This document shows, piece by piece, positions 1 through 64,000 of a stretch of DNA of 64,000 bases; the first letter of the stretch is position 1, and each line of letters starts with the position of its first letter. The notes beneath the pieces were generated by a model. That model had not been told where the DNA came from. It did no database searches and worked only from the letters and a program-made list of their open reading frames with translations. The position numbers were made by a program, and so were the translations under genes. The DNA is from Thermoleophilaceae bacterium (GTDB lineage Bacteria; Actinomycetota; Thermoleophilia; Solirubrobacterales; Thermoleophilaceae). Location: positions 782-64,781 of the forward strand of contig JBBJNU010000001.1 of the NCBI GenBank assembly GCA_037721005.1, written 5' to 3'.

Positions 1-1
1 C

Positions 2-580
2 ATGGTGGCCGAGCAGACCTTCCTGAACGCCGGGCCGCTGCTGGTCAAGGCCACCGAGGGCGCGTCGGGAGCGGCGCTGGCGGGCTTCACCTTCAACGTG
101 CTGCTCATCGCCCGGGCGCCCCTCCAGCTCTTCCAGGCCGTACAGACGTCGATCCTCCCCCACCTCACCCGCCTCGGCGCGCGTGGGGAGACCGACCCCT
201 TCCGCCGCAGCGTGAACGTGACCCTCCTGGCCATCGCCGGCTTCGCCGCTGTGGTCGCTCTGGTGATGCTTGCCGTGGGGCCGGCGGTGATGGACGTGGT
301 ATTCGGAGGTGACTTCGAGTACGACCGCGCCGGCCTCTTACTCATCTCCTTGGGCATGGGCTTCTACCTGGCGGCCGCCACCCTGAACCAGGCGCTCCTC
401 GCGCGCGGGCGGGCGAGCGAGGCCTGCGGCGCCTGGCTGGCCGCCGCCGCGACCTTTGTGATCTTCCTTGTGGCGATCGATTTCGAGGACCGCGTCCTGC
501 AAGTGGAGGTGGCCTACCTGGGCGGCGCGCTGATGCTCAGCGCACTGCTGCTCGCGCTGTATCGTCGCGACCATGCCTAA
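2..580 (+). CDS. C-terminal part of a polytopic membrane protein, MOP/Wzx-type polysaccharide flippase-like (5' end outside window)
   Basis: ORF open at the window edge; multi-helix hydrophobic translation; high GC3. Family call by resemblance only. Confidence 0.5.
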   Translation: MVAEQTFLNAGPLLVKATEGASGAALAGFTFNVLLIARAPLQLFQAVQTSILPHLTRLGARGETDPFRRSVNVTLLAIAGFAAVVALVMLAVGPAVMDVVFGGDFEYDRAGLLLISLGMGFYLAAATLNQALLARGRASEACGAWLAAAATFVIFLVAIDFEDRVLQVEVAYLGGALMLSALLLALYRRDHA

Positions 581-1043
581 GCATCCCGCTGTTGGAGACG
601 AGGCCCCCGACTTCGAGCTCGAGGGCACCCACGGCGCCTTCCGGCTCTCGGAGCAGCGCGGAAAGAAGGTGCTGCTGCTCTTCTACCCGGGCGACGAGAC
701 CACGGTGTGCACGAAGCAGTTCTGCTCTTACCGCGACAACGCCGAGGCGTTCGGCTCGCTGGGGGTCACCGCCGTGGGCATCTCGGGCAAGGACCTGGAC
801 TCGAAGCGGCGCTTCGCGGAGAAGAACGACCTCGCCAACGTGCCGCTGCTCGCCGACCCCGACTTCGAGGTGGCCAAGGCCTACGACGCGTACGCCGGGC
901 TAATGAAGATGGCCAAGCGCTCAGCCATCATCGTCGACGAGCAGGGCAAGGTCGCCCACCGCCACGACCACGCGCTCGGGCTCGATTTTCAGACCGTGGC
1001 CGACCTCGAGAGAACACTGGACGAGCTGCCCGCCGCGGCGTGA
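573..1043 (+). CDS. bcp: thiol peroxidase / peroxiredoxin Bcp (AhpC/TSA family)
   Basis: Translation has APDFEL..., LLFYPGDETTVCTKQFC with a peroxidatic Cys context typical of Bcp; 156 aa. Confidence 0.85.
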   Translation: MPKHPAVGDEAPDFELEGTHGAFRLSEQRGKKVLLLFYPGDETTVCTKQFCSYRDNAEAFGSLGVTAVGISGKDLDSKRRFAEKNDLANVPLLADPDFEVAKAYDAYAGLMKMAKRSAIIVDEQGKVAHRHDHALGLDFQTVADLERTLDELPAAA

Positions 1044-1756
1044 CCGGGCTGCGGATACCGGTCCGCTTCAACGGACCTCCCGGATCGGCCAACGGTGGCT
1101 ACACGTGCGGGCTGGTGGCCGATCTGCTGGGCGGCCAGGGTCCGTGCGAGGTGAGCCTGCGAGCGCCGCCAGCGCTCGACCGCGACCTGGAGGTGGAGCG
1201 AGAGGGCCAGCGCCTCGTGGTGCGCGACGGCCCGACGGTGGTGGCGCAGGGGCGCCGAGCGGAGCTCGAGCTCGATCCAGGGCCGGCCGTCACGCCGCAG
1301 GCGGCGTCCGAAGCCTCGGCCGGCGGACTGGGTCGCTGGGCGGCAGGGCACCCGTTCCCTACCTGCGTCGTCTGCGGGCCCGACCGCGAACCGGGAGACG
1401 GGTTCGAGATATTCCCCGCGCCTATCGAGGAGGGCGCCCGGTTTGCGGCGGGCTGGGTGCCGCACGGCTCGCTGGCCGCGGACGACGAAACGGTGAGGCC
1501 GGAGTGCGTCTGGGCGGCGCTCGACTGCCCCACGAGCGCGCCGCTCGCCAACTACGGCGAGGGGCCGCCGGTCGTGCTGGCCCGTCTAACCGCTTCGCTC
1601 GACTCGCCGGTCGCTGTGGGAGAGCCGCACGCTCTCGTGTCGTGGGCGCTCGGCCGCGACGGGCGAAAGCGCGAAGCCGCCTGCGTGCTCTTCGACTCGT
1701 CCGGCCGCCCGCGGGCTCGGGCGCGAGCCCTCTGGATCGAGCTGCGCGAGTCCTGA
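1040..1756 (+). CDS. hotdog-fold (PaaI/thioesterase-like) protein
   Basis: GTG at 1040 overlaps the bcp TGA (GTGA). The N-terminal FNGPPGSANGGY motif and size fit actinobacterial hotdog-fold proteins. The longer track ORF from 707 is an out-of-frame shadow over bcp. Confidence 0.55.
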   Translation: MTGLRIPVRFNGPPGSANGGYTCGLVADLLGGQGPCEVSLRAPPALDRDLEVEREGQRLVVRDGPTVVAQGRRAELELDPGPAVTPQAASEASAGGLGRWAAGHPFPTCVVCGPDREPGDGFEIFPAPIEEGARFAAGWVPHGSLAADDETVRPECVWAALDCPTSAPLANYGEGPPVVLARLTASLDSPVAVGEPHALVSWALGRDGRKREAACVLFDSSGRPRARARALWIELRES

Positions 1757-1760
1757 CCCC

Positions 1761-1988
1761 CTAGATCGCCCTCAGCATCCAGGCGCCGCATGCGTTGCAG
1801 TGAAGGTCGGCCGTGTGTGACATGCGCGCGATCGTCATGTGGGCATGGCAGTCGGGACACTGCGATCGGATCTCGAACCGGTGTAGGCAGAAGACGCAGC
1901 GGTAGCGCCCGGGCAGGTTGGAAGGGCGCAGCCATGGCTCGCTGCACGACGGGCACTCCATGCCCAGCTCCGCCTCCCGCTCAGCCAC
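1761..1988 (-). CDS. small double zinc-ribbon protein (four CxxC pairs), function unknown
   Basis: 75-aa ORF with CPSC, CVFC, CPDC and CNAC; high GC3; its GTG start overlaps the fmt stop by 8 nt. An alternative ATG lies at 1961. Confidence 0.55.
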   Translation of the reverse strand: MAEREAELGMECPSCSEPWLRPSNLPGRYRCVFCLHRFEIRSQCPDCHAHMTIARMSHTADLHCNACGAWMLRAI

Positions 1989-2895
1989 GGCCTGCGTCCT
2001 TCACGGCCGGCCCGCGACCGCGCAGGTAGGAGCCGGCTTCCATCGGGCGACCGCCGGCCGGCTGCACCTCGATGAGCTCGAGCGCCCCCGCGCGCGCGCC
2101 GAGCAGGAGCTTTCCCTCGCGGACGTCGAGATCACCGGGTGCCGGGAAGTCCGTACCGCTGTAGAGGGTCGCCCTCCTTACTCCAAGTCGCTCACCGTCC
2201 TCCAGCTCGGCGTATACGCCGACGTGGGGGTTCAAGGCGCGAACCAGCCGCGCCAGCTCCTCAGCGGCACGGTCCGTGTCGAGTCGGCGGTCCTCGCGCT
2301 CGATCTTGGCCGCATAGGTGGCGCCGTCAACCGCTTGCGGCGTGGGCTCGTGCACGGCGTCGAGCACCTCCTCCAACAGCTCGCCGCTGATCTCGGCCAG
2401 GCGTGCGGACAGCGAGCCGTAGTCGTCGTCGGAGCGGATCGGTTCAGAGCGCTGAGCGAAAACGGGCCCGGCGTCGAGCTCGGCCACCGGGCGCATGATC
2501 GAGACGCCGGTCTCCGAGTCCCCCGCTTCGATCGCCCGTTCCACCGGCGCCGCCCCCCGCCAGCGGGGCAGCAGCGACGGATGCACGTTGATCATCGCGT
2601 GGGCCGAGAGCAGAGGCTCTCGAATCAGTGCGCCGTAGGCGCAAATCACCACAACATCCGGGGCCGCCGCGGCCACGCGTTCCCGCGACTCGGGATCGTT
2701 CACGTCCTCGGGCTGGGATACCTCGATCCCGAGGCCGCGCGCGGCCTCGACCACAGGGGGGCTCTGCAGCCGCCGGCCTCTGCCACGCTGGCGATCGGGA
2801 CGACTGAACACGACAGTTGGCCGGTGCCGTGAGCGCGCCAGACGCTCGAGAACCGTGGCGGCGAATTCCGACGTTCCCATATAGGCCGTACGCAC
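1981..2895 (-). CDS. fmt: methionyl-tRNA formyltransferase
   Basis: 304 aa. Typical Fmt N-terminus (FMGTSEFA...), HPSLLPRWRGAAP formyltransferase motif and a C-terminal tRNA-binding domain. Confidence 0.9.
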   Translation of the reverse strand: MRTAYMGTSEFAATVLERLARSRHRPTVVFSRPDRQRGRGRRLQSPPVVEAARGLGIEVSQPEDVNDPESRERVAAAAPDVVVICAYGALIREPLLSAHAMINVHPSLLPRWRGAAPVERAIEAGDSETGVSIMRPVAELDAGPVFAQRSEPIRSDDDYGSLSARLAEISGELLEEVLDAVHEPTPQAVDGATYAAKIEREDRRLDTDRAAEELARLVRALNPHVGVYAELEDGERLGVRRATLYSGTDFPAPGDLDVREGKLLLGARAGALELIEVQPAGGRPMEAGSYLRGRGPAVKDAGRG

Positions 2896-2951
2896 AGATT
2901 GAGCCTACGTGACTCAACTCGGGCACCGGTTACACCGAATAGGGTTGCCAA

Positions 2952-4028
2952 GTGGACCCCCTACGGCACGAGTCGAGGAATCTCGTGTCCGGCTACGCGC
3001 GCGGAACGGTTTACCGACGACGCATCGGCGGCGGCATGCTCATCGCGGGTGGCGCCCTTGCCTTTCTCACCCTGGCCGTGCCGCATCCGGTGGCCAACGG
3101 AGAGACGGGCGCCATCATCGTCGGGGCCGTGGCGGTGCTCATCGGGGCGGTGCTCATGTTCCGCCCCGAGTCCGTCCCCCACTCGGCCACCCCGCTCTTC
3201 GTCGCGCTCGGCACTCTGCTCATCACCCTCACCACCCGCGTGGCCGGAGTGGACGGCACCCGCGGGGCCGACAACGAGGTGCTGTATCTGATCGTGATCA
3301 TCTACGCCTTCTATTTTCTGCCGGCGAGACAGGCATACCTCCAACTGGCGTTCATCGGTGTCGCCTACGGCTATCTGCTCTTCGAAGCACTCCCCGGGGA
3401 CATCGCGCTGTCGCGGTGGGGGGTGACGCTGGGCACCCTGACCGTGGCCGGGATGCTCGTGCGGTCACTCAACGAACAGGTCGAGGGACTCATCTCTGAG
3501 CTCGATGTGAGCGCGCGGCGCGACCCGCTCACCGGCACGCTGAACCGCCGGGGCCTGGACGAGCGCCTCGGGATCGAGCTGGCCCGCGCTCGGCGCACGA
3601 GTGAGCCGCTCACCATCGTCACGGCCGACCTCGACGGCCTCAAGAACATCAACGACCGCCACGGCCACCGCGCGGGGGACGAGGCGCTCGAGCTCGCCGC
3701 CGACGTGATGGCGGGCGGCTTACGCGACGTAGACGTGCTCGCCCGCGCCGGGGGCGATGAGTTCGTGCTCCTGCTGCCCAATTGCCTACCCGAGGCGGGT
3801 CTCAAGATCGCCGAGGGGCTGCGCAAGCGCTTGAGCGAGCGCTCGGCCACCGAATCGTGGCCGGTAACGCTGAGCGTTGGCGTGGCCGGGTCCCCGCCGC
3901 TGCCGCTCGACCCCGAGCTGCTGATGACGGCCTCCGACCGTGCCCTCTACCGGGCGAAGGCCGAGGGCCGCGACCGCAGCGCTCTCGCGGGGGAGAAAGA
4001 GATGAAGGAAACGCTCGACGCGTCCTAG
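2952..4028 (+). CDS. membrane-anchored diguanylate cyclase (GGDEF domain)
   Basis: N-terminal half has about 5-6 hydrophobic helices. C-terminal half has DPLTGTLNRRG and RAGGDEFVLLLP (GGDEF active site). Confidence 0.85.
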   Translation: MDPLRHESRNLVSGYARGTVYRRRIGGGMLIAGGALAFLTLAVPHPVANGETGAIIVGAVAVLIGAVLMFRPESVPHSATPLFVALGTLLITLTTRVAGVDGTRGADNEVLYLIVIIYAFYFLPARQAYLQLAFIGVAYGYLLFEALPGDIALSRWGVTLGTLTVAGMLVRSLNEQVEGLISELDVSARRDPLTGTLNRRGLDERLGIELARARRTSEPLTIVTADLDGLKNINDRHGHRAGDEALELAADVMAGGLRDVDVLARAGGDEFVLLLPNCLPEAGLKIAEGLRKRLSERSATESWPVTLSVGVAGSPPLPLDPELLMTASDRALYRAKAEGRDRSALAGEKEMKETLDAS

Positions 4029-4193
4029 CTCGTACTCCCACAGCCCATGGGGCCGAGATGTCGTGCGAACCGACCGTGGCGCCTGGCCGCGCCGGTCCGC
4101 GTGCGCGAGCGCGAGTCCGATTACCGGTTGGACCTGCGCTGAGGGTCCAGTCACGGTAGGGTCGGCCGCGTTTCCCAAGCGGAGGAGAAAGAC

Positions 4194-5336
4194 ATGCCGA
4201 TACCCACTGAGCTCGTTGGATCACTGCCCCGGCCCGAGAAGCTCCAGAACGCCTACGAGGACCTCGACCAGGGCAAGATCACCTTCGAGGATCTGCAGAA
4301 GCTCCAGGACGAGGCCGCGAAGGACTCGATCGAGCGTCTCGAGCAGACCGGCGAGACCTACGTGACCGACGGTGAGCAGCGCGAGTCGAGCTTCGCCACC
4401 TACCCGATCACCGACACCCTGGCCGGCACCGGCCTGGCCGACAATCTCGCGGGTGATGGCCAGTTCTTCGCCATCTTCGACGACGGCCACCACCGCCAGC
4501 TGCCACGGCTCACCGGCGGCCCGTTCAAGTACAAGACGTTCGCCTCGGAGTTCGTCGAGAAGAACAAGGAGCTGGCTTCGAAGCCGGTGAAGCAGGCGGT
4601 GATCTCACCCTCGATGATGATGCTGCTCTACCCCCTCGACGAGGAGATCGAGGGCTATCCGCGCGAGCAGTTCCTGGACGACGTGTGCGACGAGGTGGAA
4701 AAGGACATCCGAGGGTGCTTCAAGGCGGGCGCCGAGCGGGTGTCGATCGACTTCACCGAAGGCCGCCTGGCGAACAAGAACGACTCCCGCAACCCGTGGA
4801 CCGGCAAGGACATGCTGCAGGAGTTCATCGACCTCAACAACCGCGTTCTCGACCGCTTCTCGCCGGAGGAGCGCAAGAACATCGGCATCCACACCTGCCC
4901 GGGCGGGGACAACGACTCGGTGCACTCCAAGGAGGTGCCCTACGAGAAGCTGCTCAACCACATGTTCGACCTCAACGCTGGCTACTTCCTCATCCAGTGC
5001 GCGAGCGAAGAGGACAAGGAAAAGGTCTACAAGCTCGTGGGTGAGAACAGCCGCGACGACGCCAACGGCGTGCCGCAGGTGTGCTTCATCGGGGTGATCA
5101 ACCCGCTGAGTCCCGACGTGGAGACCGCGGAGGAGGTCAAGGACCGTCTGGTCACGGCGGCCAAGTACATCCCGGTCGAGCGCCTCGGCGCCACCGACGA
5201 CTGCGGCTTCTCGCCGTTCAGCCGTGACCTCAAGCCGGCCCACGGCTCCCCGGACTTCGCCCGGGACGTGGCCATGCAGAAGATCTCGGCCCGGATCGAG
5301 GGGGCCCGCATGGCTTCCGAGGAGCTGGGGGTCTAA
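4194..5336 (+). CDS. single-domain cobalamin-independent methionine synthase family protein (MetE C-terminal/UROD-like, COG0620 type)
   Basis: 380 aa; N-terminal ELVGSLPRP motif; Zn-ligand contexts IHTCPGG and DDCGFSPF; strong SD GGAGGAG 7 nt upstream of the ATG. Confidence 0.8.
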   Translation: MPIPTELVGSLPRPEKLQNAYEDLDQGKITFEDLQKLQDEAAKDSIERLEQTGETYVTDGEQRESSFATYPITDTLAGTGLADNLAGDGQFFAIFDDGHHRQLPRLTGGPFKYKTFASEFVEKNKELASKPVKQAVISPSMMMLLYPLDEEIEGYPREQFLDDVCDEVEKDIRGCFKAGAERVSIDFTEGRLANKNDSRNPWTGKDMLQEFIDLNNRVLDRFSPEERKNIGIHTCPGGDNDSVHSKEVPYEKLLNHMFDLNAGYFLIQCASEEDKEKVYKLVGENSRDDANGVPQVCFIGVINPLSPDVETAEEVKDRLVTAAKYIPVERLGATDDCGFSPFSRDLKPAHGSPDFARDVAMQKISARIEGARMASEELGV

Positions 5337-5346
5337 GGCGATCAAG

Positions 5347-6786
5347 ATGGCGCCGCCGCCCGCCGGCGGCGGCGCTTCGCTGGCCCTCCCGGTGGTCTTG
5401 GTCGCGATCCTCGGGTCGGCCAACTTCCTCTGGCAGCTCGACTCCTCGAGCCTGTTCATCGACGAGGCGCTGAGCTGGGACGCGGCCGACGGCACCTTCC
5501 CCGAGGTCCTCGCGGGGGTTCGCGCCACGGAGATCTCGCCCCCTGCGCACTACTACGGCCTATGGGCCTGGATCAAGGCCTTCGGCGCCGACGAATGGGT
5601 CATCCGCCTGCCGTCGGCTGTAGCGGGAACGTGCCTGGTGCTCGTGGTGTTCAGGCTCGGAAGCCTCGTGTTCGGCCCCCGCGCCGGTCTGTTCTCGGCG
5701 CTGCTCACGGCGCTCAGCCCCCTGGTGCTCACCTACGCCCAGCAGGCGCGGGCCTACGTGTTCGCCATGCTGCTCGTGGGGGTCGCCGCGCTCGCGCTGC
5801 TCGAGGCCCGGCGTGCCGGCGCCGTGCGCACGCGCGCCACGTGGCTCGTGGCCGCCGGTGTGGCGGCCGTGGTTGGGTTCTGGACCCATTACACCGCGGC
5901 CCTGGTGCTCGCGCCGATGCTGGCGTGGGCATGCGCAGGCAAAGGCTTCGGCAACCGGGCGAAGGTCGCGCTGGTCAGCGCCGTCGTGCTGAGCTGGGTG
6001 GCGTCGCTGCCCCTCCTTCGCGAGCAGCTTTCACACGATCACCAGCAGGGGATCGCAGCGGGAGCCACGCTGACGGTGCAACACGTGGTGAGCGCCATCG
6101 CGACGCCGTTCGACGGCCGTCTCGGACAGACAACCGTGTGGGTGGCGGCGGGAGCTGCGTTGATCGCGCTCTCGCTCTTGCTGGCGCTCGCATCCAGACC
6201 TGCGGGAAGCCGCCGGGGAGCCATGTTGGTCGCCTCCGCGGCGGTGACCCCCGTTCTCGCCGTGATCGCGATCACAGCGCTCTCCGATGACGTGCTGCTC
6301 ACGCGCTACACGGCAGTCGCCACGCCGTTCATGCTCCTCCTGGCCGGCGGAGCCGTCGTGGGCGCTCCCCGCGCGCTTGGGGTCGCGGTGGGGTGCGCGG
6401 CCGTGGCGTGCGCCATCGCAACCACGGTGCTCAACCACGGGAGCGGATCGTTCTACCCCGATGTACGCGCGGCCTACGCAGAGATCGCGGCCGGCTACCG
6501 CCCCGGCGACGCGATCACGGTGTCAGGGTACGCCTCAATCGGGCCGGTCTCGGAGTACTACCGGGGACAGCTCGTGCCGCAGGCACCCAGCGCACTGCTT
6601 CCGGGCATGGAGGCCCAGACCGGCGAGGTGATCCGCGAGCGGCGGCGAGTGTGGATCCTTTCCTCGAGCGTCGCGGAGCTCCCGGTGCTGCGCCGAGCGC
6701 TGGCGCCGCTCGGCTACCGCCCCGAGCGAGTGGCGACGCTCGAGGCCAACGGCGACCTCCAAGTCGTGCTGGCGGTGCCGCGTTGA
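5347..6786 (+). CDS. integral-membrane glycosyltransferase, GT39/ArnT (PMT)-like
   Basis: ATG at 5347, 11 nt after the preceding stop. About 10 or more hydrophobic helices followed by a soluble C-terminal domain. The track ORF starting at 5224 overlaps the previous gene out of frame. Confidence 0.6.
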   Translation: MAPPPAGGGASLALPVVLVAILGSANFLWQLDSSSLFIDEALSWDAADGTFPEVLAGVRATEISPPAHYYGLWAWIKAFGADEWVIRLPSAVAGTCLVLVVFRLGSLVFGPRAGLFSALLTALSPLVLTYAQQARAYVFAMLLVGVAALALLEARRAGAVRTRATWLVAAGVAAVVGFWTHYTAALVLAPMLAWACAGKGFGNRAKVALVSAVVLSWVASLPLLREQLSHDHQQGIAAGATLTVQHVVSAIATPFDGRLGQTTVWVAAGAALIALSLLLALASRPAGSRRGAMLVASAAVTPVLAVIAITALSDDVLLTRYTAVATPFMLLLAGGAVVGAPRALGVAVGCAAVACAIATTVLNHGSGSFYPDVRAAYAEIAAGYRPGDAITVSGYASIGPVSEYYRGQLVPQAPSALLPGMEAQTGEVIRERRRVWILSSSVAELPVLRRALAPLGYRPERVATLEANGDLQVVLAVPR

Positions 6787-6826
6787 GGTGCCGTAGGGAC
6801 ACCGCCGGTTCCATGCCGTGCGAAAG

Positions 6827-6850
6827 CTTCGAGGTTGGGGGGCCTCGAAG
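6827..6850 (+). terminator. hairpin CTTCGAGG-N8-CCTCGAAG about 40 nt after the GT39 stop (no U-tract)
   Basis: Perfect 8-bp inverted repeat read directly, followed by a second TTGGGGGG run. Confidence 0.3.
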
Positions 6851-7022
6851 TTGGGGGGCGCGAAAGGAGCGACGCCCGGAAAGCCGCCACGAACGCCTGA
6901 CGAGCCGGGGCAAGCTGGGCGTCTAGACGACCGCCGCGAGGGCGCCGCCGCCAGCGGTGGGCGGCGCCGGGCCGCCGCGGTCCTCACCGCGACGGAGGCT
7001 CACCGGGTGGAGCCGGCTCGCA

Positions 7023-7349
7023 TCATCGGCTCGACAGCGTCCTGGCCGCAGCCTGGCGAGCGGTGAGGTCGCCGTTGGCGACCTTGTGGGCGATCGTGTC
7101 GGGGGAGCCGGCACCGTCACGGGTGCGCATTGCGGCCTGCTCCGGGGTGACGCCCATGTCGGCCAGGGCCCTGGCCGCCGCGGCGTCAAAGCACCGAGCG
7201 GTGAGCCACCTGGCCGTGATCGCATCGTCGAACCCTGCGCTCGTCCACGCCCGAGCGGCGGCTTCGGCATCGCCGTCCAAGTCTGCAAGCGCGCCGTACT
7301 CCTTGATGGTCATGACGCTCGTCCTGGCTGCCGGCTCGTGGACCTCCAT
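7023..7349 (-). CDS. hypothetical small Ala-rich protein (start 7349 or ATG 7313)
   Basis: High-GC3 ORF immediately downstream of the DUF2795 gene on the same strand. No recognisable domain. Confidence 0.4.
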   Translation of the reverse strand: MEVHEPAARTSVMTIKEYGALADLDGDAEAAARAWTSAGFDDAITARWLTARCFDAAAARALADMGVTPEQAAMRTRDGAGSPDTIAHKVANGDLTARQAAARTLSSR

Positions 7350-7359
7350 CGCTCAGCGC

Positions 7360-7554
7360 TCAGGCGGCCATCCAAAGGGCCTGATGAACGTCGCTGGGGG
7401 CCACGAACCGTCCGACGGGGGCCGCGCTGACCGTCTGGAGCACGTCGTCCGGGGCGCCGTTTGCCTCCATCGCCTCGAGAAGCTCCTTCTTGGTGACCGG
7501 CCAGGTGACGCCGTGCACGTACTTCGAACTAACTTCGAGGGGTGTCTCCCTCAT
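7360..7554 (-). CDS. DUF2795-family small protein
   Basis: 64-aa ORF from ATG 7554: MRETPLEVSSKYVHGVTWPVTKKELLEAMEANGAPDDVL..., which matches the DUF2795 pattern. The rest of track ORF 7360..8082 is shadow. Confidence 0.6.
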   Translation of the reverse strand: MRETPLEVSSKYVHGVTWPVTKKELLEAMEANGAPDDVLQTVSAAPVGRFVAPSDVHQALWMAA

Positions 7555-7610
7555 GGCTTCTCCTTCTATGGGGGTGTCGGTCCGAGGGTACCCTGCCCGG
7601 ACGAGCCCTA

Positions 7611-7719
7611 CTCGTAGGCCTCGAAGTTGCCCTCGAACCAGCGCCCCTGCGACTCGCCCTCGAAGGCCAGAACGTGCGTGCACACCCGGTCGAGGAACCA
7701 GCGATCGTGCGATATCACC
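7611..7719. repeat. 109-bp direct copy of an internal 3'-proximal fragment of ettA (source 9344..9452)
   Basis: Hand alignment gives 104/109 identical in the same orientation. It is non-coding here and lacks both gene ends. Confidence 0.85.
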
Positions 7720-7805
7720 GGCCCGGATCGAGGGAGCCCGCATGCCTCGGAGGAGCTGGGGGTTTAGGCCACTGAAAGCGGGCGCCGCCGCCTCCCGGCG
7801 GCGCG
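7720..7805. repeat. degenerate direct copy of the MetE-homologue 3' end plus following intergenic and GT39 start region (source about 5287..5375)
   Basis: Hand alignment gives roughly 75-80 % identity with small indels. The first 45 nt or so are near-identical (cggcccggatcgaggg.gcccgcatg...gaggagctgggggt). The reading frame and the GT39 ATG are destroyed. Confidence 0.7.
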
Positions 7806-7854
7806 CCTGGGGCGCGAGGGGTGGCCACGGTCGCCCCTCTACCATCCCGCCCCG

Positions 7855-8718
7855 ATGCGCCAGCGGATCCCCGCCACCTGCGCCCGGATTGCGGAATCGG
7901 ACATCTTCAACTACGCGATCTTCGGCGTGATTCTCGCGAACGCCGTAGTACTGGGTCTCGAGACCTACGACTCGATCCTTCGTGACGTCGGCGGGCTGCT
8001 TGGGACGCTCAACGACCTTTTCCTCGGTATTTTCGTAGTGGAGCTGGCGATCCGCCTGGTGGGGTTCGGTTCCCGCCCGCAAGATTTCTTCAAATCGGGC
8101 TGGAACGTGTTCGATTTCGTCGTGGTCGCCGCCTCGTTTGCCCCCGGGCTGCGCGAGAACGCCACGTTGCTGCGTCTCGTGCGCCTGGCGCGGATCGTAC
8201 GGATCGTGCGGCTGCTACCCGACCTGCGTGTGCTCGTGACCGCGATGGCGCGCAGCCTGCCTGGCGTGGCCAGCCTCGGCGTGCTCGTAGTGCTGCTGCT
8301 CTACGTCTACGGGATCGTTGGATGGGTGATCTTCGACGACCACGCTCCCGAGCAGTACGGCACCGTTGGGGAGGCAATGCTCACGCTGTTCGTGATGCTG
8401 TCGCTCGAGAACCTGCCCGACAACATCGAGTTGGGCCTCGAGCTGTCGACGTGGACAGTGCTCTACTTCGTCTCCTACACGGTGCTGGCTGCCTTCCTGA
8501 TCTTCAACCTGATGATCGGCGTGGTGGTCACCTCGCTCGAGGAGGCGCACGAAATCGAGTCCCGGCGTGAGGATCAGCTACGCCGAGAGGCGGCGGCGGC
8601 GACCGACGACCCGGCCGACGACCGCCGGGTGGAACTGGTTCAACAGCTCCAGGATCTACGACGCGCTCTCGAGGCTGTCGAGCACGACATCAAGGCGATG
8701 GACGAGCCGGCGACCTGA
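7855..8718 (+). CDS. single-domain 6-TM voltage-gated-type cation channel (ion transport family, BacNav-like)
   Basis: S4 helix RLVRLARIVRIVRLL with Arg every third residue. Pore region TLFVMLSLENLPDN. C-terminal charged helical tail. Confidence 0.8.
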   Translation: MRQRIPATCARIAESDIFNYAIFGVILANAVVLGLETYDSILRDVGGLLGTLNDLFLGIFVVELAIRLVGFGSRPQDFFKSGWNVFDFVVVAASFAPGLRENATLLRLVRLARIVRIVRLLPDLRVLVTAMARSLPGVASLGVLVVLLLYVYGIVGWVIFDDHAPEQYGTVGEAMLTLFVMLSLENLPDNIELGLELSTWTVLYFVSYTVLAAFLIFNLMIGVVVTSLEEAHEIESRREDQLRREAAAATDDPADDRRVELVQQLQDLRRALEAVEHDIKAMDEPAT

Positions 8719-8763
8719 CGAGCCTGGGCGCAGACGCGATTCTGCGGCACTCTCGACTGGGAG

Positions 8764-9105
8764 GTGGCGCCGCTCAGTAGCGCCGCTGACCCGGTCTCGA
8801 CAGGCGAGTCCGCGTTTGTTGCCCTTGCCGCAGACCAGATTTGCGAAGCGACCGGGGGTCCCTGTACCTATACGGGCCGGGACATGAGGCAAGCCCACAC
8901 CGACATGGCGGTGACGGCCGCGGAGTTCGAGGCGCAGGTCGAGATTCTCGCTGCCAGCTTGAGCCACTTCAACGTCCCCCAGGCCGAGCAGGATGAGCTG
9001 CTGGCCATGCTGGCGCCGATGAGAGATGACATCGTGGAGGTGGAATCACAGGAGACGGGCACACCGCTGCCCGATGCCTACAAGCCGGCGCCTGCGTTGT
9101 CCTAG
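8764..9105 (+). pseudogene. N-terminally truncated group-I truncated haemoglobin (TrHbN-like) remnant
   Basis: The translation aligns by eye to the E-H helix part of TrHbN (FVALAADQICEATGGPCTYTGRDMRQAH...LAPMRDDIV). About 50-60 N-terminal residues are absent. An upstream in-frame stop lies at 8716. Confidence 0.5.
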
Positions 9106-9265
9106 CGGCGGCGGACTCTCATTCGCGGCGTAGACACGCTGTAAGTCCAGCCCGTAGCCTGTTCTTCCCCGGGTGCGGCTGATCGGGTTGCCCCAAGCCG
9201 CGCCCCAACTGCTGTGCTCGCGAACTTCCGCGTGTGACCGACGATGGGGTTCAGGAGATCGGCCC

Positions 9266-10921
<1,656 letters not shown>

Positions 10922-10962
10922 CGCAGCGCCACGATAGCCGCCGGGCGGTTAGGCTCAGGCGC

Positions 10963-11388
10963 GTGGCCTCTGCCCCCTCCCTCCCCCTCACCGGTGGTTG
11001 CGGGTGCGGCGCCGTTCGCTTCGAGATCAGCGCGCCGCTCGTAGGTGCCGCCTACTGCCACTGCACGCGCTGCCAGCACAGAACGGGCACGGCTATGCAG
11101 GCGTCGGCCAGGATCGAGCCGGGCTCGCTGTCCATCACGAAGGGCGAGGAGCACCTGCGCGGATGGACGCTCGACACCGGCCTCGAGAAGTCGTTCTGCG
11201 AGCTGTGCGGGTCGGCGGTGCTGGCTCGCGACCGCGACGACGGCGAGGTGAAGATCGTGCGCCTCGCCGCGATCGACGGCGACCCCGGCGTGCGGCCCGC
11301 CGCGCACCAGTTTGTGGCCTACGCCGCGCCCTGGGCCCCGATCCCCGACGACGGGCTTCCGCGTTTCGACGAGCGCATCCCGAGCTAG
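10963..11388 (+). CDS. GFA (glutathione-dependent formaldehyde-activating / CENP-V) family protein
   Basis: Cys motifs CGCGAVRF, CHCTRC and CELCGS, characteristic of the GFA zinc sites. Confidence 0.8.
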   Translation: MASAPSLPLTGGCGCGAVRFEISAPLVGAAYCHCTRCQHRTGTAMQASARIEPGSLSITKGEEHLRGWTLDTGLEKSFCELCGSAVLARDRDDGEVKIVRLAAIDGDPGVRPAAHQFVAYAAPWAPIPDDGLPRFDERIPS

Positions 11389-11398
11389 GCTCTGCGGC

Positions 11399-11668
11399 AT
11401 GTGTCGCAACATACGAACGCTCCACAACTTCCAGCCGCCCGCAACGAACGACGAGGTTCAGGCCGCGGCGCTGCAGTACGTGCGCAAGGTGAGCGGCTCC
11501 ACGAAGCCTTCTCAGGCCAACGCCGAGGCCTTCGACAACGCCGTCCAGGAGGTCGCGCAGGCAACCACGAGACTGCTTGACAACCTCGTGGCGGGCGCTC
11601 CCCCAAAGGACCGCGAGGCCGAGGCGACCAAGCGTCGCGAGCGCGCAGCCAAGCGCTACGCGGCCTGA
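11399..11668 (+). CDS. DUF2277-family small protein
   Basis: ATG at 11399; MCRNIRTLHNFQPPATNDEVQAAALQYVRKVSG... matches the conserved DUF2277 N-terminus. Confidence 0.6.
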   Translation: MCRNIRTLHNFQPPATNDEVQAAALQYVRKVSGSTKPSQANAEAFDNAVQEVAQATTRLLDNLVAGAPPKDREAEATKRRERAAKRYAA

Positions 11669-11670
11669 CG

Positions 11671-12276
11671 TCAGGCAGCTTGCTCGGCGCGCGAGCGCTC
11701 GGCCTCGCGCAACTCCCTCATCGCCTGGCGGCGCTGGTCGCGCGTGGTGCGGTCGAGCAACAGGACGCCGTCCAGATGGTCGATCTCGTGCTGAATGACC
11801 CGCGCCTCCAAGCCGGAAGCCTCCACCCGGCGCTCCTCGCCCGTTTCGTCGAGGGCTCGCACCCGCACGTGCACCGCCCGCTTCACGTCCACGGTCACGC
11901 CGGGAATGGAGAGACAGCCCTCCTCGAGAACATCGTCCTCCTCCCCGGACCACTCCACCTCAGGGTTGACGAGGGCGATCACGGGCGCGTCGGGACCCAC
12001 GCGGTACACCAGCACACGCTGCGAGATTCCCAGCTGCGGCGCGGCAAGCCCGAGGCCGATGGCGTCCTTCATCAGGCCGGCCATACGGGCCACCTGACTG
12101 CGCAGAGCTTCGTCGAAACGGTCAACCTCGGTGGCCCGGCTCTTGAGAACCGGGTCCCCCAGGCGACGGATGAATGACATGGCCGCCATTCGCCTCGCCT
12201 CCACCTCGGGGTCGAGCGCGGGGGTCGCGTCCTGCGCGTCCTCCCCGCCATCGTGGAGCTCCTGCTCGTCTGCCAT
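11671..12276 (-). CDS. def: peptide deformylase
   Basis: Motifs GLAAPQLG, EGCLSIPG and QHEIDHLDG (the three deformylase motifs), with an acidic N-terminal extension. Confidence 0.9.
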   Translation of the reverse strand: MADEQELHDGGEDAQDATPALDPEVEARRMAAMSFIRRLGDPVLKSRATEVDRFDEALRSQVARMAGLMKDAIGLGLAAPQLGISQRVLVYRVGPDAPVIALVNPEVEWSGEEDDVLEEGCLSIPGVTVDVKRAVHVRVRALDETGEERRVEASGLEARVIQHEIDHLDGVLLLDRTTRDQRRQAMRELREAERSRAEQAA

Positions 12277-12312
12277 CGCCGCAATTGTAGAGCCGCGAAC
12301 AGGGCCTTCCCC

Positions 12313-14553
12313 TCACTGAGGGTCCACATCCACCGCGTAGGCCACGCCCTTGTGAGCACGGTCGGCAGCCACGGTCTCCACGGCGCGTCTGACCTCCGCG
12401 ATTCCCGCCGAGCGCTCGGGAGCCTTCACCACGAGCTGGGCCCGGTGGCGACCGTTGCGCCGAAAGAGCGGCGCGGGACCCAGCACCGTGGCCATCGCAG
12501 GGTCCACAAGGCAACGGATCGCGTCCGCGGCATCCCCTTCGGGCCCGGCCTCCTCGGCCGAGCACACCACCCTGATCATGTTGCCGTAGGGCGGGTAGCC
12601 GAGGGCGGCTCGCCGTTCGAGCTCGCCGCGCACGAAGCCTTCCGAGTCGTGCGCGGCCGCGTACTGGAGGGCGCGAGCGCCGGGGTCGAGCGCCTGAACC
12701 ACCACGCGCCCCCCCCGGCGCCCGCGGCCACTGCGCCCGGCGAGCTGCGCCACAAGAGCGAAGGTTCGCTCCTCCGCTCGGAAGTCGGGAAAGTGCAGCG
12801 TCGAGTCGGCGTCGAGCACCACGCCCAGCGTCACGTCGGGAAAGTCGTGGCCCTTGGCCACCATCTGGGTGCCCACGAGCACGCCTGACGGCGCCCCGTC
12901 GAAGCGCTCGAGGGTCGCGTCGACGCCGTGACTCACGGCTGTGTCCGCGTCGAGGCGAAAGACCGGCAGGGGGTGCACGAGCGCCTCGAGCTCGGAATGG
13001 AGCCGCTCGGTGCCGATCCCGTGGCGCGACAGGGAGACCGAGCCGCAGTCCGGGCACCGTCGCGGCGTGCGCTCTGCATGCCCGCAGTGATGACAGGCCA
13101 TCCGCCCCTCGGCGCGGTGGAGCACGAGCGTGACGTCGCAGTCCGGGCAGCCCCACGCTCGCCCGCACTCGCCGCAGGCCAGGAAGTTCGACCATCCCCG
13201 GCGGTTGAGGAGCACGATCGCCTTCTCCTCACGGGCCCGGACCTCATCGAGGGCGTCTCGCGTGCGAGGGTGCAGCGGACCGTTTCGACCGGCCATGTCC
13301 ACAAGCTCCACAGGTGGGAGCGGGCGGCCGTCGGCGCGCTGGGGCAGTTCGAGGCGCTCGTGTCGAGCCATGCTCTCGGGGCGAGGGGTCGCGCTTCCCA
13401 CCAGCAGCACGGCCCCACAGCCCGCGGCCCGGTGCTCGGCCACGTTGCGGGCGTCGTAGCGCGGATCTCCCTCCTGCTTGTAGGAGCCGTCGTGCTCCTC
13501 GTCCACCACGATGAGCCCCACGCCGGTGAGCGGAGCGAACACGGCGGAGCGGGGCCCGACGCACACCTTGGCCTCCCCCGAGCGCAACCGCGACCACTCG
13601 TCGAAGCGCTCGCGGGCGGTGAGCTTGGAATGCAGAATGGCCACGGTGTCTCCGAAGCGGCGCACGAAGCGCCCGGCCGTCTGGGGGGTGAGAGCGATCT
13701 CCGGCACGAGCACGATGCTCGTCTTGCCCCGCTCGAGCGCGGCGGCGGCGGCCTGGAGGTAGACCTCGGTCTTGCCGCTGCCGGTCACCCCATGAAGTAG
13801 AAGCCGGCGCTCGGCCTCGGCGGGCGCGTCCATCCGGCTCACGATCTCCTTCAGGGCGCGTTCCTGCGCGCCGTTGAGCTGGGCCACCGCGGCAGTCGAG
13901 CCGATGCAACTGATCGAGGGCCTCCGGGGCGGCTCGATGGAACGCTCGACCGCCACGAGGCCGCGCTGCTCGAGGCGACGCACGCAAGCGTGGTCACAGC
14001 CCGCGTCGCGCGCGAGCGCACTCACGCGTTGTGGACCCGAGGCGAGAGCCTCGAGACCCGCGCGCTGGCGTTCGGTGAGCCGTTCCCCCTCGCTGCTCAG
14101 CGCAATCCGCCCAGCGTCGGTGAGCCGCGCGGCCAGTGAGCGCCGCGGCGTGACCCGCCGGCCCGAGCCGGTGCCCGTTCCCGGAGGAAGGACCAGGGCC
14201 AGCCCGCGCGCGGGCGTGGACACATACTCGCGCGCCACCCAGAGCCCCAGCCGTACGAGCTCGGCCGGCACGTTGGCCTCCAAGGCGGAGAGCGGCTCGG
14301 CGAGGCGTTCGGGCGGCAGCTCTGACTCTTCCGCCACCTCCACGACCACGCCCAGCAGGCGGCGTCCGCCGAAGGGCACCACGAGCATGGCGCCCACCTC
14401 CACACCCTCGTTGGCACCGGCCAGGAGGTAGTCGAAGGGGCCTCTCAGAGCGCGGGCTGAGGTGAGGGGCTCGACCTTGGCGATCACCTGTCTGACGGTA
14501 CGCGCACGAGCGGACACCGGCTGCCGTTCCCGGGGGAAACAGCCGGCTTTCAC
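12313..14553 (-). CDS. priA: primosomal protein N' (replication restart helicase)
   Basis: 746 aa. Walker A GVTGSGKTEV, DEEHD box and a Cys-rich zinc-binding insert (CGECGRAWGCPDCD...CHHCG...CPDCGS). Confidence 0.9.
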   Translation of the reverse strand: MKAGCFPRERQPVSARARTVRQVIAKVEPLTSARALRGPFDYLLAGANEGVEVGAMLVVPFGGRRLLGVVVEVAEESELPPERLAEPLSALEANVPAELVRLGLWVAREYVSTPARGLALVLPPGTGTGSGRRVTPRRSLAARLTDAGRIALSSEGERLTERQRAGLEALASGPQRVSALARDAGCDHACVRRLEQRGLVAVERSIEPPRRPSISCIGSTAAVAQLNGAQERALKEIVSRMDAPAEAERRLLLHGVTGSGKTEVYLQAAAAALERGKTSIVLVPEIALTPQTAGRFVRRFGDTVAILHSKLTARERFDEWSRLRSGEAKVCVGPRSAVFAPLTGVGLIVVDEEHDGSYKQEGDPRYDARNVAEHRAAGCGAVLLVGSATPRPESMARHERLELPQRADGRPLPPVELVDMAGRNGPLHPRTRDALDEVRAREEKAIVLLNRRGWSNFLACGECGRAWGCPDCDVTLVLHRAEGRMACHHCGHAERTPRRCPDCGSVSLSRHGIGTERLHSELEALVHPLPVFRLDADTAVSHGVDATLERFDGAPSGVLVGTQMVAKGHDFPDVTLGVVLDADSTLHFPDFRAEERTFALVAQLAGRSGRGRRGGRVVVQALDPGARALQYAAAHDSEGFVRGELERRAALGYPPYGNMIRVVCSAEEAGPEGDAADAIRCLVDPAMATVLGPAPLFRRNGRHRAQLVVKAPERSAGIAEVRRAVETVAADRAHKGVAYAVDVDPQ

Positions 14554-14585
14554 CGCGCTGTGCGCGGCTTGGGTGTGGACCCCCT

Positions 14586-15356
14586 TTAGGGCCCGGGGGT
14601 CAGCAGTGCGGCGTAATGGAGCGTGAACGTGCGCTCGGCGACCCGCGGGGCAACGGTGAAGAGCCCGCGGCGTACGGCGGCCTTGGCTGTGGCTCGAGCC
14701 TTGGCGCCCGTGGTATCGGCCCAGAATCCGAGAATCTCGCGCGGAAGCGGGTCGGCCACCTCGGCCCGGACCTCCAGCCCGGCGCCCCGGGCCAGTGCGC
14801 CCACGGCCTCTCGCGAGAAACGGTGCAGGTGCCCCACCTCCTCCCGGCCTCGCGCGGCGGCCGGCCGCGAGGCCGAGCGGTTGTCCTCCAAGGGCACCTC
14901 GACCACCAGGGCACGGCAGGCCCGCGCGGCCTCGCGGAGCAAGGGCGCCGGCTCCGGCACATGCTCGATCACGTGCGAGAGCACGCCAAGGTCGTAGGCC
15001 TTGTCGGGCACCGGCAGATCGACGCCGTCGAAGCGCTCGACGCGGTCCACGTGCGGACGACTCGCCGCGAAGGCCACCGCCCTCTCCGAGATCTCGAAGC
15101 CGTGGCGGACCTCACCCACCGCCCGCTCCGCCAGGGCGGTGAGCAGGCTTCCGTCGCCACACCCGATCTCGACCACCGTCGACGGCACCGAGGGCAGGCT
15201 TCGCACCAGCTCGGCCACGTGGTCCGCCTTGCCCTGGGCGCAGAGCGCTCTCCAGGCCCCGTTTCGCTCGGCCTCGCCGGGCGGGGCGCTGTACTGCTCC
15301 TCGTATAGGTCGCGTAGCTCGGCGGAGGCCGGATCCGGTGCTTGCCCGCCGGTCAT
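14586..15356 (-). CDS. class I SAM-dependent methyltransferase
   Basis: Motif I VVEIGCGDGS; Rossmann-like order of motifs. Confidence 0.7.
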   Translation of the reverse strand: MTGGQAPDPASAELRDLYEEQYSAPPGEAERNGAWRALCAQGKADHVAELVRSLPSVPSTVVEIGCGDGSLLTALAERAVGEVRHGFEISERAVAFAASRPHVDRVERFDGVDLPVPDKAYDLGVLSHVIEHVPEPAPLLREAARACRALVVEVPLEDNRSASRPAAARGREEVGHLHRFSREAVGALARGAGLEVRAEVADPLPREILGFWADTTGAKARATAKAAVRRGLFTVAPRVAERTFTLHYAALLTPGP

Positions 15357-15382
15357 GACCTTAGGCTACGCAGCCGCTTCCC

Positions 15383-16510
15383 ATGGCTATCGATTTCGAG
15401 AAAGAGGGCCTGCTCGAGGGGCTCGACGGACCGGCCCGCGAGGCGCGCCTGAAGCTGCTCGAGGGGCTTGCCTCGGACGGCTTCGAGCTCGATGAGCTCA
15501 AGAGGGCGGCGGGAGAGGGGCGCCTGGCCTTCGTTGCCGTGGAGCGGGTGCTGGCCGGCGGCGACGACTGCTACACCCCGGGCGAGATCGCCGAGCGCTC
15601 CGGTCTCGAGCAGGAGTTCCTGGAGCACCTCTGGCGCGCGCTCGGGATGGCGGTGCGCGACCCGTCCGAGACCGCCTTCACCCAGGCCGACCTTCAAGCC
15701 GCGGAGCGTGTTAGGGCGCTGCGCGAAGCCGGCCTGTCCGAGGAGGCCATCGTGGAGATCGGCCGGGTGATGAGCCGCGGCATGTTCGCCGTGGCCTCGG
15801 CCATCAGGCGCGTGTTCAACCAGACCTACCTCCGCGCCGGGGACGACGAGCAGAGCCTGGCGCTGCGCTATGCCGAGGCCTCGCGCGAGCTCACGCCACT
15901 GCTCGGACCCGTGCTCGAGCACGTCCTGGGCGTGCAGCAGCGCAGCCTCATCCGCCAGGCCGCGGTGGACACCGCGGCGCTCGCGTCGGGGCGCCTCCCC
16001 CAGGGCCGGGAGACCGCCTTCTGCTTCGCCGACCTCGTGGGCTTCACCAAGCTCGGCGAGAACGTGGACTCGGCCGCCCTGGGCGGGGTGGCCGAGCGAT
16101 TGGAGGAGATCGCCGTGGAGGTGGCCGACCCACCGGTGCGCCTGATCAAGACGATCGGCGACGCGGCGATGCTCGAGTCGGCCGACACCGAGGCTCTGCT
16201 CGACGCCGCCCTCACGCTCGTGTCGCGCGCGGACGAGGAGGGCGAGCACTTCCCTCAGATCCGGGCGGGGGTCGCTCGGGGCGAGGCCCTCGAGCGCTCA
16301 GGCGACTGGTTCGGCCGTCCGGTGAACCTTGCCAGCCGGATCACCGATATCGCCCGGCCGGGCACGGTGCTGGCCGATGCCCCCACGAAGGAAGCGGCCG
16401 GCGACGATGCCTACCGCTACTCGTTCGCGGGCAAGCGGCGCATCAAGGGCCTCGACGGAGAGGTCGAGCTGCACCGCGTGCGCCGGGACGAGCCAGGCGA
16501 CGAGTCCTAG
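15383..16510 (+). CDS. class III adenylate/guanylate cyclase domain protein with helical N-terminal domain
   Basis: [14 protein letters not shown]...[10 protein letters not shown]...[10 protein letters not shown], typical of the class III cyclase catalytic core. Confidence 0.8.
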
Positions 16511-17817
16511 GCGGGAGAAGCGGCTTCGGCGCCGATACCGGCGGCCTCGCGCAGAACGTCGGCCCTGTCGGTGTTCTCCCAGGTGAAGTCCGGATCCTCG
16601 CGGCCGAAGTGGCCGTAGGCGGCGGTCTTCTGGTAGATCGGACGGTGCAGGTCGAGCTCCTTGCGAAAGGCGCCTGGGCGCATGTCGAAGTGCTCGTTGA
16701 TCAGCGAGGTGATCTTCGAGCGCGGGATCTTCTCGGTACCGAAGGTCTCCGCCATCACCGACACCGGGTGTGAAACGCCGATCGCGTAGGCCACCTGCAC
16801 CTCGCAGCGATCGGCCAGGCCGGCGGCCACCACGTTCTTGGCCACCCAGCGCGCGGCGTAGGCAGCCGAGCGGTCCACCTTCGAGGGATCCTTGCCCGAG
16901 AAGGCTCCGCCGCCGTGGCGGGCCGATCCGCCGTAGGTGTCCACGATGATCTTGCGTCCGGTGAGGCCGCAGTCGCCCACCGGCCCGCCGATCACGAACT
17001 TGCCGGTCGGGTTCACCAGGAACCCATCGGCGCTGAAGAGCTTCGACTCGTCGTAGAGGTCACCGGGGAGGATCGGCGCCACCACGTGCTCCCACAGGTC
17101 GGGGCGGATCTGGCTCTGTGAATCCACGTCGTCGCGGTGCTGGGTGGAGATGAGCACTTTCTCGATCTCGACCGGCACGCCGTCCTCGTAGCGCACCGTG
17201 ACCTGGGTCTTTCCGTCGGGCCGCAGGTAGTCGACGGCCTTCTCGCGACGCGCTTCGGCCAGGCGGTGCGCCAGGCGGTGGGCGAGCGAAATCGGCATCG
17301 GCATGAGCTCGGGCGTCTCGCGCGTGGCGTAGCCGAACATCATCCCCTGGTCGCCCGCGCCGGCCATGTCAAGGTCGTCCCCTCCGCCGTTGGCGCCGGA
17401 ACCGGTGCGCGCCTCAAAGGCCTGGTCCACTCCCTGGGCGATGTCTGGCGACTGCTCGTCGATCGCCGTGATCACGGCGCAGGCGTCGGCGTCGAAGCCA
17501 TACGAGGCGTCGTCGTAGCCGATCTTGCGGATCGTCTCGCGCGCGATCCGCGGCACGTCCACGTACACCTCGGTGGTGATCTCGCCCGACACCACGACCA
17601 GGCCGGTGTTCACCAGCGTCTCGCAGGCCACGCGACCGGTGGGATCGTCCTTGAGCACCGCGTCGAGCACGCCGTCGGAGATCTGGTCCGCCATCTTGTC
17701 CGGGTGGCCTTCGGTGACCGACTCGGAGGTGAACAGGTACGCGTTGTCGGGAAGCTCTTGTGTCGCCATTGGAAAAACCTTATCGGGAGCAGATCGGCGA
17801 GCACCGCCCCGGGTCAT
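16507..17817 (-). CDS. metK: S-adenosylmethionine synthase
   Basis: [24 protein letters not shown] and [16 protein letters not shown] motifs. ATG 17817 has the SD GGGAGGAG 9 nt upstream. An internal ATG at 17769 (MATQELP...) lacks an SD. Confidence 0.93.
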
Positions 17818-17834
17818 CGGGCTGCGCTCCTCCC
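17782..17834. repeat. partial third copy of the composite repeat seen at 47105..47191 and 49452..49560
   Basis: gatcggcgagcaccgccccgggtcatcgggc matches 49517..49548 (29 of 32 by hand). The adjacent gctgcgctcctccc is an exact 14-mer of the other module in opposite relative orientation. Confidence 0.65.
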
Positions 17835-17849
17835 GCCGAGCCGTCCCTC

Positions 17850-19160
17850 CTAGGCGTAGCGGTCCTTGCCGGTGGTCTTGAAGTCGATCACCAAGGGCAC
17901 GCCCTCCAGGGAGAAGCGCTCGCGGAGCTTGTTCTCGAGGAAGTACCCGTAGCTTCGGGTGATGAGGCTGCGGTCGTTCACCTGCACGGCGAAGCGCGGA
18001 GGCGAGACCTCGAACTGGGCCATGTAGTACATCTTCAGGCGCTTTCCCCGTGTGGCGGGAGGCTGACGAATCCCCTGCAGATCGCCTAGAAAGCGGTTCA
18101 GCTCGGGGGTGGAGACGCGCTCACGGGCGCGGTCGGCTATGGCCAGCGACTCGGCCACCAGCCGGCGTAGCCCGCGGCCGGTCTGAGCCGACACGGCCAT
18201 CAGCCGCGGCCGCTGTCGGAGCTTGTTGGTCACCCGGGCCCGGGCGTCCTCGAGGTCGGTGTCGGTCTCGTCCCACTTGTTCAGGGCGACCACCGTCGCG
18301 CAGTTCTTCTTCATGGCCATCTCCGCGATGTGGAAGTCCGCGGTGGTCACGCCCTCGGTGGCGTCGCAGAGCACGATGGCCACCGCCGAGCGCTCGGCCG
18401 CGCGCTCGGAGCGCAGCTGCGCGTAGTAGTCCACCGTGCCCGCCACCTTCGTGCGCCGGCGAAGTCCGGCCGTGTCCACCAGGATCACCTGCCGGCCGTC
18501 CATCTCGATCCGAGTGTCCACTGAGTCACGCGTGGTGCCGGCGATCGGCGCCACGATCACCCGCTCCTCCCCGAGAAGCTTGTTCACCAGCGAGGACTTG
18601 CCCACGTTCGGCCTTCCGATCACCGCCAGGCGAGTGGCCTCCTCGGCCTCCGGTTCGGGGGCATCGGCCAGCAGCCCGGCCACACGGTCGAGCAGATCGC
18701 CGGTGCCCAGACCGTGGGCAGCGGAGACGGCGACCGGATCACCCAGGCCGAGGCCGTAGAACTCGGCCGCCCCGCCGGCCTGCAACCCGCTGTCGACCTT
18801 GTTGGCGGCCACCACCACGGGGACCGAGCCGGCGCGCAGCTCACGGGCCAGGTCGGCGTCCTGCTCGCGCAGGCCGGCTGCCGCGTCCACCACGAGCACC
18901 GCCACCGCCGCCTCCGCCAGGGCGGCGCGGGACTGGCGCTGTACCGAGCGGGCCAGGTCATCGGTGTCGTCGAGGTCCACGCCGCCCGTGTCGACCAGGG
19001 TGAAGGAGCGACCGTTCCAGTCGGCCTCGACCTCCTTGCGGTCGCGCGTAACTCCGGCCTGCTCGTGCACCACGGTCTCGCGGGTGCCCGACAGGCGATT
19101 CACGAGGGTCGACTTGCCGACGTTCGGGTAGCCGATCACGGCCACCTTCTGCAGGGCCAT
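17850..19160 (-). CDS. der: ribosome-associated GTPase Der (EngA), tandem GTPase domains
   Basis: Two G-domains ([18 protein letters not shown]; DTGG/DTAG; NKVD/NKWD) plus a KH-like C-terminus. Confidence 0.93.
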
Positions 19161-19774
19161 TAGCTCTGGACTGTGGTGACCAGCGCCCTTATGCGCGCGA
19201 CCACCTCCTCGACGGTAAAGCCCGTGGTGTCCAACTCGACCGCGTCCTCGGCGGCTCGCAGCGGCGAGTGCTCGCGGCCCTCGTCCTGCGCGTCGCGTAG
19301 GGCCTGGTCGCGCATCACGGTCTCCACGTCGGTGCCAAGCTCGGCGGCGCGCCGTCGCGCGCGCTCGGTCGGATCAGCCACGAGAAAGACCTTCACCTCG
19401 GCCTCGGGGGCCACCACCGTGCCGATGTCACGCCCCTCGGCCACCCAGTCGCCGTCGGCGAGCAGGGCGCGCTGCTTCTCGACCAGGGCGGCGCGCACCT
19501 TCTCGTTGGTCGCGATACGCGACGCGGCCTCGGCCACCTTGGGGGTCCGGATGGCCTCGGTCACGTCACGCCCGTCAGCCAGCACCCTTTCGCCGAGCTC
19601 GATCTGGAGCTCCTGCGCCCGCTCCGAGGCGGCGCCGCCCTCGTCGAGCAGCTTGAGCGCCGCCGCCCGGTACATCGCCCCGGAGTCCAGGTAGGTGAAG
19701 CCGAGCGCCTGCGCCACCGCGCGCGCCACCGTGCTCTTGCCCGCTCCCGCGGGACCGTCGATCGCCACGACCAT
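19160..19774 (-). CDS. cmk: cytidylate kinase
   Basis: [20 protein letters not shown]-loop, GRDIGTVV motif. Its stop overlaps the der start by 1 nt. Confidence 0.9.
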
Positions 19775-19807
19775 CGTGTCCTGAGGCTAGTGGCGCTGCG
19801 GCGGGTG

Positions 19808-20680
19808 TCAGCGAGGCTGCCAGGAGGGCTCGGAGAAGTCGATCGCGTCGCCCGTGTCATCGATCACCTGACGTACCAGGCGCCCGTCGCTCACCCGCAC
19901 CGTTCGAAGCCCCTTGAGGTCGATCACCAGCAGCTTGCCGTCGGGCGAAAAGACCGGGGTGCGGCAGCCCGAGCAGCGCACGACCCTCCGAGCCCTGCGG
20001 CCGTCCGCGCGAGCTACGTAGATTCCGCCCGAGCGGGAAAAGGCCAGCGAGCGTCCGTCGGGCGACCAGCTCGGCTCGCGGCCGGTCGTGATCCGTCGCC
20101 GCTTGCTCCCGTCGGGCCTCGAGCTGAAGATGGCGCCGTTGCGTACGTAGGCGATCACGTTGCGCTCAGACCAGTCGGGTGCGGAGGCGCCGGCCGCGAG
20201 CCGGCGGGCGGCCCCGCCGTCGAGGCTCCTCACGAAGATCGCCTGTGCTGTGGCCGCGCGTCCGTGGAACACGAGCTGGCGCCCCGACGGAGAGAAGGCA
20301 GGGTTGGAATCATCGGCGCTCGATCTCGATAGGCGCTTGAAGCCACTCTTGTCCGCGTTGATCAGGGCGAGAGAATCTCCTGCGTCGAACGCGAGACGCT
20401 TGCCATCCGGGGCCCAGGCCGGAGCTCGATACTCAGCGTCACAGTCGCTTCCCTCCTCCGGCTCGCCGTTCATCCGCGCGCACTCGCGCAGGAATCGGGC
20501 GTCGCGTCCACGGCCCCTGCCGTTCGGTGCGAGAGTGATCAGCGCCTCGGTCACGAAGCCCTCGCCCTCGTCGATCGTCTGCGAAGCAGCGACCCGCCCG
20601 TTGGCACCCGGAAAGGTGGCTTGCGCGGCGGGCGCGGCGCCCAGAACGACCAGCGCGGCAACCAGGAAGAGACGCCTCAT
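19808..20680 (-). CDS. secreted PD40/TolB-like beta-propeller repeat protein
   Basis: Signal peptide MRRLFLVAALVVLGAAPAAQA. Repeated ...P.WSPDG..LAF... PD40 motifs. Confidence 0.6.
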   Translation of the reverse strand: MRRLFLVAALVVLGAAPAAQATFPGANGRVAASQTIDEGEGFVTEALITLAPNGRGRGRDARFLRECARMNGEPEEGSDCDAEYRAPAWAPDGKRLAFDAGDSLALINADKSGFKRLSRSSADDSNPAFSPSGRQLVFHGRAATAQAIFVRSLDGGAARRLAAGASAPDWSERNVIAYVRNGAIFSSRPDGSKRRRITTGREPSWSPDGRSLAFSRSGGIYVARADGRRARRVVRCSGCRTPVFSPDGKLLVIDLKGLRTVRVSDGRLVRQVIDDTGDAIDFSEPSWQPR

Positions 20681-20728
20681 GCTCGTCTCAACCCTATCGG
20701 CGGCCCGAGGTTGCGCCCCCGGGGTCGG

Positions 20729-22030
20729 TCATCCGAGCAGAGCGGCGAGATCCCCGGCGAAGTCGGGGTAGGAGATCGCTGCCGCCTCCATGCCGGACAC
20801 CTCCACCCCATCGGTGGACGCCAGGCCCGCTATGGCGCCGAGCATGGCCATGCGGTGGTCACCGCGGGCGTCCATTGCGCCGCCGGGGAGGGGACCGCCG
20901 TCGCCGCGCACCACGAACCCATCCGGGGTGCCCTCGACATCGGCCCCGAGCGCCCCGAGAGTCTCCACGATCGCCTCGATGCGGTCGGACTCCTTATGGC
21001 GCAGCTCCCCAGCGCCGCGCACCACGGTCTCGCCGTCGGCGAACGCGCCGAGCAGGCCCACGAGCGTGAGCTCGTCGATGGCCAGCGGCACCTCATCCGG
21101 CGAGACCTCGGTGCCCTCGAGCGGAGCCCAGGCCACGTCGAGCTCCCCGACCGGCTCGTCGTCGGCCAGCGTTCCCGGCTCCTCGAGGTCACCCAGGATC
21201 ACCCCGCCCATCCGCTGGGCGATGCGTAGGAAGCCGGTGCGCGTCCAGTTCAGGCCGACGTTCTCGATCACCACCCGCGAGCCGGGCACGAGGCAGGCTG
21301 CGGCCACCATGAACGCCGCGGAGGAAGGGTCGCCTGGCACGGTGATCTCGTCCAGCTCGAGCTCGTCGACCTCCCCCACGGTCATCTTCAACCCGTCGCG
21401 CTTGAAGGGAACACGCGCGCGGCGCAGCATTCGCTCGGTGTGGTCGCGGCTGTGGCTCGCCTCGGTGATCGTAGTCTTCCCCGCCGCCAGCAGGCCGGCG
21501 ATCAGCACGCACGACTTCACCTGGGCGCTGGCCACCGGCAGCTGATAGTCGATGCCGTGGAGGTTCGTGCCGCGCACCTTGAGCGGGGGCAGCCGGTCCT
21601 CCCTCGCCTCCACGCCGGCGCCCATCATCTTCAGCGGCTCCACGACCCGATCGACAGGCCGTCGCCGGATCGACTCGTCCCCGTCGAGCACCCATTCGCC
21701 CCCGGGCTGGCCCGCGAGCCATCCCGGCAGGAGGCGCAGAAGCGTTCCCGAGTTGCCCACGTCGAGTCTGCCGCCCGTGGCCTCGAGGGCTGCGTGCAGT
21801 CCCACGCCGCGGATCACCAGCGCCCCCGGCACGCTCTCCTCCTCGATGCCGGCCCCCAGGCGCAGGAGCGCCTCGAGGGTGGACTGCGTGTCGGCCGAGT
21901 TGAGGTAGTTGCGGACCGCCACGGGCTCGTCGCACATGGCTCCGAAGAGGGCGGCGCGGTGCGAGATCGACTTGTCGGCGGGGGGCCGGAAGCGCCCGCG
22001 GAGCGGTCCGGACGGCTCGAAGCGGCTCAC
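20729..22030 (-). CDS. aroA: 3-phosphoshikimate 1-carboxyvinyltransferase (EPSP synthase)
   Basis: 433 aa; PADKSISHRA, LDVGNSGTLLRLL and HKESDRI motifs. Confidence 0.92.
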   Translation of the reverse strand: MSRFEPSGPLRGRFRPPADKSISHRAALFGAMCDEPVAVRNYLNSADTQSTLEALLRLGAGIEEESVPGALVIRGVGLHAALEATGGRLDVGNSGTLLRLLPGWLAGQPGGEWVLDGDESIRRRPVDRVVEPLKMMGAGVEAREDRLPPLKVRGTNLHGIDYQLPVASAQVKSCVLIAGLLAAGKTTITEASHSRDHTERMLRRARVPFKRDGLKMTVGEVDELELDEITVPGDPSSAAFMVAAACLVPGSRVVIENVGLNWTRTGFLRIAQRMGGVILGDLEEPGTLADDEPVGELDVAWAPLEGTEVSPDEVPLAIDELTLVGLLGAFADGETVVRGAGELRHKESDRIEAIVETLGALGADVEGTPDGFVVRGDGGPLPGGAMDARGDHRMAMLGAIAGLASTDGVEVSGMEAAAISYPDFAGDLAALLG

Positions 22031-23085
22031 GCCTGCGCTACAGGGAAGCCGAGGGCTTCGATGAGCTCACCGGCGCGCGCGGAGTCGGCCTCTCCGGCCA
22101 CGACCAGGGTCATGGCCCCGGAACGCATGTCCGACGCGGGCGCCAGGCCGAGATCGACGATGTTCACCCCTGCTTTGCCGAGGGCGAGAGCCACCTGGGC
22201 GACGATACCGGGACGGTTGGGCACCGTGAGGCGTAGCTCGTGAAGTTGCCCGCCGGCGTGATCGGCGTCGTGCAGCCGGCGCCGATCGATTGCCGCGCTC
22301 TCGTTCCACTCGGTGAGAGCAGCGGGGTCGCCGGCGCGCAGGGTCTTGGCAGCCGCCTGTAGACGGTCCACGGCGCCGTCGATCTCGGCGGCGATCGCGT
22401 CGCGGTTGGCAATGTAGATGTCGGTCCAAATCGCCGAGTTGGCTCCGGCCACGCGGGTGGCGTCGCGGAAGCTGGGGCCCACCCGGGGCAGGTCGCCGCG
22501 TCCGGCGGCCTGGGACACCAGCACGTTGGCGAGCACGTGGGGAAGGTGGCTGACGGCGGCCAGCAGGCGGTCGTGCGATTCGGGGTCGATGGCCATTGGC
22601 CTCGCGCCGAGAGCGGTCAGGAAGCGATGCAGGCGCTCGAGCACGATGCCCGAGGACGTGGCTGACGGCGTCAGGTACCAGACGGCGCCCTCGAAGAGAT
22701 CGGCTCGCGCGTGCTCCACCCCCGCGGTCTCCGCCCCGGCCACGGGGTGGCCGCCCACGAAGCGCTCGTCGGCCACGCCCTCTACGAGCTCACCCTTCAC
22801 CGAGCCCACGTCGGTCACGCCGCAGCCGGGCGGAGCGGCGGCCAGGGCGCCGGCCACCTGTTCGGGCAGGGCGCCGACGGGGCCGCAGCAGAAGCACAGC
22901 TCCGCCTCCGCGAGGGCCTCATCGAGCGAGCCGGCCGCACGGTCGATTGCGCCGAGCTCGACCGCTCGTGCCAAGCGCTCGGGCGAGCGTCCGAAACCGA
23001 CCACCTCGACCTCCTCGGCCCGCTCACGGGCGGCCAGCCCGATCGAGCCGCCGATGAGGCCCACGCCCAGGATTGCGATGTTCAC
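22027..23085 (-). CDS. tyrA: prephenate dehydrogenase with C-terminal ACT domain
   Basis: N-terminal Rossmann motif ILGVGLIGGSIG, GGHPVAG catalytic motif and an ACT-like tail. The GTG start overlaps the vapC stop (GTGA). Confidence 0.85.
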   Translation of the reverse strand: MNIAILGVGLIGGSIGLAARERAEEVEVVGFGRSPERLARAVELGAIDRAAGSLDEALAEAELCFCCGPVGALPEQVAGALAAAPPGCGVTDVGSVKGELVEGVADERFVGGHPVAGAETAGVEHARADLFEGAVWYLTPSATSSGIVLERLHRFLTALGARPMAIDPESHDRLLAAVSHLPHVLANVLVSQAAGRGDLPRVGPSFRDATRVAGANSAIWTDIYIANRDAIAAEIDGAVDRLQAAAKTLRAGDPAALTEWNESAAIDRRRLHDADHAGGQLHELRLTVPNRPGIVAQVALALGKAGVNIVDLGLAPASDMRSGAMTLVVAGEADSARAGELIEALGFPVAQA

Positions 23086-23468
23086 GAGCGTGCCTGTCCG
23101 GCGATGCGCCTCAGCCGTTCGTCAAAGGTCAGCAGTTCAGCCTGGCGTTCGATTGCGGTTGCCAGCACAAGTGCGTCCCCAAGCCTCAACCCACGATGAT
23201 CGGCACGCAACCTTGCCGCCCGTCTCGCCAGCGTTGCGTCGATTGCGACGATCTCAGTGCCGGAGTCCTCCACGAAGCCCTCCACGGCCGCCTCTTGCCC
23301 TTTGCGGAGGGGCCCAACGAGTGTTTCCAGATAAGCGCTCGCCGCCAAGAGGAAGTCATCACGACGCCGGGCTCTCTCCGTGAGTTCACTCCAAGCTCGA
23401 TGATGATGTGCGTCGTTGGGCTCGAGGAGGCCGATGACCACGCTCGCGTCGAGCGCTACCGATCCCAC
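23082..23468 (-). CDS. vapC: PIN-domain ribonuclease toxin (VapC family)
   Basis: 128 aa with N-terminal LDASVVI acidic motif and a later ...D..LVLATAI... pattern. Overlaps the upstream antitoxin ORF by 13 nt. Confidence 0.75.
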   Translation of the reverse strand: MGSVALDASVVIGLLEPNDAHHHRAWSELTERARRRDDFLLAASAYLETLVGPLRKGQEAAVEGFVEDSGTEIVAIDATLARRAARLRADHRGLRLGDALVLATAIERQAELLTFDERLRRIAGQARS

Positions 23469-23677
23469 TCGTCGCGCAGATCGTCGAGGTACCCGGGCGG
23501 ATAGGTGCCAGGCGGCAGGCTGCCGGCGTAGCGCTGGATGACGTCGACGACGCTCTCCAGCTCGACACGTCCGCGACCGACCGCTCGGACGCGCAGCTCA
23601 TCCCCGGCATCGAGCCCCGCTTCGCGCATGACCTCGACCGGAATCGTAATCTGGTTCTTGCTCGATACCTTGGCCAT
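23456..23677 (-). CDS. vapB: AbrB/MazE/SpoVT-type antitoxin (VapB-like)
   Basis: MAKVSSKNQITIPVEVMREAGL is a classic SpoVT/AbrB swapped-hairpin N-terminus; 73 aa. Confidence 0.75.
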   Translation of the reverse strand: MAKVSSKNQITIPVEVMREAGLDAGDELRVRAVGRGRVELESVVDVIQRYAGSLPPGTYPPGYLDDLRDEWDR

Positions 23678-23678
23678 G

Positions 23679-23705
23679 CTTTACTAAGTTAGCATTCGAG
23701 TAAAG
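23679..23705 (-). promoter_or_regulatory. AT-rich inverted repeat CTTTACT-N13-AGTAAAG directly upstream of vapB (candidate TA operator/promoter)
   Basis: Read directly. It sits in a 34-bp, roughly 35 % GC gap between the DAHP synthase stop and the vapB start, and contains the inner palindrome CTAAGTTAG. Confidence 0.4.
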
Positions 23706-23711
23706 GCGCAT

Positions 23712-24782
23712 CTAGACCGTACGCCTCTTCCGCACCGCCGCCGCCAACCCGTCGAGCACCGCCTCGGTGGTCTCCCAGTCCATGCACGCGTCAGTGATCG
23801 ACTGCCCGTAGGTGAGAGGCCCGCTCCCGAGGTCCTGGCGCCCTGCCACGAGGAAGGACTCGAGCATCAGACCTACGATCGCCCGGTTACCCCCCGCCAC
23901 CTGGGAGCCGACGTCCGCGGCGACGGCGGGCTGGCGCCCCTCGTCCTTGCCGCTGTTGTCGTGCGAGGCGTCGATCACCACCCTCTCGGGGAGCCCGGCG
24001 GCTCGCAGCCTCTCCAGGGCGTGAGCCACCGCCGCAGGCGAGTAGTTGGGCTCGCCGCGGCCTCCGCGCAGGATCACGTGGCAGTCGAGGTTGCCCCGGG
24101 TGTGGTGGATCGCCGGCGCACCGCTTCGGGCGATACCGGCGAAGGCGTGGCTTGCGGCGGCCGCGCGCACGGCGTCCACCGCCACCTGGACGTCCCCGTC
24201 GGTGCGGTTCTTGAAGCCCACGGGCATGGACAGGCCCGACCCGAGCTGGCGGTGGATCTGGCTCTCGGTGGTGCGCGCGCCGATGGCCCCCCAGGCCACG
24301 GTGTCCGAGATGTACTGAGGGGTGATCGGGTCGAGGAACTCACACCCCACCGGCAGCCGGAGGGCGAGCACCTCGAGCAGCAGCTCGCGCGCCATGCGCA
24401 GGCCCGTGTTCACGTCACCCGAGTCGTCGAGGTGGGGATCGTTGATCATCCCCTTCCATCCCGTGGTGGTGCGGGGCTTCTCGAAGTACACCCGCATCGC
24501 CACGCGCAGGTCCGACTCCAGGGCCTTCGAGCGCTCGGCCAGCCTGCCCGCGTACTCGCGCGCGGCCTCTCTGTCGTGCACGCTGCAGGGCCCCACCACC
24601 GCCAGGAGGCGGTCGTCGGTGCCCTGGAGGATGGCGGCCACCTCCTCCCGGCCGCGTGTTACGACCTGCTCCTGCTCGGCACTGAGGGCCAGCTCATTCA
24701 GAAGGCTCTCCGGGCTGGTGAGCGCCTCTACGCGCTCGATTCGCCGGTCGCTGACCCCGTCTGGCGCCTGAGGACTCGTCAT
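23712..24782 (-). CDS. aroG: 3-deoxy-7-phosphoheptulonate (DAHP) synthase, class I-alpha (AroG/F/H type)
   Basis: 356 aa; ...LLAVVGPCSVHD..., KPRTTTGWKG and IDASHDNS motifs. Confidence 0.88.
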   Translation of the reverse strand: MTSPQAPDGVSDRRIERVEALTSPESLLNELALSAEQEQVVTRGREEVAAILQGTDDRLLAVVGPCSVHDREAAREYAGRLAERSKALESDLRVAMRVYFEKPRTTTGWKGMINDPHLDDSGDVNTGLRMARELLLEVLALRLPVGCEFLDPITPQYISDTVAWGAIGARTTESQIHRQLGSGLSMPVGFKNRTDGDVQVAVDAVRAAAASHAFAGIARSGAPAIHHTRGNLDCHVILRGGRGEPNYSPAAVAHALERLRAAGLPERVVIDASHDNSGKDEGRQPAVAADVGSQVAGGNRAIVGLMLESFLVAGRQDLGSGPLTYGQSITDACMDWETTEAVLDGLAAAVRKRRTV

Positions 24783-24788
24783 GGGTGC

Positions 24789-25817
24789 TCAGGCCGGTAC
24801 GGCGACGCGCTTGCCGGCTATCTCCGCCACCTGCTCGACCTGGCGCAGGTACGCGGCGAACTCGTCGGCGCGCAGGGCTTGGGACCCGTCGCAGATGGCG
24901 GACTCGGGCTCTGGATGAACCTCGACAATGATGCCGTCAGCCCCGGCCGCGGCGGCGGCCATCGACATCGAAGGCACCAGATCCCGCCGGCCCGCGGCGT
25001 GGCTCGGGTCCACCACCACCGGCAGATGGGTGAGCTCCTTGAGAACGGGGATGGCCATCAGGTCGAGGGTGAAGCGGTAGCCGGTCTCGAACGTGCGAAT
25101 CCCGCGTTCGCAGAGGATCACGTCTGAAGTGCCCCCCTTCAGCACGTACTCCGCAGCCATCAGCAGCTCCTCGATGGTCGAGGAGAAGCCCCGCTTGATG
25201 AGCACCGGGCGGCCCGCTTTCCCCACCTCGGTGAGCAGCGTGTAGTTCTGCATGTTGCGGGCGCCGAGCTGGATCACGTCGGCCACCTCGAGCACTGGCT
25301 CGAGGTCGCGCACGTCCATCAGCTCCGTGACCACCGGCAGGCCGGTGAGCTCCTTGGCCTCCGCGAGCAGCGCCAAGCCTTCCTCTCCCAGCCCCTGGAA
25401 GGAGTACGGAGACGTACGCGGCTTGTAGGCCCCCCCACGCAGCATCTGAGCGCCCGCCTCCTTGACGGCGCGGGCTGTGTCGAGCAGGGAGTCACGCGAC
25501 TCGACCGTGCAGGGCCCGGCGATGGTGGCGAAGTGCTCACCCCCGATCTTGGCGCCGGCGATGTCGAGCGTGGTGGGCGCCCCGTGGGTGACCTGCAGGG
25601 AAGCCAGCTTGTAGGGACGCGATATGGGGACCATGTGGTCCACTCCGGGCACGCCCTCGAGCTCCAGGTCAGCCACCTGCTCCTGATCCCCGATGGCGCC
25701 GATCACAGACTGCAGCTCGCCCTCGATCACGTGTGCTCGCGCGCCCGAAGCCTCGACCCGCGCTACCACCGAACGCACCTCTTCGGGAGTCGCCTCCTCT
25801 TTCATCACGATCATCAT
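24789..25817 (-). CDS. DAHP synthase, class I-beta with N-terminal ferredoxin-like/ACT regulatory domain
   Basis: MMIVMKEEATPEEV...VIGAIGD regulatory domain, then the KDO8PS-like core (GPCTVES, RGGAYKPRTSPYSFQG, DPSHAAG). ATG 25817 is preceded by AAGGAAAG. The track start at 25832 is TTG. Confidence 0.85.
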   Translation of the reverse strand: MMIVMKEEATPEEVRSVVARVEASGARAHVIEGELQSVIGAIGDQEQVADLELEGVPGVDHMVPISRPYKLASLQVTHGAPTTLDIAGAKIGGEHFATIAGPCTVESRDSLLDTARAVKEAGAQMLRGGAYKPRTSPYSFQGLGEEGLALLAEAKELTGLPVVTELMDVRDLEPVLEVADVIQLGARNMQNYTLLTEVGKAGRPVLIKRGFSSTIEELLMAAEYVLKGGTSDVILCERGIRTFETGYRFTLDLMAIPVLKELTHLPVVVDPSHAAGRRDLVPSMSMAAAAAGADGIIVEVHPEPESAICDGSQALRADEFAAYLRQVEQVAEIAGKRVAVPA

Positions 25818-25980
25818 GTCTTTCCTTTTCAAGCCTCTCAGGTATATGTACGTATCCGGCGGGGTGGTGGGCCTGTTGCAGAGGCCCGGGCTAGCGGCGT
25901 CCGGGGCGGAGGTCCGAGGCTCTCGGCGTCGTGCCGAAACCTCTCGAGCTCAGACGCGGCAGGAGGCCGCGGCCGGACGC

Positions 25981-26073
25981 CTAGCTAAATCGCCAATACC
26001 ACGAGGCACGCCGACGGAGGCCGCGCGGGGCGGCTTCGCTGGGGGTCGGCGTGGTGAGGCGATGCATCGGCAT
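25981..26073 (-). CDS. candidate attenuation leader peptide MPMHRLTTPTPSEAAPRGLRRRASWYWRFS
   Basis: 30-codon ORF found by hand translation of the operon leader. TGG TAT TGG CGA TTT lies directly before the stop. It is below the size cut-off of the ORF track and has no strong SD. Confidence 0.4.
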   Translation of the reverse strand: MPMHRLTTPTPSEAAPRGLRRRASWYWRFS

Positions 26074-26096
26074 CACTTCTAGCAGAAGGGAGGCAG

Positions 26097-26939
26097 GTGC
26101 ACAACGGGCTTGCGCGGTTAGAGTCCGACCGCGTGATCGAGCTGCAGTCGCACTCCACCGTCTCCGACGGCGAACTCGAGCCCGCAGGGGTGGTGGAGGC
26201 CGCTGCGGCGGCCGGGGTCACCACCCTCTCGCTCTCCGACCATGACGCCATCGACGGCCTCGAGGCGGCCTCCGAGGCGGCCAAGGCCGCGGGGATCGAA
26301 CTGGTGCCCGCGGTCGAGATGTCCTGCGGGCATCCCGTCGCCGAGGAGCTGCACATGCTCGGCTACTGGATCGACCTCGACACTATCGCCGCCGCCTGCA
26401 AACGGGCCCAGGCCGAGCGCGTGGCCCGGGCCGAGGAGATCATCGCCAACCTCAACCAGGCGGGCGTGGAGGTCACCCTCGAGGGGGCGATCGAGCAGGC
26501 CGGCGACGCTGCCTCGGTCGGGCGCCCGCACATCGCCAAGGCGGCGGGGGTCACCGACATGGGCCCCTTCTTCGAGAAGTACCTGATCCCCGGCACGCCC
26601 ACCTTCGTGCCGCGGCGCTGGCCCTCCACGCCGGAGGCCGTGGATCTGATCCACGGCGCGGGGGGCGCGGCGGTGCTCGCCCATCCCTTCTGGGATCTCG
26701 ATGAGCCGCAGACCGTGGCCGACCTGATCGACGAGCTCGACCTCGACGGCGTGGAGGTCTTCTATCCCTCCCACACCCACGAGCAGACCGAGTTCCTCGT
26801 GGGCCTGTGCCGCGACCGAGGGCTCGCCCTCACCGCCTCGTCGGACTTCCACGGACCCGACCACAAGATGTTCTCCCGCTTCGGCGCCTACGACACCTAC
26901 GGCCTGGCCCAGCCGGAGGTGCCGGCCCGGCCGAGCTGA
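26097..26939 (+). CDS. PHP-domain metal-dependent phosphoesterase (TrpH/YciV, COG0613 type); start 26097 or GTG 26133
   Basis: IELQSHSTVSDG N-terminal His motif; later HP..., DG.EV.. and SSDFHGP motifs of the PHP fold. Confidence 0.75.
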   Translation: MHNGLARLESDRVIELQSHSTVSDGELEPAGVVEAAAAAGVTTLSLSDHDAIDGLEAASEAAKAAGIELVPAVEMSCGHPVAEELHMLGYWIDLDTIAAACKRAQAERVARAEEIIANLNQAGVEVTLEGAIEQAGDAASVGRPHIAKAAGVTDMGPFFEKYLIPGTPTFVPRRWPSTPEAVDLIHGAGGAAVLAHPFWDLDEPQTVADLIDELDLDGVEVFYPSHTHEQTEFLVGLCRDRGLALTASSDFHGPDHKMFSRFGAYDTYGLAQPEVPARPS

Positions 26940-26942
26940 GCC

Positions 26943-28655
26943 GTGCTCGCCCAGACCCCCTACGGCGGTGAGCTCGTCGATCTCGTGGTGGGCCACGAGA
27001 GAGCGGCCGAGCTGCACGAGGAGTCGCGTGATTGGCAGTCGTGGAGCCTCACTCCCAAGCAGCTCGCCGATCTCGAGCTGCTGCTCTGCGGCGCGTTCTC
27101 GCCGCTGCGGGGCTTCATGGCACAAGCCGACTACGAGTCGGTGCGCGACTCCATGCGCCTCGCCGACGGAACCCTGTGGCCCATCCCGATCACGCTCGGC
27201 CTGCCGGAGGAGATGGCGCAGGCGCTGAGCTCCGGCGACCGGGTGGCGCTACGCGATCCCGAGGGCGTGATGCTCGCGGCCATCTGCGTGCAGGACGTGT
27301 GGGCGCCCGACCGCGACCTTGAGGCCGAGCGGGTCTGGGGCACGACCGACCCCCGTCATCCCGGGGTGCGCCAGCTGATGGAGGGCATTGGCCGGCACTT
27401 CCTCGCGGGCGACCTCGAGGGCCTCGCCAAGCCCACGCACCACGATTTCATGGGGCTGAGGCTCAGCCCCGCGGAGGTGCGCGCCGAGATCGAGCGGCGC
27501 GGCTGGGAGCGGGTGGTGGCTCTCAGCACGCGCAACGCGATGCACCGCGCGCACCAGGAGCTCACGCTGCGCGTGGCCGAGGAGCTCGGGGCCGGGGTGC
27601 TCCTGCACCCGGTGGTCGGCCCGCTGCGCACGGGCGACGTGGACCACTTCACCCGCATCCGAACCCTCCAGGCCCTACTCGCGCGCTACCCCACGGACGC
27701 CGCGATGCTCGCACTGCTTGGGCTGGCGATGAGGGCGGCCGGCCCCCGCGAGGCCCTTTTTCACGCGATCATCCGCCGCAACTTCGGGGCCACCCACCTC
27801 TTCGTGAGCGAGAACTACGCCGGGCCCGGAGAGGACGCCGGTGGGCCGTTCCACGGACCGGACGAGGCCAAGGACGCTCTGCGTGAGCACGAAGAGGAGG
27901 TCGGCGTGACGATGGTGCCCTTCGAGACGCTCGTCTGGGCCCCGGACCGCGGCGCCTTCGTAAGCGAGGACGAGCTCGAGGACTCCGAGACCGTGCTCTC
28001 GATCTCCGACTCCGGCCTGCAGGAGCATCTCGAGTTCGGCCGCGAGCTACCCGAGTGGTTCACGCCGCCCGAGGTGGCCCGCGAGCTCCGTCGCGCCCGA
28101 CCGCCGCGGTCGCGCCAGGGGTTCACGGTGTTCATGACCGGCCTGTCGGGCTCGGGCAAGTCCACGGTGGCCAACGCACTCATGGCCCGGCTCCTCGAGC
28201 TGGGCGACCGCAACGCCACGCTGCTGGACGGCGATGTGGTTCGCCACCACCTCTCGTCAGAGCTCGGGTTCTCGCGCGAGCACCGCGAGATCAACGTGCG
28301 CCGGATCGGATGGGTGGCCTCGGAGATCACGAAGAACGGCGGCGTGGCCGTCTGTGCCCCCATCGCCCCCTACCGCGCGGTGCGCGACGACGTGCGGCGG
28401 ATGATCGAGCCGGCGGGCGGCTACATGCTGGTGCACGTATCCACGCCCCTTGACGTCTGCGAGGGCCGCGACCGCAAGGGCCTCTACGCCAAGGCCCGCG
28501 CCGGCAAGCTCAAGCAGTTCACCGGCATCTCGGACCCCTATGAGGAACCTACCGACGCCGAGGTCACGATCGACACCACGCGGACGAACGCCGCGGACGG
28601 CGCGCAGGCGATTCTCGACCACCTGGTCGCCGAGGGCTACCTGAAGGCCTCCTAG
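26943..28655 (+). CDS. sat: bifunctional sulfate adenylyltransferase / adenylylsulfate kinase
   Basis: The N-terminal ATP sulfurylase part has QxRNxxHRAH-like NAMHRAHQEL. The C-terminal APS kinase has the P-loop GLSGSGKSTVA. Confidence 0.88.
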   Translation: MLAQTPYGGELVDLVVGHERAAELHEESRDWQSWSLTPKQLADLELLLCGAFSPLRGFMAQADYESVRDSMRLADGTLWPIPITLGLPEEMAQALSSGDRVALRDPEGVMLAAICVQDVWAPDRDLEAERVWGTTDPRHPGVRQLMEGIGRHFLAGDLEGLAKPTHHDFMGLRLSPAEVRAEIERRGWERVVALSTRNAMHRAHQELTLRVAEELGAGVLLHPVVGPLRTGDVDHFTRIRTLQALLARYPTDAAMLALLGLAMRAAGPREALFHAIIRRNFGATHLFVSENYAGPGEDAGGPFHGPDEAKDALREHEEEVGVTMVPFETLVWAPDRGAFVSEDELEDSETVLSISDSGLQEHLEFGRELPEWFTPPEVARELRRARPPRSRQGFTVFMTGLSGSGKSTVANALMARLLELGDRNATLLDGDVVRHHLSSELGFSREHREINVRRIGWVASEITKNGGVAVCAPIAPYRAVRDDVRRMIEPAGGYMLVHVSTPLDVCEGRDRKGLYAKARAGKLKQFTGISDPYEEPTDAEVTIDTTRTNAADGAQAILDHLVAEGYLKAS

Positions 28656-29728
28656 AGGAGGCCGTCCAGCGCCGCCAGGAAGAGGTCGTTCTGCTCCCGC
28701 GTGCCGTAGGTGACCCGCAGGTTGCCCTCCTCACCCAACGCCCGCCCTGCCCGCACGATCACGCCCCGGTCGGCCAGTCCGCTCACTATCGCGTCCTCGT
28801 CACGGTCGACCAGCGAGACCCACGAGAAGTTGGCCTGGCTTTCGGTGCTCTCCAGGCCGCGGTCGGCGAGCTCTGACTCCACGTGCACGCGCTCCACCAC
28901 GGTGTGCTCGATCCGCCGCTCGACCTCGTCCACGTGGCGGATGGCCTCAGCCGCGGCAGCCTGGGCCAGGGCGTTCACGGAGAAGGGCTGGCGCACCCGG
29001 TCGACGGCGAGGCGGAAGGCCTCGGAGCCGATCGCGTAGCCGGCGCGCAGCCCGCACAGGCCGTAGATCTTGGAGAACGTGCGCAGGACCACGAGGTTGG
29101 CGTGCTTCTTGAGCAGGTCGATCGACTCCCCCGGGTCCTGCAGCAGGTTGAACTCCACGTAGGCCTCGTCGAGGATCACCGCCACGTGTCGCGGCAGGCG
29201 TGCCACGAAGGCGTCGATCTCGTCGATCCCGACCGCCGTGGCCGTGGGGTTGTTCGGGTTGCACACCAGCACGAGGCGGGTGGCCGCGTTCACCTCTCGC
29301 GCCATCGCGTCGAGGTCGTGGACCCCGTGGCCGTCGAGCGGCACCTCGACCGCCCGGGCGCCCGACTGCGCGGCCAGGTGGGGGTACATCGAGAACGACG
29401 GCCAGGCGTACACGATCTCCGCCCCGGGCTCGAGCAGGGCCTCGGCGGCGGCCATCAGGATCTCGCATGAGCCATTGCCGACGGCGACCTTCGCCATCGG
29501 CACATCGCAGCGATCGGCGATGCGGCGCCGCAGCGCCGACTTGGCCGGGTCCGGGTAGCGGTTCAGCGTCTCGAGCTGACCCTGGATCGCGCCAATCACC
29601 GCCGGGGGCGGCCCCCACGGGGTCTCATTGGAGGCCAGCATGATCAGGCCATCGTCAGTGCCGTAGCTCGCCGCGGCCGGGTACACCGGGATCGACTCCA
29701 GGCGGCGGTTGAACTCCACCCCGCTCAC
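28652..29728 (-). CDS. hisC: histidinol-phosphate/aromatic aminotransferase (class II PLP aminotransferase)
   Basis: The GTG at 29728 overlaps the aroH TGA (GTGA). LASNETPWGPP, DEAYVEF and RTFSKIYGLCGLRAGY (PLP Lys) motifs. The longer track ORF N-terminus is shadow over aroH. Confidence 0.8.
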   Translation of the reverse strand: MSGVEFNRRLESIPVYPAAASYGTDDGLIMLASNETPWGPPPAVIGAIQGQLETLNRYPDPAKSALRRRIADRCDVPMAKVAVGNGSCEILMAAAEALLEPGAEIVYAWPSFSMYPHLAAQSGARAVEVPLDGHGVHDLDAMAREVNAATRLVLVCNPNNPTATAVGIDEIDAFVARLPRHVAVILDEAYVEFNLLQDPGESIDLLKKHANLVVLRTFSKIYGLCGLRAGYAIGSEAFRLAVDRVRQPFSVNALAQAAAAEAIRHVDEVERRIEHTVVERVHVESELADRGLESTESQANFSWVSLVDRDEDAIVSGLADRGVIVRAGRALGEEGNLRVTYGTREQNDLFLAALDGLL

Positions 29729-30090
29729 TGCGCCCCCTCGAGGTCGCGCCGCAGGGCCACGGCCTCGCGTAGGTAGACGTGCTGGGCGGGGCGCTCGGGG
29801 TCCGCGTAGCAGTGCAGCATGAGCCGGATGGTGAGCGGGAGCGACCCAGGCACGGCAAGCTCGCGCGTGCAGAGCAGGGGCACGGCCCCGAGGCCGAGGT
29901 TGCGGGCGGCCACGGCGGGGAACTCGGCGTCGAGGTCCTCCGTGCAGGTGAAGATGCACGACACCATGTCGGCGGGGTCGAGCTCGTTGCGCTCCATCAC
30001 GGCGCTCACGAGCTCAGAGGTGGCTTCAAGGATGGCCTGAGCGTCGTTGGACCCCACGGTGGTTGCGCCCCTGAGCGCGCGTAGCTTCAC
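29725..30090 (-). CDS. aroH: chorismate mutase, AroH class
   Basis: 121 aa; LRALRGATTV N-terminus and ...CIFTCTEDL...FPA... are typical of the AroH trimer type. Confidence 0.85.
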   Translation of the reverse strand: MKLRALRGATTVGSNDAQAILEATSELVSAVMERNELDPADMVSCIFTCTEDLDAEFPAVAARNLGLGAVPLLCTRELAVPGSLPLTIRLMLHCYADPERPAQHVYLREAVALRRDLEGAQ

Positions 30091-30112
30091 GCGGCGCAGT
30101 TAAGCAACCTGG

Positions 30113-30463
30113 TCAGGCGGGCGTGCGCAGCGAAAGGCCATCCACTCGCTCGAAGTGGCCTACGTTGCGGGTCATCAGCTCCAGGCCGCGCTCGAGCGCC
30201 GTGGCCGCGATCAACGCGTCGGGCAGCGCGAGTTGGGTGGTCCGGCGAACAAGCCCCGCCCGTTCTGCCGTCGCGCGGTCAACGGGGTGTTCTGAGAAGG
30301 GCGCGAGCAGCAGATCGATGCCAGCGCGGTCCGCCTCGCGGCCGGAAAGCAACTCAGCGCGAGTGACCACCGAGTAGGCCAGCCGGTCTTCGCCGGGATC
30401 TATGCGCCGGAAAGCCCGGAGGTGATCGATGAAGACATCTGTGTCCACGAGCAGTTCATCCAT
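30113..30463 (-). CDS. vapC: PIN-domain toxin (VapC family)
   Basis: 116 aa; LLVDTDVFIDHL N-terminal acidic motif, ...DALIAATAL..., TRNVGHF C-terminal motif. Confidence 0.75.
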   Translation of the reverse strand: MDELLVDTDVFIDHLRAFRRIDPGEDRLAYSVVTRAELLSGREADRAGIDLLLAPFSEHPVDRATAERAGLVRRTTQLALPDALIAATALERGLELMTRNVGHFERVDGLSLRTPA

Positions 30464-30683
30464 ACCCGCGGTCCCACTCGTCGCGGGAGGGGACCTCGAG
30501 GTCGGGCAGCGCCCCGTAGGTGGCGTCCAGTGCCTCCTGAACGCCGGCCCCGCTTGCCTCGGTGTAGGAGTCCACCGCGGCGCGGATCACCGCGGCGAGC
30601 GACCTTCCGTCGCGGCGGCGGATCGCGTCGATCCGGGCCCGCTGGAGCTCGGTTAGGTAGATCTGAGTGCGCGTAGACGCCAT
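30456..30683 (-). CDS. vapB: ribbon-helix-helix (CopG-like) antitoxin
   Basis: MASTRTQIYLTELQRARIDAIRRRDGRSLAAVIRAAV is an RHH beta-strand plus two helices. Overlaps vapC by 8 nt. The track start at 30704 is also possible. Confidence 0.65.
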   Translation of the reverse strand: MASTRTQIYLTELQRARIDAIRRRDGRSLAAVIRAAVDSYTEASGAGVQEALDATYGALPDLEVPSRDEWDRGYG

Positions 30684-30708
30684 ATACAGCACAGCATACA
30701 TCAAGTGC

Positions 30709-31404
30709 TCAATCTGTGGCGCCTCGCAACCGCTCGATCTCGTTCGCGGTCAGCCGACGTGAGGTCCCCGGTGCGAGCCCGTCCAAGCGCAACGGCCCGA
30801 AGGCGATGCGCTCGAGGCCGGCCACGTGGTGGCCTACGGCCTCGCACATCCGCCTCACCTGGCGCTTCTTGCCCTCGCTGATCGTGAGCTCGATCACCCC
30901 TGGCCCGGCGCGCCGCACCCGGGCGGGAGCGGTGCGCCCGTCCTCGAGCTGTACCCCCTCGCGTAGCGAGCGCAGCGCTCGCTCACCCACCAGGGGCGGT
31001 TTCACCTTCACCCGGTAGGTCTTTTGGACGCCGTAGCGCGGGTGCGTGAGGCGGTCGGCCAGCTCGCCGTCGTTGCTGAGCAGGATGAGGCCGGTGGTGT
31101 CGGCGTCCAACCGGCCCACCGGATAGAGACGCAGCTCCGAGTCGATCAGGTCGACCACGGTGGGGCGGCCGTGTGTGTCCTTTGCGGTCGAGACGACCCC
31201 CGCGGGTTTGTTCAGCACGTACACCTCGCGCCGCTCTGGCGAGACCGGGGCACCGTTCACCGCCACCTTGCTCGTCTCGTCCACGTCGCGGGCCGGATCG
31301 GTCACCTGCCTGCCCCCCACGGTCACGCGACCATCGGCGATCAGCTGCTCGGCCGCTCTGCGCGAGGCCACGCCTGCGTGAGCCAGGTACTTCCCTAGGC
31401 GCAC
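30709..31404 (-). CDS. rluB: pseudouridine synthase, RsuA/RluB family with S4 domain
   Basis: N-terminal S4 domain (RLGKYLAHAGVASRR) and catalytic GRLDADTTGLILL motif. Confidence 0.85.
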   Translation of the reverse strand: MRLGKYLAHAGVASRRAAEQLIADGRVTVGGRQVTDPARDVDETSKVAVNGAPVSPERREVYVLNKPAGVVSTAKDTHGRPTVVDLIDSELRLYPVGRLDADTTGLILLSNDGELADRLTHPRYGVQKTYRVKVKPPLVGERALRSLREGVQLEDGRTAPARVRRAGPGVIELTISEGKKRQVRRMCEAVGHHVAGLERIAFGPLRLDGLAPGTSRRLTANEIERLRGATD

Positions 31405-31409
31405 CGAGC

Positions 31410-32390
31410 CTAGGCGGCGGACGCGCCGGTGGGTGCGGGCTCGGTGTGCGAAGGACCGCGCTCACGAAACCAGTCGATGGTGCGCTGCAGCCCGTCCTCG
31501 AGCGAGGTCGACGCCTGGAAGCCGAACCTGTCGAGCGCCCGTGACGTGTCGAGCGCCCGGCGCGGCTGACCATCGGGCTTGGTGGGATCCCAGCGCAACC
31601 GCCCCTCGAAACCGACGAGCCTCGCGATCGTCTCCGTGAGGTCCTTGATGGTTATCTCGCTCGAGGCGCCCACGTTCACCGGCTCCGGGCCGTCGAGACG
31701 CTCCGTGGCGGCCACGATCGCCTCCGCGCAGTCGTCCACGTAGAGAAACTCCCGCGACGCCGACCCCGTGCCCCAGCAGTCCACATGTCCGGCGCGCGTG
31801 ATGCGTGCCTCCTCGCACTTGCGGATGAGGGCGGGGATCACGTGGCTCGAGTGCAGATCGAAGTTGTCACCCGGCCCGTAGAGGTTCACCGGCAGGAGGT
31901 ACACGCCGTTCAGTCCGTACTGCTCGCGGTAGGCCTGCAGCATCACCAGCAGCGCCTTCTTGGCCACCCCGTACGGCGCGTTGGTCTCCTCCGGATACCC
32001 GTTCCAGAGCTCGTCTTCGGTGAAGGGAACCGGGGTGTGCTTGGGGTAGGAGCACACCGTGCCCACCTGCACGTACTTGCTGACCCCCCGGCGCCGGGCC
32101 TCCTCGATCATGTTCAGTCCCATCGCCATGTTCGCGTAGAAGAAGCGCCCGGGGTTGTCGCGGTTGGCGCCGATGCCGCCCACCTCGGCGGCCAGGTGCA
32201 CCACGGTGGCCGGTTGGGCCGCCTCGTAGGCCCGGGCCACGGCGTCGGCCTCGATGAGATCGAACTCGCTTCGGCGTGGCACGAAAACCCCCGTGGCGCC
32301 GGCAGCCTCGAGGCGTTCACGCACCTGGGCGCCCAGGAAGCCCGAGCCGCCGGACAGCAGAATCCGCTTGCCGCGAACGTGGTCGGCCAT
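31410..32390 (-). CDS. fcl: GDP-L-fucose synthase (GDP-4-keto-6-deoxymannose epimerase/reductase)
   Basis: GGSGFLG Rossmann motif and [14 protein letters not shown] (YxxxK) in typical Fcl context. Confidence 0.85.
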
Positions 32391-32420
32391 GGTGGTTGAG
32401 GGTAGCTGCGCCGAGACTGC

Positions 32421-33806
32421 TCAGTCGGCCGGCAGGCCGGGAATCGCCCCGTTACGAAAGGCGTCCACAAAGCGCCGGTGGTCGTCGCGCACGAGCTGTG
32501 AGTAGTCCGCGCCGAAGGCCGCCAACTCGGAGGCGAAGGCCTCCTCCTCCCCGCCCACCTTGCCCATGATCGCCTCCTCGGTCTGGAAGTCCACCAGGGC
32601 CTGCTCGTTGCCTGCGTCGGACACGCAGTGGATCTTGGCCGTGGCCTTTCCGAGCCAGCCCACGAGGGGAAGGATCTCGTCGGGCTCGGCCACCAGGCCC
32701 CAGTCGAGATCGGCCACGTGTGGCGAGAGCTCGGACACCACGTAGCCCTCCTCGCGCAGCTCGCACCAGCCGAGCCAGGGGTCCGCGTGGGCCTGCAGCG
32801 CACGCTGGGACACCGCCGTGCGGTGCCCCTGATGATCGAAGTACTCGGCTATGTCCTTGTCGGTGACCACCGCGCTGAGCGCAGCTACGTTGCCCTGCTT
32901 CATCGAGAGCACGACATCGTTCTCGAGGGCCTGTGTGCGGCCCTCGATCAACAGGTTGTAGGCCGGCAGCCCGGCGCTCCCGATTCCGAAGCCGGTACGC
33001 CCCACGATGTCCTTCACGGTGTAGGTCACGCTGTCTTCGCGCTTGGTCTCGGGAATCGTCTCGAGGTAGTGCTGGTAGGCGGCGTAGACCTCTCCCTGCT
33101 CGTCCGCTCCCAGGCGCCGCACGCCGCTGCCCTCGCGAAAGCGTCGCTCGTGATCGGCAATGGAGGTGAGGGAGTCGAGCAGCCCCACCTGGGTCTTCAT
33201 CCGGGCCTCGAGCAGCACGGCGTGCACGGCGCCGTCGGTGTTGTCGAGGGTGAGGCGGAAGTCCTCGTCCTTGTCGCCCTCGTGGAAGGCCTCCACCTGG
33301 GCGATGTAGCTCCCGACGTAGTTCTCGATCGTCTCCTTGATGGTCTGGTCCGACAGGGCTTTCGAGAAGCCGAGCAGCCCGAGGCTGGCGGCCATGCGGC
33401 GAAGGTCCCAGGTGAAGTGGCCGAGGTAGGCCTCGTCGAAGTCGTTCACGTCGAACACGAGCACGCCGTCGGAGCTCATGTAGGTGCCGTAGTTCTCGGC
33501 GTGCAGGTCCCCCTGTATCCAGACCCGCGAGGTGCGCTTGTCCGCAAAGCGGTCCGGGAGCGTGTCCATGTCCGAGTAGAAGAGATATGCGCTGCCTCTG
33601 TAGAAGGCAAACGGGTCGGCGGCCATCTTGCGGAACTTGCGCCGGAAGGCGCGCGGGTCGTTCTCGATGAGGCGCGAGAACGCCTCCGAGAGCACCGTGA
33701 CGATGTGCTCCTGGCGCGACTCGTCGTCGCCCACGAGCTGTTCGAGCTCTTCCACGGCCTCCACTCTAGGCTCCGCGGGGATGGATCTCGAGCTGCTCGA
33801 CCGCAC
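32421..33806 (-). CDS. DUF2252-family protein
   Basis: ...PFAFYRGSA..., GDLHAENYG and VFDVNDFDE motifs characteristic of DUF2252. The start may be GTG 33764. Confidence 0.7.
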   Translation of the reverse strand: MRSSSSRSIPAEPRVEAVEELEQLVGDDESRQEHIVTVLSEAFSRLIENDPRAFRRKFRKMAADPFAFYRGSAYLFYSDMDTLPDRFADKRTSRVWIQGDLHAENYGTYMSSDGVLVFDVNDFDEAYLGHFTWDLRRMAASLGLLGFSKALSDQTIKETIENYVGSYIAQVEAFHEGDKDEDFRLTLDNTDGAVHAVLLEARMKTQVGLLDSLTSIADHERRFREGSGVRRLGADEQGEVYAAYQHYLETIPETKREDSVTYTVKDIVGRTGFGIGSAGLPAYNLLIEGRTQALENDVVLSMKQGNVAALSAVVTDKDIAEYFDHQGHRTAVSQRALQAHADPWLGWCELREEGYVVSELSPHVADLDWGLVAEPDEILPLVGWLGKATAKIHCVSDAGNEQALVDFQTEEAIMGKVGGEEEAFASELAAFGADYSQLVRDDHRRFVDAFRNGAIPGLPAD

Positions 33807-34812
33807 CCTCGGCGAGATGGGCGAACCCGCCTTCCGCGCCAGGCAGGTGTGGGAGTGGACGGCGGGCGGGGCTGCCTCCTACGAGCGGATGACCAACCTG
33901 CCCGAGCCCCTGCGCCGCGCCCTGGCCGAGCGCGTGCCCATCTCGTCACTCACCGTGGAGCACGAGGCCCTCTCGTCCGATGGCACGGAGAAGGCCCTCT
34001 TTCACACGGGCGACGGCCGGCCTATCGAGACGGTGCTCATGCGCTATAGGGGTTCGAAGGATTCGGCATCCATGCCAAATTCTTCCCGCGGGCGGCGCTC
34101 GCTGTGTCTCTCGAGCCAGTCGGGGTGTCCGCTCACCTGCACGTTCTGCGCCACGGGCACCATGGCCTTCGGGCGCAACCTCAGTGCCTCGGAGATCCTC
34201 GACCAGGCCCTGCACTTCCGGCGCAAGGAGCCGGTGGACCATGTGGTGTTCATGGGGATGGGCGAGCCGCTACTCAACCTCGACGGCGTGCTGGGGGCCT
34301 GCGAGCGGTTGCCCGAGATCGGCATCCACCCCTCGAGCACCACGATCTCCACCGTCGGCTGGATCCCCGGGATCGAGCGCCTCGCCGAGCGCGACGGGCC
34401 CACGATCCGCCTGGCCCTCTCCCTGCACGCTCCCGACGATGCCCTTCGCTCGGAGCTCATGCCCGTGAACGACCGCTACCCGCTGGCCGACGTGCTCGAC
34501 GCGTGCCGGCGCTGGCACGAGGCGCGCAAGCGTAAGGTGTACGTGGAGTACCTGATGCTCTCGGGCGTGAACGACAGCTACGAGCAGGCGCTTGCGCTTG
34601 CGGCGGTGCTGGAGCCACGGGGCGCGTTCAAGGTGAACCTCATCCCCTACAACCCGACCGACTCGGGCTTCGAAGGCTCGAGCCGTGAGGCCATCGCCAC
34701 CTTCCGGGAGGCGCTGGAGGACAGGGGGGTGCCGGCTACGGTCAGACTGACGCGGGGGCGCGATATCCACGCCGCCTGCGGACAGTTGGCCGTGAGCGCC
34801 GCGGCTCGCTGA
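33781..34812 (+). CDS. rlmN: 23S rRNA/tRNA adenine-C2 methyltransferase (radical SAM)
   Basis: ATG 33781; FRARQVWEW N-terminus, radical-SAM CPLTCTFCATG and C-terminal DIHAACGQL. Confidence 0.9.
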   Translation: MDLELLDRTLGEMGEPAFRARQVWEWTAGGAASYERMTNLPEPLRRALAERVPISSLTVEHEALSSDGTEKALFHTGDGRPIETVLMRYRGSKDSASMPNSSRGRRSLCLSSQSGCPLTCTFCATGTMAFGRNLSASEILDQALHFRRKEPVDHVVFMGMGEPLLNLDGVLGACERLPEIGIHPSSTTISTVGWIPGIERLAERDGPTIRLALSLHAPDDALRSELMPVNDRYPLADVLDACRRWHEARKRKVYVEYLMLSGVNDSYEQALALAAVLEPRGAFKVNLIPYNPTDSGFEGSSREAIATFREALEDRGVPATVRLTRGRDIHAACGQLAVSAAAR

Positions 34813-35038
34813 TCTGCGAGGCGCGCAGCTCCAGGAGCGCCAGCGGCCCGGCCGTACGCTCGAACGGATCGGCGAAGCCGGCACTGCCATCCAGCTTGAC
34901 CGCCGCCAGAAGCCGCCCACCGCTTTCGGCGAGCAACATCTGCGCGCCGTCATAGAGCGTGGAGTCCAGGCGCGCGAGCCGCCCCAGGTCGAGGGAGTCA
35001 CGGTGGGTCGAGAGCCGGATCGTGAGTTCGGTGTTCAT
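34742..35038 (-). CDS. small conserved-looking hypothetical protein coupled to the EamA transporter gene
   Basis: The ATG at 35038 overlaps the EamA stop (ATGA). High GC3 over the first 75 or so codons. The tail overlaps the convergent rlmN 3' end. Confidence 0.5.
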   Translation of the reverse strand: MNTELTIRLSTHRDSLDLGRLARLDSTLYDGAQMLLAESGGRLLAAVKLDGSAGFADPFERTAGPLALLELRASQISEPRRSRPTVRRRRGYRAPASV

Positions 35039-35979
35039 CGGGCAGCCTCCGGTGTGTTCGTTGGATGGGATCCGACGGCGACCACACGCGGCCGCCACGG
35101 CAGCCGGCCCTCAGCGCTGAGCCACGAGCCGCCGACGATCATCACGAGACCGGCGAACGTGGCGGGGCCGAAGGGCTCGCCGAGCAATGTGACTCCGTAG
35201 AGCACCGAGAAGCCCGGCGCCACGTAGGCCACGAGCGAGGACTTCGTGGGCCCGACCTCGGCGATCAGGGTGTAGAAGAGCACGAACGAGACGCCGGTGC
35301 CGAGCACGCCGAGTGCCGTCAGAGCGCCGATTGCCTTGGCGCCTGGGGTGTCGGCGGGCAGGGAGGCCAGCGCGAATGGCAGCGTCATGAGAGCACTCGT
35401 GCCCATCGATGCCGTGACCGCTCCGATCGGCTTGGTCCCGCCCATCTTGCGCCTGAAGTAGAAGGCCCCGAGCGCATAGCCCAGCGACGCCAGCACCACG
35501 AGCAACCCGCCGAGCAGGGCGGCGCCCTCGCCACCTGTTTCAACCCCGAGCAGCAGCACCACTCCGGAGATGCCCAGGACCACGCCCACGATGCTCACCG
35601 CGCGGGTGCGTTGCTCACGCTCGAGACGGATGGCCAGCAGGAAGGTGAAGATGGGCGCGGTGGCCACGAGTATTCCCGCGAGCGAGGAGGAGATCTCCTG
35701 CTGGCCGAACGAGATGAGCATGAACGGGGCAGCCACCTGGATCAGGGCGAGCACCACGACGATGCCGGCGCGTTCGCGCAGCCCCTCCAGGGCCCCGGTG
35801 CGAATCGCGAAGGGCAGCAGGATCATCGAGGCGAGGGCGGTACGCGCGCACACCACGACTGCCGGGGACACGTCCTCGAGCGCGACCTTGATGAACAGGT
35901 AGGAGGCCCCCCATAGGGCGGAGAGGGCGAGGAACTGGATCCAGGAGCGGCGAATCATGGGCTGGGTCGAATATGCCAA
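35035..35979 (-). CDS. EamA/DMT-family transporter
   Basis: 314 aa, ten hydrophobic helices, two EamA-like halves. Confidence 0.85.
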   Translation of the reverse strand: MAYSTQPMIRRSWIQFLALSALWGASYLFIKVALEDVSPAVVVCARTALASMILLPFAIRTGALEGLRERAGIVVVLALIQVAAPFMLISFGQQEISSSLAGILVATAPIFTFLLAIRLEREQRTRAVSIVGVVLGISGVVLLLGVETGGEGAALLGGLLVVLASLGYALGAFYFRRKMGGTKPIGAVTASMGTSALMTLPFALASLPADTPGAKAIGALTALGVLGTGVSFVLFYTLIAEVGPTKSSLVAYVAPGFSVLYGVTLLGEPFGPATFAGLVMIVGGSWLSAEGRLPWRPRVVAVGSHPTNTPEAAR

Positions 35980-36033
35980 GTGGGGCTCATTAGTTCAAAC
36001 GACGGCTACCACTACCTGCGATAAGGTGCCCTT

Positions 36034-36966
36034 ATGCTCGATGTCAAGCGGATGAAGGTGCTTCGTGAGGTCGCTGCCCGGGGTTCGTTCTCGGCGGCCG
36101 CGGAAGCGATGTCGTTCACGCAGTCCGCGGTGTCACAACAGATCGCGGCCCTGGAACGTGAGACGGGCTCGACCCTTCTCGAGCGCAGCCCCCGCGGCGT
36201 GCACCTGACCGACGCCGGTCGCGCACTCGTGTCTCACACCGACGCAATCCTCGCCCGGATCGAGGACGCCGAGGAGGAGCTGGCTGCCCTGGCCGGGTTG
36301 CGGGGAGGGCGACTACGGCTCGCCGCCTTCCAGAGCGGTGGCGCAACGCTGTTGCCCCGCGCCGTAAAGGACTTTCACGATCGCCACCCCGCCGTGGAGA
36401 TGTCGATGGTGGAGGCCGAGCCCGGTGAGGCCCAGCAGCGCCTGCGTGAAGGGGACATCGACCTCGCGGTGATCTATGACTTCGAGCGGCTCCCCGGCTC
36501 GCTGAGCTCGGAGCTGGAGCTCTCCCATCTGATCGACGACCCCTACCAGGCCGTGATCTCAAAGGACCATCCCCTGGCCGCCCGCCGCCGGCTACGACTG
36601 GCCGACCTGTCCGGCGACCCGTGGATCGCCGGGACGCCGAGGTGTGGTTGCCGGGCCATCACCGACCGGGCATGCGAGGACGCGGGCTTTGACGCCCGGG
36701 TGGCTTTCGAGGCCGACGAGACGATGGCCGCGCAGGCGCTCGTGGCCGCCGGTGTCGGGGTCACGATCTTCCCGCGTCTCGCCCTCAACCCGCTCCATCC
36801 CGGAGTGGTAACTCGCTCGCTTGGCCGCGAGGCCCCGGTGCGGCGCATCTGGGCCGCCCGCACGACCGAGGGCTATCGCTCGCCGGCCAGCGAGGCGATG
36901 GTGCAGATCCTGCTCGACGTTGCCGAGGAATTCCGGGGCGACACCGAGCTGGCCGCCGTTTCCTAG
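36034..36966 (+). CDS. LysR-family transcriptional regulator
   Basis: N-terminal wHTH (FSAAAEAMSFTQSAVSQQIAALE) plus a LysR substrate-binding domain. Divergent from the EamA gene. Confidence 0.88.
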   Translation: MLDVKRMKVLREVAARGSFSAAAEAMSFTQSAVSQQIAALERETGSTLLERSPRGVHLTDAGRALVSHTDAILARIEDAEEELAALAGLRGGRLRLAAFQSGGATLLPRAVKDFHDRHPAVEMSMVEAEPGEAQQRLREGDIDLAVIYDFERLPGSLSSELELSHLIDDPYQAVISKDHPLAARRRLRLADLSGDPWIAGTPRCGCRAITDRACEDAGFDARVAFEADETMAAQALVAAGVGVTIFPRLALNPLHPGVVTRSLGREAPVRRIWAARTTEGYRSPASEAMVQILLDVAEEFRGDTELAAVS

Positions 36967-37946
36967 CGATCCAGGGCGATCCACCCCTGCGCCAGCTCGG
37001 CCGACGGATCGCCAAGCTCGTCGATCTCGGCCGGCAGCACCAGAGCCCCGCGCCGGCGCACCTGAGCGGCCTCCGCTCGGGGCACGTCGAAGGCAACGCG
37101 GGCGTTGTACGCGGCCGCGGGCGGCAAAGGGAAGAGCCTTGAGCGCGCCAGGAAGACCGAAGCGGGTGCCTCTTCGAACGTGCGCTTACCTATGCGAAGC
37201 TGCGGGGTCAGGGAGCGGATGAGCGTCTTCGTGCGCAGGCGATAGTCCACAATCACGAAGCGTCCACTCGCAGTCTCCGGAGGGAGGAGCTTCGGCTTTA
37301 GTGCGGGTCGCACCTCGGTCTTGCGCACCGTGGCCTCGAACGCCGGAGTCGCGAGCGCCGAGTTGCCGCGGGCAACGGTCACGGGCACACCGCGCAGGCT
37401 GCACGCCTCGCCGCGGTCGCGCAGCGGGTCCCGGCGGCAGGGCCGCTCGCGAGGGGGCAGGAGCCCGGGCCGGCCGAGGTACGCGGCGCGAACCGCACGC
37501 TCGAGGCGATTGAACTGGGGATTTGTGCGCCTCTTCGACCCCGCACTCCAGTCGAGCACGAGGTGCCGGCCGTAGGACTTCCCAGCCGACCAAGTGGAAC
37601 CTGAGCGCGTCCAGCGGATCCCGCGAGCACCGGGCCTCCGCGCGCCGCGGAGCACCTCGCGCCGATCCGCTCGGTCGCGGGTCCAGACGAGGGAGTAAGT
37701 GCCGAGACGAGCGAAGCGGTTCGGCTCAGCCGGCACCTCGAGGCGCGTGCCCACGAGGTCGTCGAGCGAGCGCGAGAGCCGGACACCGGTCAACTGGGCG
37801 AAACGCTCCGTGAACTGCTCAGGCGAGGCGGCCGGCTTCGGTCCTGTCTCGACCTTTCGGTCCCCTTCCTTCTTCTCGCCACCGCACCCCACGGCGCAGA
37901 GCGCGAGAGCGGCACAGGTTGCCGTTGCGCCTGCGCTTGGCTTCAT
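36963..37946 (-). CDS. hypothetical lipoprotein
   Basis: ATG 37946; signal and lipobox MKPSAGATATCAALALCAVGCGG. The rest of track ORF 36963..38180 upstream of it is non-coding-looking. Confidence 0.55.
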   Translation of the reverse strand: MKPSAGATATCAALALCAVGCGGEKKEGDRKVETGPKPAASPEQFTERFAQLTGVRLSRSLDDLVGTRLEVPAEPNRFARLGTYSLVWTRDRADRREVLRGARRPGARGIRWTRSGSTWSAGKSYGRHLVLDWSAGSKRRTNPQFNRLERAVRAAYLGRPGLLPPRERPCRRDPLRDRGEACSLRGVPVTVARGNSALATPAFEATVRKTEVRPALKPKLLPPETASGRFVIVDYRLRTKTLIRSLTPQLRIGKRTFEEAPASVFLARSRLFPLPPAAAYNARVAFDVPRAEAAQVRRRGALVLPAEIDELGDPSAELAQGWIALDR

Positions 37947-38019
37947 TCGCACGAGCCACACGCTAGAGCGCCCGCCCCAGAAGCGCGCCGGGGCGACCAC
38001 GAGCTCGTTCGCCGCCGGG

Positions 38020-38592
38020 TCAGGCTTCCGTCCGCGCCTCGCCCGCCTTGAGCAGACGGTCGCGCAGGTCGCGCTCGTCCTCGGGCGAGGGGTCGAACTG
38101 GGACACGTCCGGTAGGGCGTCAAGCGCCTCGAGGCCGAAGAGACGCTGGAACAGATCGGTGGTGCGGTAGAGCACGGCACCGAACCGAGAACGCCCGGAT
38201 TCCTCGATCAAACCCCGCTCGAGCAGGGTGGACACCGCGGACTCCGAAGCCACGCCGCGGATGCGCGCCACCTCGGGGCGCGAGACGGGCTGTAGGTAGG
38301 CGACGATGCCCAAGGCTTCGGCCTGGGCCTGCGTGAGCGGAGGGGTTCGCGGCCGGGCGAACAGGCGCCGGGCGGCGCGCTCAGCGACCGGGTCGGTGGC
38401 GAGTGCGAAGCCTCCGGCCACCTCACGCAGCACCACGCCGCGGTAGCCGTCGGCGTAGTGCTCGCGAAGCCGCGCCAGGGCCTCGAGCACCTCGCCTTCG
38501 GAGGACTCGCAGGCGTCGGCCAGCCGCTCGAGCGATACCGGCTCGGAGGAGAGGAAGAGCAACGCCTCGACGACGCGCGCGAGCTCGTTCAC
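38020..38592 (-). CDS. scpB: segregation and condensation protein B
   Basis: VVEALLFLSSEPVS N-terminus and tandem winged-helix pattern. Overlaps the scpA stop by 4 nt. Confidence 0.88.
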   Translation of the reverse strand: MNELARVVEALLFLSSEPVSLERLADACESSEGEVLEALARLREHYADGYRGVVLREVAGGFALATDPVAERAARRLFARPRTPPLTQAQAEALGIVAYLQPVSRPEVARIRGVASESAVSTLLERGLIEESGRSRFGAVLYRTTDLFQRLFGLEALDALPDVSQFDPSPEDERDLRDRLLKAGEARTEA

Positions 38593-39323
38593 GACGGCTG
38601 GGCCCCGGCGGTCACGGTGATCGGGCCGAACGGCTCGGGCTGATGCCAGGCGGCCTCGCCGGCCTTGTAGAGCTCGAGGAGGGCGAAGAGCGTGACCGCT
38701 TCGGTGAGGCGATCGGCGCCGCGCACGGCGTCGTCGAATCCAAAGCTCTCTGCACGCGCGAGCAGGCCTCGCAGGTGAGCGAGCCGGGCCTCGATCGACA
38801 CGTGGGGCCTGGCCACGTGGCCGAGGTCGAGCTTCGGCGGGTGGCGCAACAGGCCGCCGATCGCTTCTGCCAGCAGCTCGGGCCGGTAGGTGGCCTCCGC
38901 GGTCTCTAGGGCCACGCGGCGCAGGGACGGCGGCAGGGGCGCCGAGCGGTAGCGGTAGCCGGACTCGGCGGTCAGGCGCTCTTTGAGGTGCTCGGCCGCC
39001 ATCTTGTAGCGGCGGTACTCGAGCATCCGGGCGAGCAGCTCCTCGGCGGCTTCCCCCGGCTCGATGTCGAGGCCCTCGGCCTCCTCGGAGGGCAGCATGA
39101 GCCGCGACTTGAGCTCGAGCAGGGCGGCGATCAGCAGCAGGAACTCTGTGGTGGCCTCCAGATCGAGCTCGCCCGCGCGCTCGAGGTGATCGATGTAGGC
39201 GATTACCACGTCGAGAAGCTCGACCTCCAGCAGATCCACCTCCTCGCGAAGAACGAGGGTGAGCAGAAGGTCGAAGGGCCCGTTGAAGACCTCCAGGTCG
39301 AGCTCGAGGGCGGCGATCGACAT
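38589..39323 (-). CDS. scpA: segregation and condensation protein A (kleisin)
   Basis: FNGPFDLLLTLVLREEVDL N-terminus typical of ScpA. Confidence 0.88.
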   Translation of the reverse strand: MSIAALELDLEVFNGPFDLLLTLVLREEVDLLEVELLDVVIAYIDHLERAGELDLEATTEFLLLIAALLELKSRLMLPSEEAEGLDIEPGEAAEELLARMLEYRRYKMAAEHLKERLTAESGYRYRSAPLPPSLRRVALETAEATYRPELLAEAIGGLLRHPPKLDLGHVARPHVSIEARLAHLRGLLARAESFGFDDAVRGADRLTEAVTLFALLELYKAGEAAWHQPEPFGPITVTAGAQPS

Positions 39324-39372
39324 GCGGAGCAGACTAGAACGGCGAGGGGTCAGAACGACGAGGGACCGACGA

Positions 39373-39415
39373 GGGTCAGACCCCTTGAGTTAAGGCCACT
39401 CAGGGGGTCTGACCC
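39373..39415 (-). terminator. strong hairpin (12 bp + G.U + 5 bp stem, 7-nt loop) abutting the stop of the sulfatase-like gene
   Basis: GGGTCAGACCCC (39373..39384) is the exact reverse complement of GGGGTCTGACCC (39404..39415). Inner TGAGT/ACTCA extends the stem. No U-tract. Confidence 0.5.
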
Positions 39416-40900
39416 CTAGTTGAAGTTCGGTAGGCGTTTTCCGCCCGCGTCGCGAAGCACCAGGCGCCACAGCCTGCGCACCACCTCCGGGTGCTGCGCC
39501 GCCACGTCGCGGTGCTCCCCCGGGTCGCGCCGCGTGTCGAACAGGCGCTTGTCCTTGCCCTGGTTGTCGGAGATCAGCAGCCAGCGGTCGTCGCCGGCGC
39601 TCACGTAGGCGCCGTAGGACGAGGTGAAGGTCTCGCGCCGGGGCGGGCGCTTGCCGGCGAAGAGCAGCGAAAGGTCCACCCCGTCCATGGCGTCTGGCAC
39701 GGGGCGGCCTAGGTAGGAGAGGGCGGTGGGGGCGATGTCGTGGGTGGAGGCCCGGTAGGCCGTGCTCCTTCCGGCCCTCCGGCGCTGGGGGTCGCGGATG
39801 ATCAGCGGCACGTCGGTCACCTCCCTGTACATCTGCGACGGCGCCTTTCCCACCTGCCCGTGCTCGCCGAGCAGCACGCCGTGGTCGGAGAGCACCATCA
39901 CCACGGTGTCCCCTGCGACCGCCGAGCGGTCGAGACTGGCGAGGAAGCGCCCGAACCAGGCGTCGACCATCGTGAGCTCCGCCTTGTAGAGGTTGCGCAC
40001 GCTGCGCATGGCGGTTGGGGTGAGGCCGAAGCGCTCGATCCTTCCGCCCGGAGGGAAGAACGGCTGGATCGGCTTGACGCCTCTGAACCTGCCCTTGCCG
40101 TACATGCGCAGGTAGCGATCCGGCGGGTCCCAGGGCTCGTGCGGGTCGAAGGAGTCGACCACCAGCGCGAACGGCCGCCGGCTCGCGGCCGCCTCCGCCA
40201 CCCAGCGCGACGCGGCGGTGAAGACCCGGGGCGCCAGGTAGTCCTCTTCGGAGTCGCGGCCGAAGTTGGCGTTGAGGAACTCCTCGATGCGCCGCCGGGT
40301 GGTCTTGTCGCGCAAGAGCGGTGGCAGGGCGTGGCGCTCGAGCCGCGCTCGCGAAGTCCGGTCACGTGGCTTTCCGCGAAAGGGCACCTGGCCCTTCACC
40401 GTGACCGGGTGCGTGAAGCGCGCCCGGAAAGGGTCGTAGGCCCCGGAGAGAATGTGCGGGTTGTCGGTCACGTAGCCCGTGCGATAGCCCGCCCTCTCCA
40501 GCAGGTCCGTGAACACCGGAACGCTCCGCGCGATCGGCTGCCAACCCGGCTGCTGAGGCAGCCCCGGTGTCGGGTCCCAGCCGCGGAACGGATAGATCCG
40601 CCGCCCGGTCATGATGGTCCTCCGCGCCGGGATAGTCGGGAAGGCCTCTGGGCGATACCGCGTGAACGACAGACTCTCCCGCGCGAAAGTGTCGAGGTTG
40701 GGCGTGCGCACTCGGCGGCTGGCCAGGTAGTCCGCTCGCACGTTGTCGAGCACCACGACCACCACGTTCTTCGCCCGGGGCGTGGCCCCGAGCAGCGCGT
40801 CCCCTGCCGATCCGAGCAGCGCCGCTCCCGCCGCTCCTCCTCCGAGCTCGAGGAACCGCCGCCGTGTGAGCTCGCCGCCTTTCCCGAGGGCGCCGCTCAT
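39416..40900 (-). CDS. Tat-exported sulfatase-like (alkaline-phosphatase superfamily) protein with Thr at the nucleophile position
   Basis: Twin-arginine signal TRRRFLELGG. Sulfatase-domain order (VVVLDNVRADYL ... FPTIPARRTIMTG ... SDHG). The CxPxR motif is replaced by T-I-P-A-R. Confidence 0.8.
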   Translation of the reverse strand: MSGALGKGGELTRRRFLELGGGAAGAALLGSAGDALLGATPRAKNVVVVVLDNVRADYLASRRVRTPNLDTFARESLSFTRYRPEAFPTIPARRTIMTGRRIYPFRGWDPTPGLPQQPGWQPIARSVPVFTDLLERAGYRTGYVTDNPHILSGAYDPFRARFTHPVTVKGQVPFRGKPRDRTSRARLERHALPPLLRDKTTRRRIEEFLNANFGRDSEEDYLAPRVFTAASRWVAEAAASRRPFALVVDSFDPHEPWDPPDRYLRMYGKGRFRGVKPIQPFFPPGGRIERFGLTPTAMRSVRNLYKAELTMVDAWFGRFLASLDRSAVAGDTVVMVLSDHGVLLGEHGQVGKAPSQMYREVTDVPLIIRDPQRRRAGRSTAYRASTHDIAPTALSYLGRPVPDAMDGVDLSLLFAGKRPPRRETFTSSYGAYVSAGDDRWLLISDNQGKDKRLFDTRRDPGEHRDVAAQHPEVVRRLWRLVLRDAGGKRLPNFN

Positions 40901-42420
40901 CCTGAGATAGCCCCTACCGGCCCGAAGCGCGGAAGGGTGCCGCCGGCATCGTCGAGCACCTCGCCGAAGAGGCGCCGCGCCACATCGGGCTTGCGCCCGG
41001 AGATATCGCGGCGCTCGCGCGGGTCACGAAGCGTGTCGAAGAGCTGGCGCCGCCCGCCCTGGTTGTCCGCGATCAGGAACCACCGCCCGTCCCCGGCCAC
41101 CACGCTGTCGTCATAGCTGGCGGTGAACACGGGGCGCGCGGGGGGGTCACCGCCATCGAAGATCACGCTGAGGTCCTCGCCTTCCATGCGGCCGGGGGGC
41201 TTGACGCCGAGCGCCGAGAGCACGGTTGGTGCGATGTCGTAGGTGGAGGCAAAGAAGTCGCTCGTGCGCCCGGCAGCGCGGCCGGACGGGTCGCGAATCA
41301 TGAGCGGCACGTCCACGATCTGGCGGTAGGCCTTCGACCCGGTCTTGCCCACGAAGCCGTGCTCGCCGAGCAGCACGCCGTGGTCGCTCATCGTCACCAC
41401 CAGTGTGCTCTCGGCGAGGCCCGAGGCGTCCAGGTGATCGAGCAGGCGCCCGAGCCAGAGGTCGGTGAAGGTGACCTCGGCCGCGTAGAGCTCACGGACG
41501 CGGCGCACCAGCTCCGGCGTGAGCCCGGTCAGCTCCACGTTGGCGATGGGAGGAGCAAAGGGCTGGATGGGCTCCGCGCCGCCGCGCACCGGCTCGCCGT
41601 ACATGCCGGCGAAGGCCGGCGGCGGATCGAAGGGCTCGTGGGGACCGAAGGCATCGACCACCAGAGCGAACCGCCTTCGTGAGTCGCGTTTGCTCAGCCA
41701 TTGCACGGCCGAGCGGAAGACCTTGGCGGTAGGATAGTCGTCTTCCCTTGATCGGCCGAGGTTCTCGGCGAGGTACTCGCGCACCCGGTCCTCCGCAGGG
41801 GTCCCGCGCAGCGGCTCCGGGGTGTTCTTGCGCACCAGTTCTTCACCCACACTGCGTCGCGAGGGCCGCGCCGCGGGAACCTGTCCCGCCACTCCGCGGA
41901 CGCTGTCGAGGCGCTCGCGAAACGCTGCGTAGGGAGGCGAGAGGATCCAGGGGTTGTCGGTCACGTACCCCGTCTCGAAGCCGGACTGGCCGAGAAGGTC
42001 GAGAAAGCTCGCCCTCCGCGGTGCGATCGTGGTCCAGCTCGGGCCGGGCGGCAGACCCTCGATCGCCTGCCAATCCCGAAAAGGAAACGAGCGTCGGCCG
42101 GTGAGGATCGCGCGGCGGGCCGCCACGGTGGGAAACGCCTCAGGCCGAGCGCGCGTGAAGCGCAGGCTCTGACGGGCCAGGGCGTCGAGCTCCGGGGTCT
42201 TCGCCCGATCGCCGCCGTAGGCGCCCAGGTGATCCGAGCGCAGGTTGTCGATCACCACCACAATCACGTTCTGCGGGCCGCCTTTCGCCCGCGGCCCGTC
42301 GCCATCGCCCTCGCCCTCGCCCTCGCCCTCGGCGAGCAGGTAGCCGCCCGCTCCCAGGGCGGCCAGACCCGCCGCTCCCGCGCCGCCGCGCAGGAGGTCC
42401 CGGCGCCTCAGCGAGCTCAC
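40897..42420 (-). CDS. Tat-exported sulfatase-like paralogue with Thr at the nucleophile position
   Basis: Signal SLRRRDLLRGG, then an EGEGEGEGDGDG linker, then VVVIDNLRSDHLG ... FPTVAARRAILTG ... SDHG. The GTG start overlaps the trpS stop (GTGA). Confidence 0.8.
   Translation of the reverse strand: MSSLRRRDLLRGGAGAAGLAALGAGGYLLAEGEGEGEGDGDGPRAKGGPQNVIVVVIDNLRSDHLGAYGGDRAKTPELDALARQSLRFTRARPEAFPTVAARRAILTGRRSFPFRDWQAIEGLPPGPSWTTIAPRRASFLDLLGQSGFETGYVTDNPWILSPPYAAFRERLDSVRGVAGQVPAARPSRRSVGEELVRKNTPEPLRGTPAEDRVREYLAENLGRSREDDYPTAKVFRSAVQWLSKRDSRRRFALVVDAFGPHEPFDPPPAFAGMYGEPVRGGAEPIQPFAPPIANVELTGLTPELVRRVRELYAAEVTFTDLWLGRLLDHLDASGLAESTLVVTMSDHGVLLGEHGFVGKTGSKAYRQIVDVPLMIRDPSGRAAGRTSDFFASTYDIAPTVLSALGVKPPGRMEGEDLSVIFDGGDPPARPVFTASYDDSVVAGDGRWFLIADNQGGRRQLFDTLRDPRERRDISGRKPDVARRLFGEVLDDAGGTLPRFGPVGAISG
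42307..42330. repeat. hexanucleotide microsatellite (GCCCTC)x4, encoding the (EG)n linker of the sulfatase-like paralogue
   Basis: Four perfect tandem units read directly, flanked by degenerate units (gtcgccatc). Confidence 0.8.
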
Positions 42421-43439
42421 TTCGGCGCCGGGGCCCCGACGCCCATCGCCGCGCGAACGTCCGACAGTGTCTCGGACGCCATCGCGCGAGCTCGCTCCGC
42501 ACCGCTCGACAGGCCCCTCTCAAGCGCTGCTTCGTCGGGCCGCAGCTGGGCGTAGCGCTCACGTACCGGGCGTAGGAACGAGGCGATCTCTTCGGCTAGG
42601 GCACCCTTGAAGTCCCCGTAGCGCTTTCCCTCGAAGTCAGCCTCCACCTGCTCAGGTGTGGCGCCCCGGATGGCAGCGGTCACCTCGATCAGGTTCGAGA
42701 TCCCCGGCTTGTCGGGTCCGCGACGCACGTCCGACCCGGAATCGGTGACCGCGGACTTGACCTTCCTCAGGATCGACTTCTCGTCGTCGTCCACAAAAAC
42801 GAGGCCGCGTTCCTCGCTGTGGGTGGTGGACATCTTGCGCCCCGGGTCCTGCAGATCCATGATCCGGGCGCCCACGCCGGGGATGCGGTGCTCTGGGGCC
42901 ACGAGCACGTCGCCGTAGGTGGCGTTGAAGCGCTCGGCGATGTCACGCATGAGCTCCACGTGCTGGCGCTGGTCGTCGCCCACCGGCACCTCGTGCGCGC
43001 GGTAGGCCAGCACGTCGGCGGCCTGGAGCACCGGGTAAAGGAAGAGGCTCGTGCGCACCAGTTCGCGCTCGCGCTCGGCCTTGTCCTTGAACTGATGCAT
43101 GCGGGTGAGGTCGCCGTAGGCCGTGACCGCGCTCAAGAGCCAGCAGAGCTCGGAGTGCTCGCGAACGTCGGACTGGCGAAAGAGCACGCAGCGCTCGGGG
43201 TCCAGTCCGGCGGCCATGAGCATCGCCGCGGTGTCGTACACGTAGCGCGGCAGGGCAGCCGGCTCGTAGGCCAGGCTGGTGGCGTGAAGGTCCACGATGC
43301 AGTAGATCGCCGGATCGCCCCGGTCCTGGCCGTCCACGTACTGGCGGATGGCGCCGAGGTAGTTGCCGAGGTGCTTGCGCCCCGAGGGTTGTATGCCGCT
43401 GAAGATGCGCACGACCGGCGGCAGTGTATGAGGCGTCAT
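42417..43439 (-). CDS. trpS: tryptophan--tRNA ligase
   Basis: ATG 43439; FSGIQPSGRKHLGNYLG (HIGH-type) and KMSTT (KMSKS) motifs. The upstream part of the track ORF looks non-coding. Confidence 0.92.
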   Translation of the reverse strand: MTPHTLPPVVRIFSGIQPSGRKHLGNYLGAIRQYVDGQDRGDPAIYCIVDLHATSLAYEPAALPRYVYDTAAMLMAAGLDPERCVLFRQSDVREHSELCWLLSAVTAYGDLTRMHQFKDKAERERELVRTSLFLYPVLQAADVLAYRAHEVPVGDDQRQHVELMRDIAERFNATYGDVLVAPEHRIPGVGARIMDLQDPGRKMSTTHSEERGLVFVDDDEKSILRKVKSAVTDSGSDVRRGPDKPGISNLIEVTAAIRGATPEQVEADFEGKRYGDFKGALAEEIASFLRPVRERYAQLRPDEAALERGLSSGAERARAMASETLSDVRAAMGVGAPAPK

Positions 43440-43484
43440 CCTCAGGGCTACAGGTCCGCCCTGTCGGTACCGAGAGAACACGCG

Positions 43485-43742
43485 ATGGCTTCCACCTCCC
43501 TCGGCCCCACCCGTCCTGACCGCCTCACGATCTGGCCGGTAGAGGACAGCGGGTTCGGCATCGACATCCGCTGGTCGGGGGCCTCGGGCAATAAACGAGC
43601 GACGGTCGTGCGATCGCTCGTCGAGCAGGCCGGTATCCGCGCACGACTCAGCCAAGGCCTCGACGGGCGCGGCTGGGAGCTGCGCGTGGGCCCCGTGCCG
43701 GGCGAAGACGTGGCGCGGGTGATCGACGAGTTCGTCTGGTAG
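43485..43742 (+). CDS. hypothetical 85-aa protein
   Basis: ATG 43485. Consistently high GC3 along the whole ORF. No recognisable domain. Confidence 0.5.
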   Translation: MASTSLGPTRPDRLTIWPVEDSGFGIDIRWSGASGNKRATVVRSLVEQAGIRARLSQGLDGRGWELRVGPVPGEDVARVIDEFVW

Positions 43743-43764
43743 GAGCCGGGCTACCGGAGTTCGC

Positions 43765-45345
43765 TCAGACCGCGCCGGTGGCGCTCGCCGGGTTCTCCTG
43801 CGCCCTGGCAGGATCGCCCGGGTTCTCGCCCATGCCCTGCCGCACCACGGGCCGCTTGGCGGCGCCGGCCTCGTCCAGGCGGCGCACCGGCGTCGTATAC
43901 GGGGCGTTCCTGGCGATCTCCGGGTCCTCCTCGGCTTCGCGCAGAATGGAGCGCACCACCTCGGCGAAGTGGTCCAGGCGCTCCTTGGGCTCGGTCTCGG
44001 TGGGCTCGATCATGAGCGCCTCGTCCACCAGAAGCGGGAAGTAGACCGTCGGCGGATGCACCTCGTGGTCGAGCATCCGCTTGGCGATGTCGAGGGTCTT
44101 TATCCCCAACTGGTCGCGGGCCCCCTTGCCCGAGAGCACGAACTCGTGCATGCAAATGCGGTCGAAGGCGATCGGCAGGTATCTCGCGATGTCGGGCGCG
44201 GCCAGCCGTGCGCGGAGGTAGTTGGCGTTGAGCACGGCCAGCTCGGACGCCTCGCGCAGACCCTCGGCTCCCAGCGAGCAGATGTAGGCGTAGGAGCGCA
44301 CGAACACGCCGAAGTTGCCCTGGAAGCCGCGCATCTTGCCGATCGACTTCGGACGGTCGTGGTCGAGGTCATAGCGAGGCCCGGCGCCGTTGCCCTCTGC
44401 TTCCGTGCGCACGACCTGCGGCCGCGGCAGGTAGGGCTCGATACGGTCGGACACCGCGATCGGCCCCGCTCCCGGACCACCGCCCCCGTGGGGCTGGGTG
44501 AAGGACTTGTGCAGGTTGTAGTGCACGATGTCGAAGCCCATGTCGCCGGGCCGGGAGATGCCCATTACGGCGTTCAGGTTCGCGCCGTCGTAGTAGAGGG
44601 TGGCTCCCACCCCGTGCACCACCTCGGCGATCTCTGAGATGTTGCGGTCGAAGAGCCCGAGCGTGTTGGGGTTGGTGAGCATGAGGCAGGCAACGTCTTC
44701 GGTCGCCTTGGCGCGAAGGTCGGCGATGTCCACGCCGCCGTGCTCGTCGGTGCCCACCTTCACCACCTCATAGCCCGCCATCGTGACGGTGGCGGGGTTG
44801 GTGCCGTGGGCCGTGTCGGGGGTGAGCACCTTGTGGCGGTGCTCGCCGCGATCTTCGTGGTAGGCGTGAGTGAGCAGCAGGCCGGCCAGCTCCCCATGCG
44901 AGCCGGCGCTCGGCTGCAACGAGACGTGGGGTAAGCCGGCGATCTCACCGAGGGCGCCCTGCAGGCGGTACATGAGCTCGAGGGCCCCCTGCGCGTACTC
45001 CGGGTCCTGCAACGGATGCAGGCGCGCGTGACCGGGCAGCGCCGCCACCCGCTCGTGGAGCTTGGGGTTGTGCTTCATCGTGCACGAGCCGAGCGGGTAG
45101 AAGCCGGCGTCGAGGTCGAAGTTCTTCTTCGAGAGCCCGTTGTAGTGGCGCACGATCTCGGGCTCGGAGACCTCGGGCAGCACTGCGGGTTCGGTGCGCC
45201 GCGCCCACCCGGGCAGCAGGTCCTCGAGGGGAGCCTCGGGCACCTCCTCAACGGGCGGCGTGAAAGCGCGTCGGCCTTCGACCGAGCGTTCGTAAATCGT
45301 GAGCGTGTCCTCATCGCCGCGAGGGTCGAGCTTCGCGTCGATCAT
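43765..45345 (-). CDS. gcvPB: glycine dehydrogenase (decarboxylating) subunit 2
   Basis: 526 aa. PLP-Lys context HYNLHKSFTQPHGGGGPG is typical of GcvPB. Confidence 0.92.
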   Translation of the reverse strand: MIDAKLDPRGDEDTLTIYERSVEGRRAFTPPVEEVPEAPLEDLLPGWARRTEPAVLPEVSEPEIVRHYNGLSKKNFDLDAGFYPLGSCTMKHNPKLHERVAALPGHARLHPLQDPEYAQGALELMYRLQGALGEIAGLPHVSLQPSAGSHGELAGLLLTHAYHEDRGEHRHKVLTPDTAHGTNPATVTMAGYEVVKVGTDEHGGVDIADLRAKATEDVACLMLTNPNTLGLFDRNISEIAEVVHGVGATLYYDGANLNAVMGISRPGDMGFDIVHYNLHKSFTQPHGGGGPGAGPIAVSDRIEPYLPRPQVVRTEAEGNGAGPRYDLDHDRPKSIGKMRGFQGNFGVFVRSYAYICSLGAEGLREASELAVLNANYLRARLAAPDIARYLPIAFDRICMHEFVLSGKGARDQLGIKTLDIAKRMLDHEVHPPTVYFPLLVDEALMIEPTETEPKERLDHFAEVVRSILREAEEDPEIARNAPYTTPVRRLDEAGAAKRPVVRQGMGENPGDPARAQENPASATGAV

Positions 45346-46688
45346 GCAGCCACGCCCTCGCGTACCGCGCCCACCAGGTGCGCCAGCTGGTCGATGTCGG
45401 CCTTCGTGCGCCGTTCGGTGATGGCCACAAGCAGGCCGTCCTCGTACTCCGGGTAGGTGTCTCGCAGCCGGTACCCGGGGTTCACGCCCTCGGCTCGCGC
45501 CCGCTCGAACAGCGTGTCGAGATCGGGCACCCGCACGGCGAACTCGCGCACCACGGGGCCGGCGTTGATGGCCTCGAGCCCCAGGGCCTCCCGCGCGTAA
45601 TGGGTGCGCCGGGCCATCAGCTCGCCCATCTCCACCAGACCCCGCTTGCCGAGCCAGGAGAGGTAGATCACCCCGGCCAGCGCGTTGAGCGCCTGGGCCG
45701 TGCAGATGTTGTGCGTGGCCTTCTCGCGGCGGATGTGTTGCTCGCGAGTCTGCAACGTGAGCACGAATCCGCGCTTGCCGTCCACGTCGCGGGTCTCGCC
45801 GGCGATCCGTCCCGGCATCTTGCGGATGAAGCGCTCGGCGGCGGAGAAGAAGCCAAAGGAAGGGCCACCGAAATCGAGCCGGTTGCCCAGCGTCTGGCCC
45901 TCGCCGACGCAGATGTCGGCGCCAAGCTCGCCGGGAGCCTTCAGGATGCCGAGGGGAAGCGGGTCGGCGGCCACCACGAAGAGCGCGCCGGTGCGCTTGG
46001 CGGCCTCCCCAAGGGCGCCCAACTCCTCCACGGTGCCGAGGAAGTTGGGCTGCTGTACGAACACCGCGGCCGTGTCGTCGTCCACCAGATCGGCCAAGGC
46101 CTCGATGTCGGTGGCGCCCTCAGCGTCAAGGCCCCCCTCCTCGACGGTCATCCGATACCCGGCCGCGTGGGTGGCGAGCGTCTCGCGCGAGTGGGGGTGC
46201 AGGCCACGCGAAACCACGAGCTTCGAGCGCTTGGTCTCCTGCTTGGCCAGGTACCCGGCGGCGGCCACCGCCGACGGTCCCTCGTACACCGAGGCGTTCG
46301 AGATCGGCAGTCCGGTGAGCTCTGAGATGGCCGTCTGGAACTCGAACATGACCTGGAGGCCGCCCTGGGAGATCTCGGGCTGGTAGGGCGTGTAGGGAGT
46401 GAGGAACTCCGAACGGGAGAGGATCGAGTCGATCAGCGCGGGCACGTAGTGGTCGTACATCCCCGCGCCCAGGAAGGTGACCTCGGAGTCGGCGTGGCGG
46501 TTGCGCGCCGCGAGACCCGACAAGTGGTCGAAGACCTCGCTCTCGGACATGCCGGCCGGAAGATCCAGCGGCCGGTCGAGCCGCACCGCCGCGGGGATCT
46601 CGTCGAAGAGCTCTTCGAGAGAGCCGACGCCTATGGCGTCGAGCATGGCCTTGCGGTCGGCGTCGGTTGCGGAGGTATAGGTGCTCAT
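45342..46688 (-). CDS. gcvPA: glycine dehydrogenase (decarboxylating) subunit 1
   Basis: The ATG at 46688 overlaps the gcvH stop (ATGA). FLGAGMYDHYVP and TPYQPEISQG motifs. Confidence 0.92.
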   Translation of the reverse strand: MSTYTSATDADRKAMLDAIGVGSLEELFDEIPAAVRLDRPLDLPAGMSESEVFDHLSGLAARNRHADSEVTFLGAGMYDHYVPALIDSILSRSEFLTPYTPYQPEISQGGLQVMFEFQTAISELTGLPISNASVYEGPSAVAAAGYLAKQETKRSKLVVSRGLHPHSRETLATHAAGYRMTVEEGGLDAEGATDIEALADLVDDDTAAVFVQQPNFLGTVEELGALGEAAKRTGALFVVAADPLPLGILKAPGELGADICVGEGQTLGNRLDFGGPSFGFFSAAERFIRKMPGRIAGETRDVDGKRGFVLTLQTREQHIRREKATHNICTAQALNALAGVIYLSWLGKRGLVEMGELMARRTHYAREALGLEAINAGPVVREFAVRVPDLDTLFERARAEGVNPGYRLRDTYPEYEDGLLVAITERRTKADIDQLAHLVGAVREGVAA

Positions 46689-47074
46689 GACTGCAGCAGG
46701 TTCTTGTACGCGCCCACGTCGAGGAGAGATTCGAGCTCCGAGGTGTCGGAGAGCTTGACCTTTACGAGCCAACCCTCGCCGTAGGGGTCCTCGTTGATCT
46801 GCTCGGGCGACTCCGCGAGCGCCCCGTTCACCTCGATGATCTCGCCCGACAGGGGCGCGAACACGTCCGAGACGGCCTTCACGGACTCGACCTCGGCGTA
46901 GGGCTGGTCCCTGGACAACGTCTCGCCCACCTCCGGCGGGTCGTAGAACACGACCTCACCCAACGCGTCCTGGGCGTACCAGGTGACCCCGAACACGGCC
47001 TCCTCGCCCTCGATGCGCGCCCAGTCGTGCTCGGCGTGGTACTTCAGGTCCTCGGGGTAGCTCTCATCGGCCAC
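46685..47074 (-). CDS. gcvH: glycine cleavage system protein H
   Basis: Lipoyl-Lys context VESVKAVSDV. GTG start with AGGAG 9 nt upstream. Confidence 0.92.
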   Translation of the reverse strand: MADESYPEDLKYHAEHDWARIEGEEAVFGVTWYAQDALGEVVFYDPPEVGETLSRDQPYAEVESVKAVSDVFAPLSGEIIEVNGALAESPEQINEDPYGEGWLVKVKLSDTSELESLLDVGAYKNLLQS

Positions 47075-47080
47075 TCTCGC

Positions 47081-48439
47081 CTACTCCTCGCGTTGGATGT
47101 TCTCGTTCGGTGCTCGCTCGATGTCTCGGTGCGGTGCTCGCCGGATCATCGATCCGGCTGCGCTCCTCCCGGATCGAGCTGCGCTCCTCCCGCTGGGTGG
47201 GTACAGGGGCTTCTCGCGAACCTCGGCGGCGCGTGGCTTGCCGCGCACGTCGACCTCGATGGCCGTGCCCTGCCGCGCCGCCGCTACCGGCACGTAGGCC
47301 ATGCCGATCCCCAGCCCGAGGCAGGGAGACATCGACCCGCTCGTGACCACGCCGTCGCCGGCCTCCGTGGTCACGGCGTTGCCCTGGCGCGGAATGCCGG
47401 GCCCGGTGAAGGCAAAGGGCACCAGCGCGTCGGTGGGCTCGGCGCCCCGAAGCGCTCGCGAGCCGATGAAGTCGGTGTCGAGCTTGCAGCACCACCCGAG
47501 GCCCGCCTCGATCGGGTTGCGCTCGGCCGAGAGGTCGTTGCCGTAGAGGTGAAAGCAAGCTTCGAGGCGCAGCGTGTCGCGCGCGCCGAGCCCGGCCGGA
47601 GTGACACCCTCTCCCACCAAGGCATCCCACAAGGTGGTCGCCCCTTCCGGGGGAGCCAGGATCTCCACGCCGTCCTCGCCCGTGTAGCCCGTGCCGCACA
47701 CGAGGCATCGCACGCCGGCCACCTCCAGGTCCGCCGTCCGCATGCGCTTGGGCAGCTCGCCGGCGCTGAGGCGGTCAACCGCGGCCCGAGCCTCGGGACC
47801 CTGCACAGCGAGCATCGCCCAGCCATCGCGCGCATCGGTGAGGGTGACCTCGAAGGACCCGGCCTGCTCCGTGAACCAGGCGAGGTCAGCCTCGTGGTTC
47901 GAGGCGTTGGTGACCGTGAGGTAGCGGTCGGGGGAAGTAGCCGTTCGGTGCTCGGCCGACCGACGGCGGCCTGCGCGCGTCTCGCTGAGCCGGTAGGTGA
48001 ACAGGTCGTCGAGCACGCCGCCGTCCTCGGCGCACAGCACCGAGTACTGCGCGCCGCGCTCGGCGATCTTCGTCACGTCGTTGGAGAGGATCGACTGTAG
48101 GAAGGCCTCCGCCTGGGGCCCGGTCGTCTCGATCTGGCCCATGTGCGACACGTCGAACACCCCCGCGCTCGAGCGCACGGCCACGTGCTCCGGACCCACC
48201 CCTTCGTACTGCACCGGCATCTCCCAGCCGGCAAAGGGCACGAGCCGCGCTCCGGCGGCCGCGTGGCGGTCGTGCAGCGGCGTGGTGAGAAGGGTCTCCG
48301 TGGGCGGCGTGATGGCGCCTGGGAGGCTAGATGATGGCGCGGCGCCGCCTGCTGGGGTTACGCTGGCGCCGTGCGAGTGAAGCGGGTGACCCGCGGCCCG
48401 CTGTTCGCCGACGACGGGCCGCGCACTGCCCGGGTTCAA
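47081..48439 (-). CDS. gcvT: aminomethyltransferase (glycine cleavage T protein); start codon uncertain, C-terminus extended through a repeat element
   Basis: TPLHDRHAAAGARLVPFAGWEMPVQY...VFDVSHMGQ core. The only canonical in-frame start upstream of the conserved N-terminus is TTG 48439. The last 35-40 or so codons are encoded by repeat 47105..47191. Confidence 0.85.
   Translation of the reverse strand: MNPGSARPVVGEQRAAGHPLHSHGASVTPAGGAAPSSSLPGAITPPTETLLTTPLHDRHAAAGARLVPFAGWEMPVQYEGVGPEHVAVRSSAGVFDVSHMGQIETTGPQAEAFLQSILSNDVTKIAERGAQYSVLCAEDGGVLDDLFTYRLSETRAGRRRSAEHRTATSPDRYLTVTNASNHEADLAWFTEQAGSFEVTLTDARDGWAMLAVQGPEARAAVDRLSAGELPKRMRTADLEVAGVRCLVCGTGYTGEDGVEILAPPEGATTLWDALVGEGVTPAGLGARDTLRLEACFHLYGNDLSAERNPIEAGLGWCCKLDTDFIGSRALRGAEPTDALVPFAFTGPGIPRQGNAVTTEAGDGVVTSGSMSPCLGLGIGMAYVPVAAARQGTAIEVDVRGKPRAAEVREKPLYPPSGRSAARSGRSAAGSMIRRAPHRDIERAPNENIQREE
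47105..47191. repeat. composite repeat element, copy L (inverted relative to copy R)
   Basis: Its reverse complement aligns by hand to 49474..49560 at about 78/87. It contains two 21-nt GGGAGGAGCGCAGC(C/T)(C/G)GATC units and two GCGAGCACCG(C/A)AC units, plus the perfect hairpin GCCGGATC-ATC-GATCCGGC. Confidence 0.85.
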
Positions 48440-49435
48440 CGCCGGGCCAAGGGCATCGCGATCGAGGCCGGCGCACTCGCGATCCTGACGGTGGCCTTTC
48501 CGTTGGTGCTCGCCGCCGCGGCGCTGGTGGATCTCGCGTTGTGGCTCATCCGCCGCAAGCCGTGGATGGCCGTGCGCCTCACCTGCATGGCGTGGTGGTT
48601 CCTGTTCGGCGAGCTGAGGGGCATCACGGGCCTCGCGGGCATCTGGCTGATCACCGGTGGACCCCTCGGCGCCCGCTCGCTCAAGCGCCGGCGCCTGGTC
48701 TATGACCTTCGCATCCACTGGGCGCGGAGCCACCTGGAAGGGGTGCGCGTGCTGTTCGGCCTCACCTTCGAGTTCGAGGGCCTCGAGAACGCCGGGCCCG
48801 GACCCGTGCTCATCCTCATACGTCACGCGAGCATCATCGACAACACGCTTCCCGACGCCGTGATCGGGCACACCCACGGGCTCGGCCTGCGCTTCGTGCT
48901 CAAGCGCGAGCTGCAGATGATCCCGACCATCGACGTTGGGGGCCGCATGGTGCCCACGAACTTCGTACGGCGCGGCTCCACCGACACGGCCGGGGAGGTA
49001 CGGCGCCTGCGGCGGCTCGCGAACGATCTCGGGGACAGCGAGGGCATCCTCATCTACCCCGAGGGCACCCGCTACACCGCTGAGAAGCTCGCCAAGGCCC
49101 AGGAGCTCATCACCGAGCGCCAGCCCGCGATCGCTCCGCTGGCCGCCCGCCTGCGCAACGTGCTCCCGCCACGGCTCGGCGGGCCACTCGCGCTGCTCGA
49201 GGAGAGCCGCGGGGCCGACGTGGTGGTGTGCGGCCACGTGGGCCTCGACGGCTTCGAGTACATCTCGGACATCTGGGCGGGCGGCCTGGTGGGCACGACC
49301 GTGCGGGTGCGCTTCTGGCGTTATTCAGCCGACGAGGTGCCCACCGATGAGGGCGAGCGCGCGGCCTGGCTGTACGAGTGCTGGCAGGCCCTCGACGACT
49401 GGGTCGGCGAGGTTCGAGCGGCTAAGCGTTCTTAG
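48371..49435 (+). CDS. lysophospholipid (1-acyl-sn-glycerol-3-phosphate) acyltransferase family protein with N-terminal TM helices
   Basis: HxxxxD box HASIID and YPEGTR motif of the PlsC family. GTG start. Confidence 0.8.
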   Translation: MRVKRVTRGPLFADDGPRTARVQRRAKGIAIEAGALAILTVAFPLVLAAAALVDLALWLIRRKPWMAVRLTCMAWWFLFGELRGITGLAGIWLITGGPLGARSLKRRRLVYDLRIHWARSHLEGVRVLFGLTFEFEGLENAGPGPVLILIRHASIIDNTLPDAVIGHTHGLGLRFVLKRELQMIPTIDVGGRMVPTNFVRRGSTDTAGEVRRLRRLANDLGDSEGILIYPEGTRYTAEKLAKAQELITERQPAIAPLAARLRNVLPPRLGGPLALLEESRGADVVVCGHVGLDGFEYISDIWAGGLVGTTVRVRFWRYSADEVPTDEGERAAWLYECWQALDDWVGEVRAAKRS

Positions 49436-49451
49436 GCGCGCAGACCGACAC

Positions 49452-49560
49452 GGGAGGGGGCGCAGCCCGATCTGGGAGGAGCGCAGCCCGATCCGGGAGG
49501 AGCGCAGCACGATCGTCGATCGGGCGAGCACCGCACCGAGTCATCGGGCGAGCACCGGAC
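49452..49560. repeat. composite repeat element, copy R (three 21-22-nt units plus two about 24-nt units)
   Basis: Tandem GGGAGGGGGCGCAGCCCGATCT / GGGAGGAGCGCAGCCCGATCC / GGGAGGAGCGCAGCACGATCG, followed by two ATCGGGCGAGCACCG.ACC units. Lies between the convergent plsC-like and ftsZ stops. Confidence 0.85.
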
Positions 49561-49567
49561 CATTTCA

Positions 49568-50656
49568 TCAGTCCTTCAGGAACGACGGAATGTCGATGTC
49601 GTCATCCGATATCTCCAGCGAGGAGCGCTGGCGGTCGTCCATCTCCACGTCGCGCCGGCGCGGCTCGCGCCTGCGGCCGGTCGTGTCCTCGGTGAACATC
49701 GGACCTCCACTGCGGCCGTCGAAGCCGGTGGCGATCACCGTGACCCGCACGCCGTCCTCCATCCCGTCGTCCACCACCGCTCCGAAGATGATGTTGGAGT
49801 TCTGGTCGGTGGCGCTCTGGATGATCTCGGCCGCCTCGTTCACCTCGAACAGGCCGAGGTCCGAGCCTCCGGTGATGTTGAGCAGGATGCCCGTGGCGCC
49901 CTCCACCGACTGCTCCAGCAGCGGGCTCGAGATCGCGTTCTTGGCCGCCTCGGACGCACGCTGCTCCCCGCTGGCCTCGCCGATGCCCATCAGCGCCGAG
50001 CCGGCGTCCTGCATGATCGTGCGCACGTCGGCGAAGTCGAGGTTGATCAGGCCGGGGATCGTGATCAGGTCGGTGATGCCCTGTACGCCCTGGCGCAGCA
50101 CGTTGTCGGCCTCGCGGAAGGCCTCGAGGATGCTCGTGCGCCGCTCAACCACGGCGAGCAGCTTCTCGTTGGGGATCACGATGAGGGTGTCCACCTGTTC
50201 ACGCAGGCGGCTGATCCCCTCGTCGGACTGGCGGCGACGCTGCGAGCCCTCGAAGTCGAAGGGGCGGGTCACCACACCGACCGTGAGCGCGCCGATCTCC
50301 TGCTTGGCCACCTCGGCGATCACCGGGGCGGAGCCGGTACCGGTGCCGCCGCCCTCACCGGCCGTGACGAAGACCATGTCCGCGCCCTTGAGAGACTCCT
50401 TCAGCTCGTCGCGGCTCTCGTTGGCTGCGCCGTAGCCCACCTCAGGGTCCGCACCGGCGCCGAGGCCGCGCGTTAGCTGGTTGCCGATCTGCAGCTTCAC
50501 GTCGGCGTCGCACATGGCGAGGGCCTGGGCGTCGGTGTTCACCGCGATGAACTCGACGCCCTTCAGGCCGGCGTCGACCATGCGGTTCACCGCGTTCGTC
50601 CCGCCGCCGCCGACGCCCACGACCTTTATGACTGCGAGATAGCTGCCCGTGTCCAT
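49568..50656 (-). CDS. ftsZ: cell division GTPase FtsZ
   Basis: [10 protein letters not shown], tubulin signature [11 protein letters not shown] and C-terminal DIDIPSFL peptide. Confidence 0.95.
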
Positions 50657-50753
50657 TGCGGAAATCCTAACCTCTGTCGTCTCGGGGATTCTGTCCGAAG
50701 GTCAAGCGATACTTGAGGGTTTCCCCAAGCCACACACCTCGCCAGAAACCCGG

Positions 50754-50783
50754 ACCTTAGGCGTGATTCGACAGAAGTGTCAA
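50754..50783 (-). promoter_or_regulatory. candidate sigma-70-type promoter for ftsZ (TTGACA-N18-TAAGGT)
   Basis: Read on the minus strand in the 194-bp lower-GC ftsQ-ftsZ spacer: -35 at 50783..50778 and -10 at 50759..50754, about 100 nt upstream of the ATG. Confidence 0.4.
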
Positions 50784-50850
50784 CCAACCCTGCAAGAAAT
50801 CGTGCCTAATAACCCTCAACTTTACGTTAAGTGTTGTCCGTAGTCTCGAC

Positions 50851-51720
50851 TCAAGGTTGAGGCTCCCCGAGGGCCGGGTCGACGGTCGGAGGGGGAGCCG
50901 TCTCCTCACCCGCGGGCGCGACCGGCGCCACCGTTTGCACGGGCAAGCCACCGGCCGCGGGGCGCTCGGGGATGGTGAGGTCGATGTACTCAGCGCCGGT
51001 CGAGTCCTCATGAGCAAGCACGCGAGCGGCGGCCGCCCACTTCGCGCCGAGTCGCGCCCCGGTTCCGAACACGAGCTCCGGGCCGTCCCTGAGTTGCAAC
51101 ACCACGCCCCGCTGCCCATCGAGGGCGCCCTTCTCCAGCTTCTCCTCCAACGCGACCGGCGCCTTGCCGAGTACCGAGACCACGTTCAGCGCGTCCCCGC
51201 CCTCCAGGCGCCCGACCGGCGCGGGGCCTTCTTCGCGCACCTCCGGCAGCCCATCCAGGTACTCGAGGCCGGGGAGCACCGTGCCGTCCCCAGCTACCGC
51301 GACACGGCTCTCTCCGGCCACCACGACGGCGGCCGGACGCCGTTCGACCACGGTGATCCTCAAACCACTCGGGAAGTCCCCCCGGGCCTCGAGGGCGCGC
51401 ACCTCGGGAAAGCCCGAGACGGCCCGCTCGAGAGCCTCCTGGTCCACGTGAAGCGAAGTCATCCTGCGCCCGGCGCGCACCAGGGCAGAGCGAATCTTCC
51501 CGGCGTCCTTGGAGGTGAGCCCGCTCACCGACACCTCGTCCACGGCGACGAGCCCGGAGTCGCGCAGCCAGAGGAAGCAGCCGGCGAAGATCAGGACCGC
51601 GGCCGCGAGCGCCGCCACGATGGTGCGATTGCCCCGCAGCCCCAGGCCGAGGGTGGTCCATAGGCGCGCGAGGTCGGACCGGCTGCGCAGCAGCTCAGGA
51701 AGGCGGGCGCGGATGCTCAC
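50851..51720 (-). CDS. ftsQ: cell division protein FtsQ/DivIB
   Basis: Single N-terminal TM helix, then a POTRA-like segment (VDEVSVSGL...). Position between murB and ftsZ. Confidence 0.75.
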   Translation of the reverse strand: MSIRARLPELLRSRSDLARLWTTLGLGLRGNRTIVAALAAAVLIFAGCFLWLRDSGLVAVDEVSVSGLTSKDAGKIRSALVRAGRRMTSLHVDQEALERAVSGFPEVRALEARGDFPSGLRITVVERRPAAVVVAGESRVAVAGDGTVLPGLEYLDGLPEVREEGPAPVGRLEGGDALNVVSVLGKAPVALEEKLEKGALDGQRGVVLQLRDGPELVFGTGARLGAKWAAAARVLAHEDSTGAEYIDLTIPERPAAGGLPVQTVAPVAPAGEETAPPPTVDPALGEPQP

Positions 51721-52628
51721 CAGCCGAGGAGCCCTGACCCGTCTACCTCACCGAGAAGCTGCACCTCGGCGTCGAGCTCGACCCCGAAGCGCTCACGTAC
51801 ACGGCGCTTGCCCTCGGCCATAAGGGCCATCACCTCGGCCGTGGTGGCCGCGCCGGTGTTCTCCACGAAGTTTGCGTGCTTGTCCGAGAACCGCGCCCCA
51901 CCGTTCGCGAGGCCCCGGCAGCCCGCCTCGTCGAGCAGCACCCCGGCGCTGCGGCCCTCCGCGCGCGGATCGTCGGGATTCTTGAAGGTCGAGCCAAACG
52001 TCTTGATGCCCGAGGGCTGGGCGGCCCGCCGGCGCTCGCGCATCGAGGCCAGGGTGGCCTTCACCTGCGCCGGGTCGGTGGGCTCCAGGCCAAACGAGGC
52101 GCGCGCCACGATCTCGTGCCTCTCCAGGTTCGAGCGCCGGTAGGAGAAGCCGAGCTCCTCGGGGCCCCGGCGATCGGTGCCCTCGGGCGATGCGATCTCC
52201 ACCCACTCGAGCACCCGGGAGAGGTCGCCACCGTAGGCGTTGGCGTTCATCTTCACCGCCCCTCCGACCGTGCCGGGGATGTTCACGCCGAACTCGAGCC
52301 CCGTGAGGCCCTCCCGTGCGGCTCGAGCGGCGGCTTGGGGCAGCCGGGCGCCGCCGCCGCAGCGCATGCGCGATCCCTCACGCTCGATGGAGGCGAGCGA
52401 TCCGTCGAGCTTCAGCACAAGTCCTCGGAATCCGTCATCCGCTACGAGGAGGTTCGATCCCGAGCCCACCACTCCTACCTCGACGCCTTCCTTCCCGGCC
52501 CAGCTCAGCAGTTCGGTGAGGCGCTCCTGGGAGTCGGGACGGGCGTAGAAGTCGGCCGGTCCGCCCGTGCGCACCGTGGTGAGCCGGGCCAGCGGAAAGT
52601 CCGCCTGCACTCCGTCGGGTCGAGTCAA
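51717..52628 (-). CDS. murB: UDP-N-acetylenolpyruvoylglucosamine reductase
   Basis: PLARLTTVRTGGPADF N-terminus, GSGSNLLV and FKNP motifs. The TTG at 52628 overlaps the murC TGA. The longer track N-terminus is shadow over murC. Confidence 0.88.
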   Translation of the reverse strand: MTRPDGVQADFPLARLTTVRTGGPADFYARPDSQERLTELLSWAGKEGVEVGVVGSGSNLLVADDGFRGLVLKLDGSLASIEREGSRMRCGGGARLPQAAARAAREGLTGLEFGVNIPGTVGGAVKMNANAYGGDLSRVLEWVEIASPEGTDRRGPEELGFSYRRSNLERHEIVARASFGLEPTDPAQVKATLASMRERRRAAQPSGIKTFGSTFKNPDDPRAEGRSAGVLLDEAGCRGLANGGARFSDKHANFVENTGAATTAEVMALMAEGKRRVRERFGVELDAEVQLLGEVDGSGLLGW

Positions 52629-53977
52629 GGCGCCGAGCCCCCCTCGATCAGGGCGAGGGCCAGCCCGTCGACATCGCCGGCGCCGAGGGTGAGCACGACA
52701 TCGCCGGCGCTCAGCTCGCCCCGCAGCCGCTGCGCCGCCTGCGCGATGGTGGGAAGCCACCAGACCGCCCTTCCGCCGGCGGCGTCGGCCGCCTTGCGGG
52801 CCACCGTGAGCCCGCTCACGCCCGGGAAGTCCTCGGCGCTCTCGCGCGCCGGATACACGTCGAGCACCACCACGAGGTCGGCGAGAGCCAGCGCCAGCCC
52901 GAACTCCCGTGCCAAACCGCGGGTCCGGGAGTAGAGATGGGGCTGAAAGCAGGCCACCACCCGCTCTGCCCCGAGGGTGCGGGCAGCCTCGAGCGTGGCT
53001 CGCACCTCGGTGGGGTGATGGGCGTAATCGTCGAAGACCCGGGCGCCCTGCGGTGTGCGCCCTCGTTCCTCGAAGCGCCGTCCGGCCCCCTCGAAGGCAG
53101 CCAGTCCCGGCGCCGCCTCGGCCGGCTCGACGCCCGCCGCCCGGCAGGCGGCCAGCGCGGCCAGCGCGTTGAGCACGTTATGGCGCCCGGGCACGGCCAG
53201 CTCGATCTCGACCCCCTCGACGAAGAAGCGCGAGCCGAGAGGGCGAAGCTCGATCCCCTCCGCGCGCAGATCGCCCGAGTCGATCCCGAAGGAGACGGCT
53301 CGGTCGAGCTTCACCCCCGGGCCGGCGATCCGCGTCCCGGCCGGCGCGGCAAAGGCCTCGAAAGCCTCCTCGAGGTCCGACAGGGAGCGGTAGGTGGCGT
53401 GGTGGTCCAGCTCGGCATTGAGCACCACCGCCACCTCACGGGGCAGGCTGAGCATCGATCGGTCCGACTCGTCGGCCTCGATCACGATCCACTCCCCCTC
53501 CCCCCAACCCGCATTGGTGCGTGTGGAGCGCATCTGGGCGCCGACCAGGTAGGCGGGATCCCGTCCGGCCGAGGCCAGGGCCTGCACGATCATGCCCGTG
53601 GTGCTGGTCTTGCCGTGGGTGCCGCTCACGGCGATCGCCCGTTTGAGCCGCGCGATCTCCCCCAGCAGCTCTGACCTGTGGAGAACCGGCGAGCGCGCCG
53701 CCCGGGCCGCCGCCAGCTCGGGATTGGCGTCGGGGATCGCCGTCGAGATCACGATCTCGGCGCCGGGCGGCAGGTTGGATGCGTCGTGGCCGATGGCGGG
53801 CTCTATTCCGGCCTCACGCAGCTGTGCGGTGTACGCGGATACCGCGCGGTCGGATCCACTCACACGCGCCCCCAACGTGCGGCTCACGAGGGCCAAGCCG
53901 CTCATGCCAGCACCGCCGACGCCCACGAAGTGCAGAACGCGGTTCTGGAAGGGGAGGGCGGCCATCGCGGGGACCAT
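52625..53977 (-). CDS. murC: UDP-N-acetylmuramate--L-alanine ligase
   Basis: HFVGVGGAGMSGLA N-terminus and GTHGKTSTT P-loop. Confidence 0.92.
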   Translation of the reverse strand: MVPAMAALPFQNRVLHFVGVGGAGMSGLALVSRTLGARVSGSDRAVSAYTAQLREAGIEPAIGHDASNLPPGAEIVISTAIPDANPELAAARAARSPVLHRSELLGEIARLKRAIAVSGTHGKTSTTGMIVQALASAGRDPAYLVGAQMRSTRTNAGWGEGEWIVIEADESDRSMLSLPREVAVVLNAELDHHATYRSLSDLEEAFEAFAAPAGTRIAGPGVKLDRAVSFGIDSGDLRAEGIELRPLGSRFFVEGVEIELAVPGRHNVLNALAALAACRAAGVEPAEAAPGLAAFEGAGRRFEERGRTPQGARVFDDYAHHPTEVRATLEAARTLGAERVVACFQPHLYSRTRGLAREFGLALALADLVVVLDVYPARESAEDFPGVSGLTVARKAADAAGGRAVWWLPTIAQAAQRLRGELSAGDVVLTLGAGDVDGLALALIEGGSAP

Positions 53978-54042
53978 AGACCCGGCATCCGACCGCTTCG
54001 AGCGCCACTACTCTGGGGCCTGTGGCTTGTTATCACAGGTAT

Positions 54043-54804
54043 ATGTCGCTTCCCCGCACCCTGTGCGCGGCACTCGTCGTAACCGGCGCGCTGTCGCTCG
54101 TCCCCTCATCGGCCCCGGCGGCCGGCGAGCCGGTGAACCGCGCGGCCCCGCAAGTCACCCAATCGGAGCGCAACCTCTCGACCACCGACGGGTCGTGGGA
54201 CGGCCAGACGCAGCCCTTCACTTACGAGTGGCTGCGCTGCGCGACCCTCAGCCTCGAATCCTGCAACCCGATCGCCGGCGCGACGCAACCCACCTACGTG
54301 ATCAGCCGCGCGGACCTCGGCTCTCGCATCCGCTCCCGTGTCACAGCCTCCAATGAGGCCGGCGCCGCCAAATCGGCGTCCGAGCCCACAGGTGTGGTCG
54401 AGGAGCGCCTCTTTCCGGCCCCCCCGGCGCCGCCGGCGCCCAAGCCTTCGTTTCTGACGCCGCGCCCGGTGGTGGTGATCGCCGGCCTTCGCCGCGGGCG
54501 CCTGACATTCGTGGACGTGCTCTCGGTGCGCGGCCCGGCCGGGGCGATCGTGCGGCTGCGCTGCAGTGGCACGCGCTGCCCGGTTCGGCGGCTGTCCACC
54601 ACCATCGGTGCTCGCAGGCGGCTGCGCCTGCGACGGGCGCAGGGCACCTACGCGGCCGGCGCGGTGCTGGAGATCCGGGTGATCGACGAGGACGCCGAGC
54701 GCATCGGCAAGTTCACCCGGCTGAGGTTCAGGGCCCGCGGCGCCCCCGCGCGCACCGATTCGTGCCTCAGGCCGGGCGCCCGCAAGCCGAGCGCCTGCCC
54801 CTAG
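54043..54804 (+). CDS. secreted hypothetical protein with Ig-like repeat (opposite strand, inside the dcw cluster)
   Basis: ATG 54043; signal peptide MSLPRTLCAALVVTGALSLVPSSAPAAG. G.W.G..P.F.YEW.RC...C..I.GAT...Y repeat motif. High GC3. Its stop overlaps the murG stop (CTAG). Confidence 0.6.
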   Translation: MSLPRTLCAALVVTGALSLVPSSAPAAGEPVNRAAPQVTQSERNLSTTDGSWDGQTQPFTYEWLRCATLSLESCNPIAGATQPTYVISRADLGSRIRSRVTASNEAGAAKSASEPTGVVEERLFPAPPAPPAPKPSFLTPRPVVVIAGLRRGRLTFVDVLSVRGPAGAIVRLRCSGTRCPVRRLSTTIGARRRLRLRRAQGTYAAGAVLEIRVIDEDAERIGKFTRLRFRARGAPARTDSCLRPGARKPSACP

Positions 54805-55877
54805 CGGTTCTTCGCCAACGCCAGGGTTTCCTGAGCGATCTGCACCGCCGCGCCTGGCCGGGCCACCTCCGCGGCCGCGCGGGCCATCGCCCGCATGCGC
54901 TCGGGGTGTCCCAGCAGGACACCCACCTCGCGCGCCAGGCGCGGACCGTCGAGCTCTGTATCAGGCACCACCACAGCGGCTCCGGCTGCCTCGATATGAC
55001 GCGCGTTGGCCGTCTGGTGATCGGCAGTGGCGTGTGGGTAGGGCACCAGGATCGAGGGAAGGCCCGCGGCGGCCAGCTCCAGCACCGATCCCCCCGAGCG
55101 TGCGGCCACGAGATCGGCGGCCGCCAGCGCGTCGGCGAAGGGCGTGATGTAGTCGAAGAGCCGGTAGTGCGGTGGGTCGCCGAGGGCCGTCAGCCGTCCG
55201 GCGAGGTCGGGGTGATCGCGGCGCCCGCACGCGTGCAGCACCGTGCATGGAGCCGCGCCGCCAAAGGCGTCGAGCGAAGCATCGTTCAGCCGCCGGGCTC
55301 CCAGCGAACCGCCGAACACGAGCAGGCAGGGTAGGTCGCCCGAGATGCCGAAGCGCCTCCGGGCGGCGTCGCGATCCGCCGAGCCGGTGCCCGCGGGCAG
55401 CGGACGGCCGCTCACCACGTACTTTTCGCCCTCGCGCCCCTCGATCGGGAACGCGAGGAACACCCTCGAGGCCAGCGGAGCCAGCAGCCGGTTGGCCACG
55501 CCCAGGTGGCTGTCGGCCTCGGTGAGCACCAGGGGCAGTCCGAGTGAGCGCCCGGCCAGCCCCACCGGACCCGCCACGTACCCCCCGCCACCCAGCACGG
55601 CGTCGGCGCCGATCGCCTTCAGGATCTTCCGCGCCCGCCCGACCGACCGCGCCGCGAGGCCGGTTGCCCGGGCGGCCCTCAGGACGTTGCGCCTATCGAT
55701 CCCCGCCACGCGCAGCGGATGAAAGGGATATCCGGCGGCGGGCACGAGCTCGGCCTCGGCCCGCTCGCCTCCGAGAAACTCGACCTCGGCGCCCTCAGCT
55801 CGCAGCGCGTCCGCCACGGCCAGCGCCGGCACCACGTGCCCGGCCGTGCCGCCTGCGGCTATCGCGATCTTGGCCAT
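54801..55877 (-). CDS. murG: undecaprenyldiphospho-muramoylpentapeptide beta-N-acetylglucosaminyltransferase
   Basis: ATG 55877; IAAGGTAGHVVPALAVA N-terminus typical of MurG; C-terminal GGSV.E motif. Confidence 0.9.
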   Translation of the reverse strand: MAKIAIAAGGTAGHVVPALAVADALRAEGAEVEFLGGERAEAELVPAAGYPFHPLRVAGIDRRNVLRAARATGLAARSVGRARKILKAIGADAVLGGGGYVAGPVGLAGRSLGLPLVLTEADSHLGVANRLLAPLASRVFLAFPIEGREGEKYVVSGRPLPAGTGSADRDAARRRFGISGDLPCLLVFGGSLGARRLNDASLDAFGGAAPCTVLHACGRRDHPDLAGRLTALGDPPHYRLFDYITPFADALAAADLVAARSGGSVLELAAAGLPSILVPYPHATADHQTANARHIEAAGAAVVVPDTELDGPRLAREVGVLLGHPERMRAMARAAAEVARPGAAVQIAQETLALAKNR

Positions 55878-57096
55878 CGCGCCCTCCGTCGATCCCCCGC
55901 AGGAGGGGCTCCGCCACGCGGCTCGTGGCTTTCGCCTTTCGCCCACCCGTGGCCGCCACGTTCAGCAGCAGCCCCATGCCGGCCAGCAGCACGATCAGGT
56001 TGGTGCTGCCGTAAGAGATGAAGGGCAGCGGCACACCGGTGAGCGGCGCCATCCCGAGCACCGCGAAGAAGTTCAGGGTGGCCTGAGCCAGGATGAGCGA
56101 GGTGATGCCCGCGGCCAGGAGCTTCGAGTAGCGATCCTTTGCGGCCTTGGCGGCCCGCAGCCCGGCGTAGCCGATCATGGCGTAGAGAGCAGCCACGCCA
56201 AGGATGCCGGCCAGCCCGAGCTCCTCGCCGATGATGGCCAGAATCATGTCGGTATGGGCCTCGGGCAGGTAGAAGATCTTCTGCACCGACTCTCCCAGAC
56301 CGACGCCGAACAGGCCACCCGAACCGATCGCCGTGAGGGCCTGCACGGCCTGAAAGCCGGTGTCGCCCGGGTCCGAGAAGGGGTCGATGAAGGCCGTGAG
56401 CCGGGCCATGCGGTAGGGCTCGATCACTGCCAGGAAAAGAGCCAGCACGGCGAGAACCGTCCCCATCACCCCGAGGTGGCGGATCGGCGTGCCGGCGGCG
56501 ATTAGCAGGGCGCCTATGGCGGAACAGATCACGAGCGCCGTGCCCATGTCCGGCTGCTTCATGAGCAGCGCGCACGCCGCGCCCACCACGAGCAGGAGGG
56601 GCCGGGCGAGGCCCTTCAGCGTCTGGACCGAGTCCGGGCGTTCGCAGAGCAGTCGCACCGCGTAGAGCACGAGCGCGAGCTTCAGGAGCTCGGAGGGCTG
56701 GAACTGCAGAGGGCCCGCCCCCAACCAGCGGGTCGCCCCGTTCACGGTCACGCCCACACCGGGGACCATCACCGCAATCGTCAGCGCAAAGCCTGTGACG
56801 AGCAGGGGCGGCGTGACCCGGTACACCAGGGCGAGATCGCCGCGCACGAGCAGATGCAGCCCGGCCATGCCGGCCAGTGCGAACAGCACGTAGCGCTTCA
56901 GGTAGAAGGACGGGTCGCCCGACCCGCCCAGCACGGCCTCCGCCGAGGACGCCGAGTAGACCATCACGGCGCCGGTGGCCAGCAGGCACAGCGTGGCGGT
57001 GAAGAGGATCGAGTATTCGACCGGCCGCTTGGCGCCCCGTGAGCGCGCCACCCCCTTGGCTCGGCCGGGGCGGGCGGTGCTCGCGACGGACGCCAT
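55795..57096 (-). CDS. ftsW: peptidoglycan glycosyltransferase FtsW (SEDS family)
   Basis: 10-TM SEDS pattern, QPSELLK, LPEAHTDMILAIIGEELG and GVPLPFISYGS motifs. A basic C-terminal tail overlaps murG by 83 nt. Confidence 0.9.
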   Translation of the reverse strand: MASVASTARPGRAKGVARSRGAKRPVEYSILFTATLCLLATGAVMVYSASSAEAVLGGSGDPSFYLKRYVLFALAGMAGLHLLVRGDLALVYRVTPPLLVTGFALTIAVMVPGVGVTVNGATRWLGAGPLQFQPSELLKLALVLYAVRLLCERPDSVQTLKGLARPLLLVVGAACALLMKQPDMGTALVICSAIGALLIAAGTPIRHLGVMGTVLAVLALFLAVIEPYRMARLTAFIDPFSDPGDTGFQAVQALTAIGSGGLFGVGLGESVQKIFYLPEAHTDMILAIIGEELGLAGILGVAALYAMIGYAGLRAAKAAKDRYSKLLAAGITSLILAQATLNFFAVLGMAPLTGVPLPFISYGSTNLIVLLAGMGLLLNVAATGGRKAKATSRVAEPLLRGIDGGRDGQDRDSRRRHGRARGAGAGRGGRAAS

Positions 57097-57132
57097 CGGC
57101 TACCCGTTCGACACCCGCGCCTGGAATCCCCC

Positions 57133-58101
57133 TCACGCGGCTGTGGTCTGCTGATACAGCGTGAAGCCGATCGCCGAGCAGATGCCCGCGACGATCCAGA
57201 AGCGCAGGATGATCTTCGTCTCTGACCACCCGAGCATCTCGAAGTGGTGGTGGATCGGAGCCATGAGCAGCACCCGCCGGCGGAAGCGCTGGAAGGCGAA
57301 GACCTGGATGAGCACCGATAGGGCCTCGATCACGAAAATGCCGCCGATGATCACCAGCAGGACCTCTGTCTTGGTCATCACGGCGAGCCCGGCGATGGCT
57401 CCGCCCATCCCCAGCGCTCCGGTGTCCCCCATGAAGATTCCCGCGGGAAACGAGTTGAACCAGAGGAAGCCCACGCAGGCTCCCACCAGGCACGCCGAGA
57501 GCAGCGCCAGCTCCTCCTGTCCGGTGGTGGTGAACGTGATCGCGGTGAAGGCCAGCAGCACGATGGCGCAGCAGCCCGCGGCGAGGCCGTCGAGGCCGTC
57601 GGTGAGATTGACCCCGTTGGTGGTCCCCAGCAGCACGAGCAGGATCAGCACCGGGTAGAAGTAGCCCAGCGACACCGAGCGGTCGACCACGTACAACGGC
57701 ACCGAATTGCTGATCCCCGCGTACTCGGCCGCCTGCCAGAGGCCGATCGCGATCAGGGCCTGCACGGCTAGCTTCGTCTTGCCGCTGAGGCCGAGCGACC
57801 GGCGCTTGGAGATCTTCGTCCAGTCGTCGGCGAAGCCGAGGGCGGCGGCGGCGATGGCGGTGCCGAAGACCCCGATGCTGGCCGCCCGGTAGTCGTTGAG
57901 GATGAGAAACGGAGCCGCGACCGCGGCGAACATCATCAGCCCGCCCATCGTGGGCGTTCCGGCCTTCTCGTGGTGGCCTTGGGGCCCGTCCTCGCGGATG
58001 TGCTGGCCGAACTCGCGCTTGCGCAGGGCCTCGATGAACTTCGGCCCGAGGAAGATGCAGATGAGCAGGGAGGCCATGCCCCCTATGAGCATCTCTCCCA
58101 T
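57133..58101 (-). CDS. mraY: phospho-N-acetylmuramoyl-pentapeptide transferase
   Basis: HHEKAGTPTMGG, NLTDGLDGLA, MGDTGALGMG and APIHHHFE motifs. Confidence 0.93.
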   Translation of the reverse strand: MGEMLIGGMASLLICIFLGPKFIEALRKREFGQHIREDGPQGHHEKAGTPTMGGLMMFAAVAAPFLILNDYRAASIGVFGTAIAAAALGFADDWTKISKRRSLGLSGKTKLAVQALIAIGLWQAAEYAGISNSVPLYVVDRSVSLGYFYPVLILLVLLGTTNGVNLTDGLDGLAAGCCAIVLLAFTAITFTTTGQEELALLSACLVGACVGFLWFNSFPAGIFMGDTGALGMGGAIAGLAVMTKTEVLLVIIGGIFVIEALSVLIQVFAFQRFRRRVLLMAPIHHHFEMLGWSETKIILRFWIVAGICSAIGFTLYQQTTAA

Positions 58102-58104
58102 GGG

Positions 58105-59448
58105 TTACGCCAGGACCCGTTCGAGGCCCACAGAGCGCGAGCCCTTCACGAGCACGCGATCGCCCGGCTGGGCGATCTCCTCGAGCAGGGCCCCGGCCTC
58201 TTCAGGGGTGGCCGCGGCATAGGTCTCGCCAGCGAAGCCTTCGAGGTAGGCGGTGGCCTCCTCCCCCACGGTCACCAGCACGTCGATGCCGAGCGCCTTG
58301 GCCTCGTCGCCGATCTCGTGGTGGAAGACAGCGGAGCCTTCGCCGAGCTCCGCCATCGTGCCGAGCACCGCCAGGCGCCGTTGGGCCGGCGTCTCGGCGA
58401 GGTGTTGGAGGGCTGCCCGCATCGACATCGGGTTGGCGTTGTAGCAGTCGTTGACCACGGTCACCCCGCCCGGCAGATCGACCACCTCTCCCCGCAGGGA
58501 GGAAAACTGCACGGCCACCCTGCCCCCGGGCTTGGCGCCCACTGCCACCGCGGCCCCCACGGCGGCAAGGGTGTTAAGCAGGTTGTAGGGCTCGTCGAAG
58601 GCGAGGTCGAGCGCAACACGCTTACCCATGGCCTCGATCTCGGCGGACCCTCCGCGCGCGGACGTGCGCTCAAAGGCCAGAAGCATCACGTGGCCGCCGG
58701 GCCCGAACGTGACCGTCTCGATGTCATCTCGCAGGTGTTCCTCGAGCAGCGCCTCACCGGCCGGTACGACGCAGACCGCTCCCGGGCGCAGGTCGCGGAT
58801 CAGCTCGGCCTTGGCCGCCGCCACTCGCTCCACCGTGCCCAGCAGCTCGAGGTGCACGGGCCCCACGTTCACGATCACTCCCACGTCGGGCTCGGCGATC
58901 TCCGTGAGCTCGGCGATCTGGCCCTCACCGCGCATGGCCATCTCCAGTACGAGCGCCTCCGTGGCCTCCTCGGCCTCGAGGATGGCCAGCGGCAGGCCGA
59001 TCTCGGTGTTGAAGTTCTCGCGGCTCGCGTGGGTGGACATCTGAGGGGCGAGCACGGCCGCGAGTATGTCCTTTGTCGAGGTCTTTCCCGTCGACCCGGT
59101 CACCCCGATCACCTTGGCGCCGAGCTCGCGCCGCCATTCCCGGGCCAGCGTCCCGAGCGACGCCAGCGGATCCTCCACCTCGAGCACCTGCGTCCCCTCC
59201 GGCGCGGCCGTGACGGCCGCCTCAACGTGCTCACGGGACACCATCACGCCCCAGGCGCCGGCCCCGAGGGCTTCGGCCGCGAAGGCCCCGCCGTCGGCTC
59301 GCGTGCCGCGCACCCCTACGAAGAGGTCACCCTCGCGCACCTCCCGGGTATCCATCACGGCCCGCCGCGGGCCCGGCGTCCCCAGATCACCCTTGCGCAG
59401 GGAAGCCCGGGCGGCCCCGGCCACCCACGCCGCAGTCCGCCCTTTCAC
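58105..59448 (-). CDS. murF: UDP-N-acetylmuramoyl-tripeptide--D-alanyl-D-alanine ligase
   Basis: GVTGSTGKTSTKD P-loop, DCYNANP motif, 447 aa. Confidence 0.9.
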   Translation of the reverse strand: MKGRTAAWVAGAARASLRKGDLGTPGPRRAVMDTREVREGDLFVGVRGTRADGGAFAAEALGAGAWGVMVSREHVEAAVTAAPEGTQVLEVEDPLASLGTLAREWRRELGAKVIGVTGSTGKTSTKDILAAVLAPQMSTHASRENFNTEIGLPLAILEAEEATEALVLEMAMRGEGQIAELTEIAEPDVGVIVNVGPVHLELLGTVERVAAAKAELIRDLRPGAVCVVPAGEALLEEHLRDDIETVTFGPGGHVMLLAFERTSARGGSAEIEAMGKRVALDLAFDEPYNLLNTLAAVGAAVAVGAKPGGRVAVQFSSLRGEVVDLPGGVTVVNDCYNANPMSMRAALQHLAETPAQRRLAVLGTMAELGEGSAVFHHEIGDEAKALGIDVLVTVGEEATAYLEGFAGETYAAATPEEAGALLEEIAQPGDRVLVKGSRSVGLERVLA

Positions 59449-60908
59449 CTCGGGGCCCCGGACCGAGCGCGCAGGGCCTCACGTGCCACGGAAACGTCGT
59501 CGAAGGGCTCCTTGCGACCGCCCTCGAACTCTTGGCCCTGTTCGTGGCCCTTGCCGGCGATCACCACCACGTCGCCCTCCCGTGCTTCGCCGATGGCAAG
59601 GACGATCGCGCGGCGGCGGTCCGTGCAGCGCTCCGCGGCCGGGCCGGCGCCCTCCAGGATCTCGGCCACGATCGCCTCGGGATCCTCGGACCGCGGGTTG
59701 TCAGATGTCACGATCGTCCGGTCGGCCAAGCTGGTGGCAACATCGCCCATGAGCGGCCGCTTGCCACGATCGCGGTCACCCCCGGCCCCGAACACCAAGT
59801 GGAGGCGGCCCGCTGTCAGCTCGCGCGCGGCGCGGAGCACGTTCTCGAGCGAGTCGGGGGTGTGGGCGTAGTCCACGAGCACGCCGAACGCCTGGCCTTC
59901 CTCGACGGGTTCGAGGCGGCCCGGCACGCGGTCCGCCTCGGCGAGCGCCGCGGCGGCGGTCTCGGCCTCCACTCCCAGCGTGCGGGCGCTCGCCAGGGCC
60001 GCCAGGGCGTTCTGCACGTTGAACAGGCCGGGGAGGCGAGTGCTCAGCTCGAGCGGACCATCCGGAGTGTCGGCGATGAAGGTGGCACCCGTGACATCGA
60101 ACGTGATGTCGCGGGCTCGGTACTCGCCGCCCTCAATGCCGTAGGTGACCACATCGTCGAGCTCGGCGGCCAAGCGGGCCCCGTAGGGATCGTCGGCGTT
60201 CACCACAGCCGGGCCCGGCTCGTGGAAGAGCCGCCGCTTGGCCAGGTAGTAGGCCTCCATGGTCGGGTGGAAGTCCAGGTGGTCCTGCGTGAGGTTGGTG
60301 AACACCTTGCAGGCGAAGTGGATACCGGCCGCGCGGCCGAGCTCGAGGGCGTGGGAGGACACCTCCATCGCGCAGGCGCTATCACCCGCCGCGAGCATCG
60401 CCCGAAAGCCGGCCTGGAGGTCGATCGCCTCGGGCGTTGTGCGCTCCACGTCGTGCTCCACGCCCCCCACCACCCGTTTGACCGTGCCCAGCAGGCCGGT
60501 GGAGATCCCGGCCGCCTCGAGCACGTCGCGCACCAGGAAAGCCGTGGTGGTCTTGCCGTTGGTGCCCGTGATGCCCACCACGCGAAGCTGGGCCGTGGGA
60601 TCCCCGTAGAAGCCGGCGGCGACGGGACCCATTGCGGCGCGAACGTCATCCACCACCACCTCCGGCACCCCGAGTCCCAAGGGACGATCACATACCAGCG
60701 CAACCGCACCGCGCTTGACGGCGTCGGGCGCGAAGTCGTGACCGTCGGAGGTGAACCCCGGCACGCAGAAGAAGAGGGTGCCAGGCACTACCCGGCGGCT
60801 CGAAAGCGCGAGCCCGGAGATCTCCACCTCGGGCGCCTCCGCGCCCATCAGCTCGCGAAGGGTCATCGTCCGGAATCCTAAGGCGGCGCTCGGCGACCGC
60901 TCACCCAC
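59445..60908 (-). CDS. murE: UDP-N-acetylmuramoyl-L-alanyl-D-glutamate--2,6-diaminopimelate ligase
   Basis: GITGTNGKTTTAF P-loop, DYAHTPD and DNPRSEDP motifs. Confidence 0.92.
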   Translation of the reverse strand: MGERSPSAALGFRTMTLRELMGAEAPEVEISGLALSSRRVVPGTLFFCVPGFTSDGHDFAPDAVKRGAVALVCDRPLGLGVPEVVVDDVRAAMGPVAAGFYGDPTAQLRVVGITGTNGKTTTAFLVRDVLEAAGISTGLLGTVKRVVGGVEHDVERTTPEAIDLQAGFRAMLAAGDSACAMEVSSHALELGRAAGIHFACKVFTNLTQDHLDFHPTMEAYYLAKRRLFHEPGPAVVNADDPYGARLAAELDDVVTYGIEGGEYRARDITFDVTGATFIADTPDGPLELSTRLPGLFNVQNALAALASARTLGVEAETAAAALAEADRVPGRLEPVEEGQAFGVLVDYAHTPDSLENVLRAARELTAGRLHLVFGAGGDRDRGKRPLMGDVATSLADRTIVTSDNPRSEDPEAIVAEILEGAGPAAERCTDRRRAIVLAIGEAREGDVVVIAGKGHEQGQEFEGGRKEPFDDVSVAREALRARSGAPR

Positions 60909-60911
60909 GGC

Positions 60912-62555
60912 TCAGTCCGGCGGTATGCGCATGTATGGCAGGGCGAAGGAGACGATCTTCTCGAACGCCGGGGCGGCCACCTCGGCGCCGTAGTAGCCGT
61001 TCTGAGGCTCGTCGACCATCACGGCCACGAGGAGCTTTGGATCGCGGGCCGGGGCATAGCCGATGAACGACGAGAAGAACTTGAAGTCCGAGTAGCCGCC
61101 GGTCTCCGGGTCGGGCTTCTCCGCCGTGCCTGTCTTGCCGGCCAGCTCGTAGCCCTCGATCGACGCCTCCTGGGCGGTTCCACCGGCGCCCAGCACACCC
61201 TCGAGCATCTTCGACACCTGCCCCGCCGTGCGCTCGGAGAGCACGCGCCGACCCGGGTCGCGCTCGCCTGCGACCACGTGCGGCTGGTGGAGCACGCCGC
61301 CGTTGGCGAGCGCCCCGTAACCGGCCGCCATCTGCATGGGCGTGACCGCCAGGCCCTGGCCGATCGGCATGTTGCCCAACGACGAGCCCGAGTAGTCGGC
61401 GGGCCGCGGCACGATGCCGCCGGCTTCGCCGGGAAGCCCGATTCCGGTGGACTCGCCGAAGCCGAACCGTCGCACCCACTTGTCAAAGCGGGTCTTGCCC
61501 ATCTTCAGGCCGATCATCACCGATCCCACGTTGGAGGACTGGGCGAGGATGTCCGCTGTGGTGAGCGTCCGGGGGCCCAGGTCGTGGGCCTCGCCGATCC
61601 TGCGGTCGGCCACGAGGATCTCGGACGGCACGTCGAATGAGGTCCCGGGGCGGATGAGCCGTTCCTCGATCGCGCCCGCCACCGTGAAGGCCTTGAAGGT
61701 CGATCCAGGCTCGTAGCTGGACGTGACCGCCCGGTTCTGCCGGGCGTACTCGGGCGCCGCGCCGAAGTCGTTGGCGTCCACCCGGGGCCAGTTGGCCAGG
61801 GCCAGCAGCTCGCCGCTGCGCGGGTCCATCACGACGGCCGTGGCCGCGCGGGGCAGGTGCTTCTGTCCCAGCTCGCCCATCACGGCTTCCACGCGCTCCT
61901 GGAGCACGGAGTCGATCGTGAGCCGCATGTCCTCGCCCGCCTCCGCGCGCCTGGAGTCGATGATGCTCACCGGCTTGCCCATCGCGTCCTTCACGAGGCG
62001 GCGCTTGCCGTCCTCTCCCCCGAGCTCGTCCTCGTACTGCTGCTCGATACCCGACAGCCCGTAGTTGTCGGTGCCCACCGATCCCACGAGCTGGGCGGCC
62101 ATGCGGCCCTGGGGGTAGGTGCGCTTGGCTTCGGTCACCGTGCCCACCCCCTCGATCTCGAGCTTCTCCACCTTGGCTCCACGCACGGGTCCGAGCTTGC
62201 GGGCGAGGTAAACGAAGCCCTTCTCGGAGTCCGCGAGCTCTTCGAGGACGGCCTCGCGGGGCCGGCCGAGCAGCGGCGCGAGCTTCCCGGCGGCGCCCGC
62301 CGGATCCTTCACCTGCATCGGATTGGCGAACACCGTGATCGCGTCCTCGGACACGGCCAGCTCCAAGCCGTTGCGATCGGTGATGGTGCCTCGGCGGGCG
62401 GTCACCTCGATGTCCTCGGTCTGCTGGCCGAGAGCACGCTCCTTCAGGCCTCCGGCCTTCACCGTGCCTAGCCAGGCCGCCTTGCCCCCCGCGGCCAGGA
62501 GCAGGACGAGAAAGAGGGCGAAGAGGAGACCGATCCGGCGGTCGAGCAGGACCAC
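60912..62555 (-). CDS. ftsI: class B penicillin-binding protein (FtsI-type transpeptidase)
   Basis: N-terminal TM anchor; STFK, SSN and KTGT active-site motifs. Confidence 0.9.
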   Translation of the reverse strand: MVLLDRRIGLLFALFLVLLLAAGGKAAWLGTVKAGGLKERALGQQTEDIEVTARRGTITDRNGLELAVSEDAITVFANPMQVKDPAGAAGKLAPLLGRPREAVLEELADSEKGFVYLARKLGPVRGAKVEKLEIEGVGTVTEAKRTYPQGRMAAQLVGSVGTDNYGLSGIEQQYEDELGGEDGKRRLVKDAMGKPVSIIDSRRAEAGEDMRLTIDSVLQERVEAVMGELGQKHLPRAATAVVMDPRSGELLALANWPRVDANDFGAAPEYARQNRAVTSSYEPGSTFKAFTVAGAIEERLIRPGTSFDVPSEILVADRRIGEAHDLGPRTLTTADILAQSSNVGSVMIGLKMGKTRFDKWVRRFGFGESTGIGLPGEAGGIVPRPADYSGSSLGNMPIGQGLAVTPMQMAAGYGALANGGVLHQPHVVAGERDPGRRVLSERTAGQVSKMLEGVLGAGGTAQEASIEGYELAGKTGTAEKPDPETGGYSDFKFFSSFIGYAPARDPKLLVAVMVDEPQNGYYGAEVAAPAFEKIVSFALPYMRIPPD

Positions 62556-62562
62556 GGAGCGG

Positions 62563-63258
62563 CTAGCCCGCCGGAGCGCCGGTGGCCGGATCTATGGGGG
62601 CGCCGGTCGCGGGGTCGATTGAAACGCCGGTGGTGGGATCCACGGGCGCGGCTTGAACGGGCGTCACCACGGGGGCACTGGCCGAGGGCGCCACCGGGGC
62701 GCCGGTCACGGGATCGATCGTGGGCGCCACCTCGTCGGCCACGGGCTCGGACCCCGCATCGGTCGGCACCGGCTCGGGTATCCCTGGCGCCGCGGCCACG
62801 CCCGGGTCCTCCTCGAGCCTCCGCGCGGCGCTGTCACCGTCCACGGAGGGGTTCGACCTCAGGTAGCGCACCTCGCCCGGGGCGGGCAGCACGAGGCCTG
62901 CCTGGGCGGCGACCGCCTGAATGCGCTCACTCGACCCGAGCCGCGCGGTGAGTGCGCGAAGGCGCGCGTTGTCGCGCTTCATCTCCCCTGCGGCTGTGGT
63001 CGTGGCGGCTATCTCGTTGTTCATGCGCAGGAGATCCACGTTGAAGAACACGATTCCCGCCAGCAGCACGAACACGAGGGCGATCCACGCGCGCCCATGA
63101 AGGAGGGCGTCGAGCACGGCGGCGCCGCGCGGCAGGGTGCGCTTGGGCGCGGGCTTCGGCGCCGGCTTTGCCGCTGTGCCGCGCCTGCGAACCGGGGCGG
63201 GACGCCGGGCGGGCGGGGTTCTACGGGCAGGAGCGTGGCGAGCCGGCGCTACGGGCAT
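62563..63258 (-). CDS. FtsL-like bitopic cell-division protein with Pro/Thr-rich repeat tail
   Basis: Basic Pro-rich N-terminus, one TM helix (WIALVFVLLAGIVFF), a coiled-coil-like segment, then DPxTGAP repeats. Position between rsmH and ftsI. Confidence 0.55.
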   Translation of the reverse strand: MPVAPARHAPARRTPPARRPAPVRRRGTAAKPAPKPAPKRTLPRGAAVLDALLHGRAWIALVFVLLAGIVFFNVDLLRMNNEIAATTTAAGEMKRDNARLRALTARLGSSERIQAVAAQAGLVLPAPGEVRYLRSNPSVDGDSAARRLEEDPGVAAAPGIPEPVPTDAGSEPVADEVAPTIDPVTGAPVAPSASAPVVTPVQAAPVDPTTGVSIDPATGAPIDPATGAPAG

Positions 63259-64000
63259 CAGGCCGGCTCCTCCTGCAGGCGCCGGGCGGCGCGCAGGCGC
63301 CCGGAGCGCGAACGCGGGTTATCGGCCACCTCGCCGGGGCTCGGGCCAACGGCGCGGCGGGTCACGAGCTCGGCTTCGGGGGTGCGCCCGCAGCCGCACA
63401 CCGGCAGGTCCGGCGGGCAGATGCAGCCCACGGCGCGCTCGGCCAGGAAGCGCTTCACGCGACGATCCTCGAGCGAGTGGAAGGAGATCGCAGCCAGACG
63501 GCCGCCGGCCGCCAGCACGCTCCACGCGGCGGGCAGGGCGCGGTCGAGCGATTCAAGCTCCGAGTTCACTGCGATGCGAACCGCCTGGAACACCCGCTTG
63601 GCGGGGCTGCTGCCCCCGAAACGCCGCCGCACCGCGGCGGGAAGGGCTCCCTCGATCGCGTCCACCAGCTCGGCGGTGGTGTCAAGCGGAGCCTTTGCGC
63701 GCCGCCTGACCAACTCACGGGCGATGATCCGGGCGTTCGGATCTTCTCCGTAGGAGCGAAAGAGCTGCGCGAGGCGCCGCTCGTCCCAGTCGTTCACGAT
63801 CTCGCGCGCGTCGAGGTCCTGGCTCGGGTCCATCCGCATGTCGAGCGGAGCGTCATAGGAGTAGGAGAAGCCGCGCTCGCGGGCGTCGATCTGCATTGAG
63901 GAGACGCCCAGGTCGAGATACACGAGGTCGGCCCGGAAGCCCTCCGCGACGAGGAGCTCGAGAGCGTCGGCGTAGTCCATGCGCAGGAAGCGGGTGTCGC
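63258..64000 (-). CDS. rsmH: 16S rRNA (cytosine1402-N4)-methyltransferase (N-terminus outside window)
   Basis: DLGVSSMQID, LDMRMD and ISFHSLEDR motifs. The reading frame stays open to the window edge. Confidence 0.88.
   Translation of the reverse strand, partial: DTRFLRMDYADALELLVAEGFRADLVYLDLGVSSMQIDARERGFSYSYDAPLDMRMDPSQDLDAREIVNDWDERRLAQLFRSYGEDPNARIIARELVRRRAKAPLDTTAELVDAIEGALPAAVRRRFGGSSPAKRVFQAVRIAVNSELESLDRALPAAWSVLAAGGRLAAISFHSLEDRRVKRFLAERAVGCICPPDLPVCGCGRTPEAELVTRRAVGPSPGEVADNPRSRSGRLRAARRLQEEPA

Follow-up and report, generated by a model that had tools for sequence, protein, structure and literature searches.

A leader peptide, aroR, has been described upstream of aroF in Corynebacterium glutamicum (Neshat et al. 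2014, as cited in PMC11802643 and PMC4046766), and the initial annotation of the present locus had correctly referred to such a peptide. AroR is a peptide with the residues Phe-Tyr-Phe and no Trp, which responds to Phe and for which transcription attenuation is reported. Two other actinobacterial systems act on 5' leaders. In the LEU element upstream of leuA, Leu codons of the leader pair with the Shine-Dalgarno (SD) sequence of leuA (Seliverstov et al. 2005; PMC1262725), and in Mycobacterium tuberculosis translated upstream ORFs are associated with Rho-dependent conditional termination (bioRxiv 10.1101/2022.06.01.494293; PMC12810186). The leader described here, which is found in Thermoleophilia, resembles aroR as described in being actinobacterial, in having, immediately before a DAHP synthase (DAHPS) gene, a short ORF in which aromatic codons are clustered and in a proposed mechanism of ribosome stalling. 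It differs from aroR, which was compared by description, in the combination of W, Y and F codons, an invariant end of 18 nt, a helix adjoining the stop codon and the absence of a canonical terminator, and in serving two classes of DAHPS together with tyrA-aroA. With the LEU element it shares a proposed pairing of codons with the SD sequence as the base stem of a compact structure and the lack of a terminator (PMC1262725); amino acid, sequence and inner structure, which is a pseudoknot in LEU, are different, and unlike in LEU the base stem emerges from statistics across relatives and is not evident in the window. Like the M. tuberculosis upstream ORFs, it is a high-GC actinobacterial 5' leader with a small, here putatively translated, ORF, no intrinsic terminator and a spacer richer in C than in G, and it may likewise serve as a translational platform with Rho as the likely executor; the M. 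tuberculosis cases are, however, not sensors of aromatic codons.

The likeness to trpL and pheL lies in regulatory codons near the end of the ORF and in a local hairpin including a Trp codon (1:2-like), which competes with a helix beginning at the stop codon (2:3-like). In contrast to trpL and pheL, no Rfam family matched, and neither a U-tract terminator nor a conserved 3:4 helix was found; the mRNA is predicted to be leaderless, and the 2:3-like helix encloses a structured domain of 60-90 nt. TnaC and SpeFL are conserved as peptides and not as nucleotides, and they let a free amino acid induce catabolic genes. The Thermoleophilia leader is similar to these in its conserved C-terminal residues beside a specific stop codon, upstream of a possible Rho-loading region, but its synonymous sites are fixed and its operon is biosynthetic. 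By this comparison, the predicted sensing step is like that of C. glutamicum aroR or E. coli trpL/pheL, whereas the terminator that defines a classical attenuator was absent. Newly described are the invariant nucleotide block, the placement of a helix directly at the stop codon, the use of a single sensor for all three aromatic amino acids and the service of two DAHPS classes.

The window, that is, the whole stretch of 64,000 nucleotides that was analysed, was taken from a Thermoleophilaceae bacterium, and the leader and its operon lie on the minus strand. According to Pfam and NCBIfam, the putatively regulated operon (20729..25817) comprises a DAHPS of class I-beta (B. subtilis type with ferredoxin-like N-domain; 25817..24789, ATG at 25817), a DAHPS of class I-alpha (aroFGH type; 24782..23712), a PIN/vapC gene with a putative antitoxin (23610..23082, the family matches being those of PIN), tyrA-ACT (23085..22027) and aroA (22030..20729). 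The gene content given by the initial annotation was therefore right for both DAHPS genes, PIN, tyrA and aroA; the 74-aa ORF before the PIN gene, which it had called vapB, matched no family in Pfam or NCBIfam.

Upstream of this operon, a reading frame absent from the ORF list had been noted from ATG 26073..26071 to TAG 25983..25981. It is present in the sequence and encodes MPMHRLTTPTPSEAAPRGLRRRASWYWRFS, with the codons TGG TAT TGG CGA TTT (W Y W R F) at 25987..26001 as its aromatic cluster. In the six frames of the window, three stretches of five codons had at least four aromatic residues, while mononucleotide shuffles averaged 1.4, and only the leader cluster united W, Y and F in this DNA of 70% GC. 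Taken by itself, the window was thus only suggestive of a non-chance cluster, and conservation in relatives was decisive.

A search with the I-beta DAHPS protein of the window yielded 80 species-level genomes (identity ≤78%), all of them Thermoleophilia (Solirubrobacterales or Thermoleophilaceae MAGs). Neither this DAHPS nor the leader peptide had an exact counterpart among 15 billion proteins. The 80 genomes had been picked via the DAHPS protein alone, with no use of the leader, and in 59 of them a short ORF, located 80-280 nt before DAHPS, ended in W-R-F-[S/I/T]-stop. The tails of these ORFs were variable and aromatic-rich, and their N-termini could not be aligned. The other 21 genomes formed one clade with DAHPS proteins at most 61% identical, in which the DAHPS gene abutted another gene or had a close promoter of its own. 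Codon statistics were obtained from 120 non-redundant leaders from genomes and metagenomes. Between codons -12 and -5, 34.5% of the codons specified W, Y or F in frame, compared with 1.1% and 4.7% in the other two frames and 3.8% in adjacent CDS. A short ORF rich in codons for the end products, as is general for attenuators, was kept in 59/80 genomes. All three of W, Y and F were present in 116 of the 120 leaders. The leaders also favoured codons that are rare in the neighbouring CDS, with TAT:TAC at 101:113 (CDS, 13:637) and TTT:TTC at 19:77 (CDS, 8:525). The in-frame aromatic enrichment and the rare Tyr and Phe codons together are the signature of what would be a translated regulatory leader peptide. 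The alignment of orthologous leaders that had been suggested as a check thus recovered a conserved short ORF with clustered W/Y/F codons, and the earlier view that the cluster is not accidental was upheld by its retention in 59/80 genomes and at least 120 metagenome contigs.

When the sequences upstream of the leader ATGs were aligned, a -35 element TTGnnn, a spacer of 17 nt and an extended -10 element TGnTACAAn became visible, and in 72 non-redundant relatives an in-frame ATG came next, at a distance of 7-17 nt from the -10 element. The window has the -35-like hexamer TTGTGC at 26099..26104, in the place of the TTGnnn found 17 nt upstream of the -10 element in most orthologs, and the extended -10 sequence TGCTAGAAG at 26076..26084 (TG at 26084..26083 and TAGAAG at 26081..26076), which lacks the canonical final T. 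A simple sigma-70 scan of the window did not detect this promoter, which was visible only by comparison with the relatives. A promoter and start codon that place the ORF at the 5' end of the transcript, as in an attenuator, are accordingly indicated by comparative evidence, and the objection that no clear SD or -10 element precedes the ATG no longer stands.

The initial annotation had let the ORF start at ATG 26073. This codon is only 2 nt past the -10 element, and the second ATG at 26067, which is 8 nt past it, is the likelier start. The -10/ATG layout of the latter matches that of three orthologous loci (L001, L002 and L004), one of which (L001) has an identical MxMHR start and an identical 8-nt spacing. 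The probable form of the leader ORF (25981..26067) therefore has 28 codons, MHRLTTPTPSEAAPRGLRRRASWYWRFS, followed by TAG, on a predicted leaderless or near-leaderless mRNA, and ATG 26073 is probably outside the transcript. Leader peptides without a ribosome-binding site are known in C. glutamicum as well. It had also been held against the leader that only 23-59 nt were available before the divergent PHP gene. The NCBIfam profiles match the PHP protein from residue 13-14, so that this gene probably starts at GTG 26133 and not at 26097; this leaves about 65 nt, and the leader promoter fits into the intergenic space.

Comparison of the 59 genomes revealed a nucleotide-invariant block, TGGCGATTTAGCTAGGCG, at 25978..25995, comprising the ORF end, the stop codon and the first bases of the long-range helix P1 described below. 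The ORF ends read TGG (55), CGA (59), TTT (59), AnC, TAG (59) and GCG (59), the numbers being those of genomes with the respective triplet. In the peptide, W at position -4 was conserved to 97% and R at -3 and F at -2 to 100%, while residue -1 varied (S, I, T, R or L). In adjacent genes, only 6% of Arg residues are encoded by CGA and 1.5% of Phe residues by TTT, and TAG accounts for 16% of stop codons. Since CGA, TTT and TAG are fixed in spite of their rarity and residue -1 is variable, selection appears to act on the nucleotides and not on the peptide only. Conservation of the peptide with synonymous variation, as in leaders of the TnaC/SpeFL type, was not found, CGA, TTT and TAG being present in 59/59 genomes. 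The initial annotation had missed this invariance as well as the promoter and the likelihood of a later start codon. The block occurs once in the window, with no second copy there at up to three mismatches. Readings of the block as a -10 element, an antisense promoter, a palindromic operator, a TRAP-like site or an ops-like pause element (GGCGGTAGnnTG) were unconvincing on inspection. A model of ribosome stalling and SD pairing, as set out below, leaves the strict invariance of CGA-UUU-AnC-UAG unexplained, including the third codon positions in a hairpin loop.

Folding of the leader indicated two helices at the ORF end. The local hairpin H0 (25979..25999) has the consensus CGCCUGGC-GAUUUA-GCUAGGCG with 8 bp; the consensus folded at -15.7 kcal/mol (z -3.75) and the window version at -6.7 kcal/mol (z about 0), H0 being weak in the window because codon -5 is TAT and not GCC. 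The second helix, P1, encloses a domain at 25896..25981, in which the 5' arm GGCGUCCGG (25981..25973) pairs with the 3' arm CCGGACGCC (25904..25896). The exact complementarity of GGCGTCCGG (25981..25973) to the latter segment had been pointed out from the sequence, and both strands do pair in the minimum free energy (MFE) fold. P1 begins at the G of the stop codon, has the consensus GGCGYYCGG / CCGRRCGCC and was found in every relative. In the window it is extended by UUAGC/GCUAG (25988..25984 / 25895..25891) and encloses lineage-specific hairpins at 25971..25955 and 25951..25909; the whole domain folded at -53 kcal/mol (z -3.0). In a pseudo-alignment of P1, 97.3% of the cells were paired, compensatory changes from C-G to U-A occurred at two positions and none of 500 shuffles reached the score; the 3' arms had been chosen by duplex search, so that this covariation count leans towards structure. 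RNAalifold recovered P1 independently. The 3' strand of the consensus H0 and the 5' arm of P1 have GGCG in common, so that the 1:2-like and 2:3-like helices overlap there.

Downstream of P1, the hairpin GGGCCU-N7-AGGCCC that had been proposed for the window was recovered in the MFE fold as Hc (25869..25887; 25887..25882 / 25874..25869) at -11 kcal/mol and without a U-tract. It is lineage-specific, and a comparable hairpin was present in only about half of the relatives, rarely with U after it. A terminator scan found no canonical terminator-like site in the window, and among 116 leaders only 49% had a best hairpin after P1 of at least -10 kcal/mol stability, while in 100 of the 116 the 9 nt behind the best hairpin contained at most two U. 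An intrinsic terminator before the first structural gene, as in a classical attenuator, was thus not found, in agreement with the earlier remark that a U-tract terminator is missing, which applies to the window scan and to conservation in the 116 leaders. A region 4, that is, a complement of the P1 3' arm or a second copy of GGCGYYCGG, was absent downstream in the subgroup of the window. Rfam 15 at gathering score gave no family in the window or in seven orthologous loci (Trp_leader, Phe_leader and T-box included), and a scan of 24500-27500 at E≤10, again including T-box, gave noise only. Folding for mutually exclusive helices, which the initial annotation had recommended, therefore yielded the overlap of H0 and the covarying P1 in the consensus, but no conserved 3:4 partner and no U-tract terminator. 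Of its proposal of ribosome-mediated attenuation, a putatively translated W/Y/F leader ORF was retained on the strength of conservation, its own promoter and the covariation of P1, and the classical terminator mechanism was not.

The SD sequence of DAHPS I-beta in the window is AAGGAAAG at 25820..25827 (family consensus GAAAGGA about 7 nt before the ATG) and is predicted to be open (0.89). In the MFE fold, the aromatic codon tract pairs with a downstream segment at 25833..25861 through the helices CGCCG (25861..25857), AUACC (25845..25841) and GAGGC (25837..25833). This segment is upstream of the SD, and it is the only partner of the codon tract in the window; a base stem of codon tract and SD was not seen there. 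Across the family, duplexes between leader codons -17 to -5 and the cognate SD region were more stable than those with non-cognate SD regions (n=120, p<2e-4; n=65, p=0.003), with a signal that faded under stricter de-redundancy (n=42, p=0.017; n=31, p=0.053). The effect was small, about 1 kcal/mol, and control regions were not significant. Matching pairs of codon tract and SD occurred in several lineages, namely GCUUCUCCUA/UAGGAGAAGC, GUCCUUCGC/GCGAAAGGAC, UUUCACCUG/CAGGUGAAA, GUCGUCCU/AGGAUGAC and UCCUAUA/UAUAGGA. Pairing of the variable part of the leader with the region -50 to -25 was not cognate-specific (p=0.19-0.36). The SD accessibility calculated from partition functions was equal on average for native and shuffled leaders (0.43 vs 0.43), and its mean did not differ between states with the ribosome stalled and at the stop codon. 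The cognate-pairing statistics lend moderate support to a base stem between codon tract and SD. An ermC-like anti-SD immediately 5' of the P1 3' arm was dismissed as weak (p=0.02, 0.5 kcal/mol; motif in 38/117).

The spacer after P1 had C and G contents of 0.37 and 0.26, with C exceeding G in 82% of the leaders. Rut sites are biased towards C over G (PMC13650167), and the spacer would fit Rho loading; that Rho takes part here is pure inference. At -30 to -40 from the DAHPS ATG, 32 of 54 relatives had a hexamer TAnnnT (TAGGAT, TAGAGT, TAACAT, TAAGAT and others); elsewhere in the leaders, over more than 4000 positions, it was seen just twice. It was also present in I-alpha loci and in a locus without a leader, L053; the window and its nearest relatives have an AT-rich box at the same position (25854..25843) but no canonical hexamer. 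The hexamer had been considered as an RNA partner of the GAUUUA loop. C or U frequently occupies its n positions (TAACAT, TACCAT, TACTCT), so that it fits better as a -10 promoter element, and it looks like a second promoter before DAHPS. Transcripts from this putative promoter would bypass the leader, which would then superimpose inducible expression on a basal level.

The reading that best accommodates these data is that of a conserved leader peptide which probably acts as a ribosome-stalling sensor for the DAHPS-tyrA-aroA operon of Thermoleophilia and would thus be a ribosome-mediated attenuator in a wide sense. The dedicated promoter would produce a leaderless or nearly leaderless mRNA, the first 28 codons of which end in a W/Y/F-rich and often rare-codon tract. 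The stop codon is on the first base of the very stable, long-range P1, and in most relatives the last codons would also form H0, a rival for GGCG. Under a shortage of charged tRNA-Trp, -Tyr or -Phe, a ribosome would stall on the aromatic tract and block its pairing with H0 and with the purine-rich 5'UTR/SD region of DAHPS. P1 would be folded during the stall, DAHPS would be translated, the transcript would thereby be protected, probably from Rho, and expression of the operon would rise. With plentiful aromatic amino acids, the ribosome would reach UAG, melt P1 and leave, the codon tract would re-pair with the downstream region and expression would fall. The sequence comparisons show the ORF, its promoter, its codon bias, P1 and the association with DAHPS genes. 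We infer the output step to be of the kind described, and the particular SD/Rho mechanism is put forward tentatively, with much less confidence than the sensor itself.

Transcription attenuation of the classical trp/phe type, with H0 as 1:2, P1 as a 2:3 antiterminator and Hc or a 3:4 helix as a terminator without U-tract, appears unlikely. The overlap of H0 and P1 at GGCG does mimic 1:2 against 2:3, a terminating ribosome must melt P1 as its 5' arm starts at the stop codon, in individual leaders such as L074 and L017 a U-rich run comes after a helix overlapping the P1 3' arm, and transcription attenuation is reported for C. glutamicum aroR (PMC11802643). What weighs against it is that the window has no terminator-like site and that, among the 116 leaders, the best hairpin after P1 often falls short of -10 kcal/mol and mostly has few U behind it; moreover, Hc has no bases in common with P1 and is absent from short leaders, and in the subgroup of the window nothing downstream is complementary to the P1 3' arm. 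The lack of a terminator, together with the C-rich and G-poor region after P1, would also agree with a sensor of the TnaC/SpeFL kind, in which W-R-F-x and UAG stall the ribosome at the stop codon in the presence of a free aromatic amino acid and thereby control Rho access or RNA folding. The fixation of W, R and F and a stop codon that is always UAG, which is RF1-specific and makes up 16% of DAHPS stops, point in the same direction. Selection on the peptide alone would not lead one to expect fixed synonymous positions beside a varying residue -1, however, and a tRNA sensor would be in keeping with the variable aromatic codons farther upstream. An arrest triggered by abundant amino acid would normally switch the gene on; for a biosynthetic operon this sign would be wrong, unless the circuit were inverted. 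This explanation is considered improbable, more so than classical attenuation.

The invariance in 59/59 genomes, which extends to the loop and to third codon positions, is typical of sequence-specific recognition, and the block of 16-18 nt might be the site of a trans-acting factor, either an RNA-binding attenuation protein or a DNA roadblock repressor, to which the ORF would be secondary. The block has no dyad symmetry and no TRAP-like repeats, no regulator gene is conserved nearby, the upstream genes varying among loci, and both the frame-specific aromatic enrichment and the promoter-proximal in-frame ATG would be left unexplained; this is the least probable of the alternatives. Hardly more credible is a separate small transcript (a small mRNA or sRNA ending near Hc), with DAHPS expressed mainly from the TAnnnT promoter and the leader acting in trans or only through occasional read-through; it might, for instance, be an anti-SD RNA with a seed that stalled ribosomes mask. 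The position-specific occurrence of TAnnnT, the resemblance of TAGGAT and TAGAGT to actinobacterial -10 boxes, the retention of TAnnnT in the leaderless L053 and the complementarity of the codon tract to the SD would agree with such a transcript. Against this, the leader is always directly upstream and on the same strand, which fits action in cis, no terminator closes the leader unit, and the window and its closest relatives are without a canonical TAnnnT. A stalling sensor acting in cis therefore remains the preferred reading.

It is also conceivable, if rather doubtful, that the invariant UGG-CGA-UUU-AnC-UAG-GCG and the stable helix at the stop codon constitute a dedicated module for slow termination. 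Rare codons, a stop codon read by RF1 only and a helicase load on the ribosome would then be combined, the last four codons would be a hypersensitive sensor of dwell time, and the output would go directly to the SD region and Rho, without terminator or antiterminator. Such a module would be portable between two DAHPS classes and would represent the fusion of a leader peptide to an RNA element of defined structure. We know of no such hybrid of RNA element and leader peptide described for amino-acid operons.

The operons behind the leader in relatives had the order I-beta>tyrA>aroA, I-beta>I-alpha>tyrA>aroA, which is that of the window, or I-alpha>tyrA>aroA; in the loci compared, the leader DAHPS was always followed by tyrA-aroA. 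The PIN/vapBC insertion was present only in the window among the operons compared. An exact-pattern scan of metagenomes for the invariant block matched at least 120 contigs. Among the 120 matches listed, 70 had an I-beta DAHPS downstream and about 32 an I-alpha DAHPS instead, and the remaining ones were contigs that ended too early and one odd case, L110. With the exception of L110, the block was found only in front of DAHPS genes among the matches listed. Judged by these sequences, one leader type serves DAHP synthases of class I-beta and of class I-alpha, and TGGCGATTTAnCTAGGCG is a clean annotation marker for the DAHPS-tyrA-aroA operon in metagenomes.

To our knowledge, C. glutamicum aroF is the only case in which experiments have demonstrated control of the committed aromatic step by a leader peptide. 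The present leader family would extend leader-peptide logic at DAHPS across a deep, mostly uncultured and soil-abundant class of actinobacteria. It goes beyond the textbook model in its predicted leaderless translation of the sensor, the presence of W, Y and F in one peptide, a strong bias towards rare codons, a nucleotide-invariant ORF end, a structured domain at the stop codon and the absence of an intrinsic terminator. The family may thus offer a compact system for studying how the position of a ribosome is turned into expression in bacteria of high GC content, in which Rho and translational platforms prevail.

The leader was also found in front of a different class of DAHP synthase (DAHPS). 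Among the matches listed for the metagenome loci (L081-L200), at least about 32 contigs carry a class I-alpha (AroG-like) DAHPS gene behind the same invariant leader, for example L091, L100, L135 and L139. The I-alpha proteins encoded behind the leader begin with MMIGM, MIIGM or MFIGM and thus resemble the MMIVM start of the I-beta enzyme, which is itself conserved at the nucleotide level (ATGATGATCGTGATG). This likeness suggests one of two things: a tandem operon lost its I-beta gene by deletion, or the regulatory RNA includes the first codons.

Pairing predictions also involved the DAHPS start. In the window, a duplex is predicted between the 5′-terminal segment of the leader mRNA, AUG included (26068..26060), and the sequence around the DAHPS start codon (25816..25809). 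Across 72 orthologs, this duplex had a stability of -9.8 kcal/mol vs -7.0 kcal/mol with shuffled 5′ ends (p=3e-8). Since CAUG and GAUC, the cores of the pairing, are palindromes, this excess in stability may be trivial. Within P1, the long-range helix starting at the leader stop codon, an inner hairpin with the loop CGUGAGCGGG was strongly conserved in one subgroup, in the leader regions of the orthologous loci L010, L015, L019, L022-L027, L030, L036, L038, L040, L042, L047 and L049. The complementary motif CCC(N)CUCACGG was found downstream of P1 in the same subgroup, and a further alternative helix, restricted to this lineage, could possibly form between the two elements.

The -10 element of the leader promoter (26076..26081 in the window) was TACAAA, TACAAC or TAGAAG in about 50 orthologs. 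It lacks the final T, which is usually near-invariant, and is always preceded by TGn and by TTG at a spacing of 17 nt; judged from these motifs, the form is unusual for a sigma-70-type site. The start region of the divergent PHP-family gene (26097..26135, plus strand) contains two candidate start codons, GTG 26097 and GTG 26133. GTG 26133 is most likely the start rather than the first GTG, and GTG 26097 overlaps the -35 element of the leader promoter. In NCBIfam, the gene matched 3′,5′-nucleoside bisphosphate phosphatase and RNase RNM best, although neither match reached the cut-off. Between leader and DAHPS, 32 of 54 relatives possess a position-specific TAnnnT box (TAGGAT, TAGAGT, TAACAT and others) 30-40 nt upstream of the DAHPS ATG (e.g. 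L005, 2960-2975; also L010 and L091), a motif almost absent elsewhere in their leaders. The box probably marks a second promoter. Locus L053 has no leader, yet possesses the box, and the window shows only an AT-rich patch at the equivalent position (25843..25854).

The window operon contains a PIN-domain (VapC-like) gene and an upstream 74-aa ORF without a family match between DAHPS I-alpha and tyrA (23082..23610, minus strand). A PIN gene was absent from this position in all of the roughly 130 related operons, so the toxin-antitoxin-like pair is a recent insertion into the aromatic operon.

In a leaderless clade (L071-L076, L079), the DAHPS start overlaps the stop codon of the upstream gene (TGATGATCGTGATG). 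The upstream product ends in ...HELAHHLG.DELGV.ELGL* and looks like a metallopeptidase, and DAHPS belongs to a different operon in this clade. L045 possesses a decayed leader copy (TGGCGATTTCCCC...) about 135 nt upstream of DAHPS, in which the ORF continues beyond WRF. The metagenome locus L110 has the exact invariant block, but an in-frame stop just upstream of it limits the open frame to ...PHWRFT*. The next gene, 11 nt downstream, encodes a membrane protein. In L045 and L110, the element may have been lost or put to another use.
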